Source of the DNA: an uncultured bacterium
Lineage (GTDB): Bacteria > Patescibacteriota > Minisyncoccia > UBA6257 > 2-01-FULL-56-20
Direction: 5' to 3'
Length of the DNA stretch: 64,000 bases
NCBI GenBank assembly: GCA_963705915.1
Contig: OY970126.1
Coordinates: 408,616-472,615 of the forward strand
Shown: in pieces, positions 1-64,000 of the stretch
Layout of the letters: each line of letters opens with the position of its first letter
Numbering within the stretch: position 1 is the stretch's first letter
Translations under genes and position numbers: made by a program
Notes under the pieces: generated by a model
Told to the model about the DNA's origin: nothing
Database searches by the model: none
Seen by the model: the letters and a program-made list of their open reading frames with translations, nothing else

Positions 1-450
1 AAAGAGCAACGTCGAACCGCCGCCCGAGACCACGAATATGACGAGGTCGTTTTCCGCGAGGTCTTTGAGCGAGTCGACAATCGCTTCTGCCGCCTCCATG
101 TTTTCATCCGAAGGCAAAGGATGTGTCCCGCAAAATGTTTTTATCTGCGGCAAATTCGTTGAACAAACTTTTATATCGACAACGACGCCGCGGTGTATCC
201 GATTGCCAAGTACCGACTCGGCAACCACAGCAGCTTCGGCGGCGCATTTCCCAATGGCGATGAAAATAATTTTCCCAACCGAGGCAAGCTCGATTGTTAT
301 GTTCTCCAAAAAAAGCGTTTCGTTCTCAACGCGCATCATGCCGCGCATGATACGGCTCGTGTCAATCACTTCGAGCCCTGCTTCCGCGATGGCGAGCAAT
401 TCCTTTCGGGCCTCAGTCACGCCGAGCGCCTCCGCGTTCTGAATTTTCAT
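1..450 (-). CDS. Glycerate 2-kinase, MOFRR/DUF4147 family (N-terminal part; gene continues beyond window start)
   Basis: Minus-strand translation from ATG at 450 (MKIQNAEALGVTEARKELL...IFIAIGKCAAEAA...VVVDIK...GTHPLPDENMEAA...LVIFVVSGGGS) closely parallels Thermotoga TM1585-type glycerate kinase N-terminal domain incl. GGGS motif; ORF open to position 1. Confidence 0.7.
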   Translation of the reverse strand, partial: MKIQNAEALGVTEARKELLAIAEAGLEVIDTSRIMRGMMRVENETLFLENITIELASVGKIIFIAIGKCAAEAAVVAESVLGNRIHRGVVVDIKVCSTNLPQIKTFCGTHPLPSDENMEAAEAIVDSLKDLAENDLVIFVVSGGGSTLLF

Positions 451-547
451 CTTTTTATTATCTCACCTTTATACAGTTTCCTATAGCTGACAAAAAAACG
501 ACCCGGCAGCGTGCGCTGGGTCGTGGAAGTCGTCTACCGAAGAAAGC

Positions 548-1600
548 CTAGCCGGCGGCAACGCCTACGCCCGCTGCCCGAGCCTGCCGTTTACCCATCC
601 TCTTGGGTTCAATCCCGAGGTCTTCTAATGTGTAAAGCAAAGTGCGGTACGAAATACTGAGTAAAGATGCCGCCGCTTTGCGGTTCCACTTGCATTGGAC
701 AAGAGCCTTCGTGATAAACGGACGCTCAAAATCTCGCCTGATGAGTTCCCGCGCTTTTTGTAGAGAGAAACCGAGAGGAATTTCCTCTCTTCCAAAAACC
801 ACTGCATGCAGACCTTGAAGATCTTGATCCTCCCCTATGGCCGCAAATGGCTTCTCGGAAAAATGGATGTGCTCAAGTTGTATCTCTTCCGATTCATCCA
901 TCTTTGCGAGCGCCTTGGCTTCGGACAAGACATTCTGCAGTTCTCGAACATTGCCCGGCCAGCCGTAGTGCAGAAGGACGTTTTTTGCCGGTTGAGCGAT
1001 GGGGAAACCCTGCGCGACTTCCCTCGCAATGATGAGAATATCGCTCCGGCGATCGCGTAGTGGCGGGATAACGATGTTCAAGGCGTTGATTCGGTAAAAT
1101 AAATCCTTCCGAAATTTTTTCTCCCGAACCAGCCCTGACAAGTTTTGGTTGGTGGCAGCGACGATCCGAACGTTGATGGTCTTCGCCTTCGCGCTCCCAA
1201 TCATCCGTACTTCTCGATTACAGTTTCCCGCTTCACTCAGGAACCGGAGTAGCCTGGTCTGCAAATCGCAGGGCATGTCTCCAATCTCATCCAGGAAGAG
1301 AGTCCCTCTATCTGCGGCGGCGAAGATCCCCTCGTAACGAGCCGCACTCGTGAATGAACCCTTCGTGTGACCGAAGAACTCAGACTCGATGAGGCTGTCG
1401 GGAATCGACGAACAATCTGTTGGAATATAGGGTTGCTCGGATCGGTCGCTCACTTCGTGGATAAGCCTTGCAACCATTTCTTTTCCTGTGCCGGTCTCAC
1501 CTTGTATCAACACGGTAACCGGCTCTCGCGCAAAAACAGCAATCTTCTCTCGTATTGCGTGCGCAGCATCACTTTCTCCCAAGAACTCTCGTAACGGCAT
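548..1600 (-). CDS. Sigma-54-dependent transcriptional activator (AAA+ sigma54-interaction domain + C-terminal Fis-type HTH; no receiver domain)
   Basis: GETGTGKE Walker A, GAFTGA-region-like ESEFFGH, DEIGDMP Walker B, RFLSEAG, LFYRINALNIVIPPLRDR, WPGNVRELQN, C-terminal HTH (AAASLLSISYRTLLYTLEDLGIEP). Start placed at ATG 1600 (MPLREFLG...) preceded by GGGGGAGGA SD rather than track ATG 1669. Confidence 0.8.
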   Translation of the reverse strand: MPLREFLGESDAAHAIREKIAVFAREPVTVLIQGETGTGKEMVARLIHEVSDRSEQPYIPTDCSSIPDSLIESEFFGHTKGSFTSAARYEGIFAAADRGTLFLDEIGDMPCDLQTRLLRFLSEAGNCNREVRMIGSAKAKTINVRIVAATNQNLSGLVREKKFRKDLFYRINALNIVIPPLRDRRSDILIIAREVAQGFPIAQPAKNVLLHYGWPGNVRELQNVLSEAKALAKMDESEEIQLEHIHFSEKPFAAIGEDQDLQGLHAVVFGREEIPLGFSLQKARELIRRDFERPFITKALVQCKWNRKAAASLLSISYRTLLYTLEDLGIEPKRMGKRQARAAGVGVAAG

Positions 1601-1685
1601 AGTATCCTCCCCCGGGACTAATTTTTTACTTACTCCCTTCCTTATAGCTCCGTTGCGTGCCGCCGTCAATCGCGTGAAAAGTCCG

Positions 1686-1694
1686 TGCTACAAT
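1686..1694 (+). promoter_or_regulatory. Extended -10 element TGCTACAAT 6 nt upstream of htrA ATG (leaderless-type promoter)
   Basis: tgctacaat at 1686-1694; ATG at 1701; no SD between. Confidence 0.3.
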
Positions 1695-1700
1695 AATTTT

Positions 1701-2717
1701 ATGGATGACCGCCGCGTCATTAAAATTATCAAACGGGTTATGCCCGCCGTTGTTTCGATTGCCATCGCAAAACACCTGGAAGATCTCGAGAAAGAAATGC
1801 CAAAGGAAATGTATCCTTCGTTGCGGGTAGACATGGCAGACCGGAACGGCCTTGTGCAAGTTGGCGGCGGATCGGGTTTCATCGTCGACGCAAGCGGCCT
1901 CGTCATGACGAACAAGCACGTGATCGACGACGTAAAGGCGGAATACACCGTGATCTTGAACGATGGCCGCTCGTTTCCTTCCAAGTTATTGAGTCGCGAC
2001 CCGATAAACGACGTCGCCATTTTGAAGATTGAGCAAACTGGACTTCCCTATCTCAAGCTTGGCGACGCCTCGAGGCTCGAACTCGGACAGAGCCTGATTG
2101 CGATCGGCAATGCACTCGGCATGTTCCGCAATACGGTATCGCTCGGCATCGTCTCGGGTTTGTCACGTTCGATTTCAGCGCAAGCGGACCCGAGTGCGCC
2201 ACCGCAAGAAATGCGCGGCCTCATACAAACCGACGCCGCGATCAACCCTGGCAATTCAGGCGGCCCGCTCGTTGATTCCAACGGCCTCGTTGTTGGCGTG
2301 AACGCCGCGATCGTCTCCGGCGCGCACAGCATTGGTTTTGCGATCCCCGTGAACGCCGCGCGGCGCGACCTCGATGACATCCGCCGTTATGGCCGTATCC
2401 GCCGGCCGCTTCTCGGCGTACGCTACGTTATGATCGATGCCGACTACAAAGCAAAAATGAAATTGTCCGTTGACCACGGCGCGCTCGTGATGCGCGAAAG
2501 CGAGCACGATTACGCCGTCGTTCCTGGAAGTCCCGCCGACAAAGCCGGCATCCGCGACAAAGATATTATCCTCACATTCAACGGCAAACGCCTCGATCGC
2601 GACCACCCGATCCAGGATTTCTTGGAGGATATGAATGTCGGCGACGAGGTTGAACTGGTATTCTTGCGCGAAAACGAACAACGCGCGGCGAAAGTGACGC
2701 TCGGCGAGAGGAAATAA
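1701..2717 (+). CDS. htrA: HtrA/DegP-family trypsin-like serine protease with C-terminal PDZ domain
   Basis: Catalytic triad contexts TNKHVI (His), DVAILKI (Asp), GNSGGPLV (Ser); PDZ-like C-terminus; upstream part of track ORF (1488-1700) overlaps the divergent regulator and is likely not coding. No obvious signal peptide from 1701, start uncertain. Confidence 0.8.
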   Translation: MDDRRVIKIIKRVMPAVVSIAIAKHLEDLEKEMPKEMYPSLRVDMADRNGLVQVGGGSGFIVDASGLVMTNKHVIDDVKAEYTVILNDGRSFPSKLLSRDPINDVAILKIEQTGLPYLKLGDASRLELGQSLIAIGNALGMFRNTVSLGIVSGLSRSISAQADPSAPPQEMRGLIQTDAAINPGNSGGPLVDSNGLVVGVNAAIVSGAHSIGFAIPVNAARRDLDDIRRYGRIRRPLLGVRYVMIDADYKAKMKLSVDHGALVMRESEHDYAVVPGSPADKAGIRDKDIILTFNGKRLDRDHPIQDFLEDMNVGDEVELVFLRENEQRAAKVTLGERK

Positions 2718-2723
2718 TTGTGG

Positions 2724-2755
2724 ATAAAAAAAGCCGCCCTTACGAAAGACGGCTT
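2724..2755 (-). terminator. Putative rho-independent terminator after the sigma region-4-like gene
   Basis: Minus strand: AAGCCG-13nt loop-CGGCTT followed by TTTTTTTATCC. Confidence 0.35.
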
Positions 2756-2769
2756 GACCGCAGACCAAA

Positions 2770-3150
2770 TTATATGATCCGTTTTCGAGATTTGAGACCG
2801 AGCGCTTGCATCGCCCACTCCTCAGCCTCGAACCGATATGCTATTTTTTCCTGAGCCGCGTAGAGTGCTTTCGTGATTTCATAAGGCGGCTTGTTGAGAG
2901 CGGCGGCGAGCTCATTGATCTCAAGGGTGACTCGTTCTGCATTGAGTCCGTAGCTTGCTCTCAAAACTACCGCCTCAAGCTCCGTGAGATCCGCCTGTGA
3001 AATGATTTCTCGTATATAGATGGCGCGTAGCAATCTTTCCTCGCCTTCGCCAGCGGCAACGAGAAGCTTCGCTCTCTGCTGTGCCCGCAAATACTTCAAC
3101 AACTTTTCTTCTTCTTTGGATCTCTCGATTTTCTCACTTTTCTTTTTCAA
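2770..3150 (-). CDS. Small sigma-70 region-4-like HTH protein (about 126 aa)
   Basis: C-terminal LTELEAVVLRASYGLNAERVTLEINELAAALNKPPYEITKALYAAQEKI resembles sigma-70 region 4; start assigned to TTG at 3150 preceded by GAGGAGG SD (track ATG 3327 would overlap the upstream gene). Confidence 0.45.
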   Translation of the reverse strand: MKKKSEKIERSKEEEKLLKYLRAQQRAKLLVAAGEGEERLLRAIYIREIISQADLTELEAVVLRASYGLNAERVTLEINELAAALNKPPYEITKALYAAQEKIAYRFEAEEWAMQALGLKSRKRII

Positions 3151-3190
3151 CGAGGTCCTCCTCGAATGGGAATCTTGCCAGATTATATCA

Positions 3191-4183
3191 CTAATATGAA
3201 TAGGAGTCAACAAGCAGGCCGTTGCGGTCGTAGAGATAGACGTTGTCGTGATACGGATTGAGAACGCTGCTGCCGGTCCACGCCCACCATTGGTTCGATA
3301 GGAAATTAGGATCACTCTCGTGTGCATTGAAGCAGCCGGTGTAATTCATCTGGTCGAGATAGTTCACGCATGCATAATCGTTTGGCGGAATTTCCGGGCT
3401 ATAGGTGTTTGGCACGGTGCATGCAGGAATGGAAAGGATATAATTTTGGCACCCGCCGCTCAAATTCGAAATTTGCGATTGATTGATGTAGGGGCAATTG
3501 AGCGGTAACGCCGGATTGGTACGCAAATCGTTTTGCAAATAGCCGATGCATTCATTGAGGCGAAGATTGATCGTGCCTGCTGACGAATAGAGATAGAGCG
3601 TCTGGTCATTGGCAAGTTCGATATCGCTCGGCGCGGTTAATCCAGAGGGCTGATAGAAATTGACTGCCTGCGGGATATATTCGCTGCCACCATTCGCAAC
3701 GATTTTCCATCCGGTCACGTCGACGGTTTCGTTTTGAGTAAAGCTCGTGTAGAGCGTGACCTCACCGGAAGAACCGTAGCCACCCGGGAGCACACTGCCG
3801 AATAATATCTCGTGGAAAAACGGCGAGAGCTGTGCAACGGTAAAGCCTGCGGGGACGTCGTACGGATTCACGTTAGGATTTCCTCCGGTCGTGGATGCTT
3901 CCCCTCCTGTGTACGGTCCAATACTCGTCGGCGGAACAGTATTCAAATTATTCGAACCAGAACCGCTCGGTGGTCCGTTCGGCACGCCAAAGCCGGGTGG
4001 CGTCGAAGAAAAGGCCGACGACGAAGCGTTGAGCGCCGGGAAGAGCGAGCTCAATCCTGAAGTGCCGCTCGTCACAAGCCCCGAATTCCAGAGATACAAA
4101 ATGACGCCGGCAATGACAACGAGGAGAAGAATCCCCCAGATTTTGCCGCCCATCGTGCTGCCTTCGCCGCCGCCGTGTGCCAT
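3191..4183 (-). CDS. Secreted/membrane-anchored hypothetical protein: N-terminal TM, Gly/Ser/Pro-rich linker, Cys-rich C-terminal beta-domain (possible lamin-tail-domain-like)
   Basis: TM helix WGILLLVVIAGVILYLW; low-complexity G/S/P/T segment; GEVTLYTSF..VDVTGWKIVANGGSEYIPQ reminiscent of LTD; 8 Cys in C-terminal 120 aa. Confidence 0.55.
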   Translation of the reverse strand: MAHGGGEGSTMGGKIWGILLLVVIAGVILYLWNSGLVTSGTSGLSSLFPALNASSSAFSSTPPGFGVPNGPPSGSGSNNLNTVPPTSIGPYTGGEASTTGGNPNVNPYDVPAGFTVAQLSPFFHEILFGSVLPGGYGSSGEVTLYTSFTQNETVDVTGWKIVANGGSEYIPQAVNFYQPSGLTAPSDIELANDQTLYLYSSAGTINLRLNECIGYLQNDLRTNPALPLNCPYINQSQISNLSGGCQNYILSIPACTVPNTYSPEIPPNDYACVNYLDQMNYTGCFNAHESDPNFLSNQWWAWTGSSVLNPYHDNVYLYDRNGLLVDSYSY

Positions 4184-4199
4184 AGATATTAAAAAATGA

Positions 4200-6662
4200 T
4201 TAAATGACGATGCTCACGAGTTTCTTGTCGACGTAAATGACTTTCTTTGCCGACGCACCCGCCATCGCGCGCTGCACGGCAGCGCTTGTAAGTGCGAGTG
4301 CCTTGGCTTGGTCTTCGGTGATGGACGGTTCGGCCTGCATCGTATCGCGAACCTTCCCGTTCACCTGCACTATAATTGTAATCTTTTCTCCAGCAATGAG
4401 CGCACTGTCATAGCTCGGCCACGGTTCGAAGTCGAGATAGGTCTCGTGACCCATGCGGGACCACAATTCCTGCGCCATATGCGGCGCAAATGGATGAAGT
4501 ATCTTTATAACCGACTCGCGATCGGCAGCCGGCATCGGCGCAGCCCTTTCGAGATCGTTCAACAATATCATGAGCGCGGAAATCGCCGTGTTGAATTTGA
4601 ACTCGGCGATATCTTCGCCGACTTTTTTAATGGTCTTATGAAGAAGCGTTGTAAGCGCTCGCGGTGGCGGTGGCAACGGCAGCTCCGTTCCTTCAAGATA
4701 ATTCCATAGCCGCTTCAGAAACCGCTCGACGCCCAAAATACTTTTTGGATCCCATGGCGCACCATCTTCAAACGGACCCATGAACATGAGATACATTCGC
4801 GTGGTATCCGCACCAAACTCCCCGACGATTTCATCGGGATTCACTACGTTGCCGATGCTCTTCGACATTTTCTTACCGTCGGCGCCGCGGATGAGACCCT
4901 GATGCCGCAGCCTGGTGAACGGTTCCTGGAATTGGACGAGTTTTTCGTCGTACAAAAATTTTGTGATGAAGCGAGCGTATAAAAGATGAAGTACCGTGTG
5001 CTCTGCGCCGATCACATAGAGATCAACCGGCATCCAATGCGCTGCTTTTGCCGGATCAAAAATCTGCTGCGCATTATGCGGATCGGTGTAGCGCAGAAAG
5101 TACCACGACGAATCGACGAACGTGTCGAGTGTTTCAGGGTCGCGCTCTGCATTACCGCCGCACTGTGGACATTTCACGTTCATGAATTCTTTCGAACTTG
5201 CAAGTGGCGGCATGCCTTGCGGACGATAATTCTCTATCTCCGGCAGAATGACCGGTAAATCAGACTCGGGCACCGGTACAATGCCGCATGCTGCGCAGTG
5301 AATCATCGGAATCGGCACGCCCCAATAACGCTGGCGCGAAACCGACCAGTCGCGAAGCTTGTACTGGGTCTTCTTGACACCAACGACCATCTGGACGATT
5401 TCCCGCTTTGCTTTTTCCGAATCCACGCCATTATAGTTCTCGGAATTGATCAGGATGCCGTCGCCCATGTATGGTAAATCACCTTCATGCATGATCACCT
5501 GCCGGATCGGCAGATTGAATTTCTTTGCAAAAGCGAAGTCGCGTTCGTCGTGCGCAGGCACGGCCATCACGGCACCTGTGCCATACGAGCCGAGCACGTA
5601 GTCGGCCACCCAAATGGGAATCTCCTCATGCGTTGCCGGATTGATTGCTTTCACGCCTTTTAGCTCGACGCCGGTTTTTTCTTTTTCATCTTCCTTGCGC
5701 ATCAACTCGGTCTTATGGCTCGCGGCTTCGACGTATGCTCTCACTTCATCTTTGTTCAAAAGCACATCGTGCTGGTTGTCGAGCGCGAGCGTCACCCAGG
5801 GATGTTCCGGTGCGAGCACCAAATACGTTGCTCCATAGAGTGTATCGGGGCGCGTCGTGAAAACCGTGAGCGCCGCGCGTTCACCATTCGGACCACGACG
5901 GTCGTTGTCGGCAGGGTTTTTTTCAAAATTGAGCGGAAAAGAAATTTCTGCACCTTCTGATTTTCCGATCCAATCTTCCTGGCGTTTAATCGTCGAAGCC
6001 GGCCAATCAAGGCCTTGCAAATCAGCGAGTAATCGATCGGCGTAATCAGTTATTTTGATGAACCATTGCGTCATATCACGCTCTTCGATCACGCTGCCAC
6101 ATCGCTCGCATTTGCCGTCAATCACCTGCTCATTTGCAAGCACCGTCTGATCCTTCGGACACCAATTCACCTTTGACTTCGCCTGATACGCTAACCCCTT
6201 TTTATAGAGTTGAATGAAAAGCCACTGCGTCCACCTATAATATTCCGGCGATGACGTGTTAATCTCGCGATCCCAATCGTATGAAAAACCGAACATGCGC
6301 ACCTGCCGACGGAAGTTGTCGGTATTTTCTTCGGTGACATCCTTTGGATTCTTTCCAATTTTTATGGCGTAATTTTCGGTTGGTAAGCCAAAAGCGTCCC
6401 AGCCGATGGTGTATAAAACTTCTTTTGGCTTGTGATCGCCCCCGCCCATCCGATTGTAGCGCGCGTGAATATCTTCTGCGGTATAGCCTTTCGGGTGACC
6501 CATATGCAAACCGGCCGCAGAAGGATACGGAAAGGTCTCAAGCTGATAATATTTTGGCTTGGACGAATCGTCTTTTGCGGCAAAGACTTTTTCTTCAATC
6601 CATTTTTTTTGCCATTTTGGCTCGATTTGCTTTGGGTCGTACGCGGACATGATACTCATCAT
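4200..6662 (-). CDS. leuS: Leucyl-tRNA synthetase
   Basis: YYQLETFPYPSAAGLHMGHP (HMGH), leucyl-specific domain, KMSKSIGN; 820 aa; alternative start at Met5 (6650). Confidence 0.95.
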   Translation of the reverse strand: MMSIMSAYDPKQIEPKWQKKWIEEKVFAAKDDSSKPKYYQLETFPYPSAAGLHMGHPKGYTAEDIHARYNRMGGGDHKPKEVLYTIGWDAFGLPTENYAIKIGKNPKDVTEENTDNFRRQVRMFGFSYDWDREINTSSPEYYRWTQWLFIQLYKKGLAYQAKSKVNWCPKDQTVLANEQVIDGKCERCGSVIEERDMTQWFIKITDYADRLLADLQGLDWPASTIKRQEDWIGKSEGAEISFPLNFEKNPADNDRRGPNGERAALTVFTTRPDTLYGATYLVLAPEHPWVTLALDNQHDVLLNKDEVRAYVEAASHKTELMRKEDEKEKTGVELKGVKAINPATHEEIPIWVADYVLGSYGTGAVMAVPAHDERDFAFAKKFNLPIRQVIMHEGDLPYMGDGILINSENYNGVDSEKAKREIVQMVVGVKKTQYKLRDWSVSRQRYWGVPIPMIHCAACGIVPVPESDLPVILPEIENYRPQGMPPLASSKEFMNVKCPQCGGNAERDPETLDTFVDSSWYFLRYTDPHNAQQIFDPAKAAHWMPVDLYVIGAEHTVLHLLYARFITKFLYDEKLVQFQEPFTRLRHQGLIRGADGKKMSKSIGNVVNPDEIVGEFGADTTRMYLMFMGPFEDGAPWDPKSILGVERFLKRLWNYLEGTELPLPPPPRALTTLLHKTIKKVGEDIAEFKFNTAISALMILLNDLERAAPMPAADRESVIKILHPFAPHMAQELWSRMGHETYLDFEPWPSYDSALIAGEKITIIVQVNGKVRDTMQAEPSITEDQAKALALTSAAVQRAMAGASAKKVIYVDKKLVSIVI

Positions 6663-6715
6663 ATCAATTGAGGACGATTGCGGAAAGGTTTGCGCCCGGA
6701 GTTGCGGGGCATCGA

Positions 6716-7603
6716 TTAGATCCCAAAAATCCGTTGCGCGTTACCCCACATTTGGTCTTTCATCTCGTCCGGGGAAACGTTTTTGAGTTCGGCGAGGCGC
6801 GCAACGGTGTACACCACATATGCCGGCTCATTTTTCTTTCCGCGATGGGGCACGGGAGCAACATACGGCGCATCGGTCTCGGAGAGAATCCTGTCGATCG
6901 GGATCATTGTTATCACCTCATCATAGTCCCCCGCCGCAGCGCCTTTGCGCGGTGGGAATGTTATGGCGCCGCCGAAGGTGAATGAGAATCCCAGATCGAG
7001 CAACGCCACTGCGTCTTCCGCGGTGCCTGAGAAAAAATGCACGACGCCGGGATTTTCGATCTTCGGATATGCCGGCGATTTGAGGATTTCAATGAGATCG
7101 TGAAATGCGTTGCGACAATGGATCATCAACGGTTTTTTTACTTCTCGGGCGAGGGCGATTTGCGCAACGAATGCTTCGCGCTGTCGTACCATTTGCAATT
7201 CGCGCGGCTCATGTTCGTTGAAATGAAAATAGTCGAGGCCGCATTCGCCGATAGCAACCGTTTTTTTATGGAGCGCGAGCTTGCGATAATAATCGGTGTC
7301 AAACACTTCGCCGCGCGATGTGAACGCTTTCGCCGCTTCCCCGCCGCCAAGTTCTTGCTCGTCATGATACGACTTCGCCGTATGAATGGGATGCAAGCCG
7401 ATCGCCGCATACATGCCATCCGGATATTGTTCGGCAAGTTCAACGGCGGCACGCGAGGTGTCTTTTTGAGTGCCAACGTTTATCATCCAAACATCAGCAC
7501 GCCTCGCGCGTTCGATAATCGCTTTGCGATCGTCGTCAAAACCCGAAAATTGCACGTGGGTGTGGGCGTCGATGAAATGAGAAGCTTCGCTCATGTTCGT
7601 CAT
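6716..7603 (-). CDS. tatD: TatD-family metal-dependent hydrolase/DNase
   Basis: IDAHTHVQF..., HPIHT, ECGLDY, FSFTFGG...TDAPY motifs of TatD/PF01026. Confidence 0.8.
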   Translation of the reverse strand: MTNMSEASHFIDAHTHVQFSGFDDDRKAIIERARRADVWMINVGTQKDTSRAAVELAEQYPDGMYAAIGLHPIHTAKSYHDEQELGGGEAAKAFTSRGEVFDTDYYRKLALHKKTVAIGECGLDYFHFNEHEPRELQMVRQREAFVAQIALAREVKKPLMIHCRNAFHDLIEILKSPAYPKIENPGVVHFFSGTAEDAVALLDLGFSFTFGGAITFPPRKGAAAGDYDEVITMIPIDRILSETDAPYVAPVPHRGKKNEPAYVVYTVARLAELKNVSPDEMKDQMWGNAQRIFGI

Positions 7604-7642
7604 TCTAGCATGAATGATTATTTTGCATTATATTGTAACCAT

Positions 7643-8239
7643 ATGAAACTCGTCATTGGCCTTGCGGGCCTGCCACTCGCCGGCAAGGAAACGGTGGCGA
7701 ACAGGTTGGAAGAACTCATCAAGGCTGACGGCCACTCGGTAAGCCGTCATCGTTTTTCGGATATTTTGCGGGACACACTCGACCTTTGGGGCATGCCTCA
7801 TGGCCGAGCCAACGAACAAATGCTTGCCCAAATCATGCAACGACCCGGTGCATTTCCGGAGGGCGTGCTTTCGCGGGCGGTAAAACACCGGCTTCTGCAC
7901 AATCCAGCGGACGTCGGCATTCTCGACGGTATGCGATGGGACACCGACGAAGTGATGATGCACGAATTCCCTGCCGATGGCGTGAAAAGCGCAATTGTAT
8001 ACGTGAACGCCGACGACGATCATCGTTATGCACGCCTTATTGCCCGAAATCGATCAGGCGAAGCCTCGACAACGCGTGAGCAATTCGCCGAACTCAACAA
8101 ACAACCAAACGAGATCTATATCCCTGTGATCGGTTCGCACGCAGACGTGAAACTGACGAACAACTACGAAGCGATCGCCGACTTTGAAAAAGATATCGTT
8201 GCGGCGTACGAAAAATCGATCAGACCGCTCTTATCGTAG
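7643..8239 (+). CDS. P-loop nucleotide/nucleoside kinase-like protein (dNMP kinase / dephospho-CoA kinase-like fold), hypothetical
   Basis: N-terminal MKLVIGLAGLPLAGKETVANRLEEL (GxxxxGK[ET]T P-loop), DGMR motif; 198 aa; upstream part of track ORF 7037-7642 is antisense to tatD. Confidence 0.4.
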   Translation: MKLVIGLAGLPLAGKETVANRLEELIKADGHSVSRHRFSDILRDTLDLWGMPHGRANEQMLAQIMQRPGAFPEGVLSRAVKHRLLHNPADVGILDGMRWDTDEVMMHEFPADGVKSAIVYVNADDDHRYARLIARNRSGEASTTREQFAELNKQPNEIYIPVIGSHADVKLTNNYEAIADFEKDIVAAYEKSIRPLLS

Positions 8240-8258
8240 AGCCCTACCGAAACCAACG

Positions 8259-9695
8259 CTAGCCGATCCGGGGGAAAAGAATATCTGGCTTTTTTATCTT
8301 TAACACAGGGCCTAAGGTGATCGCTCGGGAAATCTTTCGCGATGTTTCCGGCAAGAATGGCAGGAGGTTCGCTGCGACATCCACTAAAAGTGAAATCAAA
8401 TTACAAAGCGCCTGGGTGCGTTCTTCTTTGTCTTTTATCTCCCACACTTTCTTTTCGTTTATATATTTATCCCCAAACGCAATCTCCTGCCAAATTACCA
8501 CGAGCGCGTCGGGAAATTTGTAATCATGCAATTTTTGATACACGGCTTTCTTGGTTTCCGCAATGATTTTTTCGAATGACGCTTCTGGCTTCCGGGCGGC
8601 AATTTCTTCTTTTTCGGCAAGGGTAAGGACGCGTGCGGCAAAGTTGCCGAGCCCGTTCGCAAGATCGCCATTGTACCGTTCCTTCATTTTCTCTTCCGAA
8701 AAATCGCCGTCTTCGCCATAGGGAATTTCGCGCAGCAAAAAATATCTGAGCGCATCGACGCCGTAACGATCGGCGAGATCGAGCGGATCGATCGTATTGC
8801 CAAGTGATTTTGAAATTTTCGTGCCGCCCACCGTGAAGAAGCCGTTCGCAATGACCTGCCCCGGCAGGGGCAATCCTGCGGACAGGAGCATCGCCGGCCA
8901 AATGACGGCGTGAAAACGCAGGATGTCCTTGCCGACCGCATGGATATCGGCCGGATGCTCTTCCCAGCCCTCAACGCCAACTTCGGAAATATAATTCACG
9001 AGCGCATCGGCCCAAACGTAGATTACCTGGCTTGGATCGCCCGGAACCGGGATCCCCCATTCGGCACGGCCCTCTTTCTTTTCACGTGAAAAGCTCACGT
9101 CTTCGAGACCTTGTTCAACGAAAGCTTTTACCTCGTTAAAGCGGTGGGCCGGCGCAACGAAGTCGGGATTCGTTTCATACAATTTTAATAATTTTTCCTG
9201 ATACCGTGAGAGCGCAAAGAAATAATTTTCTTCCGATACGAGTTCCGGCTTTGTTTTATGTTCCGGGCACAAACCGTCTTCGGTGAGTTCGTCTTCTTTC
9301 AAGAATGCTTCGTGGCCTTTGCAGTACAAGCCTTCATATCGTCCTCTATATAAATCGCCAGCCGCTTCGAGGCGTCCCCAAATATCATGGACGGTTTCGA
9401 CGTGGCGATGTTCCGTCGTACGGATAAAATCGGTATTCGAGATGCCAAGCTTTTCCCACGTGGACTCCCAAATGCCAGCAAGCCTGTCGGTATAGGCTTG
9501 GATTTCTTCGCCGCTTTTCTTGGCGGCGTCTACTGTCTTCTGGGAATGCTCATCGACGCCCGTTGAGAACATGACGTCTTCACCACAAATAGTACGCCAT
9601 CGCGCAAGGACATCCGCGACGATCGTCGTGTACGCATGCCCGATGTGCGGCTTGTCGTTTACGTAATAGATCGGGGTCGTGATATAAAATTTCAT
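8259..9695 (-). CDS. metG: Methionyl-tRNA synthetase (short form lacking C-terminal tRNA-binding domain)
   Basis: MKFYITTPIYYVNDKPHIGHAYT (HIGH), KISKSLGN (KMSKS); start at ATG 9695 immediately after stop of upstream gene. Confidence 0.92.
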   Translation of the reverse strand: MKFYITTPIYYVNDKPHIGHAYTTIVADVLARWRTICGEDVMFSTGVDEHSQKTVDAAKKSGEEIQAYTDRLAGIWESTWEKLGISNTDFIRTTEHRHVETVHDIWGRLEAAGDLYRGRYEGLYCKGHEAFLKEDELTEDGLCPEHKTKPELVSEENYFFALSRYQEKLLKLYETNPDFVAPAHRFNEVKAFVEQGLEDVSFSREKKEGRAEWGIPVPGDPSQVIYVWADALVNYISEVGVEGWEEHPADIHAVGKDILRFHAVIWPAMLLSAGLPLPGQVIANGFFTVGGTKISKSLGNTIDPLDLADRYGVDALRYFLLREIPYGEDGDFSEEKMKERYNGDLANGLGNFAARVLTLAEKEEIAARKPEASFEKIIAETKKAVYQKLHDYKFPDALVVIWQEIAFGDKYINEKKVWEIKDKEERTQALCNLISLLVDVAANLLPFLPETSRKISRAITLGPVLKIKKPDILFPRIG

Positions 9696-9697
9696 AG

Positions 9698-10714
9698 TCA
9701 AGCTTCTGCCGTTGTCGGCCTCTTGCGCACCGACCACTCACCGATGACTTCCTGAAATACCGCAGCGGCCGGCACTGAAATGATGATGCCGAGGAGGCCG
9801 CCGACGGTTGCCCCGATGAGCAATGCACCGATGACGATCACGGGATGTAAGCCGACGCTCCGGCGTGAAAGGATTGGAACGAACACGTTTGATTCAAGTT
9901 GCTGCGCAAAGATAAAGAAGATAAGCGTCCAAAACGCGAGCGTTGTTGAGGTGAGGAGTGCGGTGACCACGGCGACGGCACCCGACAAAATCGGGCCGAC
10001 AAACGGCACAAGTTCAAAAACTGCGGCGATGATACCTATGAGAAATGCATATTTGACGCCGAGGATGGTGAGTCCTCCCCACACGAGGAATCCCATGATC
10101 AAGCTGAGCAGCACCTGCATACGGAACCATGATCCGATCCGCTTGCGCGCGCGGGCATAGATACGCATCGTTTGTTCCTCGTAGTCAGGCGGCACAACGA
10201 TCTCCAAAAATTGTTCCACGCCGTCGCGGCCGATCGTGAGATAGAACGAACTCACGATCACGGCAACCGCAAGGCCGAAGCTGCCGAGCGCGTTCGAGAA
10301 GAAGTCGAGTGGCGACGTGTTGTTCGCGAGAAATTCTGATGATAATTTTGAAATGACGCTATTCGCCGATTGCGAAGCCTTCAGATTCATCAAAATACTC
10401 AATCCCCCAAGATTGGTTTGTCCGACACCCGAAAACACATTGTTGAGTTCCACGATGAGGAGGGGCACCACGGTATAGACGAGGAGGATGACACCGAGAA
10501 GCGCGGCAAGGAATATGAGGATCACGCTCACCGTGCGGGGCAATCCGGCTCGCTCAAGGAGGTCAACCAACCCTTCGAGCCCGGATGAAATGATGATCGC
10601 CAGGAAGAGGCCGAGTAAAATCTGCCGACCCATAAAGAGGACCCAGACGACCAGAAGGAAAATGAAGATCCTCCACAGGCTCACCCACGAAATTTCGAAT
10701 CCTTTGCGATCCAT
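9698..10714 (-). CDS. AI-2E family (PerM/UPF0118) transporter
   Basis: Eight predicted TM segments and family-typical motifs (ELVPFVGPILSG...). Confidence 0.75.
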   Translation of the reverse strand: MDRKGFEISWVSLWRIFIFLLVVWVLFMGRQILLGLFLAIIISSGLEGLVDLLERAGLPRTVSVILIFLAALLGVILLVYTVVPLLIVELNNVFSGVGQTNLGGLSILMNLKASQSANSVISKLSSEFLANNTSPLDFFSNALGSFGLAVAVIVSSFYLTIGRDGVEQFLEIVVPPDYEEQTMRIYARARKRIGSWFRMQVLLSLIMGFLVWGGLTILGVKYAFLIGIIAAVFELVPFVGPILSGAVAVVTALLTSTTLAFWTLIFFIFAQQLESNVFVPILSRRSVGLHPVIVIGALLIGATVGGLLGIIISVPAAAVFQEVIGEWSVRKRPTTAEA

Positions 10715-10729
10715 ATGATGAAGAATGAT

Positions 10730-12004
10730 TTAAGGAAGTTTTAATAATTTCTGGAAGGATTTTTTATCTTTATATGGCCCGATGAGTGCAAAATTGAGAT
10801 GCTGGTTTTTAAAAATGGTTTTTGCGACCGCTTGTACCTCGGCTGCGGTCGTTTTCTTTATTCTATCGATTAAGACTTCAGGCGGCAATGTGGTCTTGGT
10901 TACGATTTCCTGGCCGCCGTAAAAGCTCGCGAGGTCGTCTGAGGTTTCGAGCCCCAAAACAAGCCCCCCGATCATATGATCTTTGGACTTCTGCAGTTCG
11001 AGGCCCGGAACCTGCTCGTCCCGCAACCGACGACACTCCTCGAGGATCGCCCGGATGACCACCTGGAGCTTGGCGTGGTCGACGCCTGCGGAAATAGCCA
11101 TAAAACCATGGTCAAGGGAGAGGTCGCTCCCCGCGCCTATATAATACGCAGCTCCGAGCTCTTCTCGTACACGCATGAAGAGGCGCGAGCTCATACCGCT
11201 GCCCAAAACGTCGGTGAGGACGCGCAGGGCGTACTTTCTTTTATCAAACGTGTTGAATGCACGGAACCCAAGGACAAGGTGCGCCTGGTCGGCTTCTTTG
11301 AAATGCACGGCAACCCGTGGCGCCGCTTGCTTCTCTTTTGTTTTCTTCTTTGCAATCACCGGGTGCCGCTTGAGCTTGCCGAAAATGTTCTTCACCTGCC
11401 TCATCACTCCTTTCTCATTAAATTTTCCCGAGATCGCAACGACCGTGCCAGGCATCACATAGCGCTTCTCTCGATACGCCATCACATCATTTCGACGGAG
11501 CCCACGAACGGTCGCTTTTGTTCCCGCAACGTCCCACCCCGCCGGTTGATCGCCGTACATGAGCGCCGAGAATATCCGGTGCGCCCGCGCCGGCAGATCA
11601 TCTTCATACATATTAATCTCCTGAATGATCACGCCGCGTTCCTTTTCAACTTCTTCCGGATTAAAAATGGGATTCAAATAAAGATCGGAGATGATGTCGA
11701 GCGTTTTTGGCAGCTTTGCAGCCTGTGCTTTCACATAGTAACCGGTGTACTCCTGATCGGTGAATGCATTGTATTGCGCGCCGAGCGCTTCGAGCTCGTG
11801 CATAATCATCCCCGGCTTCGGACGATTCACGGTTCCTTTGAACATCAAATGTTCGAGAAAATGCGAAACACCCGAAAGGCGTTTGGTTTCATATTCCGAT
11901 CCCGCCTCGACGAGTATCAAAACTGTTGCAGCCGAATTCCCCGGCTGCGGTATGAGGAGAACCCGGAGGCCATTTGCGAGGACAATTTTCTTGGGCTTTT
12001 GCAT
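10730..12004 (-). CDS. M16-family (pitrilysin/insulinase-like) zinc peptidase
   Basis: Inverted zinc-binding motif HFLEHLMFKGT (HxxEH) near N-terminus; start set at ATG 12004 (MQKPKKIVLANG...) to avoid overlap with upstream gene. Confidence 0.8.
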   Translation of the reverse strand: MQKPKKIVLANGLRVLLIPQPGNSAATVLILVEAGSEYETKRLSGVSHFLEHLMFKGTVNRPKPGMIMHELEALGAQYNAFTDQEYTGYYVKAQAAKLPKTLDIISDLYLNPIFNPEEVEKERGVIIQEINMYEDDLPARAHRIFSALMYGDQPAGWDVAGTKATVRGLRRNDVMAYREKRYVMPGTVVAISGKFNEKGVMRQVKNIFGKLKRHPVIAKKKTKEKQAAPRVAVHFKEADQAHLVLGFRAFNTFDKRKYALRVLTDVLGSGMSSRLFMRVREELGAAYYIGAGSDLSLDHGFMAISAGVDHAKLQVVIRAILEECRRLRDEQVPGLELQKSKDHMIGGLVLGLETSDDLASFYGGQEIVTKTTLPPEVLIDRIKKTTAAEVQAVAKTIFKNQHLNFALIGPYKDKKSFQKLLKLP

Positions 12005-12023
12005 GAGTGCTTTGGGGTAATGA

Positions 12024-13532
12024 TTAGCTTGTACTCGAACCATTAAGCGTCTGGATGTCGGCTGCAAAACCTTCGGCGCGCTCGACAACCGCTTCGCCAT
12101 AAGTCCAAAGATAGCTTTGCCAGTGGGAACCCGCATAGTATTTTGCCGCCGTGCAGCGTTCTTGGCTCAGCACCGCGGTATAAACCGTTTCACAGCCAGC
12201 CATCGCATCCTTCAAATAAAGTGCCGTTGCAACGAAAGCGTCGGCATTATTCCATGGCGAAGGCGGATTGTCTCCGGTCACACCGGAAATTGCCGAGGTG
12301 TAGAGCTCCCAGGTCGATGGTTCAAATTGTGCCGGACCCATCGCACCGCCGTAGGCCCCATCGGAGTTCGGACAGGAAACGAGCATGGTATCCGGATCTA
12401 AATTGAGTGACTTTGTGATAGCAAGGAAGATGGGAATGTTCGAAGGGCTCATCGCCGTCTTGTAATCGCACTGGCCGACATTCTGGCCGAGCGCCGATTC
12501 GTGATCAAGAATGGCGAGGATGAATGATGGATCAATGCCCGTTGCACTCCCGGCGAGTTTGGCATATTGATAGGCGTCACCGAACGAAAGCTGACCGCCG
12601 CCCAAGAGTTGGAAAATACGATTCCGAATTTGCGCCGCGGTCGCTTGGGTTTGCGTGAGGAGCTGTTGATATTTCGATTCTTGTCCCTGAGTCTCGGTGA
12701 GCAGCTGCGTCTTTTGCGTCTTCGTGCTTGCGATCGCCTGCTGCTGCTGAACCTGATATTGCTCCGCGGTCGAAGCCGCATCGCGCGACGCGGTGAATTC
12801 CTGTTCTTGGTTTTGCAATTGCGACTGCAAATCGGTCACCTGTTCGACTGCCACGCGCAAGTTGTCCTGCAAAAGGGTGATGTTTTGCGTATCGTCCCAA
12901 AAATCTGAAAGTTGGGGATCCTTCAAGAACATCTCGACCAAACTCGTCTGATCGGATTGGTATAAATTTTGCATCAGACTCGCGATCGAACTCTGCTTCT
13001 CTTGAATGTCTGATTGGGTCACCTGGATTTGCGATTGCGTTTGGGTAATATCGTCGTCGAGCTGTGACATCGTGAGATTGATAGCTTGGATCTGCAAATT
13101 CAAACTGGCAATCTTGTCGTTCAACTGACCGATCTGGCCGCTCAAAGATTTCCCCTGGCTTTGATAACTCGCGATTTGCCCCTGGTAGTTGTTGATCTGA
13201 CCTTCAAGCTGGTCGAGCTGCGCCTGCAACTGTTGCTGCTCGGCTGCAGTATCGGTGGTCGATGAGCCGCTCGCCAAACTCACCGAACTATCGGCGTTCG
13301 AGGTGCTCTGAGCAAGGGTGACGCCGCTCATCGTCGGGGCAAGCACCGAACCAAATATCAAAAACATGGCCGCGCCGGCAAGCACAAGCCACCATGCAGC
13401 CCGAGTGAGAGCGACAGGTATTTTTTTATGTTTCGTGAGGTTGATTCGAGAAGGAACCAGGGAAAAAGACGTCCACCCGTGCCGGCGGGTCGAGACGTCA
13501 CCGAGAACCTTGGGTTTCAAAGGCCTGTACAT
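12024..13532 (-). CDS. Membrane-anchored coiled-coil protein with C-terminal lytic-transglycosylase (SLT/lysozyme-like) domain
   Basis: N-terminal TM; long Q/L-rich coiled coil (QQQLQAQLDQLEGQINNYQGQIASYQ...); C-terminal ILDHESALGQNVG ... AMGPAQFEPSTW SLT-like catalytic region; AAAGGAAAT SD before ATG 13532. Confidence 0.6.
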   Translation of the reverse strand: MYRPLKPKVLGDVSTRRHGWTSFSLVPSRINLTKHKKIPVALTRAAWWLVLAGAAMFLIFGSVLAPTMSGVTLAQSTSNADSSVSLASGSSTTDTAAEQQQLQAQLDQLEGQINNYQGQIASYQSQGKSLSGQIGQLNDKIASLNLQIQAINLTMSQLDDDITQTQSQIQVTQSDIQEKQSSIASLMQNLYQSDQTSLVEMFLKDPQLSDFWDDTQNITLLQDNLRVAVEQVTDLQSQLQNQEQEFTASRDAASTAEQYQVQQQQAIASTKTQKTQLLTETQGQESKYQQLLTQTQATAAQIRNRIFQLLGGGQLSFGDAYQYAKLAGSATGIDPSFILAILDHESALGQNVGQCDYKTAMSPSNIPIFLAITKSLNLDPDTMLVSCPNSDGAYGGAMGPAQFEPSTWELYTSAISGVTGDNPPSPWNNADAFVATALYLKDAMAGCETVYTAVLSQERCTAAKYYAGSHWQSYLWTYGEAVVERAEGFAADIQTLNGSSTS

Positions 13533-13577
13533 AAGCTATTTCCTTTATTATAACGCAGAAATGCAGAAAAAGGATCC

Positions 13578-14255
13578 CTACGCAGCTGGCTTTTCGTCTT
13601 TTGCAGTTCCCTCCTTTGTCTTTTCAGCCTGACGTTCCGCTTTCTTTTCTTCCGTTTCCACCTTCACTGCAGAGACGTCAACAGGCTCAACCGGTACAAC
13701 CTCTTCCTCTGCACGCGGCGGTGTTGCCGTGACGACGGCCGCATTCTCCTCAATGAGAAACTTCACGCCGTGCGGATGGGGAATGTCTTTTATATGAATG
13801 CTTTGGTCGATATCCTTAAGCACACTGAGGTCAATCGTAATCTCATGAGGCATATCTCCAGGCAACGCTTCGACTTCGACTTCGAGAACGGCTTTATTGA
13901 TGACCGCTCCCTTTTCTTTCACCGCAGGCGCTTCGCCCGTAAAAACAAATGGAACTTTTGCAGAAATCTTTTCGTCCATACGAATTTGATGGAAATCGAC
14001 GTGCATAACGTCGCCCGTCAAATAATCGCGCATAACCTCGTGAATCATCGCCGATCGCTTTTCCTTTCCAACAAGCAAGGTGACAACGCTTGTCTGTCCG
14101 GCTTCTTTGAGAACCTTTGAAAAAGCTTTCGCCGGAACGGAAACGTGTATATTCGGGATGCCGTTGCCGTAGATCTCGGCAGGAATAAGACCCTCCTTCC
14201 GGAGCGCCCGCACCTTTTTACCGGTTATTTCGCGTGATATGACTGCTAAATCCAT
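13578..14255 (-). CDS. rplY: 50S ribosomal protein L25 / general stress protein Ctc
   Basis: MDLAVISREITGKKVRALRKEGLIPAEIYGNG... typical bL25; acidic/Lys-rich C-terminal tail; start at ATG 14255. Confidence 0.85.
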   Translation of the reverse strand: MDLAVISREITGKKVRALRKEGLIPAEIYGNGIPNIHVSVPAKAFSKVLKEAGQTSVVTLLVGKEKRSAMIHEVMRDYLTGDVMHVDFHQIRMDEKISAKVPFVFTGEAPAVKEKGAVINKAVLEVEVEALPGDMPHEITIDLSVLKDIDQSIHIKDIPHPHGVKFLIEENAAVVTATPPRAEEEVVPVEPVDVSAVKVETEEKKAERQAEKTKEGTAKDEKPAA

Positions 14256-14326
14256 GGGGTATATGGTAGCAAAGAATACATATACTGGCAACTGGGCTCA
14301 AATCCCGTTCTGCTATACTTAACTAC

Positions 14327-14707
14327 ATGGAAAACCAAAATCATGACGGAGCGCATCATGCGCACGCAGCGTCCTCGGGATCGCAGGTCGATAAGAAACA
14401 AGGCAACATCATCGCAGTATTTTCCTATCTTTGGATCCTCATCGTCATTCCGTTCCTCACGGAATCAAAAAACGATCCTTTTGTGAAATATCATTTGAAG
14501 CAGGGCCTCGCACTGCTCATTTTTGACTTGATCGGCTGGGCGGTGGCCATTGCCATCGGCTGGTTCCCGATCATCGGTTGGCTCATCGTTTGGCTTTGGT
14601 GGATTGTAGGCATCGTGCTCACCATCATGGGCATCATAAATGTATTGAACGGACAAGAAAAAGAATTGCCACTCATCGGACACTACGCCCGCGGATTCAA
14701 ATTTTAA
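14327..14707 (+). CDS. DUF4870-family small membrane protein
   Basis: AVFSYLWILIVIPFL...DPFVKYHLKQGLALLIFDLI typical of DUF4870; TGCTATACT extended -10 8 nt upstream. Confidence 0.55.
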   Translation: MENQNHDGAHHAHAASSGSQVDKKQGNIIAVFSYLWILIVIPFLTESKNDPFVKYHLKQGLALLIFDLIGWAVAIAIGWFPIIGWLIVWLWWIVGIVLTIMGIINVLNGQEKELPLIGHYARGFKF

Positions 14708-14712
14708 AGCGC

Positions 14713-15612
14713 CTACGCTATATCATTAAACAGCTTCAAGCGATCGGAAACGATCGCTTTGATGTTTGCAATGGAATTCGAAAGCAACTTGTAGGGCGCG
14801 ATTTCATTTGCGTTCTCGGCAAGCGATTGTTCCATGCCGCGCCGCCAGGCAAGGCGAAGCTCGCTCGAAACGTGGATAATCGTCATCCCCGTTTTTGCCG
14901 CCGCGCGGAAGTCAACGTCCGCCGTCCCTGAACCGCCATGCAACGTCATGTAATTACATCCGACGGCTTTGATGGCCGCCTTGATCTGCCCGATGAGCTC
15001 AATATCCAATTTTTTGTGCGCTTCGCCGGACACCATCTCTTTTAAAAGTCCGTGCATATTCCCGACGGCCGGCGCGAGCACGTCAACACCTGTCAATTGT
15101 GCAAATCGGACCGCTTCTTCCGGTGTGGAAAGTTTTAACGATGCTTCTGGTCGCTTATCAACGATCTCCGACGACGACCCAATATAGCCGATTTCCCCTT
15201 CAATGATCACGTTTGGGTTAATGGCCTTCAAGGTTTCGACAACTTCTCTTGTCTGCTTAATGTTTTCTTCCAACGAAAGCTGAGAGCCGTCGAAAAGCAC
15301 TTCATCAAAACCAGCTTCGGCAGCTTCTTTTGCTTTGTCGAGTGAATGGGTGTGGTCGGCGTTCAAAAAAATCGGGTAGCCGTAGGTTTCGCGCAAACTC
15401 TTTATGAGGGCGACGGCTTGCTTTACGCCGACGAATTCACGTTCGCCTTCCGAAACGCCGATGAGCACGGGCATACTTTTGCCGGTTGCGAGATCAAGCT
15501 CACGGGCAGCTTCAAAAATCGCTTTGAGCGTGGCGAGTTCAGAAATATTGAAATGACCAACGGCAACGTGATTGGCTTCGGCGTCGGCGAGAATGTCGCG
15601 TAGCGATTTCAT
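14713..15612 (-). CDS. fba: Class II fructose-bisphosphate aldolase
   Basis: VAVGHFN, LNADHTHS, MTLHGGSGT motifs; start ATG 15612 overlaps upstream stop (ATGA). Confidence 0.9.
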   Translation of the reverse strand: MKSLRDILADAEANHVAVGHFNISELATLKAIFEAARELDLATGKSMPVLIGVSEGEREFVGVKQAVALIKSLRETYGYPIFLNADHTHSLDKAKEAAEAGFDEVLFDGSQLSLEENIKQTREVVETLKAINPNVIIEGEIGYIGSSSEIVDKRPEASLKLSTPEEAVRFAQLTGVDVLAPAVGNMHGLLKEMVSGEAHKKLDIELIGQIKAAIKAVGCNYMTLHGGSGTADVDFRAAAKTGMTIIHVSSELRLAWRRGMEQSLAENANEIAPYKLLSNSIANIKAIVSDRLKLFNDIA

Positions 15613-16610
15613 ATCGACTTCGGCATATACTTTTTCGGCGCTTTTTTGAGGAGCGTTGAAAGATTGTGCTTGGTGAGAAGTCCGGTCTGTGCGCCAAAAT
15701 ATTGCACAACGTGCATCGATTCGATTGGCGCCCAACGCAACGCATCGTGTACGGGCAGACCATAGATGAGCGCACAGAGAAATCCGGTTGAGAACGCGTC
15801 GCCTGCGCCCGTGCGGGAGACGGGCGGCTTCGGATCGGGATACGGCGGCATAAAATATGCATTCACGCCGTCCGAAGCGTAGGCACCATCAGGGCCGTCG
15901 GTGATCACGACAACTTTTGGTCCGAGCTTGTGCATCGCTTTGAAAAGTTCATGGATATCCGTTCCCTCTTTTTTATGCGTCACGAGTTCGGCTTCTTCCC
16001 GGTTCACAAACACGACATACGTATGCTTATAAATTTCGCGCAACTTTTCAGCGCCGAAACGCAATTGGAACGTGCCCGGGTTGAATCCCATGCGAACGTC
16101 GGGATGCGACTTCAAATAATCGGCGACCTTCTTATGAAACGGCAGCGTGTGGTCTGCAATGGAGGAAAAATAAACCCAATCAGTCTTCTTATCGAGCAAT
16201 TTTGGCTCGTCGTAGATATACTGCTCGTGCTTGATCAAAATCGTGCGCTCCGCTTTGAACGTCAAAACAAAATGATAATTCGTCGGCTTGTTTTTATTCA
16301 CACGGACAAATTTTGTTGCTACGCCTTCCTTTCTGTATACGTCGAGAATCTGCTCGCCGTAATGGTCGCCGCCAATCGCCGTGAGCATAGCGACGTTCAA
16401 ACCGAGGCGAGCAGCACCGACGGCTACGTTTGATGCGTTGCCAACGGCGGGAATTACCTGCAATGCTTCATATGGGATTTTATCTGCAAACGACATGCAA
16501 AGCTGACATCGTTCATGGTTCAAGTCGCAGTGAACCGACGCTTCGTGGAGCGTTATAAACGCGTCGATAACAGTGTCGCCGACGCAAACGAGGTCATACG
16601 CACGCTTCAT
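15609..16610 (-). CDS. PfkB-family carbohydrate kinase (ribokinase/phosphofructokinase-B-like)
   Basis: GG motif region and C-terminal TGAGDAFSTGFL PfkB signature; translationally coupled to fba. Confidence 0.8.
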   Translation of the reverse strand: MKRAYDLVCVGDTVIDAFITLHEASVHCDLNHERCQLCMSFADKIPYEALQVIPAVGNASNVAVGAARLGLNVAMLTAIGGDHYGEQILDVYRKEGVATKFVRVNKNKPTNYHFVLTFKAERTILIKHEQYIYDEPKLLDKKTDWVYFSSIADHTLPFHKKVADYLKSHPDVRMGFNPGTFQLRFGAEKLREIYKHTYVVFVNREEAELVTHKKEGTDIHELFKAMHKLGPKVVVITDGPDGAYASDGVNAYFMPPYPDPKPPVSRTGAGDAFSTGFLCALIYGLPVHDALRWAPIESMHVVQYFGAQTGLLTKHNLSTLLKKAPKKYMPKSI

Positions 16611-16649
16611 TATTCACATTGTAGCACAGAGAACTGATGGAAGCAGAGG

Positions 16650-16952
16650 TTACGGCGTCGAACTCACCGTTGAGCTTTGTTCCGGCACAATAATAATCAT
16701 GGTCTCGCCCGGCTTCTTGTAATTGAATCGTGCGCGCAACTCTTTTTCGAGATTGAGCGGATTCGCAAGATACTGCGACTCTTCCTGGAGGCTTTGTGCG
16801 TTGGTTTGCGCTTGGGTGAGGCGCGTTTCGACATCAGCTAAGTCGGCGTTCAGCTGATGCTCCTGGATAACGAAGCCGTACACTTGGATGCCGATAAAAA
16901 CCAAAAGGATTGCAAGTAATACGGCGCCGGCAATTTTGAGCCCGTCTGGCAT
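16650..16952 (-). CDS. Septum formation initiator (FtsB/DivIC-like) protein
   Basis: Single N-terminal TM followed by coiled coil (LADVETRLTQAQTNAQSLQEESQYL), about 100 aa. Confidence 0.5.
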   Translation of the reverse strand: MPDGLKIAGAVLLAILLVFIGIQVYGFVIQEHQLNADLADVETRLTQAQTNAQSLQEESQYLANPLNLEKELRARFNYKKPGETMIIIVPEQSSTVSSTP

Positions 16953-16967
16953 GAGCTCATTATAACG

Positions 16968-18782
16968 CTATTTTTTGAGGATTTCCCGAAAGACCTCCGG
17001 CGATATATCGACGCGCGCGGTCCCCTGCAAACGCTCTTTGCCTCGCTCCTGTTTGCGCCAAAGCTTCATCTTGCGCGTGCGGTCGCCGCCGTTTTTTCCG
17101 AAGTCGCCAAGCTTCTTCTTAAGCGCCGGTATCGTTTCACGGGCAATGATCTTCCCCTGCGCCTTGGCCTGGATGGCCTGCGAAAACTGTTCCTTCGGCA
17201 GAAGCTCCTTCAAACGCTCGACCGTCTGCCGCCCTTCCCGTTCGACATCTTTTTTGGGAACGATGCGGGTGAGCGCCGGAACAACTTCTTCGACGACCAA
17301 AATTTCGAGCTTCTCAACTTCCGCTTCCCGTTCGCCGGCAAGCTCATAGGTGAACGATGCATAGCCTTGCGACGCCGATTTCAAACGGTCATCAAAATCG
17401 CGGATGAGCTCACGAAGCGGCATCTTCGCTTCGATGAGCAAATTCTCGCCAAGGTTCTTTACTTCGAAAACTTCAATGTCGAAAACGTTTTGCAAATTCA
17501 CGACGGCGCTCAAATAGTGCTGTGGCGTGAGCATTTCAAGGTTCACGATCGGCTCCCATACTTTTTCCGGTTTGTCCGGAAAATCTTGTGGCTGTTTGAT
17601 CGTAAAAATTTTTCCTTTGTCCTGGATGCGGTATGCGATCGACGGAAAGCTCGTCAAAAATTGGAGGCTGTACTCGCGTTCGAGACGGCTCGACGTAATT
17701 TCAAAATGCAGCTGCCCAAGGAAGCCGACTTTCAGGCCACGGCCTAGCGCTTCGTTCGCATCGGGCTCAAAACTGAGCGCCGCATCGTTTAATCGCAATT
17801 TTTCGAATGCACGTTTGAGGTCGTCGTATTTTGTGACGCCGTCGGGATAAAAAGAAATAAAAACGACGGGACCGGGTTCGCGATAGCCCGAAAGCGGTTC
17901 GATCTTCTGCAATTGGCGCGCGAGAGCAACCGTGTCGCCAATTTTTACGAGCGACGGCTCCTTGAGACCCGTTGCGATATAGCCGATCTCACCGTTACTG
18001 ATCTTCTCGGTTGTTTTGAGCGCCGGGGAAAAATAGCCGACTTCCTTTGGTTTGAACGTGGTGCCGCTTGCCATGAACTTCATCTCTTCAGCAACAAACG
18101 CACCGCCAAAAACGCGGACATTCGCGATGATACCCTTGTGATCATCGTAGAGGGAATCAAATATGAGCGCGCGAGCTTGGGCATCTGCTTTTTGGCCGCT
18201 TTCGCTTTTGTGATCGTGAACAGGCGGCGGGACTTTTTCGATCACCGCAGCCAGTAACGCTTTCACACCGACGCCCGTCTTTGCGGAAACACGCAGCACG
18301 CTTTCTTTTGGAACACCGAGGAGCTCCGCCGTCGCTTCGGCGATCCTATCAATCTGCGGCAATGCCAAATCGATTTTGTTTACCGCTGGAATTATGGTGA
18401 GCCCGGCTTTTTGCGCCGCACGCAAATTGGAAAGCGTCTGCGCCTGGATGCCTTTGGTCCCATCTATTAAGAGAACGGCACCCTCAACAGCGTTCAATGC
18501 GCGCGAAACTTCATACGAAAAGTCCGAATGTCCAGGCGTATCGATGAGGTTCAGAATGTATTGTTTCTTTTCACCGCTCGCATCTTCAAGCTCGTACCTC
18601 ATGCGGACCGGCGCCATTTTGATGGTAATCCCCCTCTCGCGCTCAAGGTCCAGACGATCGAGGTATTGGGGTTGCATGCTCCGCATCGGCACCGTGCCGG
18701 TCATTTCAAGCAACCGGTCGGCAAGCGTGGATTTTCCTGAATCAATATGGGCGATGATTACAAAATTCCGAATATGCTCCAT
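16968..18782 (-). CDS. lepA: Translation elongation factor 4 (LepA)
   Basis: NFVIIAHIDSGKSTLADRLL, DTPGH, NKID GTPase motifs; LepA-specific C-terminal domain. Confidence 0.93.
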   Translation of the reverse strand: MEHIRNFVIIAHIDSGKSTLADRLLEMTGTVPMRSMQPQYLDRLDLERERGITIKMAPVRMRYELEDASGEKKQYILNLIDTPGHSDFSYEVSRALNAVEGAVLLIDGTKGIQAQTLSNLRAAQKAGLTIIPAVNKIDLALPQIDRIAEATAELLGVPKESVLRVSAKTGVGVKALLAAVIEKVPPPVHDHKSESGQKADAQARALIFDSLYDDHKGIIANVRVFGGAFVAEEMKFMASGTTFKPKEVGYFSPALKTTEKISNGEIGYIATGLKEPSLVKIGDTVALARQLQKIEPLSGYREPGPVVFISFYPDGVTKYDDLKRAFEKLRLNDAALSFEPDANEALGRGLKVGFLGQLHFEITSSRLEREYSLQFLTSFPSIAYRIQDKGKIFTIKQPQDFPDKPEKVWEPIVNLEMLTPQHYLSAVVNLQNVFDIEVFEVKNLGENLLIEAKMPLRELIRDFDDRLKSASQGYASFTYELAGEREAEVEKLEILVVEEVVPALTRIVPKKDVEREGRQTVERLKELLPKEQFSQAIQAKAQGKIIARETIPALKKKLGDFGKNGGDRTRKMKLWRKQERGKERLQGTARVDISPEVFREILKK

Positions 18783-18828
18783 GCACACCAGAATACACGA
18801 AAAAACGGAAGAAATACATTAACGGCTA

Positions 18829-20946
18829 TCAATCATTCGCCAATGGTTCGAGCGTGAGCGTGACAACCATGCGGCCCGGCGGGTCGTCGGATGTATAAAT
18901 GTATGAAGCAAGACCATTCTCCTCAAAAACATATCCGAGCGGTGCGTCGACTTCAAATTGGTAGTTGCCCGTCGCGCCCGCTTGTTTTTCAAAAACAAAC
19001 TGATATTGCACGCCGGCGGCGGGTATAGCAAAAAGACGATGGGTGTATTCGAATGTCAATTGAGTGCTCGTCCCCGCCCGCACCCGCGACCAGACAGCAA
19101 AAACCTCTTTCCCAAATTGCATATTCGTTGTAACCGCTGGATACGTGAAGAGCGGCAACGTGCTCGACTCGATGGAAGCGATGAGCGGATCGGTTGTGTA
19201 GCCGTTTTTTGCGTAATTGATCGGCGCGGGCACGGTGCGCACAATGCCGCCGCTTTCGTTCGTGAGCGTGCTCGCGGGCGGAACAAAAACTTGCAGGTAA
19301 TCTTGATTGGTCGTTTGATACCACGGATAGGGACTCGTATTGCCAGTGTCCTTGCGATTGATGATGAGTGTGTCAGTCATCGTTCCATCGTCGCCGATTT
19401 GTGCGTCAAAGTTGATCGACTGGTTAACATAAAGTTCCGACTTGTCAGCATTGATATCGGCATTCACAACGGCGAGATAGTCGCCGTTAAAGTTTTGCGG
19501 CAATTGATACACGTCGCCGCCGACGCCATAGGTTTCGACAAAATTTTCGAGCGCAGGATCCTTAAAATAGGTCATCACATCTTTGTCCGCCATCCAATTG
19601 AGCGCCATCGAGAGCAGTTGTTGCCGGGTGGAAGTTGCCGGGGCAGTAGCTAACGTTGAGGTCGTTGCCGTGCTGGTAGACGTTAGATCCTGGAATATCG
19701 CCTGACCGAGCGATCCAATGATTCCTTTTGGATACGTGGCACCGGTTTCCTGTCCTGCTTGAACAATCTTTTGGGTTTGCACGAGAAGATTCTGCGAGTT
19801 GAATGTTGTGGCCGACGTTCCGGAACCAAGCGTGATCGGCCCCGTGAGGCTGAGCAAATCGCTCACAACGCGCGGAGAGATTGCTACGGCGCCATCGAAC
19901 GTTGTCCCGCTTGCGGCATACAAACCAGCCTGTTCGAACATGCGGATCGTCTCCGAGGCGGATGTCGGGAAATCAAAAAACCAATTGGCGTCGGCCGGAC
20001 GGAATCGCGTTGTCTCGAGCTGAAGCGGCACCGGCGGAACGATATTCGGTTTGAACGTCACGTCGACATCGGCAATGTCGTGGACCGTGAAATTGGTCAC
20101 TGTTGCGCTCGCAAGCGTCACATCCGCATAGCTTCCCAAAAATCCGCCAGCCGGTTTTTCTTCTGAGGGATTTTGGAAAAATATGAGCACGTGATGCGGC
20201 GTGGACGTGGCGAACCACGGAATGAAGCTGTTCAAAAATTGCTCGGCGCCTTCGACTTGTGCTTTGAGCGGCAGATACGTCTGCGCAAGGCTGGTTGACG
20301 TCCCACTCTCGAGCGACGGCATAACCGAGCCTAAAACATTGCTGTCGGCGTCGATGGCCGCGAGATCGTTTTTTACGCTCGTGAGATTCGCGACCATGTC
20401 GTTGCCGTTGCCCGTCGCAAAGAATTCGAACGTGCTCGTCTGAAGCGTTGCGGCATCGGACGCAAGCATCGTAAGTTGCTGGGAGATATCGCTAAACGAC
20501 TGGATAGCCTGCGAACTGCCCTTGAAAAGAAATCCGAGCGCGCCGGCAAAACCACCGAAGCTCTGGGTGGTATCGAGATTTTGGAACTGCGCTGCCGCTG
20601 ACTGCGGGTCGAGATTCTGCAAATCGCTCACGCCTTGTTGCAAAATGGAAACCTGCGACGAGACATCGTGCAGCACCTCATTGCGGGCAACATAATATGA
20701 AATGATTGACCCGCCAATGAAGATCGCAATGATACCCGCGATACCCCAGACAATCCCTTTTGGCAATTTTTGGTCGGAACTCCCTCGAAACTTCCGGTAA
20801 TTGCCCGGCGTGACGGGAATGTCTTTGAGCGTTTCTCGCTCGCGCGGTTCTGAGGCGATCGTTTTCGCAAGAGCATTCACGTTGATGTCTTCATCGGTGT
20901 GCCGGAATTGCAATCGTTTCTTCGGTTTTTTATTCTGTTCAGCCAT
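18829..20946 (-). CDS. DUF4012 domain-containing membrane-anchored protein
   Basis: Start at ATG 20946 (MAEQNKKPKK...), single TM (VWGIAGIIAIFIGGSIISYYV), FFQNPSEEKPAGGFLGSYADV motif characteristic of DUF4012; upstream part of track ORF overlaps divergent gene. Confidence 0.65.
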   Translation of the reverse strand: MAEQNKKPKKRLQFRHTDEDINVNALAKTIASEPRERETLKDIPVTPGNYRKFRGSSDQKLPKGIVWGIAGIIAIFIGGSIISYYVARNEVLHDVSSQVSILQQGVSDLQNLDPQSAAAQFQNLDTTQSFGGFAGALGFLFKGSSQAIQSFSDISQQLTMLASDAATLQTSTFEFFATGNGNDMVANLTSVKNDLAAIDADSNVLGSVMPSLESGTSTSLAQTYLPLKAQVEGAEQFLNSFIPWFATSTPHHVLIFFQNPSEEKPAGGFLGSYADVTLASATVTNFTVHDIADVDVTFKPNIVPPVPLQLETTRFRPADANWFFDFPTSASETIRMFEQAGLYAASGTTFDGAVAISPRVVSDLLSLTGPITLGSGTSATTFNSQNLLVQTQKIVQAGQETGATYPKGIIGSLGQAIFQDLTSTSTATTSTLATAPATSTRQQLLSMALNWMADKDVMTYFKDPALENFVETYGVGGDVYQLPQNFNGDYLAVVNADINADKSELYVNQSINFDAQIGDDGTMTDTLIINRKDTGNTSPYPWYQTTNQDYLQVFVPPASTLTNESGGIVRTVPAPINYAKNGYTTDPLIASIESSTLPLFTYPAVTTNMQFGKEVFAVWSRVRAGTSTQLTFEYTHRLFAIPAAGVQYQFVFEKQAGATGNYQFEVDAPLGYVFEENGLASYIYTSDDPPGRMVVTLTLEPLAND

Positions 20947-20957
20947 ACAAGATAATT

Positions 20958-20986
20958 TTACCTGAAAAAAAATTGTTTTGTATAAT
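20958..20986 (+). promoter_or_regulatory. Putative sigma-70 promoter (TTTACC-N17-TATAAT) with -10 only 8 nt before ATG of the GT39 gene
   Basis: TATAAT at 20981-20986, ATG at 20995. Confidence 0.3.
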
Positions 20987-20994
20987 GAACGTAT

Positions 20995-22989
20995 ATGCTC
21001 GCCGCGCTCAGAAAAATTTCCGCACGAACCGCCATCCTGGTTGTGGTACTCATCTGCGTGACCGCATTCGCCCTCATGATGTGGGCGGCACGCACCGATT
21101 CGGCGATTGACGATGAACTCGCCCACATCCCTGCCGGCTACGGTTACGTCCACAACCTCGATTACCGGCTCAATCCGGAACACCCGCCACTCGTCAAAGC
21201 GCTCGCGATGGTACCGATCCTTTTCCTTCGTCCAAATTTCCCGACCAATAACCCAGCATGGACCACCGCCGTAAACGGCGAGTGGGCCATGGGGACGGCA
21301 TTCCTCTACCAATCCGGCAACGATGCCAACGAAATTATCCAAACGGCGCGGGCCATGCCGATCCTGCTCACCATCTTTGCCATACTTCTCGTTTATTTTC
21401 TCGCCCGAAAATTGATGGGCCCGTGGTGGGCACTCCTGCCAACATTCCTATTTGCCTTTGACCCAACGGTGCTTGGACAGGGCCATTATGTGACGACCGA
21501 TCTCGGCGCAACGTTTGGTGTTCTTTTTTCACTATTTTTCTTTCTGAAGTATGTGAAGTCACCTACGAACAAAAATCTCTGGTACGCCGGACTTTCCTTT
21601 GGCATCGCGCAAATCACAAAGTTTTCAACGCCGCTCCTCATCCCGGTTTATATATTTTTAATCATTGTGTTGTGGCTTCGAGACACGATCAACGAGTGGC
21701 CTCATACGGCGGAACGATTTAAGAAATTTTTCATGAAGTTAGTGCGCTATGGATGGCGGCTGCTGCTCATCGGTATTATCGGCTACGTTTTCATCGTCTA
21801 CCCCATCTATTTCCTTTTCACCGTAAACTATCCGGCGAGCAAACAAGTTTCCGATACAACGCAGATTCTTACTTCGTTCGCAAACGGCCCAACCCCAGTC
21901 GGACAACATTGTGAGCTTTTGCGCTGCATTGCCAACGCCGACATCGTGATGGCCGGCAATCCCGTGCTGCGCCCGTACGGAGAATATTTACTGGGCCTCC
22001 TCATGACACTCCAACGATCGGATGGCGGCAACACCATCTACTTCTTGGGAGCGGTGCGCGGCAGTGGCGGCTGGACGTATTTTCCCGTTCTCTTCTTGTT
22101 AAAGGAACCCATCCCGACGCTCATTATCGTCTTCCTCGCACTCTTTATCGCGCTTTGGTGGATCGTCAAAAAATTTATTGACGCCATCCGCGAACGTGCG
22201 CCGAGCGTCACGCGACAAATCGTCGACTACCTCGGCACGAATTTTTCACAATTCTCGATGGCATCATTCGTCATCTTCTACTGGGGCTACAGCATGCACA
22301 GTCCGCTAAACATCGGCATCCGGCACATTCTTCCAACGATCCCGCTCATGTTCATTTTGGCCGCTGGCGTTTGGAAGCGGTGGATCACGGACATCCATTT
22401 TTCATTCACGGGAACCGGCGGCTTGCTCGCAAACCTTTCGCCCGAAGCAATCATGGCATCAGCCAAAGGACTTGCACGACGGCTTCTCTATGCAAGCATC
22501 AAATATGTAGTGCTTATCATTTTGCTTTTCTGGCTGCTCTTCGAAACACTCTTCAACGCACCCTATTTCCTTTCCTACTTCAATGAATTTGGCGGCGGCA
22601 CATGGAATGGTTATCACTACGTGACGGATTCAAATTACGATTGGGGGCAGGATTTATTGAGGCTTCAAACATTCGTCGACCAACATCCGGAAATCAACAC
22701 GATTGCCGTTGACTATTTTGGCGGCGGCGATCCGAGCTATTATCTCGGGAGCAAGGAGGTGAACTGGAATGCCGGCAAAGGCAATCCGGCTGATCAAGGC
22801 ATCGATTGGATTGCGATCTCCGTAAATCAATTGCAAGCTGCCATTGAACCGCTCGCACCCGGCCAAACGCGCAATGCATCGGACACCTATGCCTGGCTCA
22901 CCGCACTGCGTCCACCGGCGCCGGGGATGGGCAACGTTCCCCCGCCGGATTACCGGGTCGGCACGTCAATCTTTATCTATCATTTATAA
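20995..22989 (+). CDS. GT39/PMT-like (ArnT-type) integral membrane glycosyltransferase
   Basis: Multi-TM protein with first-loop DDELAHIPAGYGY (DE motif) typical of protein O-mannosyltransferase/ArnT superfamily. Confidence 0.7.
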   Translation: MLAALRKISARTAILVVVLICVTAFALMMWAARTDSAIDDELAHIPAGYGYVHNLDYRLNPEHPPLVKALAMVPILFLRPNFPTNNPAWTTAVNGEWAMGTAFLYQSGNDANEIIQTARAMPILLTIFAILLVYFLARKLMGPWWALLPTFLFAFDPTVLGQGHYVTTDLGATFGVLFSLFFFLKYVKSPTNKNLWYAGLSFGIAQITKFSTPLLIPVYIFLIIVLWLRDTINEWPHTAERFKKFFMKLVRYGWRLLLIGIIGYVFIVYPIYFLFTVNYPASKQVSDTTQILTSFANGPTPVGQHCELLRCIANADIVMAGNPVLRPYGEYLLGLLMTLQRSDGGNTIYFLGAVRGSGGWTYFPVLFLLKEPIPTLIIVFLALFIALWWIVKKFIDAIRERAPSVTRQIVDYLGTNFSQFSMASFVIFYWGYSMHSPLNIGIRHILPTIPLMFILAAGVWKRWITDIHFSFTGTGGLLANLSPEAIMASAKGLARRLLYASIKYVVLIILLFWLLFETLFNAPYFLSYFNEFGGGTWNGYHYVTDSNYDWGQDLLRLQTFVDQHPEINTIAVDYFGGGDPSYYLGSKEVNWNAGKGNPADQGIDWIAISVNQLQAAIEPLAPGQTRNASDTYAWLTALRPPAPGMGNVPPPDYRVGTSIFIYHL

Positions 22990-23804
22990 TAGACGCGATT
23001 TTCAGTTCGGCAGTCGATATAACTCAACTTACTCCAATTCGATTGCTTCATAAGATCTTCGATCACCTGAAGATAATTATCGGCTGGGAATCGAAGACTG
23101 AAATAAATCGCCGGACCGTTCACCGTCGTCACGTCCACTTCTTCAAGCGAAAGATCGTTCAAAGCAATATCGGCCGTGTTTACCTGGGCTGCCGTCAAAA
23201 CATTTACGATCGATACCATATTTGATGCGAATTCCGGCGGCAAAATTTGTTGGTTCACGCCGGTCGGTTTTTGTGTGTGGTCGTGGACAACCATGATGTC
23301 GCTCCCTTCGGTGTCATACGTCCGTTCGAACATGTCGCCGGTCTTATCAAATGAAAAGCACTGCTCGTCGCCGTTCGCTTGCGGCACGAAGCACCAAATC
23401 CCCACCGGTTGCCGTTCGGCCACCATGATAGTGATGGTATGCGAAAAATAATCCTTACTCACACTCAAGCCCGCAAGTTGCGGGATCCAGGCGAGCGTGC
23501 TTGATGGAATGCTCGACGGCCAAACGAACATGTTATCAAACCCGATTACCGGTTTGAGCGACCATTTGCGCTCGGCCGGCGGCATGATGGCCGCTTCCAC
23601 GAGTGAAACAACCGCATCGCTCGACACCGAGTCGTTTCCCTGCACAATTATCTTATTCACGCGGAAAAGCGGTGACCGGAATAAAAACCATGCGACGGCG
23701 AGGCCGAGAAAATATACGATAAAAACGCCGAGCGTCGCCAAAAAATACATTCGCCGTTTGCGCCGCTTTTTTTTATGCTCTGGAACATATGAATGAACCT
23801 GCAT
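22980..23804 (-). CDS. FtsQ/DivIB-like cell division protein (POTRA-type)
   Basis: Basic N-terminus (KKKRRKRR), single TM, then RVNKIIVQGNDSVSSDAVVSLVE POTRA-like start; downstream of alr. Confidence 0.5.
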   Translation of the reverse strand: MQVHSYVPEHKKKRRKRRMYFLATLGVFIVYFLGLAVAWFLFRSPLFRVNKIIVQGNDSVSSDAVVSLVEAAIMPPAERKWSLKPVIGFDNMFVWPSSIPSSTLAWIPQLAGLSVSKDYFSHTITIMVAERQPVGIWCFVPQANGDEQCFSFDKTGDMFERTYDTEGSDIMVVHDHTQKPTGVNQQILPPEFASNMVSIVNVLTAAQVNTADIALNDLSLEEVDVTTVNGPAIYFSLRFPADNYLQVIEDLMKQSNWSKLSYIDCRTENRVYYK

Positions 23805-23806
23805 AA

Positions 23807-24994
23807 CTATAGAATACCATCCACAACCACCCGTTCCATAAGCGGATTGAGGCGCGTGATGAATTCATAGTGGCTTGTTCCGGACTTCTGCGCCGGTTCC
23901 CATGCAAGGATCTCATCGTTGCCGTCGGGGCCGACGATGGTCACGATGTCGCCTGATGTTACACGCTTGGCATCCTTCCCGGCGTTTTCTCCGGAAAGCA
24001 AGACGGCTGTCATATCCATCGAAACGCGGCCGAGCACCCGCGCTCGTTTGCCGCGGACGAGTATTTCCCCCGTCGAAGAAAGTGCGCGCGGAAAACCGTG
24101 CCAATAGCCGATCGGCAAAACTGCCATGGTGCCGTTGTGCGGAATGCGCTCGGTGAGATCGTAACCGACGTAATCCCCCGCCTTGAGTTTTTTCACTTCG
24201 CTCACCACCGTCCGCCATCGCAAAACGGGATGCAGTGTCATCGTATCGCCGAGCTGGACTTCAAGTTCTTTGGAAGGCCACAAACCGTAGAGGCCGATGC
24301 CAACGCGGACGGCGTCGAGGTGATATTTTTTGTCGATGAGAGTTCCTCCGGTTGCCGCCGCATGTCGTACAAGATTTTTGAAGCCGGCTTTTTCAAAAAG
24401 ATCAACTACCTTTTCATATTTTTTTAATTGTTCGTCGGTATAGGTTGGATAATTGGTGTCTTTCGCGGATGCAAAATGGGTAAATAAGCCCTTGCAGTGG
24501 CCGTGCAAATGCGAGTGGATAGTCTGCAATTGCTTTACAACTTTCGGCACATCCTCAAGATAAAATCCCTGGCGATGCATGCCGGTATCGATTTTGATAT
24601 GGAAATCGGGAACATGCTTGTCATCACGCTTCGCGATACCACTCAACGCTTTGAGTGCTTCAAAATTCGAGATTGAAATCGTGATATGCTTTTTTGCCGC
24701 TTCGGCGTAGCGGGACGCGAGCGTGGGTCCCAAGACAAGGATCGGCTTCTTGATACCTTCGCGCCGGAGGGCGAGCGCCTCGACAATGCTATCGACGCAA
24801 AGTCCATCGATGCCAAAGCGGTCCATCAACTTCGAAAAAACCAAAAGGCCGTGGCCGTAGGCATTTGATTTGACGACCGCCCAGAGCTGCACCTTTTTGC
24901 CGATAAGCCGCCGGAATGTATCGTAATTTTTCTTTGCGGCACGGGCATCTATCTCGACCCATGTGCGAAGATTGTTAATGTCTGCCTTTTTCAT
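23807..24994 (-). CDS. alr: Alanine racemase
   Basis: VQLWAVVKSNAYGHG PLP-lysine motif, 395 aa two-domain architecture. Confidence 0.9.
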   Translation of the reverse strand: MKKADINNLRTWVEIDARAAKKNYDTFRRLIGKKVQLWAVVKSNAYGHGLLVFSKLMDRFGIDGLCVDSIVEALALRREGIKKPILVLGPTLASRYAEAAKKHITISISNFEALKALSGIAKRDDKHVPDFHIKIDTGMHRQGFYLEDVPKVVKQLQTIHSHLHGHCKGLFTHFASAKDTNYPTYTDEQLKKYEKVVDLFEKAGFKNLVRHAAATGGTLIDKKYHLDAVRVGIGLYGLWPSKELEVQLGDTMTLHPVLRWRTVVSEVKKLKAGDYVGYDLTERIPHNGTMAVLPIGYWHGFPRALSSTGEILVRGKRARVLGRVSMDMTAVLLSGENAGKDAKRVTSGDIVTIVGPDGNDEILAWEPAQKSGTSHYEFITRLNPLMERVVVDGIL

Positions 24995-25054
24995 ATATTT
25001 GTAGCTACGCCTATACCTATTCGTACCCGCTCATGCTAACAAACCTCATAGAAA

Positions 25055-25354
25055 CTACCGATAGAGCAGTACGCCCACAATAATGACGAGATCGCAGATG
25101 AGAAGAATAAAATTGGTGAGGACGAGCGGCTTTTCGTCGTGGAGCAATCCGTAGACAAACCACATGAACGACCCTCCGGCGAGAAGCGCCCAGGTGATGA
25201 TCGATATGCCGCTCGCGTCTTGATTGATCCACACCTGTATGATCTGCGGAATGAGGACGAATGGGCCGAACAAACTGCCGATATACATCACCTTGTCAAA
25301 AAATTTCTTTTCGGCTTCCTTGTTCAACTGCATCTTTATCATCTCAAGGTTCAT
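25055..25354 (-). CDS. SemiSWEET / PQ-loop sugar transporter (3-TM)
   Basis: PQ motif (VLIPQIIQVW), three TM helices in about 80 aa; N-terminal 22 aa amphipathic extension (alternative start at Met23). Confidence 0.65.
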   Translation of the reverse strand: MNLEMIKMQLNKEAEKKFFDKVMYIGSLFGPFVLIPQIIQVWINQDASGISIITWALLAGGSFMWFVYGLLHDEKPLVLTNFILLICDLVIIVGVLLYR

Positions 25355-26679
25355 GGTGTAATAGTGATTTTTTTCTTGCCGACATAATCGCGCAACACTT
25401 TTGGCACTTCAACCGAGCCATCCTTCGTCTGATAATTTTCCAAAATTGCAATGAAGATTCGCGGTGATGGGAGCGCGGTATTATTCAGCATATAGACAAA
25501 CTTTTTTTCGCCGGTCGCAGGATCAACATATTTCACGTTCAATCGACGCGACTGCCAGTCGAGGAAATTACTCGCCGATCCGGTTTCGGCCCAACGGTTC
25601 ATCCCCGGTAGCCACGCTTCCGTATCAAACTGCCGATATTTGCCGACGCCCAGATCGCCCGTGCAGATCATGAGGCGTCGATACGGCAGGCCGAGCTCGC
25701 GATGCATCTCGGCAGAAATATCGACCATCTCTTCTTGCAATTTATTCGCGAGATCGATGTCGGCCGGCGCGAGCACCACTTGTTCAACCTTCATAAATTC
25801 GTGCACGCGATACATGCCCTTCACGTCTTTGCCATAGTTGCCAATTTCACTCCGATAGCATTGGCTGTATCCGGAATGTTTGATCGGTAACTGGTCCGGT
25901 GCCAAAAGTTCATCGGCGTAATAGGCAAGGAGTGAAGGTTCTGCGGTGCCAACCAAAAACTTTTTATCTTTGCTCGCGGCACCGGTCGCTTCTTTGTCGT
26001 GTGTTGCAACTTCATAGATTTCATCAGCTTCGGGATCGTATTCCAATCCTTTAAAATATCCCGTGCCGAAGAGCGCGAATTCTTTGACGAGCGTCGGCGG
26101 GATCATCGGCGCGTAGCCTTTCTCCACCATCTTCTTCACCGCATACATCATGACACCCATCGCAAGCAAGACGCCGTCGTTCTTCAGATAATAGCCGCGA
26201 AAACCGCCCACCTTCGTGCCGGCTTCAAAATCGAGGATGTCGAGCGCTTTGCCGAGCTCCATGTGGTCCTTCGGTTCAAAGCCAAACGTGTTCGCAACGG
26301 AACCGCTCGCATTTTCTTTTCTGCCGTCGTCCGGCGTCCACCGAAAAACTTCTTTGTTCGCGGTCTCGTCTTTTCCAACCGGCACGTCGGGCGCGATCAC
26401 GTTCGGCACGCGCGCCATAAGCTCGTTGAATTTCTTTTCGAGATCACTAAAACCGCTCTCTTCTTCAAGCTTTTTAAATTCCTCTTTGAGCCGCGTGCCC
26501 GTCTCGCGGTCTTTCGTCTTCTTTTGTTCAGCGCGAATCGACTCAAGCTTGGCCATCGTCTCGCGGCGGCGCTTGTCGTTGTCGAGCAAGGCGTCGATCA
26601 CCCCTGGATCCAGGTTCTTCTTGCGGGCCGCATCTTTTACCTCATCCGCATGTTCCCGGATAAATTTGATATCGAGCAT
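25351..26679 (-). CDS. serS: Seryl-tRNA synthetase
   Basis: N-terminal coiled-coil arm, class II motifs (FRSE-like YRSEIGNYGKD, GLPYRRL). Confidence 0.93.
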   Translation of the reverse strand: MLDIKFIREHADEVKDAARKKNLDPGVIDALLDNDKRRRETMAKLESIRAEQKKTKDRETGTRLKEEFKKLEEESGFSDLEKKFNELMARVPNVIAPDVPVGKDETANKEVFRWTPDDGRKENASGSVANTFGFEPKDHMELGKALDILDFEAGTKVGGFRGYYLKNDGVLLAMGVMMYAVKKMVEKGYAPMIPPTLVKEFALFGTGYFKGLEYDPEADEIYEVATHDKEATGAASKDKKFLVGTAEPSLLAYYADELLAPDQLPIKHSGYSQCYRSEIGNYGKDVKGMYRVHEFMKVEQVVLAPADIDLANKLQEEMVDISAEMHRELGLPYRRLMICTGDLGVGKYRQFDTEAWLPGMNRWAETGSASNFLDWQSRRLNVKYVDPATGEKKFVYMLNNTALPSPRIFIAILENYQTKDGSVEVPKVLRDYVGKKKITITP

Positions 26680-26688
26680 GATGGATTT

Positions 26689-26716
26689 ATTGTAGCGCGA
26701 AGCCGGGAAAATTCAA
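26689..26716 (-). promoter_or_regulatory. Putative sigma-70 promoter for serS (TTGAAT-N16-TACAAT), -10 ends 9 nt before ATG
   Basis: Minus strand ttgaattttcccggcttcgcgctacaat then aaatccatc ATG. Confidence 0.35.
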
Positions 26717-26771
26717 AAGGTCAGCGACGCTTTTTATTTTTTGAGATCGTTGAGGTAGACAACTTTATAAC

Positions 26772-26817
26772 ATTATATAAAGAAAGCCCGCGCAAGAACC
26801 GAAGTTCAAGCGCGGGC
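26772..26817 (-). terminator. Hairpin (8-bp GC stem GCCCGCGC/GCGCGGGC) followed by T-rich tract on minus strand
   Basis: 26786-26793 pairs with 26810-26817; lies about 250 nt downstream of the 27064 stop, so assignment as terminator is tentative. Confidence 0.25.
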
Positions 26818-27063
26818 CGGAGGAAAATACGAAGAGCAAAGAGACAGAGGATCAAAAGATCCAATCGCCCCACATTCCAAAGACTAACCTACGAGGGACG
26901 CAACTAGGTCGACGCCGCTCCACTCGTGGCTGAACATGATATAGCGCCGTTCCCACCGGGCGTTATCCCAGTACAGGCACCCAACATACAAGCGGCCTTT
27001 CCCGTCGCGAAAGATGGTACCAAAGAAATAGGTGTATGCAGTCTTCCATGATTCGGGGACGAG

Positions 27064-27534
27064 CTACGGGTTATTGATCAAGGCATCCATAACGCAGGCG
27101 TTCAGCACCTGCACGTCTTTCAGTTCCTTGCGGAGCTCATGACCTTCCGTCGTCTTGCCATATTGCTGTTTCGGCGATAGATACCGGAAGATCTGCTTGC
27201 CGTCCACGTAGAGCTTGCCATCGTCGTGTTTTTCAAGCGCGATCTTCCCCATCGTACGGTGCTCGGCCCCCTCGCCTGTCAGATAACGATCCGGTGGGAT
27301 CGTCGGATTCGCGTCGCAGTCTACGACAACAGCCGCTTGAAGGTGTTTCTGTTCCGGCTTGGATTTTGCCTGCTCGCGCGATTTCAAGTCGCCGTTCGTC
27401 CAGCAGGGTTCCTTGCGGAGAAATTTCCTAAACTCGGTCCCCCATGCATCCGCATCGTTGCCAAGCAAATTAGTCAAAAGCTGTTTAAGCAGTCCAGTGA
27501 AATCCTGGAGCGCCTCACTGAGCAGTTCATTCAT
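27064..27534 (-). CDS. Hypothetical protein (156 aa)
   Basis: Start at ATG 27534 (MNELLSEA...) preceded by AAGGAGG SD 6 nt upstream; no recognisable domain. Confidence 0.5.
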   Translation of the reverse strand: MNELLSEALQDFTGLLKQLLTNLLGNDADAWGTEFRKFLRKEPCWTNGDLKSREQAKSKPEQKHLQAAVVVDCDANPTIPPDRYLTGEGAEHRTMGKIALEKHDDGKLYVDGKQIFRYLSPKQQYGKTTEGHELRKELKDVQVLNACVMDALINNP

Positions 27535-27649
27535 GGTCAGCCTCCTTGGTTTGAAAGTCACAGATCTTTTAACTCTGCGCTGGGTAAATTATATCATTAT
27601 TTTTGCTATATTGTCAACTAGCTTTAAAATCGAGCATTTTCAGCTTAAA

Positions 27650-29449
27650 ATGGTTAGTATGCCTGCAAAAGCCGAATCATCCGCGAAGATAACTTCGTCT
27701 CCGGAGAATCTCGACCCCATCCGCCACTCGCTCGCCCATCTTCTTGCGGCGGCGGTTTTGGAAAAATTTCCCGACGCAAAGCTCGGCATCGGCCCCACGA
27801 TCGAGAACGGGTTTTATTATGATTTTGAACTTCCCCGCTCGCTCACGCCCGATGATTTGAAGGAGCTCGAGGTGGCAATGCGAAAGCTCATTAATAAAAA
27901 GCTTCCATTTATCGGACGAGAGGTTTCGCCTGCAGAAGCCAAAAAACTTTTTGCGAAGCAGCCCTTCAAGCTCGATCTCATAAAAGAATTCTCCGCTGAA
28001 AGCAAAAAACTGACCGTCTATGAAACCGGCGATATCTTTATGGATCTCTGTCGCGGCGGCCACGTCGAAAATACATCGGAAATTCCCGCGGACGGATTCA
28101 TGCTCGACAAAATTGCCGGAGCTTATTGGCGCGGCGATGAAAAAAATCCGCAACTGCAGCGGATCTACGGCCTCGCATTTGGGAGCAAAGAAGAACTAAA
28201 AAAGCATTTGGCGATGCGCGAGGAAGCCAAGAAACGCGATCACAAGATACTCGGCCCGGCGCTTGACCTCTTCACGTTCTCAGATCTCGTGGGCCCCGGC
28301 TTGCCGCTCTGGACGCCGAAAGGCACGACGGTCCGGGATATTCTCGACAATGCCGTCTGGGAGCTCCGTAAGAAAGCTGGCTATGAGCGGGTGGATATTC
28401 CGCACATCACCAAAAAAGAGCTTTACGAAACGAGTGGCCACTGGGATAAATTCAAAGACGAACTCTTCAAGATCACAACGCGCGAGAAACACCTCTATGC
28501 GATGAAGCCGATGAACTGTCCGCATCACACGCAAATTTATAACCGGAGACAATGGAGCTACCGTGAACTCCCCCAACGCTACGCTTCGACCACGAAAGTC
28601 TATCGCGACGAACAATCGGGCGAACTCGCCGGACTTTCCCGCGTGCTTTCGATCACCCAAGACGACGCCCATGTGTTTTGCAGAAATTCACAAGTGAAAG
28701 ACGAGGTTTTTAAAATCTGGGATATCGTTACGCCGTTCTACGCCTATTTCGGATTTGAACTCGCCGTCCGACTCTCGCTCCACGACCCCGACCATCCGGA
28801 AAAATATTTGGGGACCCCGACACTCTGGAAAAAAGCCGAGTCCGCATTGCGCGATCTCGTGAAAGAAAAAGGCGCCAAAGCCATAGAAGCCATCGGCGAA
28901 GCCGCGCTCTACGGCCCCAAGATTGACTTCCTGGCAAAAGACTCTCTCGGCCGCGAGCACCAGGTTGCGACTATCCAGCTCGACATGAATCAGCCTGAAC
29001 GCTTTGACCTTTTCTGCATTAATGAAAAAGGCGAACACGAACGAATCGTCATGATCCATGCCGCAATCATGGGTTCGATCGAACGATTCCTTGCCATCGC
29101 CATCGAACATTATGCCGGAGCTTTCCCAACGTGGTTTGCTCCCGTGCAGGTGGCCATTCTCCCTATCAGCGAAAAGTTTTTAAGTTATGGCACAGAAGTG
29201 TACGAGGCATTATCATCGCACGGCATCCGTGCCGAACTCGGCGATGCCAATGAATCGCTCGGCAAACGGATCCGCGTGGCAGAACTCATGAAAATCCCCT
29301 ATGTGCTCGTGGTCGGCGAAAAAGAAACTGCCGCAAAGACCGTTGCGGTGCGCAGCCGCAAGGGCGATGAGGGCGCTGAACCGATTGATAGTTTTATAAA
29401 AAAGGTAGAGAAGGAGATCGCAGAAAAAAATAACAGCCCCACAGCATAG
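27650..29449 (+). CDS. thrS: Threonyl-tRNA synthetase (no N-terminal TGS domain)
   Basis: Starts directly at N2/editing-like domain (IRHSLAHLLAAAV...GPTIENGFYYDF), class II core (HRDE..., GGRFVL-like), anticodon-binding domain; second in-frame ATG at 27659. Confidence 0.93.
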   Translation: MVSMPAKAESSAKITSSPENLDPIRHSLAHLLAAAVLEKFPDAKLGIGPTIENGFYYDFELPRSLTPDDLKELEVAMRKLINKKLPFIGREVSPAEAKKLFAKQPFKLDLIKEFSAESKKLTVYETGDIFMDLCRGGHVENTSEIPADGFMLDKIAGAYWRGDEKNPQLQRIYGLAFGSKEELKKHLAMREEAKKRDHKILGPALDLFTFSDLVGPGLPLWTPKGTTVRDILDNAVWELRKKAGYERVDIPHITKKELYETSGHWDKFKDELFKITTREKHLYAMKPMNCPHHTQIYNRRQWSYRELPQRYASTTKVYRDEQSGELAGLSRVLSITQDDAHVFCRNSQVKDEVFKIWDIVTPFYAYFGFELAVRLSLHDPDHPEKYLGTPTLWKKAESALRDLVKEKGAKAIEAIGEAALYGPKIDFLAKDSLGREHQVATIQLDMNQPERFDLFCINEKGEHERIVMIHAAIMGSIERFLAIAIEHYAGAFPTWFAPVQVAILPISEKFLSYGTEVYEALSSHGIRAELGDANESLGKRIRVAELMKIPYVLVVGEKETAAKTVAVRSRKGDEGAEPIDSFIKKVEKEIAEKNNSPTA

Positions 29450-29462
29450 GAATGCTGCGGGG
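29421..29462 (-). terminator. Rho-independent terminator for the minus-strand operon ending at 29472 (overlaps thrS stop)
   Basis: 12-bp stem (one A.C mismatch) GCCCCACAGCAT/ATGCTGCGGGGC with AGGA loop, followed on minus strand by TGTTATTTTTTTCTG. Confidence 0.4.
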
Positions 29463-29471
29463 CGTTGGATG

Positions 29472-29615
29472 TTAACGGTGCTGCCGGAGATATTCATCGT
29501 ACGAATGTTGCCATGATGAATCTGCGCTGTTCCCGCTCTTGAATAAAAGACAAAGAACAGCTGCAATAAGTCCGACAAATACGATCGGGCCGCAAATCAG
29601 TAAAAAAGTAGGCAC
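29472..29615 (-). CDS. Candidate small membrane protein (47 aa, GTG start)
   Basis: AAGGAGG SD 8 nt upstream of GTG 29615; MPTFLLICGPIVFVGLIAAVLCLLFKSG... single TM; followed by terminator; below track length cutoff. Confidence 0.3.
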   Translation of the reverse strand: MPTFLLICGPIVFVGLIAAVLCLLFKSGNSADSSWQHSYDEYLRQHR

Positions 29616-29637
29616 TGCGATGGCCTCCTTTGAGGGA

Positions 29638-30042
29638 TTACGGTCTCGCGGGACGCGAGATCCGTTCGTACCAATTGCGCCGTTTCGCGAACTTCACGAG
29701 CACTTCTCGCCGCGAGCCATCGAGCAGCCGCAGAACGAGCCAGCGATCGTGCTTAGATAGGTCTTTCACTTTTGTAGACGAAGGCGCGATGGCCCCCTGC
29801 TTGACCTTGCCGATGAACGCACCGACGAGTTCGAACCAATGACCGTCGTATCCGATGATTCGCCCTCCTCGATTGAGCTCGTCAAACTTCAAACGCACGG
29901 GCACGATTACTTCTTCAACAGCCCGTGCGCGAATCTGCTTTCGCAGGCGCATCTCCCGTCGAAATTTCGACGCTAACCGTTGGGCGTGGAAAAGTTCAAA
30001 ACCTGAATTGGTGATGTCAAAGCTCTGCAGAATGCCGTCCAT
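29638..30042 (-). CDS. Hypothetical protein (134 aa)
   Basis: Start ATG 30042 preceded by AAGGGGG SD; no recognisable domain. Confidence 0.45.
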   Translation of the reverse strand: MDGILQSFDITNSGFELFHAQRLASKFRREMRLRKQIRARAVEEVIVPVRLKFDELNRGGRIIGYDGHWFELVGAFIGKVKQGAIAPSSTKVKDLSKHDRWLVLRLLDGSRREVLVKFAKRRNWYERISRPARP

Positions 30043-30112
30043 AACGACCCCCTTCTGTAGGTTACCGGAATACATTCTACCATATTAGAAAATAATGTCA
30101 AATACCCCGATG

Positions 30113-30649
30113 CTACTCTCTTTTCTTTATAAACGTTATGGATCCTGGCGCATAGCTGATATACTCTTCCTCTTTCCCTATATAGCTTTCGATGATAGCC
30201 ATCCCCCGTCCGCCCAACGAGAATTCTGCTTGTTGAGGGATGTGATCCTTGCCCTTGGGAGGTTCAAAATCTCCTTCGTCGGTTATCGTCGCCTTGGCTT
30301 CTCTCGGTGAAAAACGGAATTGCACAGTGACGCTCTTCTGTCCCTTTTCCGTATTGGCCGCGTCATCAAATGACTTGTCATACGCAATACTATCTTCAAT
30401 AGTTGCCGTCTCTTTTTTCTTGGGGATCCGCAAGTTGCCGTGGACTATGGCGTTCGTTACTGCTTCGCGAACGCAAAGGGAAAACATCATCACGTCATGA
30501 TCGGGCCATCCCAATTTTTCAAGTTCTTTTTCAGCCATGATTCCAGCTTCTTCAATGGAAGCACGCTGGCTTGGCAGGGAAAGTTCTTTCTCGAACAGAT
30601 GCTCTATCTTCGCTTCAGTGTTCGATTCAGGTTTCGATTCGGGCGACAT
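30113..30649 (-). CDS. RsbW/SpoIIAB-like serine-protein kinase (HATPase_c anti-sigma factor family)
   Basis: EAVTNAIVHGN and GGRGMAII motifs of anti-sigma-factor kinases; start ATG 30649 one nt after stop of upstream gene. Confidence 0.6.
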   Translation of the reverse strand: MSPESKPESNTEAKIEHLFEKELSLPSQRASIEEAGIMAEKELEKLGWPDHDVMMFSLCVREAVTNAIVHGNLRIPKKKETATIEDSIAYDKSFDDAANTEKGQKSVTVQFRFSPREAKATITDEGDFEPPKGKDHIPQQAEFSLGGRGMAIIESYIGKEEEYISYAPGSITFIKKRE

Positions 30650-30650
30650 G

Positions 30651-31121
30651 TTATTGCGCGGTCCCGGCACTGAACATAACCGGAATATTAAATGATTCTG
30701 CGTTCGCGACGGCACCCGACGGATTATCTTTTGCAAACATGATACTACCAGTCGCGGTTTGCGGCTGCTTGAATGAAATAGTCGCCACAAAATTTACGGT
30801 GCCCGTCGAGGTCCATGTGGATGTTGGCTTCGCTTGCGCTTGACCTTGTCCCAAAACTGTTCCATTGGCGTCGAGCACTTCTACCGGAAACGTTCCTTCG
30901 AAAAACCATCCGCCGCCGGTTACCGTTCCCGATATCGAAACCGGTGAGGCAATTGCTGTGTTTGGTTCGGGCGCATTCACCATCACGTGATTATCGGGTG
31001 ACATCATAAGCGCCATTTCGCTGCCGGAATTCGAAGGCTTCGGCGCAGGATTATAAAATACGAGAATACCAAGGAGCACAACAATCACAACACCGAGTAT
31101 GATGGCAATTTTCTTTGCCAT
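30651..31121 (-). CDS. Membrane-anchored Gmad2 immunoglobulin-like domain protein
   Basis: N-terminal TM; SPVSISGTVTGGGWFFEGTFPVEVLDANGTVLGQGQAQA...VNFVATISF matches Gmad2/GerM-associated Ig-like domain. Confidence 0.55.
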   Translation of the reverse strand: MAKKIAIILGVVIVVLLGILVFYNPAPKPSNSGSEMALMMSPDNHVMVNAPEPNTAIASPVSISGTVTGGGWFFEGTFPVEVLDANGTVLGQGQAQAKPTSTWTSTGTVNFVATISFKQPQTATGSIMFAKDNPSGAVANAESFNIPVMFSAGTAQ

Positions 31122-31123
31122 AG

Positions 31124-31390
31124 TTAGAGGGCGCCTTCGGCGCGCAAGAGCGCAACTTTCTTTTTGATGCCATACCTATATCCGCCCATCGTGCCGTCGG
31201 AACGGATCACGCGATGGCACGGCACCCGTTTTGTGTCTGGATTGTGCGCCATGATGTTTCCAACCGCACGCGATGCACCCGGGCTTCCGGCGCGGCGGGC
31301 GACTTCGCTATAGGTCATGGTTTTCCCGCGCGGAATCCCTGCAACGACCGCATATACTTTTTCGGTGAACGATATCTTGCCTGATTTCAT
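31124..31390 (-). CDS. MGMT-family DNA-binding domain protein (methylated-DNA-protein-cysteine methyltransferase C-terminal domain, 88 aa)
   Basis: YSEVARRAGSPGASRAVGNIMAHNPDTKRVPCHRVIRSDGTMGGY with PCHRV active-site motif. Confidence 0.7.
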   Translation of the reverse strand: MKSGKISFTEKVYAVVAGIPRGKTMTYSEVARRAGSPGASRAVGNIMAHNPDTKRVPCHRVIRSDGTMGGYRYGIKKKVALLRAEGAL

Positions 31391-31435
31391 GCTCCCATTA
31401 TACCGCGAATCATGATGAAAATAAAAATGGCCAGA

Positions 31436-31939
31436 TTATCTCTGGCCACTGCCTTCCTTGATCCTTATGACCTTTTGAAAGATCCCGCTTGGTTTCACGC
31501 CCACCAACCAGATTTCGTCGATGTAATGCGTTTTGGTTTTTCGAGGACTAACATCATCTTCTGCCAAGCCGCTCTTCTCAAAATTCTCGATCGCTTCCAA
31601 AACAACGTTCGCCGCTTTGTGCAATCGCTCAACGGCCTCACTCACGTTCTCCTCAAAAACGGGCACCATGAGAATTACCGTCTTTACATAAGGTTCTTTG
31701 ACGGCTTCGATGATGTCTCGCAGTGGGACCTTCCGCTTCGATTCGTTGCTTGAGGTCAAAACTCGTGCGCCCGCATAGTGAAATGAATTCACGATTCTTT
31801 TGTCGAATTTGCGGGTTGTAATTCTGTAGGCATTTCCATACTTGATCCTCCCGTCCCAGACCGCGATCGCCTTGGGCTGCAGCTCATCCGACATACCAGA
31901 GTTGCCAATCTTCACAAAGCCTTCTGCTTCAAACTTCAT
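31436..31939 (-). CDS. Hypothetical protein (167 aa)
   Basis: ORF with coding-like composition; no recognisable motif. Confidence 0.4.
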   Translation of the reverse strand: MKFEAEGFVKIGNSGMSDELQPKAIAVWDGRIKYGNAYRITTRKFDKRIVNSFHYAGARVLTSSNESKRKVPLRDIIEAVKEPYVKTVILMVPVFEENVSEAVERLHKAANVVLEAIENFEKSGLAEDDVSPRKTKTHYIDEIWLVGVKPSGIFQKVIRIKEGSGQR

Positions 31940-32052
31940 TGCTCCGCTCCTGGTTTTGATATTTGCTACCGCAAAGAATACAATATTTTTTTCCTTTAGT
32001 CAAAAATTAAAAAGCCGAGAGATCGCTCTCGGCTCAAAATACATCGCCACCA

Positions 32053-32465
32053 CTATGCCGCTCTGTACAATCCATCGAAACCGGCAAAAACAGCATGGAT
32101 GGCGAATTTTGGGAATCGCTCGGCCGCAACGTGCTTTGCCTCTTTGAGCATTGCCTCGTAAAAGTTCGGATCCCTGTTGCCCTTGCACGCCGCACATTCG
32201 TTGTGAGCCGTGAGGTAAAGCGTGGTAAAACCATGGGTTGCAAGGAGCTCGATTTGTTCGAGAACAAATTCGCGATCCCGCGGGTCTTTGGGATCCACGA
32301 GCACTTTCGCGCCGCCGGGGATGATAATGGGATCGGCTTTCTTGAAATCTTTCGTCGAAACGAATGCTCGGCGCAACGCTTCAAAGCGCTGGTCGGAACA
32401 CCACAGGAAACATTCATGGTTCGTGTAATGCGCCTGCGGTGAGTCGTAGCTCCAAATCTTTTCCA

Positions 32466-32469
<4 letters not shown>
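32053..32469 (-). CDS. Hypothetical protein (138 aa) with conserved Cys (CFLWC, HNECAAC)
   Basis: ATGA overlap with atpC stop at 32466-32469; no recognisable domain. Confidence 0.4.
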
Positions 32470-34098
<1,629 letters not shown>

Positions 34099-34117
34099 GG
34101 GTTTAATGAAAAAATAA

Positions 34118-35051
34118 TTATTGCATCGCCTGCGCACCGGACGTGACCTCGATGATCTGACTCGTGATCGCGGCCTGACGATTCTTGTTGTATACGACGT
34201 TTAAGGTTTCTTTGAGATCGCTCGCGTTATCCGAGGCGTTCTTCATCGCCACGCGGCGGGCAGAATGTTCGGAGGCGTTTGCTTCGAGGATCATGTGATA
34301 GATGCGAATTTTGAGAAGCTGCGGGTGCAAGCTCGGCGAGCACTTCTGCGGGCGATGGTTCGATGATGAAATCGGTTTCTTTGCCGTCAAAAAACGCTTC
34401 TGATTTTGCATATTCGGAATATCGGCCGGCACGCGGGATGGTGTCTTCAATTGATTCGCGTACTTTTTCGTAGCTGATCGGAAGAAACTCGCGAGCTACG
34501 GCATCTTGTCGCAAAGCCGTGACGAACGTTGTGAAAAATGCGATAACACTATCGAAATCATGACGTAAATATCCTTCGATGAGAACGTCGGCGATCGGAT
34601 CGGCCTCTTGCATCTTCATGAGGTCGCCAACACGCACAAACGATTGGATCACATTGAATCCTCGGCGCTCGAGATAGGTCTTTGCCTTTTGGCCGATGGC
34701 GACGAAAGAATACTTCGGATCGAGGAGGTCGATTTTGTTTTCGCGAAGATATGCCTCGAACCGGCGGATGACGGCGCCATTGAACGATCCTGCGAGGCCC
34801 TTGTCTGATGTCATCAAAAGAAATGCCGTATTTTGGATTGGCCGAGTTTTTAAAAGTTCTGGCATGGGAACATCTTCCATGTGCGAAAGCATACCAAGGA
34901 GCTCAAGCGCGGCATAGGCATACGGACGGGAATTCAAGGCGAGCTCTTGCGCACGGCGCATCTTGGTTGCCGCCACAAGCTCCATCGCCTTCGTGATGGT
35001 CCCGATATTCGTGACGCTTCGTATGCGCCGCTGGAGTGATTTGTCCGGATT
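34118..35051 (-). pseudogene. atpG: F1 ATP synthase gamma subunit, frameshifted near C-terminus and lacking a separate start (in frame with alpha C-terminus)
   Basis: SLQRRIRSVTNIGTITKAMELVAATKMRRAQE... in one frame; C-terminal [45 protein letters not shown] in another frame (shift near 34330); no stop between alpha C-terminal residues (FLKQVIW) and gamma N-terminus. Confidence 0.8.
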
Positions 35052-36591
35052 CCATATTACTTGTTTAAGAAATTTGCGATTGCGCTCTTTCAATGCGCTT
35101 TCGGTCTCTTCTTTGAAATCTCCCGTCTCGCGGATCGGTTTCAAAATATCGTTCTCGTGTAAACGGTTTAGATATTCGATGAAATGAGTTTCGGTATTTT
35201 TAATCTCTTCCACAGGCAATGCTTTCAAAGTAGTCATTTAGCACGGCGTAGAAAATGCACACTTGTTGTTCAACTGGCACCGGCGCTTGATCATCCTGCT
35301 TTAATATTTCGTTAATCTTTTGCCCTTGGGCAATGCGCTTTTTTGTGGCCTCGTCGACGTCGGTCGCGAATTGCACGAACGCCTGGAGTTCGCGGAATTG
35401 TGCATGGGCAAGCTTGAGTTTGCCGGCAACTTTCTTCATCGCTTTCGTCTGCGCGGCTGAACCCACGCGCGAAACGGAGATACCGACGTTCAACGCCGGA
35501 CGCTGGCCCTGGTTGAACAAGATCGGTTTCCAAAAAAATCTGCCCATCGGTGATGGAAATGATGTTCGTCGGGATGTATGCCGTCACGTCGCCGAGCTGG
35601 GTTTCAACGATCGGAAGCGCGGTGAGCGATCCCCCGCCTTTTTCTTTTGAAAGTTTTGCGGCGCGTTCAAGAAGGCGTGAGTGGAGATAGAAGACGTCGC
35701 CCGGATACGCTTCGCGGCCCGGCGGACGCTGGAGCAAGCAACGAAATCTGCCGGTACGCCCACGCATGCTTGGAAAGATCGTCATAGACGATCAACGCGT
35801 CCATTCCTTTGTCCCGGAAATATTCACCGATCGCGGCAGCCGGCATACGGCGCAAGATACCATTGCGCTGCGGGAGACGATGCCGACGCGGCGACGATGA
35901 TGGAATATTTCAACGCGTCGAACTTTTTGAGCGTTTCCGCGATCTTTCACGATCTTGGATTCTTTCTGCCCGATCGCAACATAAATACAAATCGGCGGTC
36001 CGGCGGCCGGTGTCGTTCTTTTGGTTCAAAATGGCGTCGAGTGCGATGGCGGTCTTGCCGGTGGCACGGTCGCCGATGATGAGTTCGCGCTGGCCGCGGC
36101 CAATCGGGATCATGGCGTCGATCGCCTTGATGCCGGTATGCACCGGCGTATCCACGCCTTCTCGTTCCAGAACGGACGGTGCCCGCGCTTCGAGGTTGTT
36201 CCGCTGGATCTTGCTGCCTTTTTTGAAAATTTCGCCCAAGCCGTCATGTGGTTCGCCCAAGGGATCCACAACGCGACCGATAAGCTCATCGCCTACCTCA
36301 ATCGAAAGCACTTCGCCCGTGCGCTTGACCGTGTTGCCGACCTCGATCGAAAGAAAGTCGCCAAGCACGAGCGCGCCGATGGATTCTTCTTCTAGGTTCA
36401 GTGCGAGCGCGGCCCGTTGCGCCTTTCTCCGTTTCAATCATTAAAATTTCCTGGCTGACGGCGTTCCGCAAGCCCAAGATTTTCACGATGCCGTCGCCCA
36501 CCTCAATCACGCGACCAATTTCGGCCCATTCGGGCTTTTCCTTATATCCTTCAATCTCTCGTTTAAGTTTTTCGATTATTTCGTAGGACAT
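35052..36591 (-). pseudogene. atpA: F1 ATP synthase alpha subunit, interrupted by at least 6 frameshifts
   Basis: Alpha segments in alternating frames: MSYEIIEKLKREIEGY...[11 protein letters not shown] | [17 protein letters not shown]...[34 protein letters not shown] | [33 protein letters not shown] | [30 protein letters not shown]...[12 protein letters not shown] | [31 protein letters not shown]... | LKALPVEEIKN...FLKQVIW. Confidence 0.85.
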
Positions 36592-36608
36592 AGTAATTTC
36601 ATAACCTG

Positions 36609-37001
36609 CTATACATTAAATAACGCATCCAACTTTCCTTTGAGCGACCCATCAAACTGCATTTCGTCGTTCACGATCAGCCGCACGCCGGCGATGATCG
36701 AGGGATCAATCGCGCGCTCAACCACATCATCTTTCTTTAAAAACTTTGCAATTTCTTTTTCTTGCGCTGCGGTGAGGGCTCGTGCGGATTCCACCGAAAC
36801 TTTCCTGATTCCGGCTGCGCCACGGGCGAACCGGGCGGCTTCTTCAAGAATTTTTCGGAGATGCACCTCGTCGCCGTTCCGCCGTACGAGTTCCAAAAAA
36901 TTTTTGACGATCTTTGCGGAATCTTTCTCGCCGTCTTTTTTATAGGTATCCGCAATCACCTCGGCAAGCGCTTTTGCATAAATGTGAGTCGGATATCTCA
37001 T
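36609..37001 (-). CDS. atpH: F0F1 ATP synthase delta (OSCP) subunit, short form
   Basis: Position between atpF and atpA; C-terminal VRLIVNDEMQFDGSLKGKLDAL typical of delta. Confidence 0.7.
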   Translation of the reverse strand: MRYPTHIYAKALAEVIADTYKKDGEKDSAKIVKNFLELVRRNGDEVHLRKILEEAARFARGAAGIRKVSVESARALTAAQEKEIAKFLKKDDVVERAIDPSIIAGVRLIVNDEMQFDGSLKGKLDALFNV

Positions 37002-37498
37002 GAGCGGCTCACTTCTTTTACCGCCCGCGCGATCAGGGCGTCGTCGATTTTTTCCGGGGAAAGCTCGACCGTCTTTGCGATCGCCATCCGAACCATGGCC
37101 ACGGCCTCCCGCTCCATATTCCGTTGCGACTCCTCCTCCTTGGCACGAATCGCCGCTTCCGTCGCCGCAAGCTCACTCGCTTCCTTGCGCCGAGCTTCAG
37201 CGAGCAAACGGGCTTCGAGCTCTTTTGCTTCACCTTCGGTCTTCTTCACAATATCGAGCGCCTGAGCTTCACCTTCGTGAATCTTTTGTTTCTTCATCTG
37301 TTCCGCTTCGAGGAGACGTCGGTCGGCTTCATCGGCCTTCGTTAAACCTTCTTCGATGCGGGCTCGGCGTTCATGCAACAATTTCATCAAAGGCTTATAC
37401 GCCACGAGTCTCAATATGATGAGAAGCAAAGCAAAGTTAATGGCCTGGCTGAGAAGCAGGCGCCAATCAATGCCCAATTGAGATAGTAACTGTTGCAT
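36998..37498 (-). CDS. atpF: F0F1 ATP synthase subunit b
   Basis: N-terminal TM (NFALLLIILRLVAY) followed by long charged helix; operon position. Confidence 0.8.
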   Translation of the reverse strand: MQQLLSQLGIDWRLLLSQAINFALLLIILRLVAYKPLMKLLHERRARIEEGLTKADEADRRLLEAEQMKKQKIHEGEAQALDIVKKTEGEAKELEARLLAEARRKEASELAATEAAIRAKEEESQRNMEREAVAMVRMAIAKTVELSPEKIDDALIARAVKEVSRS

Positions 37499-37519
37499 AT
37501 GGCTGCGGATTACGATGGG

Positions 37520-37750
37520 TTACGCGACGAACTTCAAGATGAGCGCTACGACGAGCGCGTAGATCGCGATAGCCTCCGCGAACGCGATGGCCAAGATTGC
37601 CATCGTCTGGATCTGCGAGGCTGCTTCCGGATTGCGGCCGATGGCGTCCACCGCCTTTGAACCGATCCAACCAATCGCAAGCGCCGGGACGATCGTGCCC
37701 ATGCCGATAGCGGCCGCGGTGGCGATTAAACGAATGCTATTAACGTCCAT
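37520..37750 (-). CDS. atpE: F0F1 ATP synthase subunit c
   Basis: Two-TM hairpin, GRNPEA loop, conserved carboxylate in FAEAIAIYALVVALIL. Confidence 0.9.
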   Translation of the reverse strand: MDVNSIRLIATAAAIGMGTIVPALAIGWIGSKAVDAIGRNPEAASQIQTMAILAIAFAEAIAIYALVVALILKFVA

Positions 37751-37788
37751 AAATGCTTAATTATTTTTTAATGATTTCCTCCGACCTT

Positions 37789-38562
37789 TTACTGTGCGAC
37801 GAGATGGGTCGCCGGTTCGTGGGTTCCTTCATCTCCTCCGTGCGCCGTAACGGCCATAGCGATGAAGACAAGGGTGAGCATGCCGAAAATGAATGCCTGG
37901 ATGAATCCCACGAAGATTTCTAGGAACATGAACGGCAGCGGCACAAGGTATGGAACCAAAAAGGCCATGATGGCCAAAAGTACCTCGCCCGCGAATACGT
38001 TGCCGAAGAGACGGAATGAGAACGAGATTATTTTAGCAAACTCAGAGATAAGTTCAAGGATGCCGATAAAAAAATCGATCGGCCCCTTGAAGTTGAAAAA
38101 TACCGATAGACGTCCTTTGAGGCCAATCGCGGCCGCGCCGAATACATTCACGAACGTAACGGCGATGAGCGCGAGTGCCAATGTGAAATTCAAATCGCTC
38201 GCTGGCGAGCGCAAAAGCGGTACCGAACCGCCGCTTTGATTCACGAGTATAGAGCTCACACCGGGAATCAATCCGAACCAATTCGAAAACAAAACAAACA
38301 GGAAGATGGTGAAAATAAGCGGCAAATATTTTTCTGACGCCTTACGGTCGCCAAGCACCGAGTCCATAAGATCGAGCGCTCCCTCCACCATGAACTCAAA
38401 AATGTTCTGCAGCGTTCCCGGCACGAGCGAAAGTTTCCGACGCATGATGAGCGCAAGGGCGGCGAGCACAACCACGACGATGAACGCAAGCAAAACAGCG
38501 TTCGTCACCGGCCAGCTCCCGATGTGAAAAATCTCCTCGGCTTTGAGAGAAATCTGCAACAT
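37789..38562 (-). CDS. atpB: F0F1 ATP synthase subunit a
   Basis: Multi-TM; conserved LSFRLFGNVFAGE (essential Arg) and C-terminal helices. Confidence 0.9.
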   Translation of the reverse strand: MLQISLKAEEIFHIGSWPVTNAVLLAFIVVVVLAALALIMRRKLSLVPGTLQNIFEFMVEGALDLMDSVLGDRKASEKYLPLIFTIFLFVLFSNWFGLIPGVSSILVNQSGGSVPLLRSPASDLNFTLALALIAVTFVNVFGAAAIGLKGRLSVFFNFKGPIDFFIGILELISEFAKIISFSFRLFGNVFAGEVLLAIMAFLVPYLVPLPFMFLEIFVGFIQAFIFGMLTLVFIAMAVTAHGGDEGTHEPATHLVAQ

Positions 38563-38612
38563 ATGGGGAATACTATCAAAAAAACCCGGGGTTTACCAGG
38601 TTTTATGATTTT

Positions 38613-39560
38613 TTAATCATTCCCGAGGCAGCTATTGAACGCCTGCACTTCGGCGTTGTATTGGTTCGCGTCCTGCTTCACTTGCGCAGCAAGTGAGTTA
38701 TATTGCTGAACGAGGGCATTATACGTGGCGACGTCGTTGTTATACGCTTCGCCATATTTTGGGTTCGCCGCATTGATGGCCGCGTCGTCGTTCGAAAGTT
38801 CGACGGCCATTTGGTTCAACTGACTCTGACCCGCGTCGATCGTCGCCTTGAGCGACGTATCAACGGACGGACACGCAGAAGCCGGCCTGCCGAATATTTG
38901 CACGGCAATCCAGGTGGACTGGCCTTGATAGGTGCCTTTGCCAACGGCAACGCCAATTTCCGTGTATCCGCTATTCAATATATTCGCGCGATGACCGGGG
39001 CTATTCATCCACGCAGCGACAACGCCAGCGTCGCCATTGAAATTCCCGAGCGCCAAATTTTCGCCGAGCGCCAAATAGGTGTAGCCGACATCGCTTGCGA
39101 CGGTGACTGCACTCTCTCCCGTCGGCGAAACGTGCGCAAAATATTGGTTACTAAACATATCTTCGAGCCGCAACGTGGCGATGTCGTCAAGCAAGTCGTC
39201 TTCGGTGAGCGCCGTCAAATTGCCGTTGTTTGCCCGTTGAATATTGGTTTGCGAAATAACGCCCTCGTCCGTAAGCGGGGCACTCGAAGCCGTCCCAGTT
39301 TTTTTGTTCGACGCGCCGGCAAGCGTACCCGTCGCCGTGAGCGGCGGCGGTAAAAATGTTTTTGCGGCTTCGGTCGTTGCAAATTGCTCGATCGAATTCC
39401 CTAGCAGGCTCACTTCGCTGAGCGACGCATAATTTGCGAAATACCACACCGCCGCGCCTGCGACGCATACAATGATGGTGATGACAACAAGCCGGTGCTT
39501 GGCTCGTTTTTGATAGTGTTCGACATTCACGTTAGTTCCGCAAATAACGCCGCACCGCAA
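38613..39560 (-). CDS. Membrane-anchored CAP/SCP/PR1-like (YkwD-type) domain protein
   Basis: N-terminal TM; RLEDMFSNQYFAHVSPTGES...GENLALGNF...AWMNSPGHRANILNSGYTEIGVAV CAP-domain motifs; start overlaps ftsX 3' end by 28 nt (start uncertain). Confidence 0.6.
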   Translation of the reverse strand: MRCGVICGTNVNVEHYQKRAKHRLVVITIIVCVAGAAVWYFANYASLSEVSLLGNSIEQFATTEAAKTFLPPPLTATGTLAGASNKKTGTASSAPLTDEGVISQTNIQRANNGNLTALTEDDLLDDIATLRLEDMFSNQYFAHVSPTGESAVTVASDVGYTYLALGENLALGNFNGDAGVVAAWMNSPGHRANILNSGYTEIGVAVGKGTYQGQSTWIAVQIFGRPASACPSVDTSLKATIDAGQSQLNQMAVELSNDDAAINAANPKYGEAYNNDVATYNALVQQYNSLAAQVKQDANQYNAEVQAFNSCLGND

Positions 39561-40440
39561 CGAAACTCGAAAATGCGCCGATCAAAACGCCGAAGAGCAA
39601 TTCATAGAGAAGCAACTGCGGCAAATGGGTATAGAAATATTGAAACAAATTGAGGCCGGGTATAAATGAATTCATATACGGATTGATGAAGTAGAGGGCT
39701 GGCGCAACAATAATCAAACTCAACGTCGCGGCGATAGCCCCGCAAATCATGCCCTCCACCACATAAGGCCCGCGGACCATGCTATTTGAAGCGCCGACCA
39801 CCCGCATGACACCGATTTCATCGCGGTTCGAATAAATGGCAAGGCGAATGGTGTTGAAGATAACAAGCCCGGCGATAAGCGCGAGCAGGATGGTGAGCAC
39901 AAATCCGCCGGTCTCGACATTGCGCACGATCGTCGCCAATTTATCGATGATATCCTGATTTTCCGTGTAGCTCACCGTGTCGATATAAGGAGAAAGGTTT
40001 GGCGAGGCCAGATAGTCGGCGATCGCAGCATATTGGCTCGGATCTTTTGCCGTGATGTTAAGCGACGCTTCGAGCGGATTGGTGTCGAGCTCATTCAAAG
40101 CCTGCGTCACCGTGGGATCGTTCGCGTGCGTTGCTTCAAAATTTGCGAGCGCCTGGTCGCGGGAGATATACGTGACATTCTGCACCTCGGACAAACTTTG
40201 AAGCGACTGCTGGATATTCAAAATCTGATCTTCCGAAGTGTTCGTGTCGAAATACACACTGATGTCAATCTTGCTCTGGATTGAAGTGGCGGCTGCCTGC
40301 GTCACCACGTTAAAAATGATGAGGCTTGCGAAAACCGTGAGGGCGACGGTCATGATGGCGACCGTTGCGGTTGAAAGCCAGCCGTTGCGCCAGAAATTTT
40401 TGAAACCATAATGAAAAATGCGCGAGATGATGGTGAACAT
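39532..40440 (-). CDS. ftsX: Cell division ABC transporter permease FtsX
   Basis: 4-TM FtsX architecture with large periplasmic loop; immediately downstream of ftsE (ATGA-type junction at 40440). Confidence 0.85.
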   Translation of the reverse strand: MFTIISRIFHYGFKNFWRNGWLSTATVAIMTVALTVFASLIIFNVVTQAAATSIQSKIDISVYFDTNTSEDQILNIQQSLQSLSEVQNVTYISRDQALANFEATHANDPTVTQALNELDTNPLEASLNITAKDPSQYAAIADYLASPNLSPYIDTVSYTENQDIIDKLATIVRNVETGGFVLTILLALIAGLVIFNTIRLAIYSNRDEIGVMRVVGASNSMVRGPYVVEGMICGAIAATLSLIIVAPALYFINPYMNSFIPGLNLFQYFYTHLPQLLLYELLFGVLIGAFSSFVAVRRYLRN

Positions 40441-41123
40441 TAGACTAAAATATATTTTCCTTTTTTCTCATCGCGGATCACGTGGCCTTTATCGAGCGTG
40501 ATCACGCGGCGCTCAAGTGAATTGATCACTTCGCGATCATGGGTTGCAAGCACCACGGTCGTCCCGAGCTGGTTGATCTTTTCGAGCAAGGTCACAATTT
40601 CAAACGTATGAAACGGGTCGAGGTTTCCCGTCGGCTCATCGGCAATCACAACTTCCGGCCGGTGGATCATCGCGCGCGCAATCGCAACGCGCTGGCGTTC
40701 ACCGCCGGAAAGTTCGTTCGGAAAGTTTTTCATTTTATCACCGAGGCCAACCATATCGAGCACCTGGGGTACAAGCTCCATGATTTCCCGTTGGGGCCGG
40801 CCGGCGACTTCAAGCGCAAACGCAACGTTTTCATAGGCATTCTTGGTCGGCAACAGACGAAAATCCTGGAACACAACGCCGATATGTCGGCGGAATGCCG
40901 GAAGGTCGCTGTCCTTAAGTTTGTTCACTTCGTATTGGCCAAAAAAAACACGGCCCTTGCTGGGCTTTTCTTCACCAATAAGAAGCTTGATAACCGTGGA
41001 CTTTCCCGCGCCAGAACGGCCAGCGAGGGAAACGAATTCGCCGGGATCGATTTGGAAATCTACTTCCTCGAGTGCAACGCCGTGGCCGGGATAATGTTTT
41101 GAAACGCCCTGAAAAACGATCAT
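40440..41123 (-). CDS. ftsE: Cell division ABC transporter ATP-binding protein FtsE
   Basis: Walker A GRSGAGKST, signature LSGGERQRVAIARA, Walker B VVIADEPTGNLD; 227 aa. Confidence 0.92.
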   Translation of the reverse strand: MIVFQGVSKHYPGHGVALEEVDFQIDPGEFVSLAGRSGAGKSTVIKLLIGEEKPSKGRVFFGQYEVNKLKDSDLPAFRRHIGVVFQDFRLLPTKNAYENVAFALEVAGRPQREIMELVPQVLDMVGLGDKMKNFPNELSGGERQRVAIARAMIHRPEVVIADEPTGNLDPFHTFEIVTLLEKINQLGTTVVLATHDREVINSLERRVITLDKGHVIRDEKKGKYILV

Positions 41124-41135
41124 ACGCGTTCTCTC

Positions 41136-41144
41136 ATTGTAGCA
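41136..41144 (-). promoter_or_regulatory. Extended -10 element TGCTACAAT 12 nt upstream of ftsE ATG
   Basis: Minus strand ...TTTTTTAAAAATGCTACAATgagagaacgcgtATG. Confidence 0.3.
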
Positions 41145-41163
41145 TTTTTAAAAAAGGAAGTCA

Positions 41164-41240
41164 GCGAAAAGACTCCTGCAGTGCTTTTGCGTCACCCAGT
41201 AAGAACAAGTGACGCAAAAGCACTGCAGGAGTCTTTTCGC
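41164..41240. repeat. Perfect 32-bp inverted repeat with 13-nt loop (77 nt hairpin) between prfB and ftsE; on the minus strand it is followed by a T-tract, so it likely acts as a very strong intrinsic terminator and/or is a palindromic repeat element
   Basis: gcgaaaagactcctgcagtgcttttgcgtcac (41164-41195) / gtgacgcaaaagcactgcaggagtcttttcgc (41209-41240), zero mismatches; minus strand continues TGACTTCCTTTTTTAAAAAT. Confidence 0.7.
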
Positions 41241-41355
41241 AAGTTTACCCTTTTCTAGAAATTCTATTATTCGCCCAAGGTTTCGGAAAGCACAAAGACA
41301 CTCTTTTCGCGTCATTTCTCTCTTTTCATAAACTGGCAACGAGAGATCGCTCAGA

Positions 41356-42415
41356 TTATTTTTCGAGCATTGCCTCGATGAACATATCAATATTACCGTT
41401 GAGCACTTCGTCCACCCTGCTTGTTTCGACTTCGGTGCGGTGATCTTTCACGAGTTGATAGGGATTCAAAACATACGAACGAATCTGATTCCCCCACTCG
41501 GGCTTCACCTTTGTCCTAAGTGCACTCACTTCTTCCACTTTTTCTTTTTCCATCAATTGAAAGAGTTTTGCCTTGAGCAATTTCATCGCATGTTCACGAT
41601 TCTGTTGCTGACTCCGTTCGGCGCGGGCGCTCACGGCGATGCCGGTTGGAATATGCACGATACGCACCGCGGTCTCCACTTTATTAACATTCTGCCCACC
41701 GGGACCGCCGGAACGCGAAAGTTCGAGTTTAAGATCAGACTCGGGAATCTGCAATTTTGATTCTTCGAGTGGCGGCAGATCGGGAATCACTTCGACAAGC
41801 GCAAACGAGGTGTGGCGCAATTTTTTCGGCGAAAATGGCGAGATGCGCACGAGCCGGTGCACGCCGGACTCGTTCTTTAAATAACCGTAGGCGTGGTCGC
41901 CCTTAAGCTCGATAGTCCGCGAGCGCATGTTGTCGTCGATTACTTTAATTTTCCAGCCTCGCGCCTTGGCGTAGCCTTCGTACATCAGCCCGAGCATGCG
42001 GGCCCAATCTTCCGCGTCTTCCCCGCCCGCTCCGGGATACACCGAGAGCACCGCCGCCTGCGCGTCGTAGCGTCCGACGAATAATGTTTCGAGCTCAAGA
42101 TCGCGGAATGCGCGCTTCAATTCGTGAAACTTATTTTCATCGATATTTTTGCCGCCGCTTGTGCCGCCATCGCCTGCGCTTTTGTCGAGTTCCGCAATGC
42201 CTGCTTCTATTTTTCTATACTTCTCGATTTTATCGTTCAAAACACCGAGCTCGCGGATTTTTTCATCAGCTGCTTCGCGATTTTTCCAAAAATCAGCCGA
42301 TGACATTTCGGCGGTAAGTTCCGCGACCCGTTTTTCTTTTCCCGCGATGTCAAAGCCGCCCGCCGAGCCGGCGGGCTTCGTCCTTCAGTTCTTCGAATGA
42401 TTCGATCTTATTCAT
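41356..42415 (-). CDS. prfB: Peptide chain release factor 2 with programmed +1 ribosomal frameshift
   Basis: ORF0 ATG 42415 ... [21 protein letters not shown] then CTT TGA C (TGA at 42352-42350) with upstream GGCGGGCGG SD-like element; +1 frame continues [24 protein letters not shown]... to 41356; SPF motif (RISPFSP) and GGQ ([11 protein letters not shown]). Confidence 0.9.
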
Positions 42416-42632
42416 GACGATATTTTTTGTTGGGTTCTTTCACGTCGTTTGGGCCGAGCGGTTTCCAGATTGGCTTTCCGGATTTCTTAACTCTTTCTCT
42501 TATTTTTGAAAGTTCCTCATCGTAGGTAGGATACGGTTTTTTATCAACCTTAGCATCTTCAGCATCTTCGACTTTTTTCACGCTATCTTCTTGCTCGCCC
42601 TTATTAAATTCAAAATTGAGTTGCTCCGGCAT
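42408..42632 (-). CDS. Hypothetical small charged protein (74 aa, Lys/Glu-rich)
   Basis: ORF directly follows stop of upstream small ORF; overlaps prfB ORF0 start by 8 nt; no recognisable domain. Confidence 0.35.
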   Translation of the reverse strand: MPEQLNFEFNKGEQEDSVKKVEDAEDAKVDKKPYPTYDEELSKIRERVKKSGKPIWKPLGPNDVKEPNKKYRHE

Positions 42633-42878
42633 TTAATTAACTTCGTCGCTGCGGCGACCCTCGGATTCACTGATGATCCTCTCGACGTCCTGATCGGTTA
42701 GGTCGGCTGCCGCCTCGCCGTACCGCTCACGGTATTCTTTGATTTTTATATTCATGGCTTCAGCACGTGCTTTCTCTTTGCGTCCCTCTCGATCCACCTT
42801 CAAGCCAGCGGAAATCACCTGGATATCCCTCAGCATCTCGTCCGGGTCGATTCTTTTGGGCACTTCTCTGCTTGCCAT
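42633..42878 (-). CDS. Hypothetical small charged protein (81 aa)
   Basis: ORF immediately downstream of the tRNA-Thr/tRNA-Ala pair on the minus strand; no recognisable domain. Confidence 0.35.
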   Translation of the reverse strand: MASREVPKRIDPDEMLRDIQVISAGLKVDREGRKEKARAEAMNIKIKEYRERYGEAAADLTDQDVERIISESEGRRSDEVN

Positions 42879-42896
42879 ATCTCTATTATATCAGAT

Positions 42897-42968
42897 GAGC
42901 CGATGAGAGGAGTTGAACCTCCAACCTCTCCCTTACGAAGGGATTGCTCTGCCATTGAGCTACATCGG
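42897..42968 (-). tRNA. tRNA-Thr (anticodon CGT)
   Basis: Cloverleaf: GCCGATG acceptor, D-arm GCTC-AATGGCA-GAGC, anticodon loop TTCGTAA, T-arm GGAGG-TTCAACT-CCTCT; no encoded CCA. Confidence 0.8.
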
Positions 42969-42971
42969 CAT

Positions 42972-43043
42972 GTGGACTCACGGGGAATCGGACCCCGACC
43001 TCCTCCATGCCATGGAGGCGTAATACCATTTTACTATGAGCCC
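42972..43043 (-). tRNA. tRNA-Ala (anticodon GGC)
   Basis: Acceptor GGGCTCA with G3:U70 wobble (Ala identity), anticodon stem CCTCC/GGAGG, loop ATGGCAT, T-loop TCCGATT. Confidence 0.75.
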
Positions 43044-43103
43044 TTCCTAGATTCCTGTTGCAAACTTATAGTATAAGAGATATCATGTTTTTTCAATCTA
43101 TCC

Positions 43104-43178
43104 GCCCTCGTAGTTCAACGGATCGAACAATTCCGTCCTAAGGAAGAGATGGGGGTTCAATTCCCTCCGAGGGCACCA
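43104..43178 (+). tRNA. tRNA-Arg (anticodon CCT), CCA encoded
   Basis: Acceptor GCCCTCG/CGAGGGC, anticodon stem-loop ATTCC-GTCCTAA-GGAAG, T-arm GGGGG-TTCAATT-CCCTC, 3' ACCA. Confidence 0.85.
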
Positions 43179-43259
43179 GGCAGAAAACAAAGTGATTGCA
43201 TCGTCATTCCCCTCAGCCTTTCTTGCCGTTCACGGCGTGATCGTGCTACCATTCATCTC

Positions 43260-43331
43260 GCCGAGGTAACTCAATTGGTAGAGTGCCGCCCTGCAAGGGT
43301 GGATGTCCAGGTTCGATCCCTGTCCTCGGCT
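43260..43331 (+). tRNA. tRNA-Cys (anticodon GCA)
   Basis: Acceptor GCCGAGG/CCTCGGC, D-arm ACTC-AATTGGTA-GAGT, anticodon loop CTGCAAG, T-loop TTCGATC. Confidence 0.8.
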
Positions 43332-43363
43332 GAATCATAAGTACCTTCTCTTCGGTTGCCACA

Positions 43364-43392
43364 GCCCTGACTTCGGTCGGGGCTTTTTTATT
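43364..43392 (+). terminator. Rho-independent terminator after the tRNA-Arg/tRNA-Cys pair
   Basis: GCCCUGAC-UUCG tetraloop-GUCGGGGC followed by UUUUUUAUU. Confidence 0.6.
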
Positions 43393-43516
43393 GCAAACGT
43401 ATTTGTATTAAAACTTTCCAACCTTCAACATCGAACCTTGACGTGAAGGGGTTTTGACTGTTTCACATTCCCCCGCACCGTGCTAGGATACAAGGCGGTA
43501 ACTTCACATTGGGGGA

Positions 43517-43840
43517 ATGTCCATGCTCAACAATCATTTGGTCATGATGCGAGTGCTCTGCCAAGTCTTTAAGGAAAAGCAACTGATTCAAGAAAACGCC
43601 ACCCAAGAAGAATTCGTCGACGTTTACCAAAGAACAGTCGGATCAGCGTCCGACGTGACCCTGAGATACTATGCCGAGCAGGCATCGCAGATGTGGGACG
43701 GCGAGCGCGGCAAACAGAAGCCGATCGCCCTGTCATTATTCTACAAACAGATGAGGATTGACCGGGTAAAAGAGCACGGAAAGATCATGAACGAAATCGT
43801 GCACCCTGAACAGCTCGCCTTGGCACCCGTCAGCCTTTAG
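43517..43840 (+). CDS. Hypothetical protein (107 aa)
   Basis: GGGGGAA SD-like sequence before ATG; no recognisable domain. Confidence 0.35.
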   Translation: MSMLNNHLVMMRVLCQVFKEKQLIQENATQEEFVDVYQRTVGSASDVTLRYYAEQASQMWDGERGKQKPIALSLFYKQMRIDRVKEHGKIMNEIVHPEQLALAPVSL

Positions 43841-43935
43841 CGAACATTTTACGGCGCCCGCGAACACCACGCGAGCGCCATTTCTTTATCACAATTTTAT
43901 GAAACAGGGTTCTATGGTACAATACGCACAAACCA

Positions 43936-46125
43936 ATGCCCCAGCTTGCGCTCGAGACACCGCTCTTTGAGGTCGTAGGCGCCCGCGCACCTTTCTTGCG
44001 GCGGCTGGAAAAACTCGGGGTGAAAACCGTAGGCGATTTGCTCTGGCACTTTCCCGTCCGCTACGAAGATTTTTCAAAAATTTATACGATCGCCGAACTC
44101 GAACCGGGGCAACAGGCAACCGTGCAGGGCGTGATCGAAGAGGTGCGCTCGCGGCACAGCTATCGGCGCGGCATGAGCATTGTCGAAGGCGTGGTCGCCG
44201 ACGAAACCGGTTCCATCCGCGCCGTCTGGTTCAACCAACCCTATCTCGCCAACGTTTTGAAGGCGGGCCGCACCGCAAACTTTGCCGGCAAAGTCTCCGT
44301 ATCCGAAGAAGGCGAACTTTATTTGAGCCATCCAGTACATGAGATGATCCGGAGTGAACATTCGTCCGGCGGCTCGCGCAACGGCAACGGCCTTAAACAC
44401 ACCGGACGACTTGTCCCCGTCTATCCTGAAACGCGCGGCCTCACGTCCCGCGGCATCAGATTTGTTGTGCAGTTAGTTTTTAAACGCAATCCAAAACTTG
44501 TCGAGTGGATTCCGGACCCTGTGCTCAGAGAATTTCATTTCCCGACCATCGAAGACGCGGTTCGCAAGGTACATTTTCCCGATGAAGTAAACGAGGCAGC
44601 ACTCGCAAAAATGCGATTTTCATTTGAAGATTTGTTTTTGCTCCAACTTTTTAATATTCGGCAGAAATCAAAACTTGCAGCGCAGCACGCACCGCCGATC
44701 GCGGTGGACGTGGAACGCATTAAAGCGCTTCTCGAACAATTGCCGTTCGAACTCACGCCGTCACAGAAAAAATCATTATGGGAGATTATGAAGGATATGG
44801 AAAAGCCGAGGCCGATGAATCGCCTGCTCCAGGGTGACGTCGGATCCGGAAAGACGGTCGTCGCGGCGATCGCGGCGATCGGCGCCGCCGACCAAGGACT
44901 CCAGACGGCATTCATGGCGCCGACGGAAATCCTTGCACGGCAGCATTTTGAAACGATGAAAAAACTTTTCTCCGGAATGTCGGGCGGCGCGCAGATGCCG
45001 ATTGGCCTCCTCACTGGCACAAACGCCGTCGTTTTCTATGAAAAAGATGTTGAGACAAAAGTCTCAAAGCAAGAATTCAATAAAAAGGTGGCGGCCGGTG
45101 ACGTGAAAATTATTTTTGGCACCCATACCCTCATCCAAAAATCAGTCGCTTTCCGGTCGCTCGGCCTCGTTATCATCGACGAACAGCATCGCTTTGGCGT
45201 CCGCCAGCGCGCGGAGCTCATCAGCCGCAAGAACCGCAGCGAAAAGCAAATTCCTCATTTTCTCAGTATGTCCGCCACGCCGATCCCCCGCACGCTCATG
45301 CTCTCGGTATTCGGCGACCTCGACCTTTCGCTCATCACAGAACTGCCCACAGGACGCAAACCCATCGAAACCAAGATCGTCGCACCGATCGAACGGGACG
45401 CGACCTATACATTTATCCGCAACGAGGTGAAAAACGGCCGGCAAGTGTTCGTCATTTGTCCGCGCATTGATCCGGCGGAGGAAGCCGACGGCAAGAACGC
45501 GAGCGCGCAATCAAAATTCCAAGCTCAAAAACAGCTCGAGTTGAAATCGGTGAAGGAAGAATTCGAACGGCTTTCCAAAAAAGTGTTTCCCGACCTCCGG
45601 CTCGCGATGCTCCACGGCCAGATGAAGGGAAAAGAAAAAGAACACATCATGCGCACGTTCAAAGAACGCGAGTTTGATATTCTGGTGAGTACTTCGGTTG
45701 TCGAAGTCGGCGTCGATGTGTCGAATGCGACGATTATGCTCATCGAAGGCGCCGACCGTTTTGGCCTCGCACAACTCTATCAATTCCGCGGACGCGTTGG
45801 ACGCGGTGAACATCAGTCGTATTGTTTCCTGCTCACCGATTCAAAGTCAGAATCGACCGCCGCGCGACTCAAAGCAATCCTCGGAGCGCAAAACGGCTTT
45901 GAACTCGCAGAAAAAGACCTCGAGATCCGGGGACCGGGGCAATTTTTTGGCGAAGCACAAACCGGTCTGCCGGATATTGCGATGGAAGCATTGAAAAATC
46001 CTGAGCTTGTGCAGGGCAGCCGTACGATCGCGCTCAAGTTATTACAAGAAGAACCGACGCTCGCAAGCTATCCCCCGCTCCGTGCGAAAATAGAGGCATT
46101 CAGCAAGCGCGTGCACCGGGAATAA
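43936..46125 (+). CDS. recG: ATP-dependent DNA helicase RecG
   Basis: N-terminal wedge/OB domain, helicase motifs GDVGSGKT (I), DEQHRFG (II), C-terminal helicase domain; 729 aa; TGGTACAAT extended -10 14 nt upstream. Confidence 0.92.
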   Translation: MPQLALETPLFEVVGARAPFLRRLEKLGVKTVGDLLWHFPVRYEDFSKIYTIAELEPGQQATVQGVIEEVRSRHSYRRGMSIVEGVVADETGSIRAVWFNQPYLANVLKAGRTANFAGKVSVSEEGELYLSHPVHEMIRSEHSSGGSRNGNGLKHTGRLVPVYPETRGLTSRGIRFVVQLVFKRNPKLVEWIPDPVLREFHFPTIEDAVRKVHFPDEVNEAALAKMRFSFEDLFLLQLFNIRQKSKLAAQHAPPIAVDVERIKALLEQLPFELTPSQKKSLWEIMKDMEKPRPMNRLLQGDVGSGKTVVAAIAAIGAADQGLQTAFMAPTEILARQHFETMKKLFSGMSGGAQMPIGLLTGTNAVVFYEKDVETKVSKQEFNKKVAAGDVKIIFGTHTLIQKSVAFRSLGLVIIDEQHRFGVRQRAELISRKNRSEKQIPHFLSMSATPIPRTLMLSVFGDLDLSLITELPTGRKPIETKIVAPIERDATYTFIRNEVKNGRQVFVICPRIDPAEEADGKNASAQSKFQAQKQLELKSVKEEFERLSKKVFPDLRLAMLHGQMKGKEKEHIMRTFKEREFDILVSTSVVEVGVDVSNATIMLIEGADRFGLAQLYQFRGRVGRGEHQSYCFLLTDSKSESTAARLKAILGAQNGFELAEKDLEIRGPGQFFGEAQTGLPDIAMEALKNPELVQGSRTIALKLLQEEPTLASYPPLRAKIEAFSKRVHRE

Positions 46126-46137
46126 CAAACGTTCTCG

Positions 46138-48327
46138 TCAGTTTTCTTCGACGAGCGAATAAAGAATGAGCGACGTCGTATCGTTTGCCGTCGAGTCCTG
46201 ATTTGATACCTGCAAGATCAGGTTTTGGTTCGTGTTCACCGCAACAGCTTGAGACGTCTGATTTTGACCAAGGACATTCGCGCCGTTCAATCCGGAACAC
46301 GAGGCGCAAGCAACCGTGACTGAAGCATTTGAACCGGGAACAGTAAGTGCTGTTATAACAAGGTCCAAACCAAAGCCACATGTGGACGGGAGCGTAATAC
46401 AGGCTTTTCCTGCGACAGAAGAATAGATGGTCGTGGTAGCAGTTCCCGCCTGACGCAATTCAACTCGCAGCGTGTGGGTCGGTTCTGTCGTTGTGGCTAC
46501 GTTTTGAAAGCCAAGCTGTAGCTCAAGCGTTTTATTTTGAAGCAAATAATTCGCCGGGATGGTATATGAAGTCTGAAAAGCGACCTCGCCAGTCCCCTGG
46601 TTCACGCCGGAGATTGTGTCCGATGCAGTCGTACCTCCAGACTTCCACGCCGGAAGCGCGCGCAAGAATATCGTTCGCGGTATGGTGGCGGTGACATTGC
46701 CATCAGCAGTCTCCAAAAGATTGTTCGCCGTGGAATAGCAGATGCTGCCGGATGCCTGGGCACAGCCGCCGCTCACGACGGGAACCTGCAAGAGCGGCGA
46801 CGACGTGGCGAGAATCGATCCGCTAAACGTGGATGTTGCCGCGTATGTGCCCGCACCGCTCACCGTGAGTCCTTGAAGCGCCGTTGCTCCTGTTGTGCCG
46901 AGCGTTCCATAGACCGTGAGCGCGTAGGGCAAACTTGCGCCGCTGCCGGTTGCAATGCCGAGGTTAGATTGGAAAGCAAAATTACCGGCAGCAAATGTGT
47001 TCGCCGCAACCTGGTTTGCAGAAATTGTGCCACCCAAATATTGGTTTGCAACATAAATACTTCCCGACGGCTCGATGGTCGAGGTGCCGACGCCGAGGCC
47101 ATAAAGCGTGTAGGTGTCGGTGCCGTTCGCCTGCAAGCTCGATGTGGTGAGCGCGGAACCGCTGCTCCAGAGGGAATAATAATTTGATTGGCCGCCGGAG
47201 AGTGACCCCCCGCCGCACGTGGTCGTACCGACAGCGCCGCCGAGCCCCACGATATCTAAACAATTCACTCCAATACTCTGAGCCAAACCAGTAATATCCA
47301 AATTGGTTGTCGTGAGAAGTCCAACGTTCGTATGTCCGTTCGACGTGATCGAACCGGTGAAATAGGCGTTGCCCGACGGCTCAATGGTCGAGGTGCCAAC
47401 GCCGAGGCCGTAGAGCGTGTAGGTGTCGGTGCCATTCGCCTGCAAGCTCGATGTGGTGAGTGCGGAACCGCTGCTCCAGAGGGAATAATAGTTCGATTGG
47501 CCGCCGGAGAGCGATCCACCACCGCCGCAGGTTGTCGTCACAACCGCGCCAACAGTGTTCACGCTCAAACATGGACTGCCCGAACTCCCGAGCGCCGTGA
47601 TTGAAAGGTTTGTCGTCGTCGCATTGCCGTTCACCGTTGTACTGCCAAGTGTCGATACGCCGCCGATCACGCCGAACGTGCCGTAGTCGGAAAGCGTGTA
47701 CGGCAGGCCAACTTGGCTCGCCGTTGCAACGCCAAGACTTGTTCCTGTGGGAAATGCATAATTCCCGCCACCGGTGAGCGATCCGAAAACCCCGCCAGTC
47801 ACATTGCCCGCCGCCACATTGCCGGAGCAGGATCCGCCGCACGTGATATTTCCTGACGCTGAAAGATTTCCTTGCACGGTGAGCTGACCGGCGGTCATCG
47901 TCGTCGTGCCCACGCTCACCGCGCCGTCGTTGCGCGTATAAATGACCGGCGTTCCATTCGATTCCAAAATCTCTAATCCGTACGCCGAACTATCCGTCGT
48001 CGATCCAACGATCATAACCCGTACGCCGGTTACGCCGCTCACGGGCGACGAAGTCCCCACGCTGATATCATTCGCTACGTCGACGCCAATCGCTCCGTTA
48101 CCGACGCCTGCAGAATTATTGCCGGGGCCGTTGAAGGCGCTCGCAACCGCCCACGAAAACATACCGGCGATGAATGCACCGATAAAGATACCCGCCAAAA
48201 ACTGAAATGGCCGTTGATCGCGGCGCTTCCGTTTTTTTCTTGCAACCGTTTTTTTGACGACACGCTTCTTCACTTCACAATAATATAGCCAATCGGACCC
48301 TTCGCCGGGCCGCCGCACGATGCGCAA
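46138..48327 (-). CDS. Large membrane-anchored Gly/Thr/Ser-rich repetitive surface protein (putative adhesin/S-layer-like), 729 aa
   Basis: Basic N-terminus (KKRVVKKTVARKKRKRRDQR) + TM (FLAGIFIGAFIAGMFSWAVA); low-complexity G/T/S/N-rich beta-rich body with a near-identical ~105-aa internal tandem repeat (TTTCGGG(G)SLSGGQSNYYSLWSSGSALTTSSLQANGTDTYTLYGLGVGTSTIEPSG...); start overlaps upstream gene by 57 nt so true start may be internal. Confidence 0.55.
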   Translation of the reverse strand: MRIVRRPGEGSDWLYYCEVKKRVVKKTVARKKRKRRDQRPFQFLAGIFIGAFIAGMFSWAVASAFNGPGNNSAGVGNGAIGVDVANDISVGTSSPVSGVTGVRVMIVGSTTDSSAYGLEILESNGTPVIYTRNDGAVSVGTTTMTAGQLTVQGNLSASGNITCGGSCSGNVAAGNVTGGVFGSLTGGGNYAFPTGTSLGVATASQVGLPYTLSDYGTFGVIGGVSTLGSTTVNGNATTTNLSITALGSSGSPCLSVNTVGAVVTTTCGGGGSLSGGQSNYYSLWSSGSALTTSSLQANGTDTYTLYGLGVGTSTIEPSGNAYFTGSITSNGHTNVGLLTTTNLDITGLAQSIGVNCLDIVGLGGAVGTTTCGGGSLSGGQSNYYSLWSSGSALTTSSLQANGTDTYTLYGLGVGTSTIEPSGSIYVANQYLGGTISANQVAANTFAAGNFAFQSNLGIATGSGASLPYALTVYGTLGTTGATALQGLTVSGAGTYAATSTFSGSILATSSPLLQVPVVSGGCAQASGSICYSTANNLLETADGNVTATIPRTIFLRALPAWKSGGTTASDTISGVNQGTGEVAFQTSYTIPANYLLQNKTLELQLGFQNVATTTEPTHTLRVELRQAGTATTTIYSSVAGKACITLPSTCGFGLDLVITALTVPGSNASVTVACASCSGLNGANVLGQNQTSQAVAVNTNQNLILQVSNQDSTANDTTSLILYSLVEEN
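47053..47535. repeat. Intragenic tandem direct repeat (two ~175-nt near-identical copies, period ~308 nt) inside the 46138-48327 gene
   Basis: 47053-47225 vs 47361-47535 about 93-95% identical at nucleotide level (e.g. ...ggtcgaggtgcc[g/a]acgccgaggcc[a/g]ta[a/g]agcgtgtaggtgtcggtgcc[g/a]ttcgcctgcaagctcgatgtggtgag[c/t]gcggaaccgctgctccagagggaataata...). Confidence 0.65.
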
Positions 48328-48824
48328 TAGAAGGTGAACTGACCGGATGCCGTCGCGCCGAACTGGATCGTCTTGGATTGGCCCGCCGGAATGGAAACGT
48401 GGAATCCATAATCGGGCTGAGTAAAGTCATAGCTTGCGCCGACTGCCGAGATCACCAGATTCACCACGTCATTCTGATTCACGATCACCGTGTTCGGCGT
48501 GAACTTGCCGTCCTCGGCGGTGATGGTAAAGCTGCGAAGCTCCGATGTGCTGTGCGAATTCGCCGGCGTCACAACCTGCGGTGCGGCAACGTTCGACGAG
48601 GAGACCTGAGCGCCAACTCCAGGCACAACGATGTTCTGCGGCGCAGGAGCACGGGTTTGCGTTGTTCCCGCAGGCGCACCGGCGGCAGTTGTCCCCGTTC
48701 CAGTTTCTGCGGTATTCGTTGAGGCTGTCGTCCCCGAATTCGGTTTCACGCCCAACCAGACCACAAGCACAACCACCAAAGCGACAATAACGAGTGCGAG
48801 TATGATGAGTTTCCCTTTTGTCAT
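48270..48824 (-). CDS. Membrane-anchored cupredoxin-like domain protein lacking canonical Cu ligands
   Basis: N-terminal TM; Thr/Ala/Pro-rich linker; C-terminal beta-sandwich ...FTITAEDGKFTPNTVIVNQNDVVNLVISAVGASYDF...GQSKTIQFGATASGQFTFYCASCGGPAKGPIGYIIVK resembling PF13473 cupredoxin fold but no His ligands. Confidence 0.45.
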   Translation of the reverse strand: MTKGKLIILALVIVALVVVLVVWLGVKPNSGTTASTNTAETGTGTTAAGAPAGTTQTRAPAPQNIVVPGVGAQVSSSNVAAPQVVTPANSHSTSELRSFTITAEDGKFTPNTVIVNQNDVVNLVISAVGASYDFTQPDYGFHVSIPAGQSKTIQFGATASGQFTFYCASCGGPAKGPIGYIIVK

Positions 48825-48854
48825 GTGATTATAAATTTATTATAAGCCATTTCA

Positions 48855-49664
48855 TCAGAACGAATGCCACGCGTATCCAGAGCCGTTGTAGAGACACACA
48901 GCAACGGTATCCGAGGTTGAACTTGCGAGGCCGGAGACCACCCAAAATTCCCCGTCGATCGTCGCCGTGCACGTTGGACGCGACGCCGTCTGCGGATCCA
49001 TGCGCACGCCGCCATTCACGTCGAGCGTCGATTGCGGCGTTGACATTCCGATCGCAACCTCGGTTGCGCCGCTATTAAAATTGATGAGGCCGTCGACCGA
49101 TGTCCATGCGTTTGTGCCGAGACCGAGCGACCATGCATTCGTTGTTGAAGGAATCAAATTTGAATCAAATGTCGACGCCGAAACCCGCGCGACGGATGTT
49201 TGGAACATTTGCGCGAATGCCTGCAATGGATTCGATGTATTGTAGGCAACCGTAAACGTGACGCTCGCCGAATCGTGCCCCGGAGCGTTCGAATGTTTGG
49301 TAAAGCTGAGATTTGAAACCGTGACCTTGCTCGACGTGAGTGGCTGCGCGGCGCTATTCCCCTGGGTGAGATAGACCGTCCCGCCCGAAAGCGTGATGAG
49401 CGTCGGATCGTTCGACAAGTTCGCCATCCGCAAATCGAGTGTCGTCGTTGCAGTATCCTGCGGCATGTCGATCAAACTCGATTGGCCGATATAATATTGG
49501 ACTTGCTGCAAGAGAAACTGGCTTTGCGACGTCACTTCATTCTCGGCGGTCTGCTGCGTCTGCACTTGCGTGATAGAAATGAGCATCCCCGTGAACGCGA
49601 CCATCACGATCGTAAAAATGGCAATGTAAATCAAAAGCTCGATCAGCGTAAATCCCTTTCGCAT
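48855..49664 (-). CDS. Type IV pilin-like / pseudopilin protein with N-terminal prepilin cleavage-methylation motif
   Basis: MRKGFTLIELLIYIAIFTIVMVAF class III signal peptide (G|FTLIE); 269 aa, large Thr/Ser-rich C-terminal domain with two Cys near C-terminus. Confidence 0.65.
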   Translation of the reverse strand: MRKGFTLIELLIYIAIFTIVMVAFTGMLISITQVQTQQTAENEVTSQSQFLLQQVQYYIGQSSLIDMPQDTATTTLDLRMANLSNDPTLITLSGGTVYLTQGNSAAQPLTSSKVTVSNLSFTKHSNAPGHDSASVTFTVAYNTSNPLQAFAQMFQTSVARVSASTFDSNLIPSTTNAWSLGLGTNAWTSVDGLINFNSGATEVAIGMSTPQSTLDVNGGVRMDPQTASRPTCTATIDGEFWVVSGLASSTSDTVAVCLYNGSGYAWHSF

Positions 49665-49687
49665 ACTTCTATTATACTATATGCGCA

Positions 49688-51220
49688 CTACGCGTTCCGC
49701 CGCCGAACTTTGGGTGTCACCCAAAAACCAAGACGATATTTGCCGCCGAGCATGAGACGCGTCTGCGCGTCGAGGCCCGGCATCGCGCCGAACGCAATGA
49801 GGGTAATCGGCATAAGTATCCATTGAATGAAATAGATAAAATAATCCTGCGGTCGGATACCCGTCGCTTTCGCTGGCAATAGTATGATGGCGAGGATCGC
49901 CGAACTCACGATGCCAACCATCGAGAGCGAAACAATCCATCGCGTCACGTGCGGCAGATAGAACGCGAGAAGCGTTGCGCCGAAGTGTTTGCCGCCAAGA
50001 AAGAGCGGCAACCATCCAAGGGCAAAGATCATAAGCGAGTTTGTCGCCCACGAATGGAATCCTTCGATCGTATTAAATCGCCAATAGCGCTTTTTGCCAT
50101 CGGGAATGTTTGGATCATTCCGGAATCCTTCGAGCATGTATGGAATATTTTCCACGCCCCAGCCCCAACGCCGCTGTTGCAAATAAATATTTTTCATCGT
50201 CCCCCAGAATGTCGGCGCAACGTTTGCATCCATCGAGACCGGATAAAGGAGCGGATGCACGCGGAAGTCGCCGTGATATTTCAAAAATCCCTGCCAGAAA
50301 ACCCGCGAATCTTCGGAGACGATATCTCTTTCCCAGAAACCGATTTCAACGAGCGTCGCAAGCGGTATGGCCTGCGACGAAAACGAGGTGAGACGCTCCG
50401 GCCGCGCCTGTTGCATCATCTGCCAGAACGTCGTTGAGAACGCGACGATGCGCGCGAGCGCCGGCGCTTCATAAATATTATTTGTGAAGAGCGGGATTGG
50501 TTGGTAGATGGCGCGCAATGGATTTTCTGCCGTGAAGAACGCGTACGTAAGCCGTCCAAAATACTCCGGATATACCTGCGTATCCACGTCGAATACCGAA
50601 ACAAGAACTTTTTTATAATCGATCGTTGCGCCCGTCGCATCGCCGTCGATCACCTTTGCTTTTGCTTGTTGCGCCGCCCATGCTTCGTTTGACCCTTTGC
50701 CGGGCATTTCACCAGCGATATTCGCCGGATGCGTCGTCACCAAAAATTTCCCGAAGCGCGCGCCGAATGCTTCTTGAATTTTCTTGCCGGTTTCCTGCGC
50801 CGCAGCGCCGGCCCGCTCTTCGAGGCCAAGTACGATAAAAATATTTTCTTTTGGATAGTGCGAACGCGCCAAACTTTCAAAACTTTCGCGCACGATCTCA
50901 TACGGCTCGTTATACATCGGCAGAACCACAAGGTGCCGAATCCCCTCCCATCCGGCGCGGCCGTTCGGCAATTCATCAAGTTTTCTCAGCCAATCGATCT
51001 TCATGTTTTCCCGCATCGCACTGAACGTCGCCCGGAGATGGAGCGAAAGATACACCGTCTTCAAAAGCCAGTAGATGTCAAAAAGGATTATAAAGATGGA
51101 AACCCAGACCGGCAGGAGCCACGAGAAAAGGATCACGAGCATGATCGTCCCCCATGCGAGCAGGCCCGGCAGGATTTCAAAGTAACGTTTCATAAAGAAT
51201 ATTATCTCACGTACTACCAT
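49688..51220 (-). CDS. Family 2 processive membrane glycosyltransferase (cellulose/chitin/hyaluronan-synthase-like)
   Basis: N-terminal TMs, GT2 catalytic region with DVD (VFDVDT) and QQRRWGWG (QxxRW) motif, C-terminal multi-TM; start may be Met10 (MKRYFEIL). Confidence 0.7.
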   Translation of the reverse strand: MVVREIIFFMKRYFEILPGLLAWGTIMLVILFSWLLPVWVSIFIILFDIYWLLKTVYLSLHLRATFSAMRENMKIDWLRKLDELPNGRAGWEGIRHLVVLPMYNEPYEIVRESFESLARSHYPKENIFIVLGLEERAGAAAQETGKKIQEAFGARFGKFLVTTHPANIAGEMPGKGSNEAWAAQQAKAKVIDGDATGATIDYKKVLVSVFDVDTQVYPEYFGRLTYAFFTAENPLRAIYQPIPLFTNNIYEAPALARIVAFSTTFWQMMQQARPERLTSFSSQAIPLATLVEIGFWERDIVSEDSRVFWQGFLKYHGDFRVHPLLYPVSMDANVAPTFWGTMKNIYLQQRRWGWGVENIPYMLEGFRNDPNIPDGKKRYWRFNTIEGFHSWATNSLMIFALGWLPLFLGGKHFGATLLAFYLPHVTRWIVSLSMVGIVSSAILAIILLPAKATGIRPQDYFIYFIQWILMPITLIAFGAMPGLDAQTRLMLGGKYRLGFWVTPKVRRRNA

Positions 51221-51245
51221 ACATCAGAAACGCGCAGATTCGCAA

Positions 51246-51280
51246 TAAAACGGCGCCCAGAACATGAGCGCCGACTTTTT
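51246..51280. terminator. Putative bidirectional intrinsic terminator between ECF sigma gene and GT2 gene
   Basis: CGGCGC-11nt-GCGCCG hairpin flanked by A-run upstream and T-run downstream. Confidence 0.3.
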
Positions 51281-51292
51281 CATAGTGACTGG

Positions 51293-51898
51293 TCACAGGC
51301 CCGAAAGCCAGAAATCTTTTTCCTCACCAAGCGCATCGCGAAGTTTGCCCCTCGCTTTGTGCAGTTGAGATTTCGAATTTCCGATCGATGTGCCGATCAT
51401 CGCAGCAATTTCCCGGTGTTCGTAGCCGTGAACCTCGTGAAGAACGAAAACGGTTCGATAGCCGCTCGGCAATTGTTTAATGGCTTGCACGAGCGCGATA
51501 CGTTCAGCCGAAGCGTGGAGTCGCGGGTCTCGGACGGGAAGAAACGACTGGACACTCTCTTCGCTCGCAGACGCATCCCCATGAAACCTGGATCTCACCG
51601 TACGCTCCAAAGAGGTCATGCAGAGTCTTTTCCTACGGAGACTCTGCAACGCTGAATTTACAGCGATCCTGTAGAGCCACGTGGCAAACCGAGCCTCACC
51701 CCGAAACATCCCAATCTTCCGAAAAATCAGCAAAAAAGTTTCTTGCGTAAGGTCTTCGGCGTCGAAACCGTTGCCGGTCAATGCCAAACACAACACGTAA
51801 ACCCTCCGCTTATGTTCTTGGTGGATGCGTTCGAATGCACACTCGTCTCCTTGCTGAGCCCGCCGGACCAGTTCCATCTCTTCCGCTTTTGAAATCAT
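51293..51898 (-). CDS. ECF-type RNA polymerase sigma factor (sigma-70 family, group 4)
   Basis: Start ATG 51898 (MISKAEEMELVRRAQQGDECAFERI...); region 2 (DLTQETFLLIFRKIGMFRGEARFATWLYRIAVN) and region 4 (LPSGYRTVFVLHEVHGYEHREIAAMIGTSIGNSKSQLHKARGKLR). Confidence 0.8.
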   Translation of the reverse strand: MISKAEEMELVRRAQQGDECAFERIHQEHKRRVYVLCLALTGNGFDAEDLTQETFLLIFRKIGMFRGEARFATWLYRIAVNSALQSLRRKRLCMTSLERTVRSRFHGDASASEESVQSFLPVRDPRLHASAERIALVQAIKQLPSGYRTVFVLHEVHGYEHREIAAMIGTSIGNSKSQLHKARGKLRDALGEEKDFWLSGL

Positions 51899-51999
51899 GT
51901 CAATGCCCTCCCCTGAAAAAGATGATAGCGATATCATTCCTAGGTTGCAAGTATAGAAAAGCCGCCAGATATACTCCGGCGGCGAGACGTGCGAACTCA

Positions 52000-52143
52000 T
52001 CACGATTCTTCTTCGGAAAGGTTGGGCGTCGGTCCGATCATTTCCAGATGACGCAAAGCTTCCTGCTGCTCTTCCGGGTCTTCCGGACCACCGAGAAAAA
52101 CGCCGTTATCATGATATTCCTGTTGCTCTTTCTCTCGAGCCAT
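52000..52143 (-). CDS. Candidate small highly acidic protein (46 aa) upstream of ECF sigma gene
   Basis: AGGAGG SD 8 nt upstream of ATG 52143; MAREKEQQEYHDNGVFLGGPEDPEEQQEALRHLEMIGPTPNLSEEES; longer track ORF 52000-52278 lacks SD. Confidence 0.3.
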   Translation of the reverse strand: MAREKEQQEYHDNGVFLGGPEDPEEQQEALRHLEMIGPTPNLSEEES

Positions 52144-52260
52144 AAAAGGCCTCCTGCGCGAAATTATACGTCGTAGTATGAAAGATGTCAAATACGGTTC
52201 CCTTTGAGACTTGCCAATTTTAGAGAAACATGTTACCATATCGTCCAGAGGAGACACCAT

Positions 52261-52560
52261 ATGCAATGCATAGTTCACGTCTTGCTCAAAACCGGGAAAA
52301 CCCGCGGGGCATCTTGTTCCTTAACAAGAACAATAGATTTCCCATTTCTCCCTGCTCGAGGCATGATATTATCGCTCGATGTTTCTGGGGAAAACAGCCA
52401 CGCTACCCCACATGCCCACATCAGGGAAATTTGGTACCACGAGAATTCTCGGAAAATCGATGTCTGGTGTGATATATGGGCATCTGACAGTGACGACTTC
52501 AGGTTTAACAAACAAGTTGTCAAGATCGCGAAGCTAGATCCGAGATGGGACCTGGAGTAG
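52261..52560 (+). CDS. Hypothetical protein (99 aa), divergent from the small acidic ORF/ECF sigma
   Basis: AGGAG SD 7 nt upstream of ATG 52261; followed by strong terminator; no recognisable domain. Confidence 0.4.
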   Translation: MQCIVHVLLKTGKTRGASCSLTRTIDFPFLPARGMILSLDVSGENSHATPHAHIREIWYHENSRKIDVWCDIWASDSDDFRFNKQVVKIAKLDPRWDLE

Positions 52561-52575
52561 GATGACAACCTGAGG

Positions 52576-52614
52576 ACGCCGCAGTGAAGTTTTTTCACTG
52601 CGGCGTATTTTTTC
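52576..52614 (+). terminator. Rho-independent terminator
   Basis: ACGCCGCAGTGAA-GTTTTT-TTCACTGCGGCGT (13-bp stem) followed by ATTTTTT. Confidence 0.65.
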
Positions 52615-52641
52615 GTTGTAGCCCCACGGGGAATCGCCCCG
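52615..52641 (-). repeat. Partial duplicate of tRNA-Glu 3' end (T-arm + acceptor 3' strand + trailer): att-like direct repeat
   Basis: Minus-strand CGGGGCGATTCCCCGTGGGGCTACAAC vs tRNA-Glu 3' half CGGGGTTCGATTCCCCGTGGGGCTA+CGACAAC (25/27 identical, 2-nt deletion in T-loop). Confidence 0.55.
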
Positions 52642-52741
52642 CGGCTCAAACGCTCGCCGTCGCTCGCGTTTGGCCTGGGCACCGCCTCGCGGATTTTTTC
52701 TGCTGAAAAAATCCGCTCCGGCGGTTCGATTCCTCCATGAA

Positions 52742-52862
52742 ACAAACAACAAACAAGAAAGCTCCTGAGAAGGGCTCTCGGAGGCACGAAGGTGCCGAGA
52801 GCGGAGCGGCTCGCGCAGCAGCGCGAGACCGCGTACCTTCTCAGGAGCTTTCTTGTTTGTTG
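52742..52862. repeat. Imperfect long inverted repeat (about 30-nt arms) enclosing additional short palindromes
   Basis: aaacaaacaacaaacaagaaagctcctgagaagg (52742-52775) vs ccttctcaggagctttcttgtttgttgt (52834-52862); inner CTCGCGC-AGCA-GCGCGAG hairpin; neighbouring 11-bp palindrome GCGGATTTTTT/AAAAAATCCGC at 52691-52718 and T-arm-like GGTTCGATTCC at 52725-52735. Confidence 0.5.
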
Positions 52863-52865
52863 TCG

Positions 52866-52937
52866 TAGCCCCACGGGGAATCGAACCCCGATTTACGCCG
52901 TGAAAGGGCGCTGTCCTAGCCATTAGACGATGAGGCC
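52866..52937 (-). tRNA. tRNA-Glu (anticodon TTC)
   Basis: D-arm GTCT-AATGGCTA-GGAC and anticodon arm GCGCC-CTTTCAC-GGCGT nearly identical to E. coli tRNA-Glu; T-loop TTCGATT; acceptor GGCCTCA/TGGGGCT contains G1.U72 and U5.G68 wobbles (slightly atypical). Confidence 0.7.
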
Positions 52938-52966
52938 AATCAGTGTGCCTCTCATTTAACCGGAAA

Positions 52967-52995
52967 TTGACGGGAAAGACAAGTTCCTCTATGGT
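52967..52995 (+). promoter_or_regulatory. Putative sigma-70 promoter TTGACG-N17-TATGGT for the 53035 gene
   Basis: ttgacg (52967-52972), 17-nt spacer, tatggt (52990-52995); ATG at 53035. Confidence 0.35.
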
Positions 52996-53034
52996 ATGGG
53001 CAGTATCCCCCATCCCACATTGAGGTATTGACCG

Positions 53035-53466
53035 ATGGAAACGATAACAGGATATAACCTTCGCAGCTATCTGCCGCCCCCGATTCGAAACGTTGCCACG
53101 GCTATTCTCAAGCGCCGGCGCATGCTCATCGTGATTACGATTGTCCAAAAAGTACTTGAAGAATTCGACCGGCTGCACGACCGCCCGATGTGCCTGATCC
53201 ATCGCTTCGAACTCCGCGGCGACATCAACCAAACCACGATCCAGATGGCAATGTTGTCTCGGTTCCGCATTGAGGTCGTTAAGGAAGGATTGTGCCGCTA
53301 TATAACGAACAAAGAGGACTATCAAAAAGCTCTTCTTCTCTTGTATAGTCTCCGCACAACTGGTTGGTCGCATTATCGGACCGACCTCATTCGATACGAG
53401 ATCTGCACACGAACAACGTTCTATGAGCACCTGGAAGTGTGCCTGCAAAAAGGAGATCCCCTCTAG
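53035..53466 (+). CDS. Hypothetical protein (143 aa)
   Basis: ORF with upstream promoter-like element and GAGGT SD-like motif; no recognisable domain. Confidence 0.4.
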   Translation: METITGYNLRSYLPPPIRNVATAILKRRRMLIVITIVQKVLEEFDRLHDRPMCLIHRFELRGDINQTTIQMAMLSRFRIEVVKEGLCRYITNKEDYQKALLLLYSLRTTGWSHYRTDLIRYEICTRTTFYEHLEVCLQKGDPL

Positions 53467-53538
53467 AGGTTTTTCACGCAACCCCGCGAACACCACCGCG
53501 GGGTTATTTTTTTATTTCAGTCTGCTACACTAAATGGC

Positions 53539-54624
53539 ATGAAATTACTCGCCATCGAAACATCGTGCGACGAGACGGGTCTCGCACTCCTCGACGTCCG
53601 CGGCGGCGTTCGCACGCCACGATTTCGAGTTTTAGAAAACCTCGTCGCTTCGCAGATAACCATACACCGGCCGTTCGGCGGCGTGGTGCCCAATCTCGCA
53701 AAGCGCGAGCATCTCAAAAATTTGCCGGTGCTCTATAAGAAGATGTTCGGAACGGCGGGCGGCTCAAAAGAAAAGAAATTGTGGCAGTCAATCAATCTCA
53801 TCACCGTGACCGTTGGACCGGGGCTTGAGCCGGCGCTTTGGACCGGCATCGAATTTGCAAAAGTGCTCGCGCGTGCTCACAAAAAGCCGCTTGTCGGCGC
53901 GAATCATCTCGAGGGTCATTTCTATAGTTTTCTCTTGTCGGCACCAGCCAAAACCACAAAAAAATCTAGCGCAGCATTATCGCCCAAAAAAATATTTCCC
54001 GCGATCGCGCTTATCGTTTCCGGCGGTCACACGATCATCCTCGACGTGAAATCATTTTCAACATGGAAACGCCTCGGCGAAACGCGCGACGATGCCGCCG
54101 GTGAAGCATTCGATAAAGTGGCACGCTTACTCAGTCTCCCCTATCCGGGCGGGCCGGAAATAGAAAAACTGGCCGCCGAGGGTCCGGCAACCGCAATCAA
54201 TTTCCCGCGTCCGATGCTCAATGATAAAAGTTTTGACTTCAGCTTCTCCGGACTCAAAACCGCCGTGCTCTATTATCTGCGCGACCATCGCTTTGAAAAA
54301 CTTTCCAAAAACGTGCGGAAAAAGATGCAGCGCGATGTTGCGGCGAGTTTCCAAGCGGCAGCCCTCGATGTTCTCGTTGCAAAGACCATGCGAGCCGCGG
54401 ACGCTCGAGACGCACGATCCATCATCCTCTGCGGCGGCGTTGCGGCGAACCACGCGCTTCGAACCCGCCTCGCGGATGAAAGCAGAAAATACGGCCTGCA
54501 ATTTTTTGTACCTTCGTTTGTTTATAATTTGGATAACGCCGCCATGATCGGCGCCTCAGGCGCGATGGCGTATTGGCGAAAAAAGCGCTACTCGCTTCGG
54601 GCGCAAGGAGATCTTGACATTTGA
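53539..54624 (+). CDS. tsaD: tRNA N6-adenosine threonylcarbamoyltransferase TsaD (Kae1/YgjD family)
   Basis: MKLLAIETSCDETGLALLD, GGVAANHALR, metal-binding HxxxH context (NHLEGHFYS); 361 aa; TGCTACACT extended -10 7 nt upstream. Confidence 0.9.
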   Translation: MKLLAIETSCDETGLALLDVRGGVRTPRFRVLENLVASQITIHRPFGGVVPNLAKREHLKNLPVLYKKMFGTAGGSKEKKLWQSINLITVTVGPGLEPALWTGIEFAKVLARAHKKPLVGANHLEGHFYSFLLSAPAKTTKKSSAALSPKKIFPAIALIVSGGHTIILDVKSFSTWKRLGETRDDAAGEAFDKVARLLSLPYPGGPEIEKLAAEGPATAINFPRPMLNDKSFDFSFSGLKTAVLYYLRDHRFEKLSKNVRKKMQRDVAASFQAAALDVLVAKTMRAADARDARSIILCGGVAANHALRTRLADESRKYGLQFFVPSFVYNLDNAAMIGASGAMAYWRKKRYSLRAQGDLDI

Positions 54625-54662
54625 TGGATTCAGGGCGATGGTAAATTCAGTACGGAGGCTTT

Positions 54663-55250
54663 ATGCTTGCTGCATTTTACGCTTATCCCAAAAAACATGA
54701 AATCCGCGTTCTCTATCCTGATCGCCACCAAAACCATCCCCCGTGTTGGGATACGGTATACTCCGACCCCCAAGAATTTTTCCGTCTTGAAAAGCTTGGG
54801 ACGTTCCACGCCGTAGAAATTCACGATACCGACGCCGTTCTTGGCTGGCAACGCCCAGGGAAAGAGCTGGAGTGTTTCACCATACCGTTGGGCTATGCTT
54901 TGACCATCATTTCTGCAAAGAAATATGAGCTCTATCCTCTTGACTGTTGGGGTATGCTCGATGGAAAGCCCCAATGGCACCTCGTATTGGCGATGGCACC
55001 GACCGCCTTCGACCGCATCCTCGAGGCCCTCATGCCGCTCCAAGTCGGCACAGAGAAAGAACTTTTCCATGAGTCCAACCGGGAAATCGTCCGCAGACTC
55101 GTCAAGAGAATGGGCTACCTCCTCGAAGCTGCACGCAACCTTGAATCTCTGCCGATGGAGCAGGAAGAAGAATGGCAAGAGCTCCGCGCCAAGGCAACGC
55201 CTTTCCTGAAAATTGTTTGGGATTGCAGGTTCGTCGCGAAAGAACGATGA
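54663..55250 (+). CDS. Hypothetical protein (195 aa)
   Basis: 38 nt downstream of tsaD, followed by strong terminator; no recognisable domain. Confidence 0.45.
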   Translation: MLAAFYAYPKKHEIRVLYPDRHQNHPPCWDTVYSDPQEFFRLEKLGTFHAVEIHDTDAVLGWQRPGKELECFTIPLGYALTIISAKKYELYPLDCWGMLDGKPQWHLVLAMAPTAFDRILEALMPLQVGTEKELFHESNREIVRRLVKRMGYLLEAARNLESLPMEQEEEWQELRAKATPFLKIVWDCRFVAKER

Positions 55251-55267
55251 CAGCCTTAAGAAATCTT

Positions 55268-55298
55268 CCGCCTCACGCTGAGTGAGGCGGTTTTTTAT
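55268..55298 (+). terminator. Rho-independent terminator
   Basis: CCGCCTCAC-GCTGA-GTGAGGCGG (9-bp stem) + TTTTTTATT. Confidence 0.65.
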
Positions 55299-55301
55299 TG
55301 C

Positions 55302-56474
55302 TCACAACTTTCCCGCTTTTATTTTTTCGCGGATTTTTTCCACGTACGCATTGAAGAAATAAAGATTATGGAAGGTGAGCAGTGCGCCTCCGGAAATTTC
55401 TTTTGCGCGCACAAGGTGGGCGATGTAATTCCGGCGATACTGCCCACAAATCATGCAATCGCATGTGCGGTCGATTGGGTTTTTATCTTTGAGAAGCGAT
55501 GCGCTCCGAAAATTCACCGGACCCTTGCTTGTGAATGCAACGCCGCGGCGGGCATAGTGCGTTGGCACCGTGCAATCAAACGTGTCGACGCCGCTTTTTA
55601 TGATGGGCTCAATATCCTCAATCTTGCCGATGCCAAGCAAGTGCCTCGATTTCCGCTCATCAAGAAGCGGCAACGTCCACCGCAGAATAGTTTGCGTGCC
55701 GGTTTTCGAATCGCCAAGATCGCCGCCGATGCCAAACCCGTCAAAATCGAGCTGGTTCACAAACCGCGCGCTTTCCTTCCGGAGATCTTCATAAAACGAT
55801 CCTTGTATAATGCCATACAGCGCTTGCTTGGTGCGTCGCGCGTCGAGCGATTCTTTTGCCCATCGGTTCGTGCGGTTTAATGAAATTTTCATATATTCGT
55901 GGGTCACCTTCGGCGGCGTGCATTCATCGAACGCAAACATGATATCGGCGCCGAGCGCCTCCTGGATTTTTATCGAAGTTTTGGGGTTGAGAAATAATTT
56001 CTCGCCGGTAAGCGGCGACGCGAAGTGCACGCCGTCGTCCGTGATCTTCAAAAATCTTGGCTGCTCCCCTTTTCCAACGATACGGGCTTTTGCCGCGGCG
56101 TTCTCAAATTTATCGCCGTACGCCGGTTCGTGTTTCGTCACTTTTCCAACGCCCAAGTCGCGGCCGAACCCAAGACTGAAAACCTGAAAACCGCCCGAGT
56201 CCGTCATCATCGGCTTTGGCCAGTTCATAAAAGTGTGCAGGCCGCCCGCATCTTTTACAATTTTTTCGCCGGGTATCAGGTGGAGATGATAGGTGTTCGA
56301 AATGACGATCTGCGTCTTTGTTGCTGCAACCTCATCGCTCCTCAATGCTTTTATGGCCGCGAGCGTTGCCACCGGCACAAGCGACGGAGTCTCCACTTCG
56401 CCATGCGGCGTCTTCAAAACACCGAGACGCGCCCGGCTCTTTTGTGATTTTTTTACAACGCGAAACGAAATCAT
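55302..56474 (-). CDS. tgt: Queuine tRNA-ribosyltransferase
   Basis: TDSGGFQVFSLG, catalytic Asp contexts, C-terminal zinc site CDCMICGQYRRNYIAHL. Confidence 0.92.
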   Translation of the reverse strand: MISFRVVKKSQKSRARLGVLKTPHGEVETPSLVPVATLAAIKALRSDEVAATKTQIVISNTYHLHLIPGEKIVKDAGGLHTFMNWPKPMMTDSGGFQVFSLGFGRDLGVGKVTKHEPAYGDKFENAAAKARIVGKGEQPRFLKITDDGVHFASPLTGEKLFLNPKTSIKIQEALGADIMFAFDECTPPKVTHEYMKISLNRTNRWAKESLDARRTKQALYGIIQGSFYEDLRKESARFVNQLDFDGFGIGGDLGDSKTGTQTILRWTLPLLDERKSRHLLGIGKIEDIEPIIKSGVDTFDCTVPTHYARRGVAFTSKGPVNFRSASLLKDKNPIDRTCDCMICGQYRRNYIAHLVRAKEISGGALLTFHNLYFFNAYVEKIREKIKAGKL

Positions 56475-56570
56475 GGAATGTTCCTATTGTATCATCGAAG
56501 CACCATCAAAAAAACCGGGCGAGCAATGTCGTCCGGTCTTTTTATAAACCAATGACGGTTCGTATGGCGC

Positions 56571-56849
56571 TTACGGAGTTGCCGTAGTCGACGGGGTAGC
56601 CGTCGGGCTTGGCATGGTCGTCATGCTGGGCATCGTCCTATACCGCATCATCGGATAATACTGACCGCCACCATATCCTCCACGCACGATCTCGCGAAGT
56701 TCGCCGAGTTTAACGCCGAACCAGAAAACGAGGATAAGGATGATAATGCCGATAAGCAACCGGAACAACATATGTCCGTGATGCCAGCCACACATGCACG
56801 TCCCGTTGCCGTCGCATCCGCAGACACATTTTTTGCGTTCTTCAGCCAT
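56571..56849 (-). CDS. Small Cys/His-rich membrane protein (92 aa): CxCGCDGNGTCxCGWHHGH motif + TM + Gly/Tyr/Pro/Thr-rich tail
   Basis: Start ATG 56849 (MAEERKKCVCGCDGNGTCMCGWHHGHMLFRLLIGIIILILVFWFGV...); upstream part of track ORF would overlap valS. Confidence 0.4.
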   Translation of the reverse strand: MAEERKKCVCGCDGNGTCMCGWHHGHMLFRLLIGIIILILVFWFGVKLGELREIVRGGYGGGQYYPMMRYRTMPSMTTMPSPTATPSTTATP

Positions 56850-56894
56850 AGGGAAAAATAAATGTAAGGTCGCGACCTTTTCTTTTATGATACC

Positions 56895-59060
56895 ATGGAA
56901 ACTATGGAATCCCGCTACGATATCCGTGAAGTCGAGGAAAGGATCTACCGGGCCTGGGAGGAATCGGGGGTTTTCAACCCCGATGTTTGTGTCGAAAAGG
57001 GCATCACGCCGCGCGACGCAAAACCATTTTCCATCATTCTTCCCCCACCGAATGTGACGGGTGAATTGCATATGGGACATGCAGCGATGCTCGCAATCGA
57101 AGACATCATGGTCCGCTATGCGCGCATGCAGGGCAAGCGCACGCTCTGGGTTCCGGGCACCGACCACGCAGCGATCGCCACCCAATCAAAAGTTGAAAAA
57201 GAATTATTAAAAAAAGATAAAAAAACGAGGCACGATCTTGGCCGTGAAGCATTTTTGGAGCGCGTCCGTGCGTTTGCCCATGCGAGCCATGATACGATCG
57301 TGCGTCAGGTGAAGCGCCTCGGCGCATCGCTCGACTGGACCCGCGAAGCCTACACGCTCGACGCAACGCGCGAACGCGCTGTCCGCACCGCCTTCAAACA
57401 ACTCTACGATCTTGGCCTCATCTATCGCGGCAACCGGATCGTCAACTGGGATCCTGAGCTCCAGACGACGGTCTCGGATGATGAAATCGAGTGGGAAGAA
57501 GAAACGGTCCCCCTCTATTATTTAAAATACGGCCCGTTCACCATCGCAACCGCGCGTCCGGAAACGAAATTCGGCGATAAATATGTGGTGATGCATCCGG
57601 ACGACAAACGCTATGCATCATATAAAAACGGGCAAACCATAGAGCTCGAGTGGATCAACGGCCCGATAACGGCAACGGTCATCAAAGACTCCTCTATTGA
57701 TATGGCGTTTGGAACGGGCGTGATGACGATCACGCCGTGGCACGACGCAACCGACTTTGACATCGCGGAGCGCAACCATCTCGACATGGAGCAGATTATC
57801 GATCTCAAAGGCAAGCTGCTTCCCATCGCCGGAGATTTTGCCGGCGCACACATCAAGAAGGCCCGCGCCCTCATCGTTGAAAAACTAAAGAGCAAAAACC
57901 TCATCGAAAAAATCGATGAAAAATATGTGCATCGTATTGCAACCGACAGCCGCGGCGGTGGCGTGATTGAGCCGCAAATTTTGAAGCAGTGGTTTATCGC
58001 CGTGGACAAACAGTTTTCCCCCGCGCCGCACGGACACGCTTCAAAACACGGTAATGATTCTGTGACCTTGAAGCAGCTCATGAAATCGGCCGTTGAGGGT
58101 GGCTCGATTAAAATCCTTCCGGACCGCTTCGAAAAAATTTATTATAACTGGATCGAAAACCTCCACGATTGGTGCATCTCGCGGCAAATTTGGTTCGGGC
58201 ATCAGATTCCTGTTTGGTATAAAGGGGAAGAAACGTTCGTCGGCCTCGAATCGCCTGGCGACGGCTGGACGCAAGATCCGGACACGCTCGACACATGGTT
58301 TTCGTCGGGCCTCTGGCCATTCTCGGTTTTTAATTGGCCGAAAAAAACCGATGACCTCAAAACGTTTTTCCCGAACACCGTCCTAGAAACGGGCTATGAC
58401 ATCTTGTTCTTCTGGGTGGCACGCATGATCTTGATGTCCACGGCGCTCATGGGAGAAGTGCCGTTCAAAGAAGTGTACTTGCACGGCCTCGTGCGCGATG
58501 CAAAAGGGCAAAAAATGTCGAAGTCGCTCGGCAACGGCATCGATCCGCTCGCAATGGCGGACAAATACGGAGCGGACGCCACTCGCCTCTCGCTCATCAT
58601 CGGCGCCTCGGCCGGCAATGACATCAAACTCTCCGAAGACCGCATCCGCGGCTATCGGAACTTTTCAACGAAGATTTGGAATATCGCACGGTTCATACAA
58701 ATGAATAAGCCAGTCGATGGGATTGCGAGTGAAAGGAACCTTGCAAAAAATGAATATATACAAGAGCTCGCGGCGCTCAAAAAAGAAGTGACCACCCACA
58801 TCGATGAGTTCGAGTTCCATCTCGCTGCGGAAAAACTCTATCACTATATCTGGCACACCCTCGCCGACAAGATAATAGAAGAGCAAAAGGATAAGCTCCG
58901 CGACGGAACTGCCGAGGAAAAATCGGCAGCGTATGCGCTCCTTGAATCACTCCTCCTTGATTCACTAAAAATGCTGCATCCTTTTATGCCATTCATCACG
59001 GAAGAAATTTATCAAATCTTCCGCCCGGGCAGGATGCTCATGGTGGAGCGGTGGGAGTAA
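56895..59060 (+). CDS. valS: Valyl-tRNA synthetase (short form, 721 aa, no C-terminal coiled-coil)
   Basis: PPPNVTGELHMGHA (HIGH), editing domain, KMSKSLGN; anticodon-binding domain. Confidence 0.93.
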   Translation: METMESRYDIREVEERIYRAWEESGVFNPDVCVEKGITPRDAKPFSIILPPPNVTGELHMGHAAMLAIEDIMVRYARMQGKRTLWVPGTDHAAIATQSKVEKELLKKDKKTRHDLGREAFLERVRAFAHASHDTIVRQVKRLGASLDWTREAYTLDATRERAVRTAFKQLYDLGLIYRGNRIVNWDPELQTTVSDDEIEWEEETVPLYYLKYGPFTIATARPETKFGDKYVVMHPDDKRYASYKNGQTIELEWINGPITATVIKDSSIDMAFGTGVMTITPWHDATDFDIAERNHLDMEQIIDLKGKLLPIAGDFAGAHIKKARALIVEKLKSKNLIEKIDEKYVHRIATDSRGGGVIEPQILKQWFIAVDKQFSPAPHGHASKHGNDSVTLKQLMKSAVEGGSIKILPDRFEKIYYNWIENLHDWCISRQIWFGHQIPVWYKGEETFVGLESPGDGWTQDPDTLDTWFSSGLWPFSVFNWPKKTDDLKTFFPNTVLETGYDILFFWVARMILMSTALMGEVPFKEVYLHGLVRDAKGQKMSKSLGNGIDPLAMADKYGADATRLSLIIGASAGNDIKLSEDRIRGYRNFSTKIWNIARFIQMNKPVDGIASERNLAKNEYIQELAALKKEVTTHIDEFEFHLAAEKLYHYIWHTLADKIIEEQKDKLRDGTAEEKSAAYALLESLLLDSLKMLHPFMPFITEEIYQIFRPGRMLMVERWE

Positions 59061-59077
59061 TAAAAAACAGCCGAGCG

Positions 59078-60595
59078 TTATAGCTCGGCTGTGTAGAGTT
59101 GGGGCCGTCGGATGACGATGGTGTCATCGCGATCGGGACCAACTGATGCGATAGTTGCCCGAATGCCGGTTGCCGTCTCAAAAAACTTGATGAGGTTTTG
59201 CAGCGGCTCGGGTAATTGATGGAATGAGCGTAGGCCTCGGAGCGGGCCTTCCCAGCCAGGAAATGTCTGGTAGACCGGCTTGCAGTGGCGCATGACTTCA
59301 AGATCCGGAATCGCTACCTCAATCCGATCGCCGTCGCCGATTTTCTTTTCGCCATGCCAATAGTCAGGCCCTTGGTAAATGTATGCCGTGCAAACTTTTA
59401 CCTCGGGAATTCCATCAAGCACGTCGAGCTTGGTGAGGATCGCGTTATTGCCGGTGATTCGGGATGAGTACCGAAGCAACGGCAGGTCGAGCCATCCTGT
59501 TCGGCGTGGCCGGCCGGTCGTGGCGCCGTATTCATTGCCGATGCGGCGGACTGCGACGCCGAGCCTGTGTTCGTCGGTGTCGGTAATCGACACATCCGGA
59601 TAGCATTCAACTTCGCTCATGCGCGTTGCCCTGCGACACCACGCTTCAGAACCATTCCCGCCAAGTTCGGTGGGAAATGGTCCTTGCCCGACCCTCGTCA
59701 TGTAAAACGCTTTCACGATGCCGAGGGCAAGGTTGACGTCCGATTCAGAAAGGCCGACGCCCTTTGCAAGGCCGGCAACCGAACAATCGGACGAGGTGAC
59801 ATAGGGATAGGTTCCGTAGTCGACCGACAGCATGTTGCCTTGCGCGCCTTCAAGCAAAATATGCTTTCCGGCACGAAGGGCATCACGCATGATGACATCG
59901 GTATCCTTGATGAACTCCTTGAGCGTGTCGCCATATTCTATGACGTACTTATCCACGATCGAGTCTTCGTCAAAGATGTTCTTGGGGTGGAAAAATATAC
60001 CTCCTCCGAGAATTTCCTGTTCCATCACCGCACGAACGATTTCTGGATCGTAGGTTTTGAGCACGCGGATTTTCTCTTCAAGATTGCGATGGAGTTTCCT
60101 TCGAAACACATCGGGGTTTAAGAGATCGTTAACGACGAGGCCGAGTCGGGCAACGTGGTCAGTGTACACCGGCCCCATCCCCCGTCCTGTCGTCCCGATT
60201 TTATCCACATCCAGCGATTCGCGGACACGATCCAGCGCGATGTGTTGCGGCAGAACAAGCCGGGCGTTGAGCGATATGCCAAGCTTTCGCATCGAGATAT
60301 TGGCTTGGTCAAGCTCCATAAGTTCATTGATCACGATGCCTGGATCAACCGCGACACCGGAACCGATGATGTTTATTTTGTCATGAAGCATGCCCGACGG
60401 CAGGAGGTGGAACACAAATTCCCTATCTCCGCTCCGTATGGTATGCCCCGCATTCGCTCCGCCGGTGCCACGGGCAATGATGTCTGCCCAGTCAGCGGCG
60501 AAGTAATCGACGAACTTTCCCTTGCCGGTGTCGCCCCATTGAGTACACACGATAGCAAGCACGCGCAGCCCCACGAGGAATTCTTGGCTAAGCAT
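59078..60595 (-). CDS. purA: Adenylosuccinate synthetase (with lineage-specific insertions, 505 aa)
   Basis: QWGDTGKGKFVD P-loop, GANAGHT, GTTGRGMGP, GATTGRPRRTGWLD, TKLDVLDG motifs. Confidence 0.9.
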   Translation of the reverse strand: MLSQEFLVGLRVLAIVCTQWGDTGKGKFVDYFAADWADIIARGTGGANAGHTIRSGDREFVFHLLPSGMLHDKINIIGSGVAVDPGIVINELMELDQANISMRKLGISLNARLVLPQHIALDRVRESLDVDKIGTTGRGMGPVYTDHVARLGLVVNDLLNPDVFRRKLHRNLEEKIRVLKTYDPEIVRAVMEQEILGGGIFFHPKNIFDEDSIVDKYVIEYGDTLKEFIKDTDVIMRDALRAGKHILLEGAQGNMLSVDYGTYPYVTSSDCSVAGLAKGVGLSESDVNLALGIVKAFYMTRVGQGPFPTELGGNGSEAWCRRATRMSEVECYPDVSITDTDEHRLGVAVRRIGNEYGATTGRPRRTGWLDLPLLRYSSRITGNNAILTKLDVLDGIPEVKVCTAYIYQGPDYWHGEKKIGDGDRIEVAIPDLEVMRHCKPVYQTFPGWEGPLRGLRSFHQLPEPLQNLIKFFETATGIRATIASVGPDRDDTIVIRRPQLYTAEL

Positions 60596-62126
60596 GGGGA
60601 TTCACCTCCATTTCCCAATGATCGTGGACTTCTTCAACGTCGTGCGGATGCGATTCTCTCTGGCCAGCAACAGACATGACTCGGAACTCTGCCTTTTCCC
60701 ATAATTCCGGGATTGTTGCAGCACCTATCGATGCCATTCCGCCGCGAATTCCCCCAATGACTTCAAAAAGCACTTTCTTTAGTCCGCCTTTGTAGGGAAC
60801 CGCTCCGTCGAGGCCTTCGGGAACAATTTGTGACGGATTTGCCCCTGCTTGTCCGTAACGATCCCGCGAGCCAAGAGCGTCACTTATCGCGGCACGAGAT
60901 CCCATACCGCGATAAGCCTTATAGAGCTTGCCGCGATGTTTGATCATTTTGCCGGACGACTCATCCAAACCCGCGAACAGGTTTCCTGCCATAATGGAAC
61001 TCGCGCCCGCAGCGAGGGCCTTGATGACATCTGCGGATTTCACGATGCCGCCGTCAGCAACCACGGGAATTTCCGTAACTGCCAAACGATCAAGTTCACG
61101 CACAACATTAGCGATAGCCGTGAGCTGAGGGCAACCAACGCCGGTCACGTCCTGGGTCGTGCAAATAGATCCGGGACCTTGGCCGACTTTTATGCCATCG
61201 GCTCCAGCGTTCACGATCATGTCGACGACATCGGCCTCGGAGATATTTCCGAAAACGATGTCGACTTTTTTGCGTAGATTCTTTTTGAGCTCGCGAAGTG
61301 TTTTGATGGCAACTTCTGCATTCCCGCGGGCGACATCAATCACGAGAACATCCGCCTTGCCAGCAAGCAGCTCCGCTCGTTCGAAAGCGTCTCGACCGGT
61401 GCCGATGGCAGCACCGACGAGAAAGCGACCATTGCCGTCAACATTATAGAAGGCGGCGTCGGGTGATATGGTGGATTTGATATCTTTCAAAAGATACATC
61501 CCGGCGAACCGCTTGTCGTCATCAACGAGCGGCAGAACCGTTTTGTCTTCCTTGGTGAGAATATCTTCTGCTTCAGATGCCGTGATTGCCGGGCTGGCGG
61601 TGACAAGATCTTTTAAAGGACGCATCACATCGCGGGCGCGGCTCTCATGATTAGCGGATTTGCGAAAATTTCTTCCGGTCAAAAGCCCGAGGAGATTTCC
61701 GCGCTCGCCAAGAACGGGAAACGTTCGAAAGGTAAACTCTGGACGATGTCCCCTGCACATCTTTTCAATGGAAGCGATCGTCTCATCACCTCGAACGGTA
61801 ATCGGTTTCGCGATCATCCCCCAACGATAAAACTTCACCCGCTCAACCTCGATCACTTGGTCCTCGGGGCTGAGGTTACGATGGATGATGCCAAGTCCGC
61901 CGTGCTCGGCCATGGCGATAGCCATGCGAGACTCGGTAACGGTGTCCATGGCGGCACTCACCATGGGAATCTTCAACGGGACGTTCCGGGAGAACCTGGC
62001 TTCGAGAGAAATCTCATCCCCAGGTTGAAGCCGTGTGTAGCGGTCCGCGATGAGAACGTCATCGAAAACCACCCCACGGAACTCCCTCTCCATCTGCTCG
62101 AAAAAAGCCCTCATCAACCGATTCAT
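60588..62126 (-). CDS. guaB: Inosine-5'-monophosphate dehydrogenase
   Basis: TIM-barrel IMPDH motifs (GIGPGSICTT, catalytic Cys loop), tandem CBS pair; start at ATG 62126 preceded by GGAGGGAGG SD. Confidence 0.88.
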   Translation of the reverse strand: MNRLMRAFFEQMEREFRGVVFDDVLIADRYTRLQPGDEISLEARFSRNVPLKIPMVSAAMDTVTESRMAIAMAEHGGLGIIHRNLSPEDQVIEVERVKFYRWGMIAKPITVRGDETIASIEKMCRGHRPEFTFRTFPVLGERGNLLGLLTGRNFRKSANHESRARDVMRPLKDLVTASPAITASEAEDILTKEDKTVLPLVDDDKRFAGMYLLKDIKSTISPDAAFYNVDGNGRFLVGAAIGTGRDAFERAELLAGKADVLVIDVARGNAEVAIKTLRELKKNLRKKVDIVFGNISEADVVDMIVNAGADGIKVGQGPGSICTTQDVTGVGCPQLTAIANVVRELDRLAVTEIPVVADGGIVKSADVIKALAAGASSIMAGNLFAGLDESSGKMIKHRGKLYKAYRGMGSRAAISDALGSRDRYGQAGANPSQIVPEGLDGAVPYKGGLKKVLFEVIGGIRGGMASIGAATIPELWEKAEFRVMSVAGQRESHPHDVEEVHDHWEMEVNPHA

Positions 62127-62193
62127 CTGTTTTCCTTCCTCCCTCCGAAATATAGTGATGGTAAATAAGCTAGAAAAGCTATCTAAAATGTAA

Positions 62194-62913
62194 ATGTTTG
62201 TTACACTAAAAGCAATGGCCATCGTGGCGCTCATCGTCGGCCTCCTCCCCGGATTCGCCTGGCTCGTTTTTTATCTCGGCGAAGATCCGCATCCGGAACC
62301 GAAACGTCTCATCGCGCTCACGTTCGTCGTGGGTATCGCGTTCGGCTTTTTCACGATCGGCATCGAAGAAATTTTTAATGGCGTCGCGGCGCAGGTTGGT
62401 ATTCAGGAGCTTTCCATCCTGTCGCTCCTCGCGCTCGCCTGTATCGAAGAACTTATGAAATTTGCGGCGGCGCATTTTGTTATCGCGAAGAATCCAGAAT
62501 TCGACGAACCGGTCGACGCCATGATCTACATGGTCGTCGCCGCACTCGGCTTTGCGACGCTCGAGAATATCGGCGCCGTTGCGAATTTATCGGTCACGGG
62601 ATCACAAGGGGCGCTCATCGCAACAATCTTCCAAACCGCATCGCTGCGTTTTATCGGAGCCACCCTACTCCACTCGCTCACTTCGGCGATCGTCGGCTAT
62701 TATTGGGCGCTCGGCCTCGCGCGCAAACAGGTGAAGCGCTATTTGATTCCCGGATTCATCGCCGCCACCTGCATCCATGCCGCGTTCAATTATCTCGTCT
62801 TAAACTATGGCGACATCGCCTATGCTGTGATATTCTTATTGGTGATAGGATTTTTTGTATTGAATGATTTTGAGAAACTAAAGGCGCAACCGGTGGCGGT
62901 TACACAAAGCTGA
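62194..62913 (+). CDS. PrsW-family intramembrane metalloprotease
   Basis: Multi-TM with EExxK (ACIEELMKF), FATLEN and HxxxN-like (HSLTSAIVGYY, HAAFN) motifs. Confidence 0.7.
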   Translation: MFVTLKAMAIVALIVGLLPGFAWLVFYLGEDPHPEPKRLIALTFVVGIAFGFFTIGIEEIFNGVAAQVGIQELSILSLLALACIEELMKFAAAHFVIAKNPEFDEPVDAMIYMVVAALGFATLENIGAVANLSVTGSQGALIATIFQTASLRFIGATLLHSLTSAIVGYYWALGLARKQVKRYLIPGFIAATCIHAAFNYLVLNYGDIAYAVIFLLVIGFFVLNDFEKLKAQPVAVTQS

Positions 62914-62928
62914 TCATCACGAATTATC

Positions 62929-63441
62929 ATGGACCAAAACGACGAAAAATATTTTGAACATTTGGCGGGAGGAAACGTAAACGCCAATGCGGAAACCGAA
63001 GAAGAACCGGTGGAGGTGGAACTTGCGCGGGCGAACTCCGGCGTTTTGTCGTCGGCAAAGCCACGCATGAAGACCAAGCGCGACGCAAGCGACTGGGCAG
63101 ACGGCGAACCGGAAGGCCAGCTCACCGTCGACGTTTACCAGACGCCGACCGATATCGTCGTCGAATCAGCGATCGCGGGCATAAGCCCCGATGATCTCGA
63201 CATCACGGTGACGACCGATTCGATTTCGATCCGCGGCACCCGCGCCCGCGAGAAAAATGTGCGCGACGAAGATTATTTATACCAGGAATGTTATTGGGGC
63301 AGATTCGGCCGCTCTATTATTCTTCCGCAAGAGGTGGATCCGGAAAACGCCGAGGTCACGTTCAAAAATGGCATCCTCACCGTGCACCTTCCGAAGGCGA
63401 GCAAGAAAAAAACGCGGAAGCTCCAGGTGCGAGCGGACTAA
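62929..63441 (+). CDS. Hsp20/alpha-crystallin family small heat-shock protein
   Basis: GQLTVDVYQTPTDIVVESAIAG...DLDITV...ISIRGTR...YGRFGRSIILPQEVDPENAEVTFKNGILTVHLPK. Confidence 0.8.
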   Translation: MDQNDEKYFEHLAGGNVNANAETEEEPVEVELARANSGVLSSAKPRMKTKRDASDWADGEPEGQLTVDVYQTPTDIVVESAIAGISPDDLDITVTTDSISIRGTRAREKNVRDEDYLYQECYWGRFGRSIILPQEVDPENAEVTFKNGILTVHLPKASKKKTRKLQVRAD

Positions 63442-63501
63442 GCACAGAGACAGACGCCGCAGCTTGCAAGAGCTGCGGTCTTCCTATATACTTTGAAAAC
63501 T

Positions 63502-63735
63502 ATGAGAAAATGTGCACGATGTGGAAAGGGCTCTCAGATGCAAGGCGCGCGGCGCCTGCTTCGCGGCCACTATAATCCGGTGAACTGGTCACGCAAATAT
63601 CCAAACCTGCAATACGGCCGCCTCGACGGCAAGCGGACACTGCTTTGCACGCAATGCCTGAAGACGCTCCATAAGACGGCACACAGGGTGGTGAAGAAAG
63701 CTCCGGCGCAAGCTACCACGGCTGCGGCGGTATAA
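63502..63735 (+). CDS. rpmB: 50S ribosomal protein L28-like
   Basis: MRKCARCGKG...RKYPNLQ...LCTQC; Cys pairs and PNLQ motif resemble bL28. Confidence 0.5.
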   Translation: MRKCARCGKGSQMQGARRLLRGHYNPVNWSRKYPNLQYGRLDGKRTLLCTQCLKTLHKTAHRVVKKAPAQATTAAAV

Positions 63736-63742
63736 TCTCAAA

Positions 63743-64000
63743 ATGAAAAGTTTCTCTCCGGAGGAAGAACTTACGACTCATCGCTCAGAAGAACGACTTC
63801 CGGAAGCAGAAGAAGCTCTCTATGAAGTCCTTGTCCCGGAGAACGAGGCCAAGGCTATTCAGATGGAATCCTTTATGGACCACTACGGGGAAACCATCAT
63901 CCGCGAAGATCAAAAAGAATTGGCCAGACGTGAAGCCACATTCACAAATGACCGATCAACAAAATTTGGCAAACTTTTCGAAGCGACCGTCAATCATGAG
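63743..64000 (+). CDS. Hypothetical protein, partial (runs off window end)
   Basis: ATG 63743 MKSFSPEEELTTHRSEERLPEAEEALYEVLVPENEAKAIQMESFMDHYGETIIREDQKELARREATF... open to end of window. Confidence 0.3.
   Translation, partial: MKSFSPEEELTTHRSEERLPEAEEALYEVLVPENEAKAIQMESFMDHYGETIIREDQKELARREATFTNDRSTKFGKLFEATVNHE

Follow-up and report, generated by a model that had tools for sequence, protein, structure and literature searches.

A perfect 32-bp palindrome between prfB and ftsE of an uncultured Patescibacteria bacterium and the long intergenic hairpins of its relatives

The palindrome and its setting

Between prfB and ftsE of an uncultured Paceibacteria-like bacterium of the Patescibacteria lies an exceptionally long palindrome, and the locus raises the question of what such an element does there, that is, whether it closes the prfB transcript, belongs to a family of repeats, binds a protein, or has no role at all, and how it arose. 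The earlier note on this DNA had described a 77-nt hairpin with a mismatch-free 32-bp stem at positions 41164–41240 of the window (the whole stretch of DNA analysed, 64,000 nt), and the palindrome was indeed found at exactly these positions. Read along the minus strand, it consists of a 5′ arm (GCGAAAAGACTCCTGCAGTGCTTTTGCGTCAC, 41209–41240), a 13-nt loop (TTGTTCTTACTGG, 41196–41208), and a 3′ arm (41164–41195); the two arms, 32 nt each and spaced by 13 nt, are 100% complementary, giving 32 consecutive Watson–Crick pairs with no G–U pair among them. The 77 nt were predicted to fold as RNA with −64.2 kcal/mol, compared with −20.2 ± 3.3 kcal/mol in shuffled sequences (z = −13.4), and as DNA with about −42 kcal/mol on either strand. 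The 64-kb window contains just one other long perfect inverted repeat, which is shorter, and 100 dinucleotide shuffles of the window contained no match to the arm with three or fewer mismatches. Past the stem, on the minus strand, an 8-nt spacer (TGACTTCC, 41156–41163), which overlaps a weak −35-like CTGACT, leads from the stem base to a run of six T residues (41150–41155) as a possible U-tract. The predicted fold pairs this run with an A-rich stretch upstream of the hairpin (UAGAAAAGGG, 41248–41257, minus strand), forming a putative lower helix of 10 bp that is weak and lies beyond an internal loop of 7 × 5 nt.

The partial echo of the arm that had been noticed nearby also proved real. It is a diverged third copy of the arm at 41287–41310 (minus strand), in direct orientation relative to the 5′ arm, identical at 17 of 24 positions (71%) and 47 nt away from the hairpin; one other arm match of this quality was found across 128 kb (both strands of the window), and the proximity of the echo to the hairpin has a p value of about 0.01. 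Neither a single arm as a hairpin of its own (z = −0.8) nor the echo as a small terminator (z = −0.2) folded better than shuffled sequences.

A Logan contig from the run ERR11523672 carries the ftsE–ftsX region and the right flank of the palindrome, identical to the window, and starts with exactly 30 nt (k − 1) of the arm, because a k = 31 graph necessarily breaks at a perfect palindrome; k-mer assemblies in general are broken by such palindromes, this contig being an example. It argues that the sequence is real and not the artefact of one assembly, and the same run possibly also underlies the window itself. The Logan contig with the upstream 74-aa gene ends within prfB, short of the palindrome, and gives no second contig for its left flank. 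Rfam, applied over the whole window at the gathering threshold, gave no family match for the hairpin, and, with E values up to 10 over 41050–41420, returned only miRNA-precursor models far below threshold, which are generic hairpin matches. An 80-aa ORF spanning the hairpin (41148–41390) had no Pfam match and was treated as spurious.

The names given earlier to the flanking genes were upheld. Upstream lies prfB (RF2; 41356–42415, minus strand), with PCRF and RF-1 domains and the +1 frameshift site CTTTGAC (CTT TGA C at about 42355–42349, minus strand), which is preceded by a G-rich Shine–Dalgarno-like stretch; the programmed +1 frameshift explains why the records contain no single ORF for the exact RF2 product. 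Downstream lie ftsE, encoding an ABC ATPase (40440–41123, minus strand), and ftsX (39532–40440, minus strand), which overlaps the ftsE stop (ATGA). A Pfam scan of seven proteins around the hairpin gave RF2, FtsE, FtsX, and a CAP-domain protein as its neighbours, with every neighbouring gene on the minus strand. The prfB–ftsE spacer, 232 nt in length, contains in minus-strand order the prfB stop, the echo (45–68 nt past the stop, 41310–41287), the A-rich stretch, the hairpin, the promoter, and ftsE, with 115 nt from the prfB stop to the hairpin and 40 nt from the hairpin to the ftsE start.

After the stem, the minus strand reads TGACTTCC, TTTTTT, AAAAA, TGCTACAAT, GAGAGAACGCGT, and the ATG of ftsE, in the order claimed in the earlier note, which had assigned TGCTACAAT (41136–41144, minus strand) as an extended −10 element for ftsE. 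This element starts 19 nt past the stem, ends 12 nt ahead of the ATG, and is conserved in relatives, including those with spacers of 26–30 nt; over the final 25 nt of the spacer, the nearest relative shows 96% identity. Moreover, a TANNNT box was present 4–22 nt before the ftsE start in 99 of 131 distinct relatives, compared with 60.5 ± 5.3 in shuffles, and a TG-extended box in 28 of 131, compared with 5.0 ± 2.0. The assignment as a putative ftsE promoter is therefore credible and, by its conservation across relatives, well supported. The modal distance from the −10 box to the ftsE start among the 131 relatives is 7 nt, implying a leaderless or near-leaderless ftsE mRNA. The box is found clade-wide ahead of ftsE, even where the prfB stop is only 9–30 nt away.

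Long perfect hairpins in related genomes

A search with FtsE matched 80 species-representative genomes at 75–97% identity, all from uncultured Paceibacterota, Parcubacteria, or Liptonbacteria (Patescibacteria), and 80 further metagenome contigs; the source genome itself is absent from both collections. The prfB–ftsE synteny is widespread in these relatives, with a spacer that is mostly 9–60 nt long and free of hairpins. The palindrome is absent from the closest relatives, namely L002/L083 (FtsE 97% and RF2 85% identical; spacer, 92 nt), L084 (FtsE 95%; 30 nt), and L085 (FtsE 94%; 57 nt). With these, only the final 25 nt of the spacer could be aligned (AAAATGCTACAATrAGAGAACGCGT), corresponding to the promoter region, and the state before insertion cannot be reconstructed, as the spacer of the nearest relative is alignable over this region only. 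Since the closest relatives share the promoter without the palindrome, the hairpin was gained in the lineage of this species, on top of a conserved promoter.

Perfect inverted repeats with loops of up to 100 nt were then counted in the window together with 80 genome loci, amounting to 548 kb. Twenty-one had arms of at least 17 nt, against a chance expectation of about 0.003, and 35 had arms of at least 15 nt; in 150 kb of E. coli K-12, none with arms of at least 15 nt was found, the longest arm being 14 nt. The arms of the 21 repeats measure 17–32 nt, those of the window and of L014 being the joint-longest. Arms from different loci have unrelated sequences, and nearly all of the repeats lie outside real genes. 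The window hairpin fits this class, defined by a perfect repeat of at least 17 nt with a loop of no more than 100 nt in noncoding DNA at the 3′ end of a gene or tRNA. In the literature, we found nothing published about long hairpins or terminators of CPR/Patescibacteria.

Intergenic hairpins with 17–32 perfect base pairs recur at the ends of genes and tRNAs and beside promoters, with sequences that turn over fast. They lie directly past tRNAs (31 bp in L072, 22 bp in L010), between convergent genes (L057, L073, and L034), at the ftsE–ftsX junction (31 bp in L009, 30 bp in L104, 29 bp in L105, and also in L014, L066, L069, and L080), and in the prfB–ftsE interval. A −10-like box and the start of the next gene follow the hairpin in the window and in L009, L072, L012, L090, L005, and L103. 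In the prfB–ftsE interval, four other hairpins were found besides the 32-bp one of the window, with sequences unrelated to it. The perfect stem of L061 within the spacer measures 29 bp. That of L090, also perfect, measures 30 bp, and behind it come the T-rich tail GCTTTTGGTTCTTTT, an A-run, and the TG-extended −10 box seen in the window. In L005/L089, a stem of 16 + 11 bp precedes the T-rich tail GTTTTTGGTTTTT, an A-run, and this box, and in L103 a 27-bp stem precedes the T-rich tail ATTTGGTTCTTTTT, an A-run, and once more this box. Compared by eye, L005 and L090 have homologous stem bases, with differences that are mirrored in both arms. In most of the long hairpins of the relatives, no T-run follows the stem. 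Imperfect members of the class showed, on the sense strand, eight G–T mismatches versus four A–C mismatches, a small sample for distinguishing constraint at the RNA level from that at the DNA level.

The hairpins at the ftsE–ftsX junction of the clade comprising L009 (2071–2154), L102 (1602–1657), L103 (2675–2762), L104 (2677–2757), and L105 (2561–2645) are homologous, with stems of 17–31 bp, and 9 of 36 base pairs have been changed on both sides. These compensatory changes indicate that at least part of the class has kept its pairing over time. An invariant GTATAAT and then the ftsX start follow these hairpins, and ftsX may have its own promoter there in this subclade. The 5′ arm of the hairpin begins inside the last ftsE codons. 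The ftsE–ftsX spacer is about 100 nt long in this subclade; in the window, the two genes overlap.

The second long palindrome of the window (52746–52863) has a 28-bp perfect stem around a 62-nt core of two hairpins (core, 52775–52830). A covariance model of the core, designated R1, detected nine copies with scores of 42–78 bits, located in L003 (689–794), L006 (489–586), L008 (about 137–254), L014 (1034–1170), L093 (591–708), L103 (1849–1963), L114 (about 30–140), L126 (2087–2222), and the window (52746–52863). The core of this three-way-junction element, about 55–62 nt long, contains two covarying hairpins, one of the form CTCGGAG..GNAG..CGAGAG and the other a 7–8-bp helix with an AGCA loop. 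In an alignment fitted to the model, 10 of 18 pairs were changed on both sides and 91% of the cells were paired, and none of 500 shuffles reached the covariation observed in this fitted alignment. The outer stems are wholly different in sequence between species; seven of the nine nevertheless have 20–32 bp and are perfect; L014 and L126, counted among the perfect ones, have a short internal loop between the long perfect stem and a 4-bp inner helix, while the stem of L008 has 12 perfect base pairs and that of L114 contains one mismatch and one wobble pair. The copies are situated at tRNA 3′ ends, before ftsE (L103 and L114), and after ftsX (L126). No Rfam family matched the element, which is a candidate for a new structured RNA or a structured terminator. 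Pattern matches to the core in viral contigs were at chance level, with a best model score of 21 bits. The prfB–ftsE hairpin was considered as a relative of this element and rejected: R1 hit the window at 52775–52830 only and gave nothing at 41164–41240, where the loop is 13 nt and the core is absent, the one resemblance being a single 10-mer shared with the L126 copy (p ~0.01).

By itself, the prfB–ftsE element is of modest interest, being a boundary hairpin of unusual size from a single uncultured species, and its value is as an entry to the pattern; our interest lies mainly in the class of hairpins and less in this copy. In these streamlined Patescibacteria, few regulatory signals have been studied and genetics is lacking. 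If the hairpins are terminators or processing sites, they would define the way in which transcripts are ended and kept apart across a large uncultured lineage, and, if so, the prediction of operons and terminators in metagenome-assembled genomes could be improved.

Function and origin of the palindrome

The position of the hairpin, the analogous layouts in relatives, and the pairing maintained within the class together point to a boundary element acting at the RNA level. In our best reading, the palindrome is peculiar to this species but follows a habit of the whole lineage of these Paceibacteria, in which very long perfect hairpins are placed where transcription units end. By analogy, it would best be read as working like an intrinsic terminator or an intercistronic stabiliser or processing hairpin; it lacks the adjacent U-tract that defines canonical terminators and the multiple copies that define REP/MITE families. 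Whether it impedes read-through from prfB and/or fixes the prfB 3′ end, thereby insulating the ftsEX promoter, is in our estimation an evenly balanced matter. The minus-strand transcript of prfB would fold into the 32-bp stem just ahead of the T-run and of the independent, near-leaderless ftsEX promoter; read-through would be stopped or strongly impeded by termination or pausing of the hairpin-plus-U-run type; the 3′ end of the prfB mRNA would be made resistant to nucleases, or cleavable by RNase III; and the ftsEX promoter would be kept free of incoming polymerases. We infer that the hairpin is transcribed through and that termination or processing would take place there.

The earlier note had taken the hairpin for a probable terminator of prfB transcripts and insulator of the ftsEX promoter, a proposal that gains from the same layout in L090, L005/L089, and L103 and loses from the non-canonical geometry. 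Like intrinsic terminators, which may be bidirectional with an A-tract and a U-tract, the window hairpin lies on the transcribed strand past a stop codon (115 nt from that of prfB), has an A-rich stretch before it and T6 after it, and is close to the next promoter. Unlike them, it has a mismatch-free stem of 32 bp, whereas intrinsic terminator stems usually have 5–14 bp, and its U-run begins 8 nt off the strong stem, compared with the 0–2 nt from the stem base expected of a U-tract. The U-run adjoins just the weak predicted lower helix, which itself consumes it, and a terminator pattern scan at T6 returned only a spurious 6-bp hairpin. A terminator of canonical size does occur in the window, at 43363–43384, with a 9-bp stem and T5 directly after it. 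The scarcity of T-runs after the long hairpins of the relatives also speaks against a terminator class, and, as most members lack one, the class may not consist of terminators at all. Furthermore, since most relatives manage with a hairpin-free spacer of 9–60 nt, the element is dispensable for the operon.

Perfect Watson–Crick pairing devoid of G–U pairs carries no information on the strand that acts, and a young neutral palindrome would fit equally well. Template switching at quasipalindromes is known to create hairpins, to extend them or make them perfect, and to render the arms of inverted repeats homogeneous (PMC7202029, PMC8604942, PMC10710096). Its products, exemplified by E. coli hotspots and by hairpins of primate microRNAs arisen de novo, resemble the window hairpin in having perfect arms, a diverged copy, and a lineage-specific origin (PMC7202029, PMC10710096). 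The perfect arms, the 71%-identical direct copy nearby, the absence from relatives, and the lack of any other copy fit a local inverted duplication, and we infer from the sequence that the hairpin was born recently in this manner, probably by a replication template switch within the spacer and not from a mobile element. The palindrome might be a neutral by-product, that is, a new template-switch product in a tolerant intergenic spot that plays no part in expression and has so far escaped decay and deletion. The mechanism is well documented elsewhere (PMC7202029, PMC8604942, PMC10710096), and the neutral explanation agrees with the undecayed complementarity, with the restriction to a single species whose closest relatives are palindrome-free, with the local copying suggested by the echo, and with the unrelated arms of the hairpins of different species. 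Against it, homologous hairpins have been retained from species to species in the lineage, with compensatory changes, the outer stems around the conserved core remain mostly perfect despite full turnover of their sequence, which indicates maintenance and not mere birth, and hairpins cluster at gene ends and beside promoters in compact genomes where most prfB–ftsE spacers are 9–60 nt. We regard the neutral explanation as rather improbable.

Template-switch products have been described as mutational events, whereas the class found here recurs in the genomes of a bacterial lineage and is apparently maintained there. A mutational mechanism by which the arms evolve in concert may account for the stems being strictly perfect. 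In its widest form, this would mean that these Paceibacteria mark off their transcription units by hairpins of great length and strict Watson–Crick pairing whose arms co-evolve through template-switch copying, some of them enclosing a conserved three-way-junction RNA not described before, with the prfB–ftsE palindrome as a newborn member; we offer this generalisation tentatively, as a possibility that is on balance doubtful. A diminished repertoire of hairpin-processing nucleases would perhaps allow copying between arms, and stems could then turn over completely between species yet remain perfect.

The weak terminator geometry, the class mostly devoid of T-runs, and the hairpin-free relatives make cleavage by a double-strand-specific RNase a serious alternative to termination as the mechanism. 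The hairpin would then be an RNase III processing site, at which prfB–ftsEX read-through RNA is cut in the stem, uncoupling the stability of the two messages. RNase III needs roughly 20–22 bp, and the 32 consecutive pairs exceed the required stretch of about 20 bp or more of uninterrupted double-stranded RNA; many hairpins of the lineage lack a T-run and lie within operons such as ftsE–ftsX, and the long perfect stems that enclose the conserved structured core resemble processing stems. As in the intercistronic hairpins of phage T7 and the rRNA leader–trailer stems cut by RNase III, long double-stranded RNA would lie between cistrons; however, in known sites, single cuts are usually guided by bulges or internal loops, unlike in the window hairpin. 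With an independent promoter lying directly downstream, ftsEX would not need processing for its expression, and no ERLEFLGD-type signature motif of RNase III was found in the 64-kb window, a result that is uninformative beyond that window. Processing of this kind is, in our judgement, unlikely, and the boundary hairpin described above, whether it acts by termination or by protection of the message, remains the preferred reading.

A further reading is a mobile palindromic repeat of the REP/BIME or MITE type, present as a copy or remnant inserted between prfB and ftsE. The earlier note had listed a REP/MITE-like element among the things that the length of the palindrome would fit, and had itself taken a single-copy arm and relatives lacking a long palindrome to speak for a simple oversized terminator instead. 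This is the situation that we found. Within the 64-kb window, which is the part of the source genome covered by the copy search, both arms of the hairpin were the only matches with three or fewer mismatches; BLAST of the whole spacer found nothing else in the window or in 80 related loci (L002–L081), and the 22-nt core of the arm had no exact match in the GTDB species genomes (596 Gb), the JGI metagenomes, or IMG/VR. The flanks (...GGAAGTCA / AAGTTTAC...) contain no direct repeat that would represent a target-site duplication, and no transposase or RAYT gene was found among the seven proteins scanned. The single copy and the palindrome-free closest relatives therefore favour an oversized boundary hairpin over a REP or MITE. 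In favour of a mobile repeat are the spacer, about 140 nt longer than that of the nearest relative, and the 10-mer GCAGTGCTTT shared with the outer stem of L126; the window hairpin is, like REP/BIME elements of enterobacteria (e.g., at malE–malF), an intergenic palindrome between co-directional genes and could likewise shield the upstream message from 3′ exonucleases as an mRNA stabiliser. REPs are imperfect, about 35 nt long, conserved in sequence, and present in hundreds of copies, unlike this perfect 77-nt element that was single-copy wherever searched, and we consider a mobile repeat very improbable.

Finally, a site acting at the DNA level on the ftsEX promoter, either a cruciform or a protein-binding palindrome (operator, recombination, or resolution site), agrees with the perfect two-fold symmetry without G–T pairs that constraint on DNA would produce and with the overlap of the stem base with the −35 position, but is highly unlikely, since an extended −10 promoter needs no −35 element, all relatives that share the promoter lack the palindrome, no candidate binding protein was among the seven proteins scanned nearby, and the operator suggested in the earlier note is left without support by half-sites of 32 bp, far beyond known operators, none of which to our knowledge has a half-site near this length.

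Further features of the related spacers and of tRNA genes

Several other elements were observed in the spacers of the relatives. A gene for a protein of about 109 aa with a conserved C-terminal ...DLQIRVxKLEx is inserted between prfB and ftsE in L005 (1170–1496) and also in L089, L090, L103, L094/L095, L008, and L010–L012, where the spacers extend to 400–1000 nt; L007 retains only a remnant of it. A motif of the form TCGCGAAT(N)GGTGG, with the palindrome TTCGCGAA, recurs in the prfB–ftsE spacers of distant relatives, as in L002 (TTCGCGAATCGGTGG) and in L065 (ATCGCGAATGGTGGC, with more copies of CGCGAAT). This motif, which is not evident in the window, may be a protein-binding site. Short tandem motifs of the CTAATTTCTAA type, in direct and inverted orientation, occur in the spacers around ftsE of some Liptonbacteria-like relatives (L059, L062, L066, L039, and L157; for example, L066 3685–3794).

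Near the tRNA-Glu gene of the window (52865–52937, minus strand), the stretches 52616–52640 and 52715–52735 hold a partial duplicate of the tRNA 3′ end (ccccacggggaatcg) and, on the plus strand, a T-arm-like sequence (GGTTCGATTCC) that is preceded by a 10-bp A/T-rich hairpin (52689–52716). ARAGORN called no tRNA there; a degenerate tRNA or the scar of an old integration event might account for these sequences. Leader–trailer helices around tRNAs were considered as a general feature and rejected, as the extension was confined to one tRNA-Ser in three species and was lacking in the 70-odd other tRNAs examined. In this tRNA-Ser, found in L015 (1258–1369), L008 (872–975), and L010 (1067–1170) and also in L101 and L104, the acceptor stem is extended by a leader–trailer helix of 9–13 bp (ATGCAAAGC / GCTTTGCAT), which is paired through the discriminator position.

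Follow-up and report, generated by a model that had tools for sequence, protein, structure and literature searches.

In the stretch of DNA that we analysed, a window of 64 kb (64,000 nucleotides) from an uncultured bacterium of the Patescibacteria with a small genome, a glutamate tRNA gene is followed by a folded module of about 250 bases, with a second copy of the tRNA 3' strand at its end. The intact gene, tRNA-Glu(UUC), lies at 52865-52937 on the minus strand (ARAGORN; 60.2 bits with the Rfam tRNA model). Its CCA is not encoded, and its acceptor stem contains the wobble pairs G1.U72 and U5.G68. A putative sigma-70-type promoter (TTGTCT and TTAAAT, 17 nt apart; 52954-52982, minus strand) ends about 16 nt upstream of the tRNA. 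Judging from its sequence, it is likely the promoter of tRNA-Glu, and its motif (cttgt.ttt...gtcaatttc.g.ttaaat) is also present upstream of tRNA-Glu at five of the other loci that we compared (L010, L013, L143, L147 and L153). A simple promoter scan did not flag this candidate, and no internal promoter was found in the module.

All the parts of the module are given here on the tRNA (minus) strand. The module begins, 2 nt past the discriminator base, with a spacer hairpin (52746-52863), in which an inverted repeat (52746-52773 and 52836-52863) forms a stem of 28 bp with 62 nt between its arms. An earlier reading, made from the sequence only, had described an imperfect inverted repeat of roughly 30 nt; the repeat is real, and its pairing is in fact perfect and entirely of Watson-Crick type. 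The hairpin is capped by two GC-rich sub-hairpins with the loops UGCU and CUUC, and a U-rich stretch follows 3' of the stem. This U-tract is interrupted in the window (UUGUUUCAU) and at the related locus L147 (UUUUCUUCUCU), it is absent from a third locus (L100), and a simple terminator scan did not flag the hairpin. The 28-nt arm has no further copy in the window, and a scan of a genome collection that does not include the source genome returned six single matches in unrelated taxa, which is consistent with chance. A second perfect palindrome, of 32 bp, is found elsewhere in the window.

After the spacer hairpin comes what we call the anti-T strand, GGAAUCGAACC (52723-52733), which is the complement of nucleotides 52-62 of the tRNA T arm and has GAAUCGAA as its core. 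Read on the plus strand at 52723-52733, it is GGTTCGATTCC, the T-arm-like sequence in opposite orientation that had already been pointed out, with two matches in the window where 0.08 are expected. It is followed by two hairpins, each enclosed by a short helix. The helix P1 (ACCGCC/GGCGGU) surrounds hairpin H3 at 52681-52725, and corresponds to the palindrome 'GCGGATTTTTT', whose arms were first given as 11 bp; the stem of H3 actually has 12 bp (52689-52700 and 52705-52716) and a loop AGCA. The helix P2 (GCCC/GGGC) surrounds hairpin H4 at 52636-52680, with a stem that varies (AAACGC/GCGUUU) and a loop that is conserved, GAGCGACGGCGA.

The module ends in the distal copy, CGATTCCCCGTGGGGCTAC (52618-52636), which is identical to nucleotides 56-74 of the tRNA at 19 of 19 positions, and which consists of the 3' part of the T loop, the 3' strand of the T stem, the 3' strand of the acceptor, A73 and C74. 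It starts 229 nt from the tRNA end, on the same strand. These values refine the first description of the copy, as 27 nt with 25 identities about 225 bp away. The CGGGG upstream of the distal copy also matches the tRNA if a gap of 2 nt (the missing U54 and U55) is allowed. The 64 kb contain the 19-mer itself exactly two times, where chance would give 0.01. Nucleotides 56'-64' of the distal copy can pair with the anti-T strand in a helix that we call P0, which leaves the last 11 nt or so as a 3' tail. Compared with shuffled sequence, the whole stretch has a much stronger fold on either strand, with z-scores of -13.9 (tRNA strand) and -11.6 (opposite strand). Thus, both the direct repeat of the tRNA-Glu 3' end and the unusually structured interior reported in the sequence-only reading are real, and all the features that it listed are present with small corrections.

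On its distal side, the module is bounded by the intrinsic terminator of a convergent 118-aa ORF (52204-52560). This terminator, made of a 14-bp stem and a T tract (52576-52614, plus strand), lies outside the module. No integrase, resolvase or transposase domain was found in the Pfam scans of selected ORFs of at least 130 aa between 39.5 and 63.4 kb and of the shorter ORFs beside the module, in agreement with the lack of an integrase in the first description. The search for another degenerate tRNA 3' copy that could mark a larger island returned only the T arm of a tRNA-Ala as a further match in the window, with 3 mismatches, and this candidate was rejected. It had also been proposed that the adjacent genes arrived together with the module. 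This does not hold: the pair formed by the GT2 and ECF-sigma genes (with a RecG or cupredoxin gene in some cases) adjoins tRNA-Glu/TsaD in the module-free loci L153, L143 and L146, and the GC content, for which a shift had been considered, stays at 0.51-0.53 throughout the region from 50 to 57 kb.

Recurrence at tRNA-Glu genes and constraint on the distal copy

The layout recurs at 10 of the 121 tRNA-Glu genes searched, namely in the window and in nine other metagenomic contigs from uncultured bacteria. Along the tRNA strand, it comprises tRNA-Glu, a long hairpin, the GAAUCGAA anti-T strand, two hairpins, and the copy of the T-stem and acceptor 3' strands, often with CCA. It was absent from 72 non-Glu tRNAs, save for one pattern match at a tRNA-Leu. 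For eight of the ten loci, the search pattern was the repeat itself, which forces the identity of one copy per locus and leaves that of the second copy free; the module of L147 was reached independently, through GT2 synteny and not through the repeat sequence. In other genomes as well, then, the repeat belongs to a conserved feature, an observation that goes against the att site or excision scar proposed at first.

The core of the anti-T strand is invariant in 9 of the 10 loci and across subfamilies, while the internal hairpins are unrelated in sequence between subfamilies. CCA is encoded after the distal end in six loci and after the proximal end in three, and at L105 a classical terminator follows the distal CCA immediately on the tRNA strand. 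The block that carries the two hairpins is 93% identical between the window and L134, and the GT2 proteins of these genomes are just 64-78% identical. In the four closest versions, the junction is truncated in the same way, and the module stays next to tRNA-Glu with GT2 and TsaD nearby.

The comparison of presence and absence among relatives, which had been suggested as a check, yielded both carriers and clean empty sites. Indeed, the module is missing from L143, which has an identical tRNA and a GT2 protein 88% identical to that of the carrier L147, and from L153, which shares the synteny of the window; this means that the module is dispensable. By GT2 identity, the carriers are not monophyletic. 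The 3' flank of tRNA-Glu is variable in relatives, with a large serine recombinase in L152, and a TrwB-like ATPase and a methylase in L013. The segment that contains tRNA-Glu is inverted relative to TsaD and GT2 in L007/L008, L134 and L088. No integrase or recombinase adjoins any of the ten modules, the sole related match being an IS-type rve transposase beside L061. No extra copy of the module was found in the 64-kb window, and among about 150 loci the matches were at tRNA-Glu only.

The distal copy is conserved within sharp edges. Its positions 58-74 are identical to the tRNA of the same locus in 9 to 10 of the 10 loci, and identity collapses on either side of them, even in the subfamilies whose internal hairpins are unrelated. 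This 3' strand is conserved as tightly as the tRNA itself. The distal core lacks a full T loop, and has in its place 5 nt or unrelated loop bases. At L147, the substitutions G65C and G69A are found in both copies, together with the compensating C49G and C4U in the 5' half of the tRNA, with no change in the local CGGGG that lies upstream of the distal copy. This co-variation occurs in one lineage, where a single gene-conversion tract could yield it.

Covariation and strand bias of the helices

The helices were studied in two alignments, one of the block (the four closest versions, which are related sequences) and one of the spacer (two sequences, from the window and L147). In the block, 98.2% of the cells are paired, against 37-50% in slid controls, and nine pairs are altered on both sides; on four of the five measures, none of 500 shuffles reached the observed values. 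H3 contains five of these compensatory pairs, P1 contains one plus one G.U pair, and P1 and H3 together have 100% of their cells paired. H4 and P2 account for three compensatory pairs, and the sequence of the H4 loop is conserved. In the spacer hairpin there are 18 compensatory pairs and no one-sided change between the window and its L147 homologue; in the outer stem, 13 pairs are changed on both sides, with no one-sided change and no broken pair.

The G.U cells all fit the tRNA strand: read on the plus strand, those of P1, H3 and H4 would be A.C mismatches, and at all ten loci the block folds better on the tRNA strand, by 1.4-8.4 kcal/mol. The module thus displays the compensatory helices and the G.U strand bias generally expected of structured non-coding RNAs, in alignments of four and two sequences, respectively. 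The long stems have no imperfections and no G.U pairs, and the 28-bp stem of the spacer is equally compatible with a palindrome acting at the DNA level.

A proposed bistable precursor and its rivals

From what we have read in these sequences, the module looks like a conserved, previously undescribed RNA element and not like the scar of an excised mobile element. The sequences show a module that is conserved, helices that covary, a bias towards one strand and a distal strand that varies along with the tRNA, to which the predicted fold energies are added; from these we infer that transcription passes the hairpin, how the transcript is then processed and what part it plays in the cell. In our best reading, to which we give a probability of about 0.5, the module is a co-transcribed trailer of tRNA-Glu that gives the body of the tRNA another 3' strand to pair with, which would make the transcript a bistable precursor. 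Transcription would start at the tRNA promoter and proceed on the tRNA strand through the long hairpin, which would probably act as a leaky terminator, as a processing site for a double-strand-specific (RNase III-type) enzyme, or as both. In what we call fold N, the tRNA would adopt its normal cloverleaf and the anti-T strand would pair with the distal copy (P0), leaving a single-stranded, acceptor-like 3' tail. In fold A, the anti-T strand would capture the tRNA's own T arm, and the acceptor 5' strand, the D arm, the anticodon arm and the 5' strand of the T stem would close on the distal 3' strand, to give an extended tRNA-like RNA in which about 230 nt replace the T loop. The two folds would be mutually exclusive, and this competition between strands at the RNA level would control or diversify the maturation products of the tRNA-Glu transcript.

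Fold A is the predicted minimum-free-energy fold for the window, and in constrained folding it is predicted to be more stable than fold N by 3-10 kcal/mol in nine of the ten loci. It might nevertheless be rare in vivo, because the tRNA would fold first during transcription. The spacer hairpin, with its U-rich sequence in most loci, could terminate most transcripts. It is possible, if rather doubtful, that the gene yields two products, the ordinary tRNA-Glu and a second, extended tRNA-like RNA, whose body is closed by the distal strand (with its CCA), whose own T arm and 3' strand are sequestered, and which has a domain of about 230 nt for a T loop. If true, the gene would provide a natural 'tRNA scaffold' or switch for which no counterpart has been described, and which might regulate the supply of tRNA-Glu or give a new RNA open to processing and perhaps to aminoacylation.

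The main rival of the bistable precursor is a miniature integrative cassette of 250 bp, devoid of integrase (CIME-like or satellite-like) and located in the T loop or at the 3' end of tRNA-Glu. It would restore the gene with its own copy of the tRNA 3' part and depend for its movement on a recombinase supplied in trans from another locus, and its structured RNA or DNA would serve its mobility or maintenance. Direct repeats placed exactly at the 3' part of a tRNA are a hallmark of tRNA-targeting integration (PMC4383910), and the patchy distribution, with clean empty sites in the close relatives L143 (compared with L147) and L153, the carriers that are not monophyletic, and the real mobile DNA found in the same tRNA 3' flank in L152 and L013 all fit this explanation; in recent insertions, the distal copy would moreover match the host tRNA automatically. 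We nonetheless hold it to be unlikely. No integrase or recombinase lies beside any of the ten modules, which were found at tRNA-Glu only, and are single-copy in the window and among the loci surveyed, and absent from viral and phage collections. Without its full T loop, the distal core does not make a symmetric core site with the spacing of the tRNA, and the truncated junction common to the four closest versions, with their kept GT2/TsaD neighbourhood, points to vertical descent. Recombination of DNA by a protein would also fail to explain why the G.U pairs favour one strand and why the anti-T strand does not vary. Of the initial interpretation as an att site or excision scar, the anatomy stands, as does the direct-repeat pattern, which is formally that of a tRNA-targeting integrase, and the variable flank and the empty sites are real; the scar does not stand, given the layout shared by ten loci, the covarying hairpins, the constrained fragment, the lack of any adjoining integrase and the lack of extra copies among the sequences searched. 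An inert scar, be it the displaced 3' fragment of a lost island or a decayed partial tandem duplicate of tRNA-Glu, with hairpins that are ordinary terminators of convergent genes, is close to refuted, and we find it hardly probable. The pattern does match the textbook attL/attR remnants, displaced tRNA 3' fragments reportedly treated by Williams in 2002; plain remnants are also found among the loci compared (L139 has a pair of 3' fragments separated by 3.1 kb, and L127 a tRNA with a fragment behind it), and the neighbouring hairpin at 52576-52606 terminates the convergent ORF. If the fragment were neutral, it should have decayed, yet positions 58-74 were kept while their surroundings turned over, and the intervening hairpins hold 9 (block) and 18 (spacer) compensatory pairs. 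A scar would not account either for the invariance of the GAAUCGAA strand across subfamilies or for a distal copy that tracks the tRNA substitutions in L147, and the ten loci, with internal hairpins unrelated between subfamilies, are not one recently spread sequence.

The two other explanations place the function on the opposite strand or in the DNA. An antisense RNA on the plus strand could start with the complement of the tRNA-Glu 3' end, stop at the 28-bp hairpin, and pair with tRNA-Glu or its precursor; this hairpin is strand-symmetric and followed by a U-rich stretch on the plus strand too, and complementarity to the tRNA 3' end would also account for the tracking of the tRNA by the distal copy. 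Such an RNA is very improbable when one considers the G.U pairs of P1, H3 and H4 that turn into A.C mismatches on that strand, the ten blocks of ten that fold worse on it, the ORF terminator (52576-52614) that directly precedes the block in the window with no plus-strand promoter found in between, and the tRNA-strand terminator right after the distal CCA of L105. The least probable explanation of all is a DNA-level feature with no RNA product, in which the cluster of palindromes and repeats is a hotspot of recombination or inversion, or a replication-related site. It is in line with the long stems that are perfect and without G.U pairs, with the 32-bp palindrome of the window and with the inverted tRNA-Glu segments of L007/L008, L134 and L088, and it leaves unexplained the strand-biased G.U pairs, the conserved single-stranded loops, the CCA encoded at the distal end and the strict association with tRNA-Glu.

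Patescibacteria have tiny genomes with little room for non-essential DNA, and yet a subset of them retains about 250 nt of constrained structure fused to an essential tRNA gene. If the module is an RNA in competition with the tRNA's own 3' strand, it would represent a new way to control or repurpose a tRNA transcript, and a new class of RNA in a phylum with very few known non-coding RNAs. If it is instead a miniature, integrase-less T-loop cassette, it would be an unusually small site-specific mobile element. Island-finding software that equates 'tRNA plus 3' fragment' with an att pair would miscall such loci.

The module among known systems

Several known identities were tried and rejected. 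Out of Rfam 15 (including the group I intron, tmRNA, TLS, ribozyme and ROOL/GOLLD models), the tRNA alone passes the threshold, the rest being sub-threshold matches of miRNA and sRNA models to the long hairpins; a group I intron, other ribozymes and tmRNA were rejected for lack of an Rfam match. For a viral or phage origin, five viral contigs turned out to carry ordinary, complete tRNA-Glu genes, and one match to the block motif lies in a coding region of a GC-rich phage and is due to chance; two gapped patterns of the module had no match in viral collections, and blastn had none against phage genomes. A pseudo-tRNA on the plus strand around GGCGGTTCGATTCC has no acceptor partner, its T-stem-like pairing is lost in L061 and L088, and the 12-bp hairpin is unfit as an anticodon arm. 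There is no partner for the distal acceptor strand within the block, where GGUGCCCAGGCC is invariant while the acceptor of L147 changes. The idea that the encoded CCA makes up for an absent CCA-adding enzyme was discarded for this genome, in which most tRNA genes do without an encoded CCA. Finally, the break of a Logan contig within the T stem, considered as evidence of polymorphism, is accounted for by tRNA sequence that co-occurring relatives have in common. Literature searches returned no description of the layout.

Displaced tRNA 3' fragments mark the ends of genomic islands integrated in tRNA genes (Islander database, PMC4383910). Like the att pairs of islands and prophages, the module combines an intact tRNA with a direct 3' copy downstream, identity stops a few nucleotides beyond the tRNA end, and occupied and empty sites are found among relatives. 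Unlike them, it has 229 nt between the copies, no adjacent integrase and no cargo; its distal copy, without a full T loop, is strongly constrained where neutral decay would be the rule, and its interior is a covarying structure with an antisense T-arm strand. Its ends are not of MITE type, as the inverted repeats are internal hairpins and the flanking repeat is 19 nt of the tRNA. A trailer with a function of its own is known from E. coli, where 3'ETS-leuZ is a short, trailer-derived sponge RNA that pairs with Hfq-dependent sRNAs. The module, as proposed here, would likewise be a functional RNA freed from the trailer of a tRNA transcript by tRNA processing, but 3'ETS-leuZ contains no acceptor-strand copy and no anti-T strand, and no sRNA pairing is indicated for the module.

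In the Patescibacteria, group I introns of tRNA genes sit in the anticodon loop (position 35/36; PMC13011429). The module shares with them the phylum and a structured region of about 250 nt associated with a tRNA gene, and its anti-T strand lies across the would-be junction (nucleotides 52-62) with the order of an internal guide sequence. In contrast to these introns, which have a catalytic core, its tRNA is uninterrupted and its block of about 100 nt is too small for such a core. The tRNA-like domain of tmRNA (including the two-piece, permuted form), the viral 3' tRNA-like structures and mascRNA are similar as regards the end of the molecule, made of a T-stem-like helix, an acceptor 3' strand, a discriminator and often CCA, although the Rfam tmRNA, TLS and mascRNA models score on the real tRNA only. 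In fold A, the module would also resemble the tRNA-derived scaffolds, in which a tRNA frame carries a large insert. What sets it apart from tmRNA, TLS and mascRNA is that it would borrow its acceptor 5' strand from an adjacent, genuine tRNA, and that its insert would replace the T loop, not the anticodon arm.

The module behind tRNA-Glu and its surroundings

The tRNA-Glu(UUC) gene lies on the minus strand of the window at 52865-52937 (ARAGORN, Rfam) and its acceptor stem contains the wobble pairs G1.U72 and U5.G68; among the five tRNA genes of the window, only tRNA-Arg has an encoded CCA. Behind it, on the same strand, comes a structured module, composed in order of a spacer hairpin, a strand complementary to the T arm (anti-T), a helix with its hairpin H3, GGUGCCCAGGCC, a hairpin H4 and a distal copy of the tRNA 3' strand. 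The spacer hairpin begins 2 nt past the discriminator and has perfect 28-bp arms (52863-52836 and 52773-52746); the 62 nt between them form a cap made of two GC-rich sub-hairpins. The anti-T strand, GGAAUCGAACC (52733-52723), is exactly complementary to tRNA nucleotides 52-62. It is followed on its 3' side by a short helix, ACCGCC/GGCGGU, enclosing the 12-bp H3, then by GGUGCCCAGGCC and H4, and finally by the distal copy, CGAUUCCCCGUGGGGCUAC (52636-52618), identical to tRNA nucleotides 56-74. These repeats are far above chance expectation, the region folds with z = -13.9 relative to shuffled sequence, and directly beyond stands a terminator belonging to a convergent ORF of 118 aa. The second tRNA 3' copy and the structured DNA in between, described in the sequence-only reading, are confirmed, apart from two details: the large inverted repeat is perfect rather than imperfect, and the arms of the small palindrome measure 12 bp, not 11. 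On the tRNA strand, the H3 loop AGCA (52701-52704) and the loop UGCU of the first spacer sub-hairpin (about 52813-52816) are complementary and may form a loop-loop contact; the related locus L147 retains the pairing through a G.U (AGUA/UGCU), and L061 does not keep it.

On one side of the module are TsaD, TGT, a class I (Leu/Ile/Val-type) aminoacyl-tRNA synthetase, PurA and IMPDH, and on the other an ECF sigma factor, a GT2-like glycosyltransferase, a pilin-like protein, a cupredoxin-like protein and RecG. Judging from the source names of the nearest TsaD and GT2 homologues, which include Minisyncoccia, Candidatus Paceibacterota and Liptonbacteria, and from the 827-kb source contig, this is a Patescibacteria (CPR) genome. 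GC content does not step across the region, so the shift in composition looked for there is not seen, and the reported lack of an integrase agrees with the absence of any recombinase domain in the scanned ORFs of the 39.5-63.4 kb region. Another very long perfect palindrome (41164-41240, 32-bp arms, 13-nt loop) sits between an ABC ATPase gene (40440-41123, minus strand) and a peptide chain release factor gene (41356-42306, minus strand, PCRF and RF-1 domains), and perfect hairpins of such length may be widespread between the genes of this genome. A 179-nt direct repeat, 87% identical (47063-47241 and 47372-47550), lies within a 729-aa ORF without Pfam match (46138-48327, minus strand) and probably encodes repeated domains of a surface protein.

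Conservation of the module

Scanning metagenomes with the 19-nt repeat as query returned at least 120 tRNA-Glu loci, and L147 was found independently, through GT2. Among the matches listed plus L147, ten loci, the window included, share the layout of tRNA-Glu, hairpin, anti-T strand, two hairpins and tRNA 3'-strand copy. The distal copy is thus present at 10 of these 121 tRNA-Glu genes, and among 72 other tRNAs there is a single candidate match, at a tRNA-Leu (L069). The window, L134, L147 and L061 have in common a block with 80-93% identity; L100 and L068 make up a second subfamily, L088, L105 and L050 are other variants, and L033 is a minimal version without the anti-T strand. No recombinase was found beside any of the ten modules, and the genes downstream are mutually unrelated (Band_7, ParB-like, PG-binding, a LexA-methylase fusion, TrpR and one IS transposase); this transposase, an rve-family (DDE) ORF in L061 (410-1294), starts 12 nt past the distal copy.

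Several observations point to RNA structure. In the alignment of four blocks, 98.2% of the cells are paired, versus 37-50% with slid partners, and nine pairs have changed on both sides: H3 has five of them, H4 three, and P1, the helix enclosing H3, one. The observed values were reached by none of 500 shuffles on four of five measures and by 4 on the fifth. Every one of the four G.U cells falls on the tRNA strand, on which the blocks fold better in 10 of 10 loci. The spacer hairpins of the window and L147 (two sequences) are homologous: in the outer stem 13 pairs differ on both sides, none on one side and none is broken, and the cap adds five compensatory pairs. L105 carries a canonical terminator right after the distal CCA, on the tRNA strand. 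Rfam holds no model for these structures.

At distal positions 58-74, 9-10 of the 10 loci match their own tRNA, versus only 1-6 of 10 just upstream (54-56) and 2-7 of 10 beyond C74, and this identity persists even where the internal hairpins are unrelated in sequence. One copy per locus is bound to match through the search pattern. For co-variation only L147 is informative: there, the tRNA differs from that of the window by two compensated pairs (C4-G69 to U4-A69, C49-G65 to G49-C65), and the distal copy has both 3'-side changes while the CGGGG just upstream is unaltered. The distal strand therefore tracks the tRNA 5' half and not its local partner. CCA follows the distal end in 6 of 10 loci and the proximal end in 3. 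Sequence comparison indicates that the second 3' strand is under constraint.

Relatives without the module

Contigs of relatives, retrieved via TsaD and GT2 homologues, include both module-carrying and module-free tRNA-Glu loci, in a kept neighbourhood of TsaD, small ORF, tRNA-Glu, variable genes and GT2. The next gene stands immediately behind tRNA-Glu in L010, L013, L143, L150, L152 and L153. The module-free L153 shares the ECF-sigma/GT2 pair with the window, and L143 has the same tRNA-Glu as the carrier L147, with GT2 88% identical; the structure therefore did not bring the flanking genes along, contrary to the suggestion of the sequence-only reading. Relative to TsaD/GT2, the tRNA-Glu segment, whether or not it carries the module, has the opposite orientation in L007/L008, L134 and L088 to that in the window, L143, L147 and L153, so it flipped at least once in the lineage.

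The stretch downstream of tRNA-Glu varies among relatives. L152 bears a 574-aa large serine recombinase gene (1214-2949; Resolvase and Recombinase domains) ending within the tRNA-Glu 3' end, which makes it a true mobile element at this tRNA, and the D12 methylase, DUF87/TrwB-like ATPase and small ORFs directly downstream in L013 (700-3834) look plasmid- or ICE-like. L139 has two 25-nt tRNA-Glu 3' fragments 3.1 kb apart (88-112 and 3260-3285), with no intact tRNA called, and in L127 (226-377) a tRNA-Glu(CUC) has behind it the 3' part of a different tRNA-Glu; these plain fragments look like ordinary att-type remnants, unlike the structured module.

Competing folds and the origin of the module

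Folded alone, the block is predicted to close on itself, the anti-T strand pairing with distal 56'-64' (helix P0) to give a three-way junction with an acceptor-like 3' tail of 11-12 nt. A base-by-base comparison of the full transcript shows that in every case the anti-T strand could form more pairs with the genuine T arm (8-13 bp) than with the distal copy (5-9 bp). In the minimum-free-energy fold of the window, the tRNA 5' acceptor strand and the T-stem 5' strand pair with the distal strand, and in constrained folding this alternative is favoured over the normal fold by 3-10 kcal/mol at 9 of 10 loci. It is a predicted fold, and the tRNA, transcribed earlier, can fold first.

The plain integration or excision scar suggested from the sequence is essentially excluded by the conservation of the module. 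The strongest competing reading is a miniature cassette lacking an integrase, which would account for the direct repeats and the empty sites in relatives, and which fits the mobile DNA found at the same tRNA; however, it leaves unexplained why the core is truncated, why the anti-T strand is invariant and the structure strand-biased, why the module is apparently single-copy in the window and retrieved loci, and why it stays beside tRNA-Glu in the same gene neighbourhood. The observations fit a conserved, co-transcribed trailer RNA: transcription of the tRNA would continue into the module, which would supply a spare 3' strand to the tRNA body, and the long perfect hairpin would probably act as a leaky terminator, a double-strand-specific cleavage site or both. 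Deletion between the 19-nt repeats would remove the module and leave a perfect tRNA gene, which would explain its patchy distribution without mobility.
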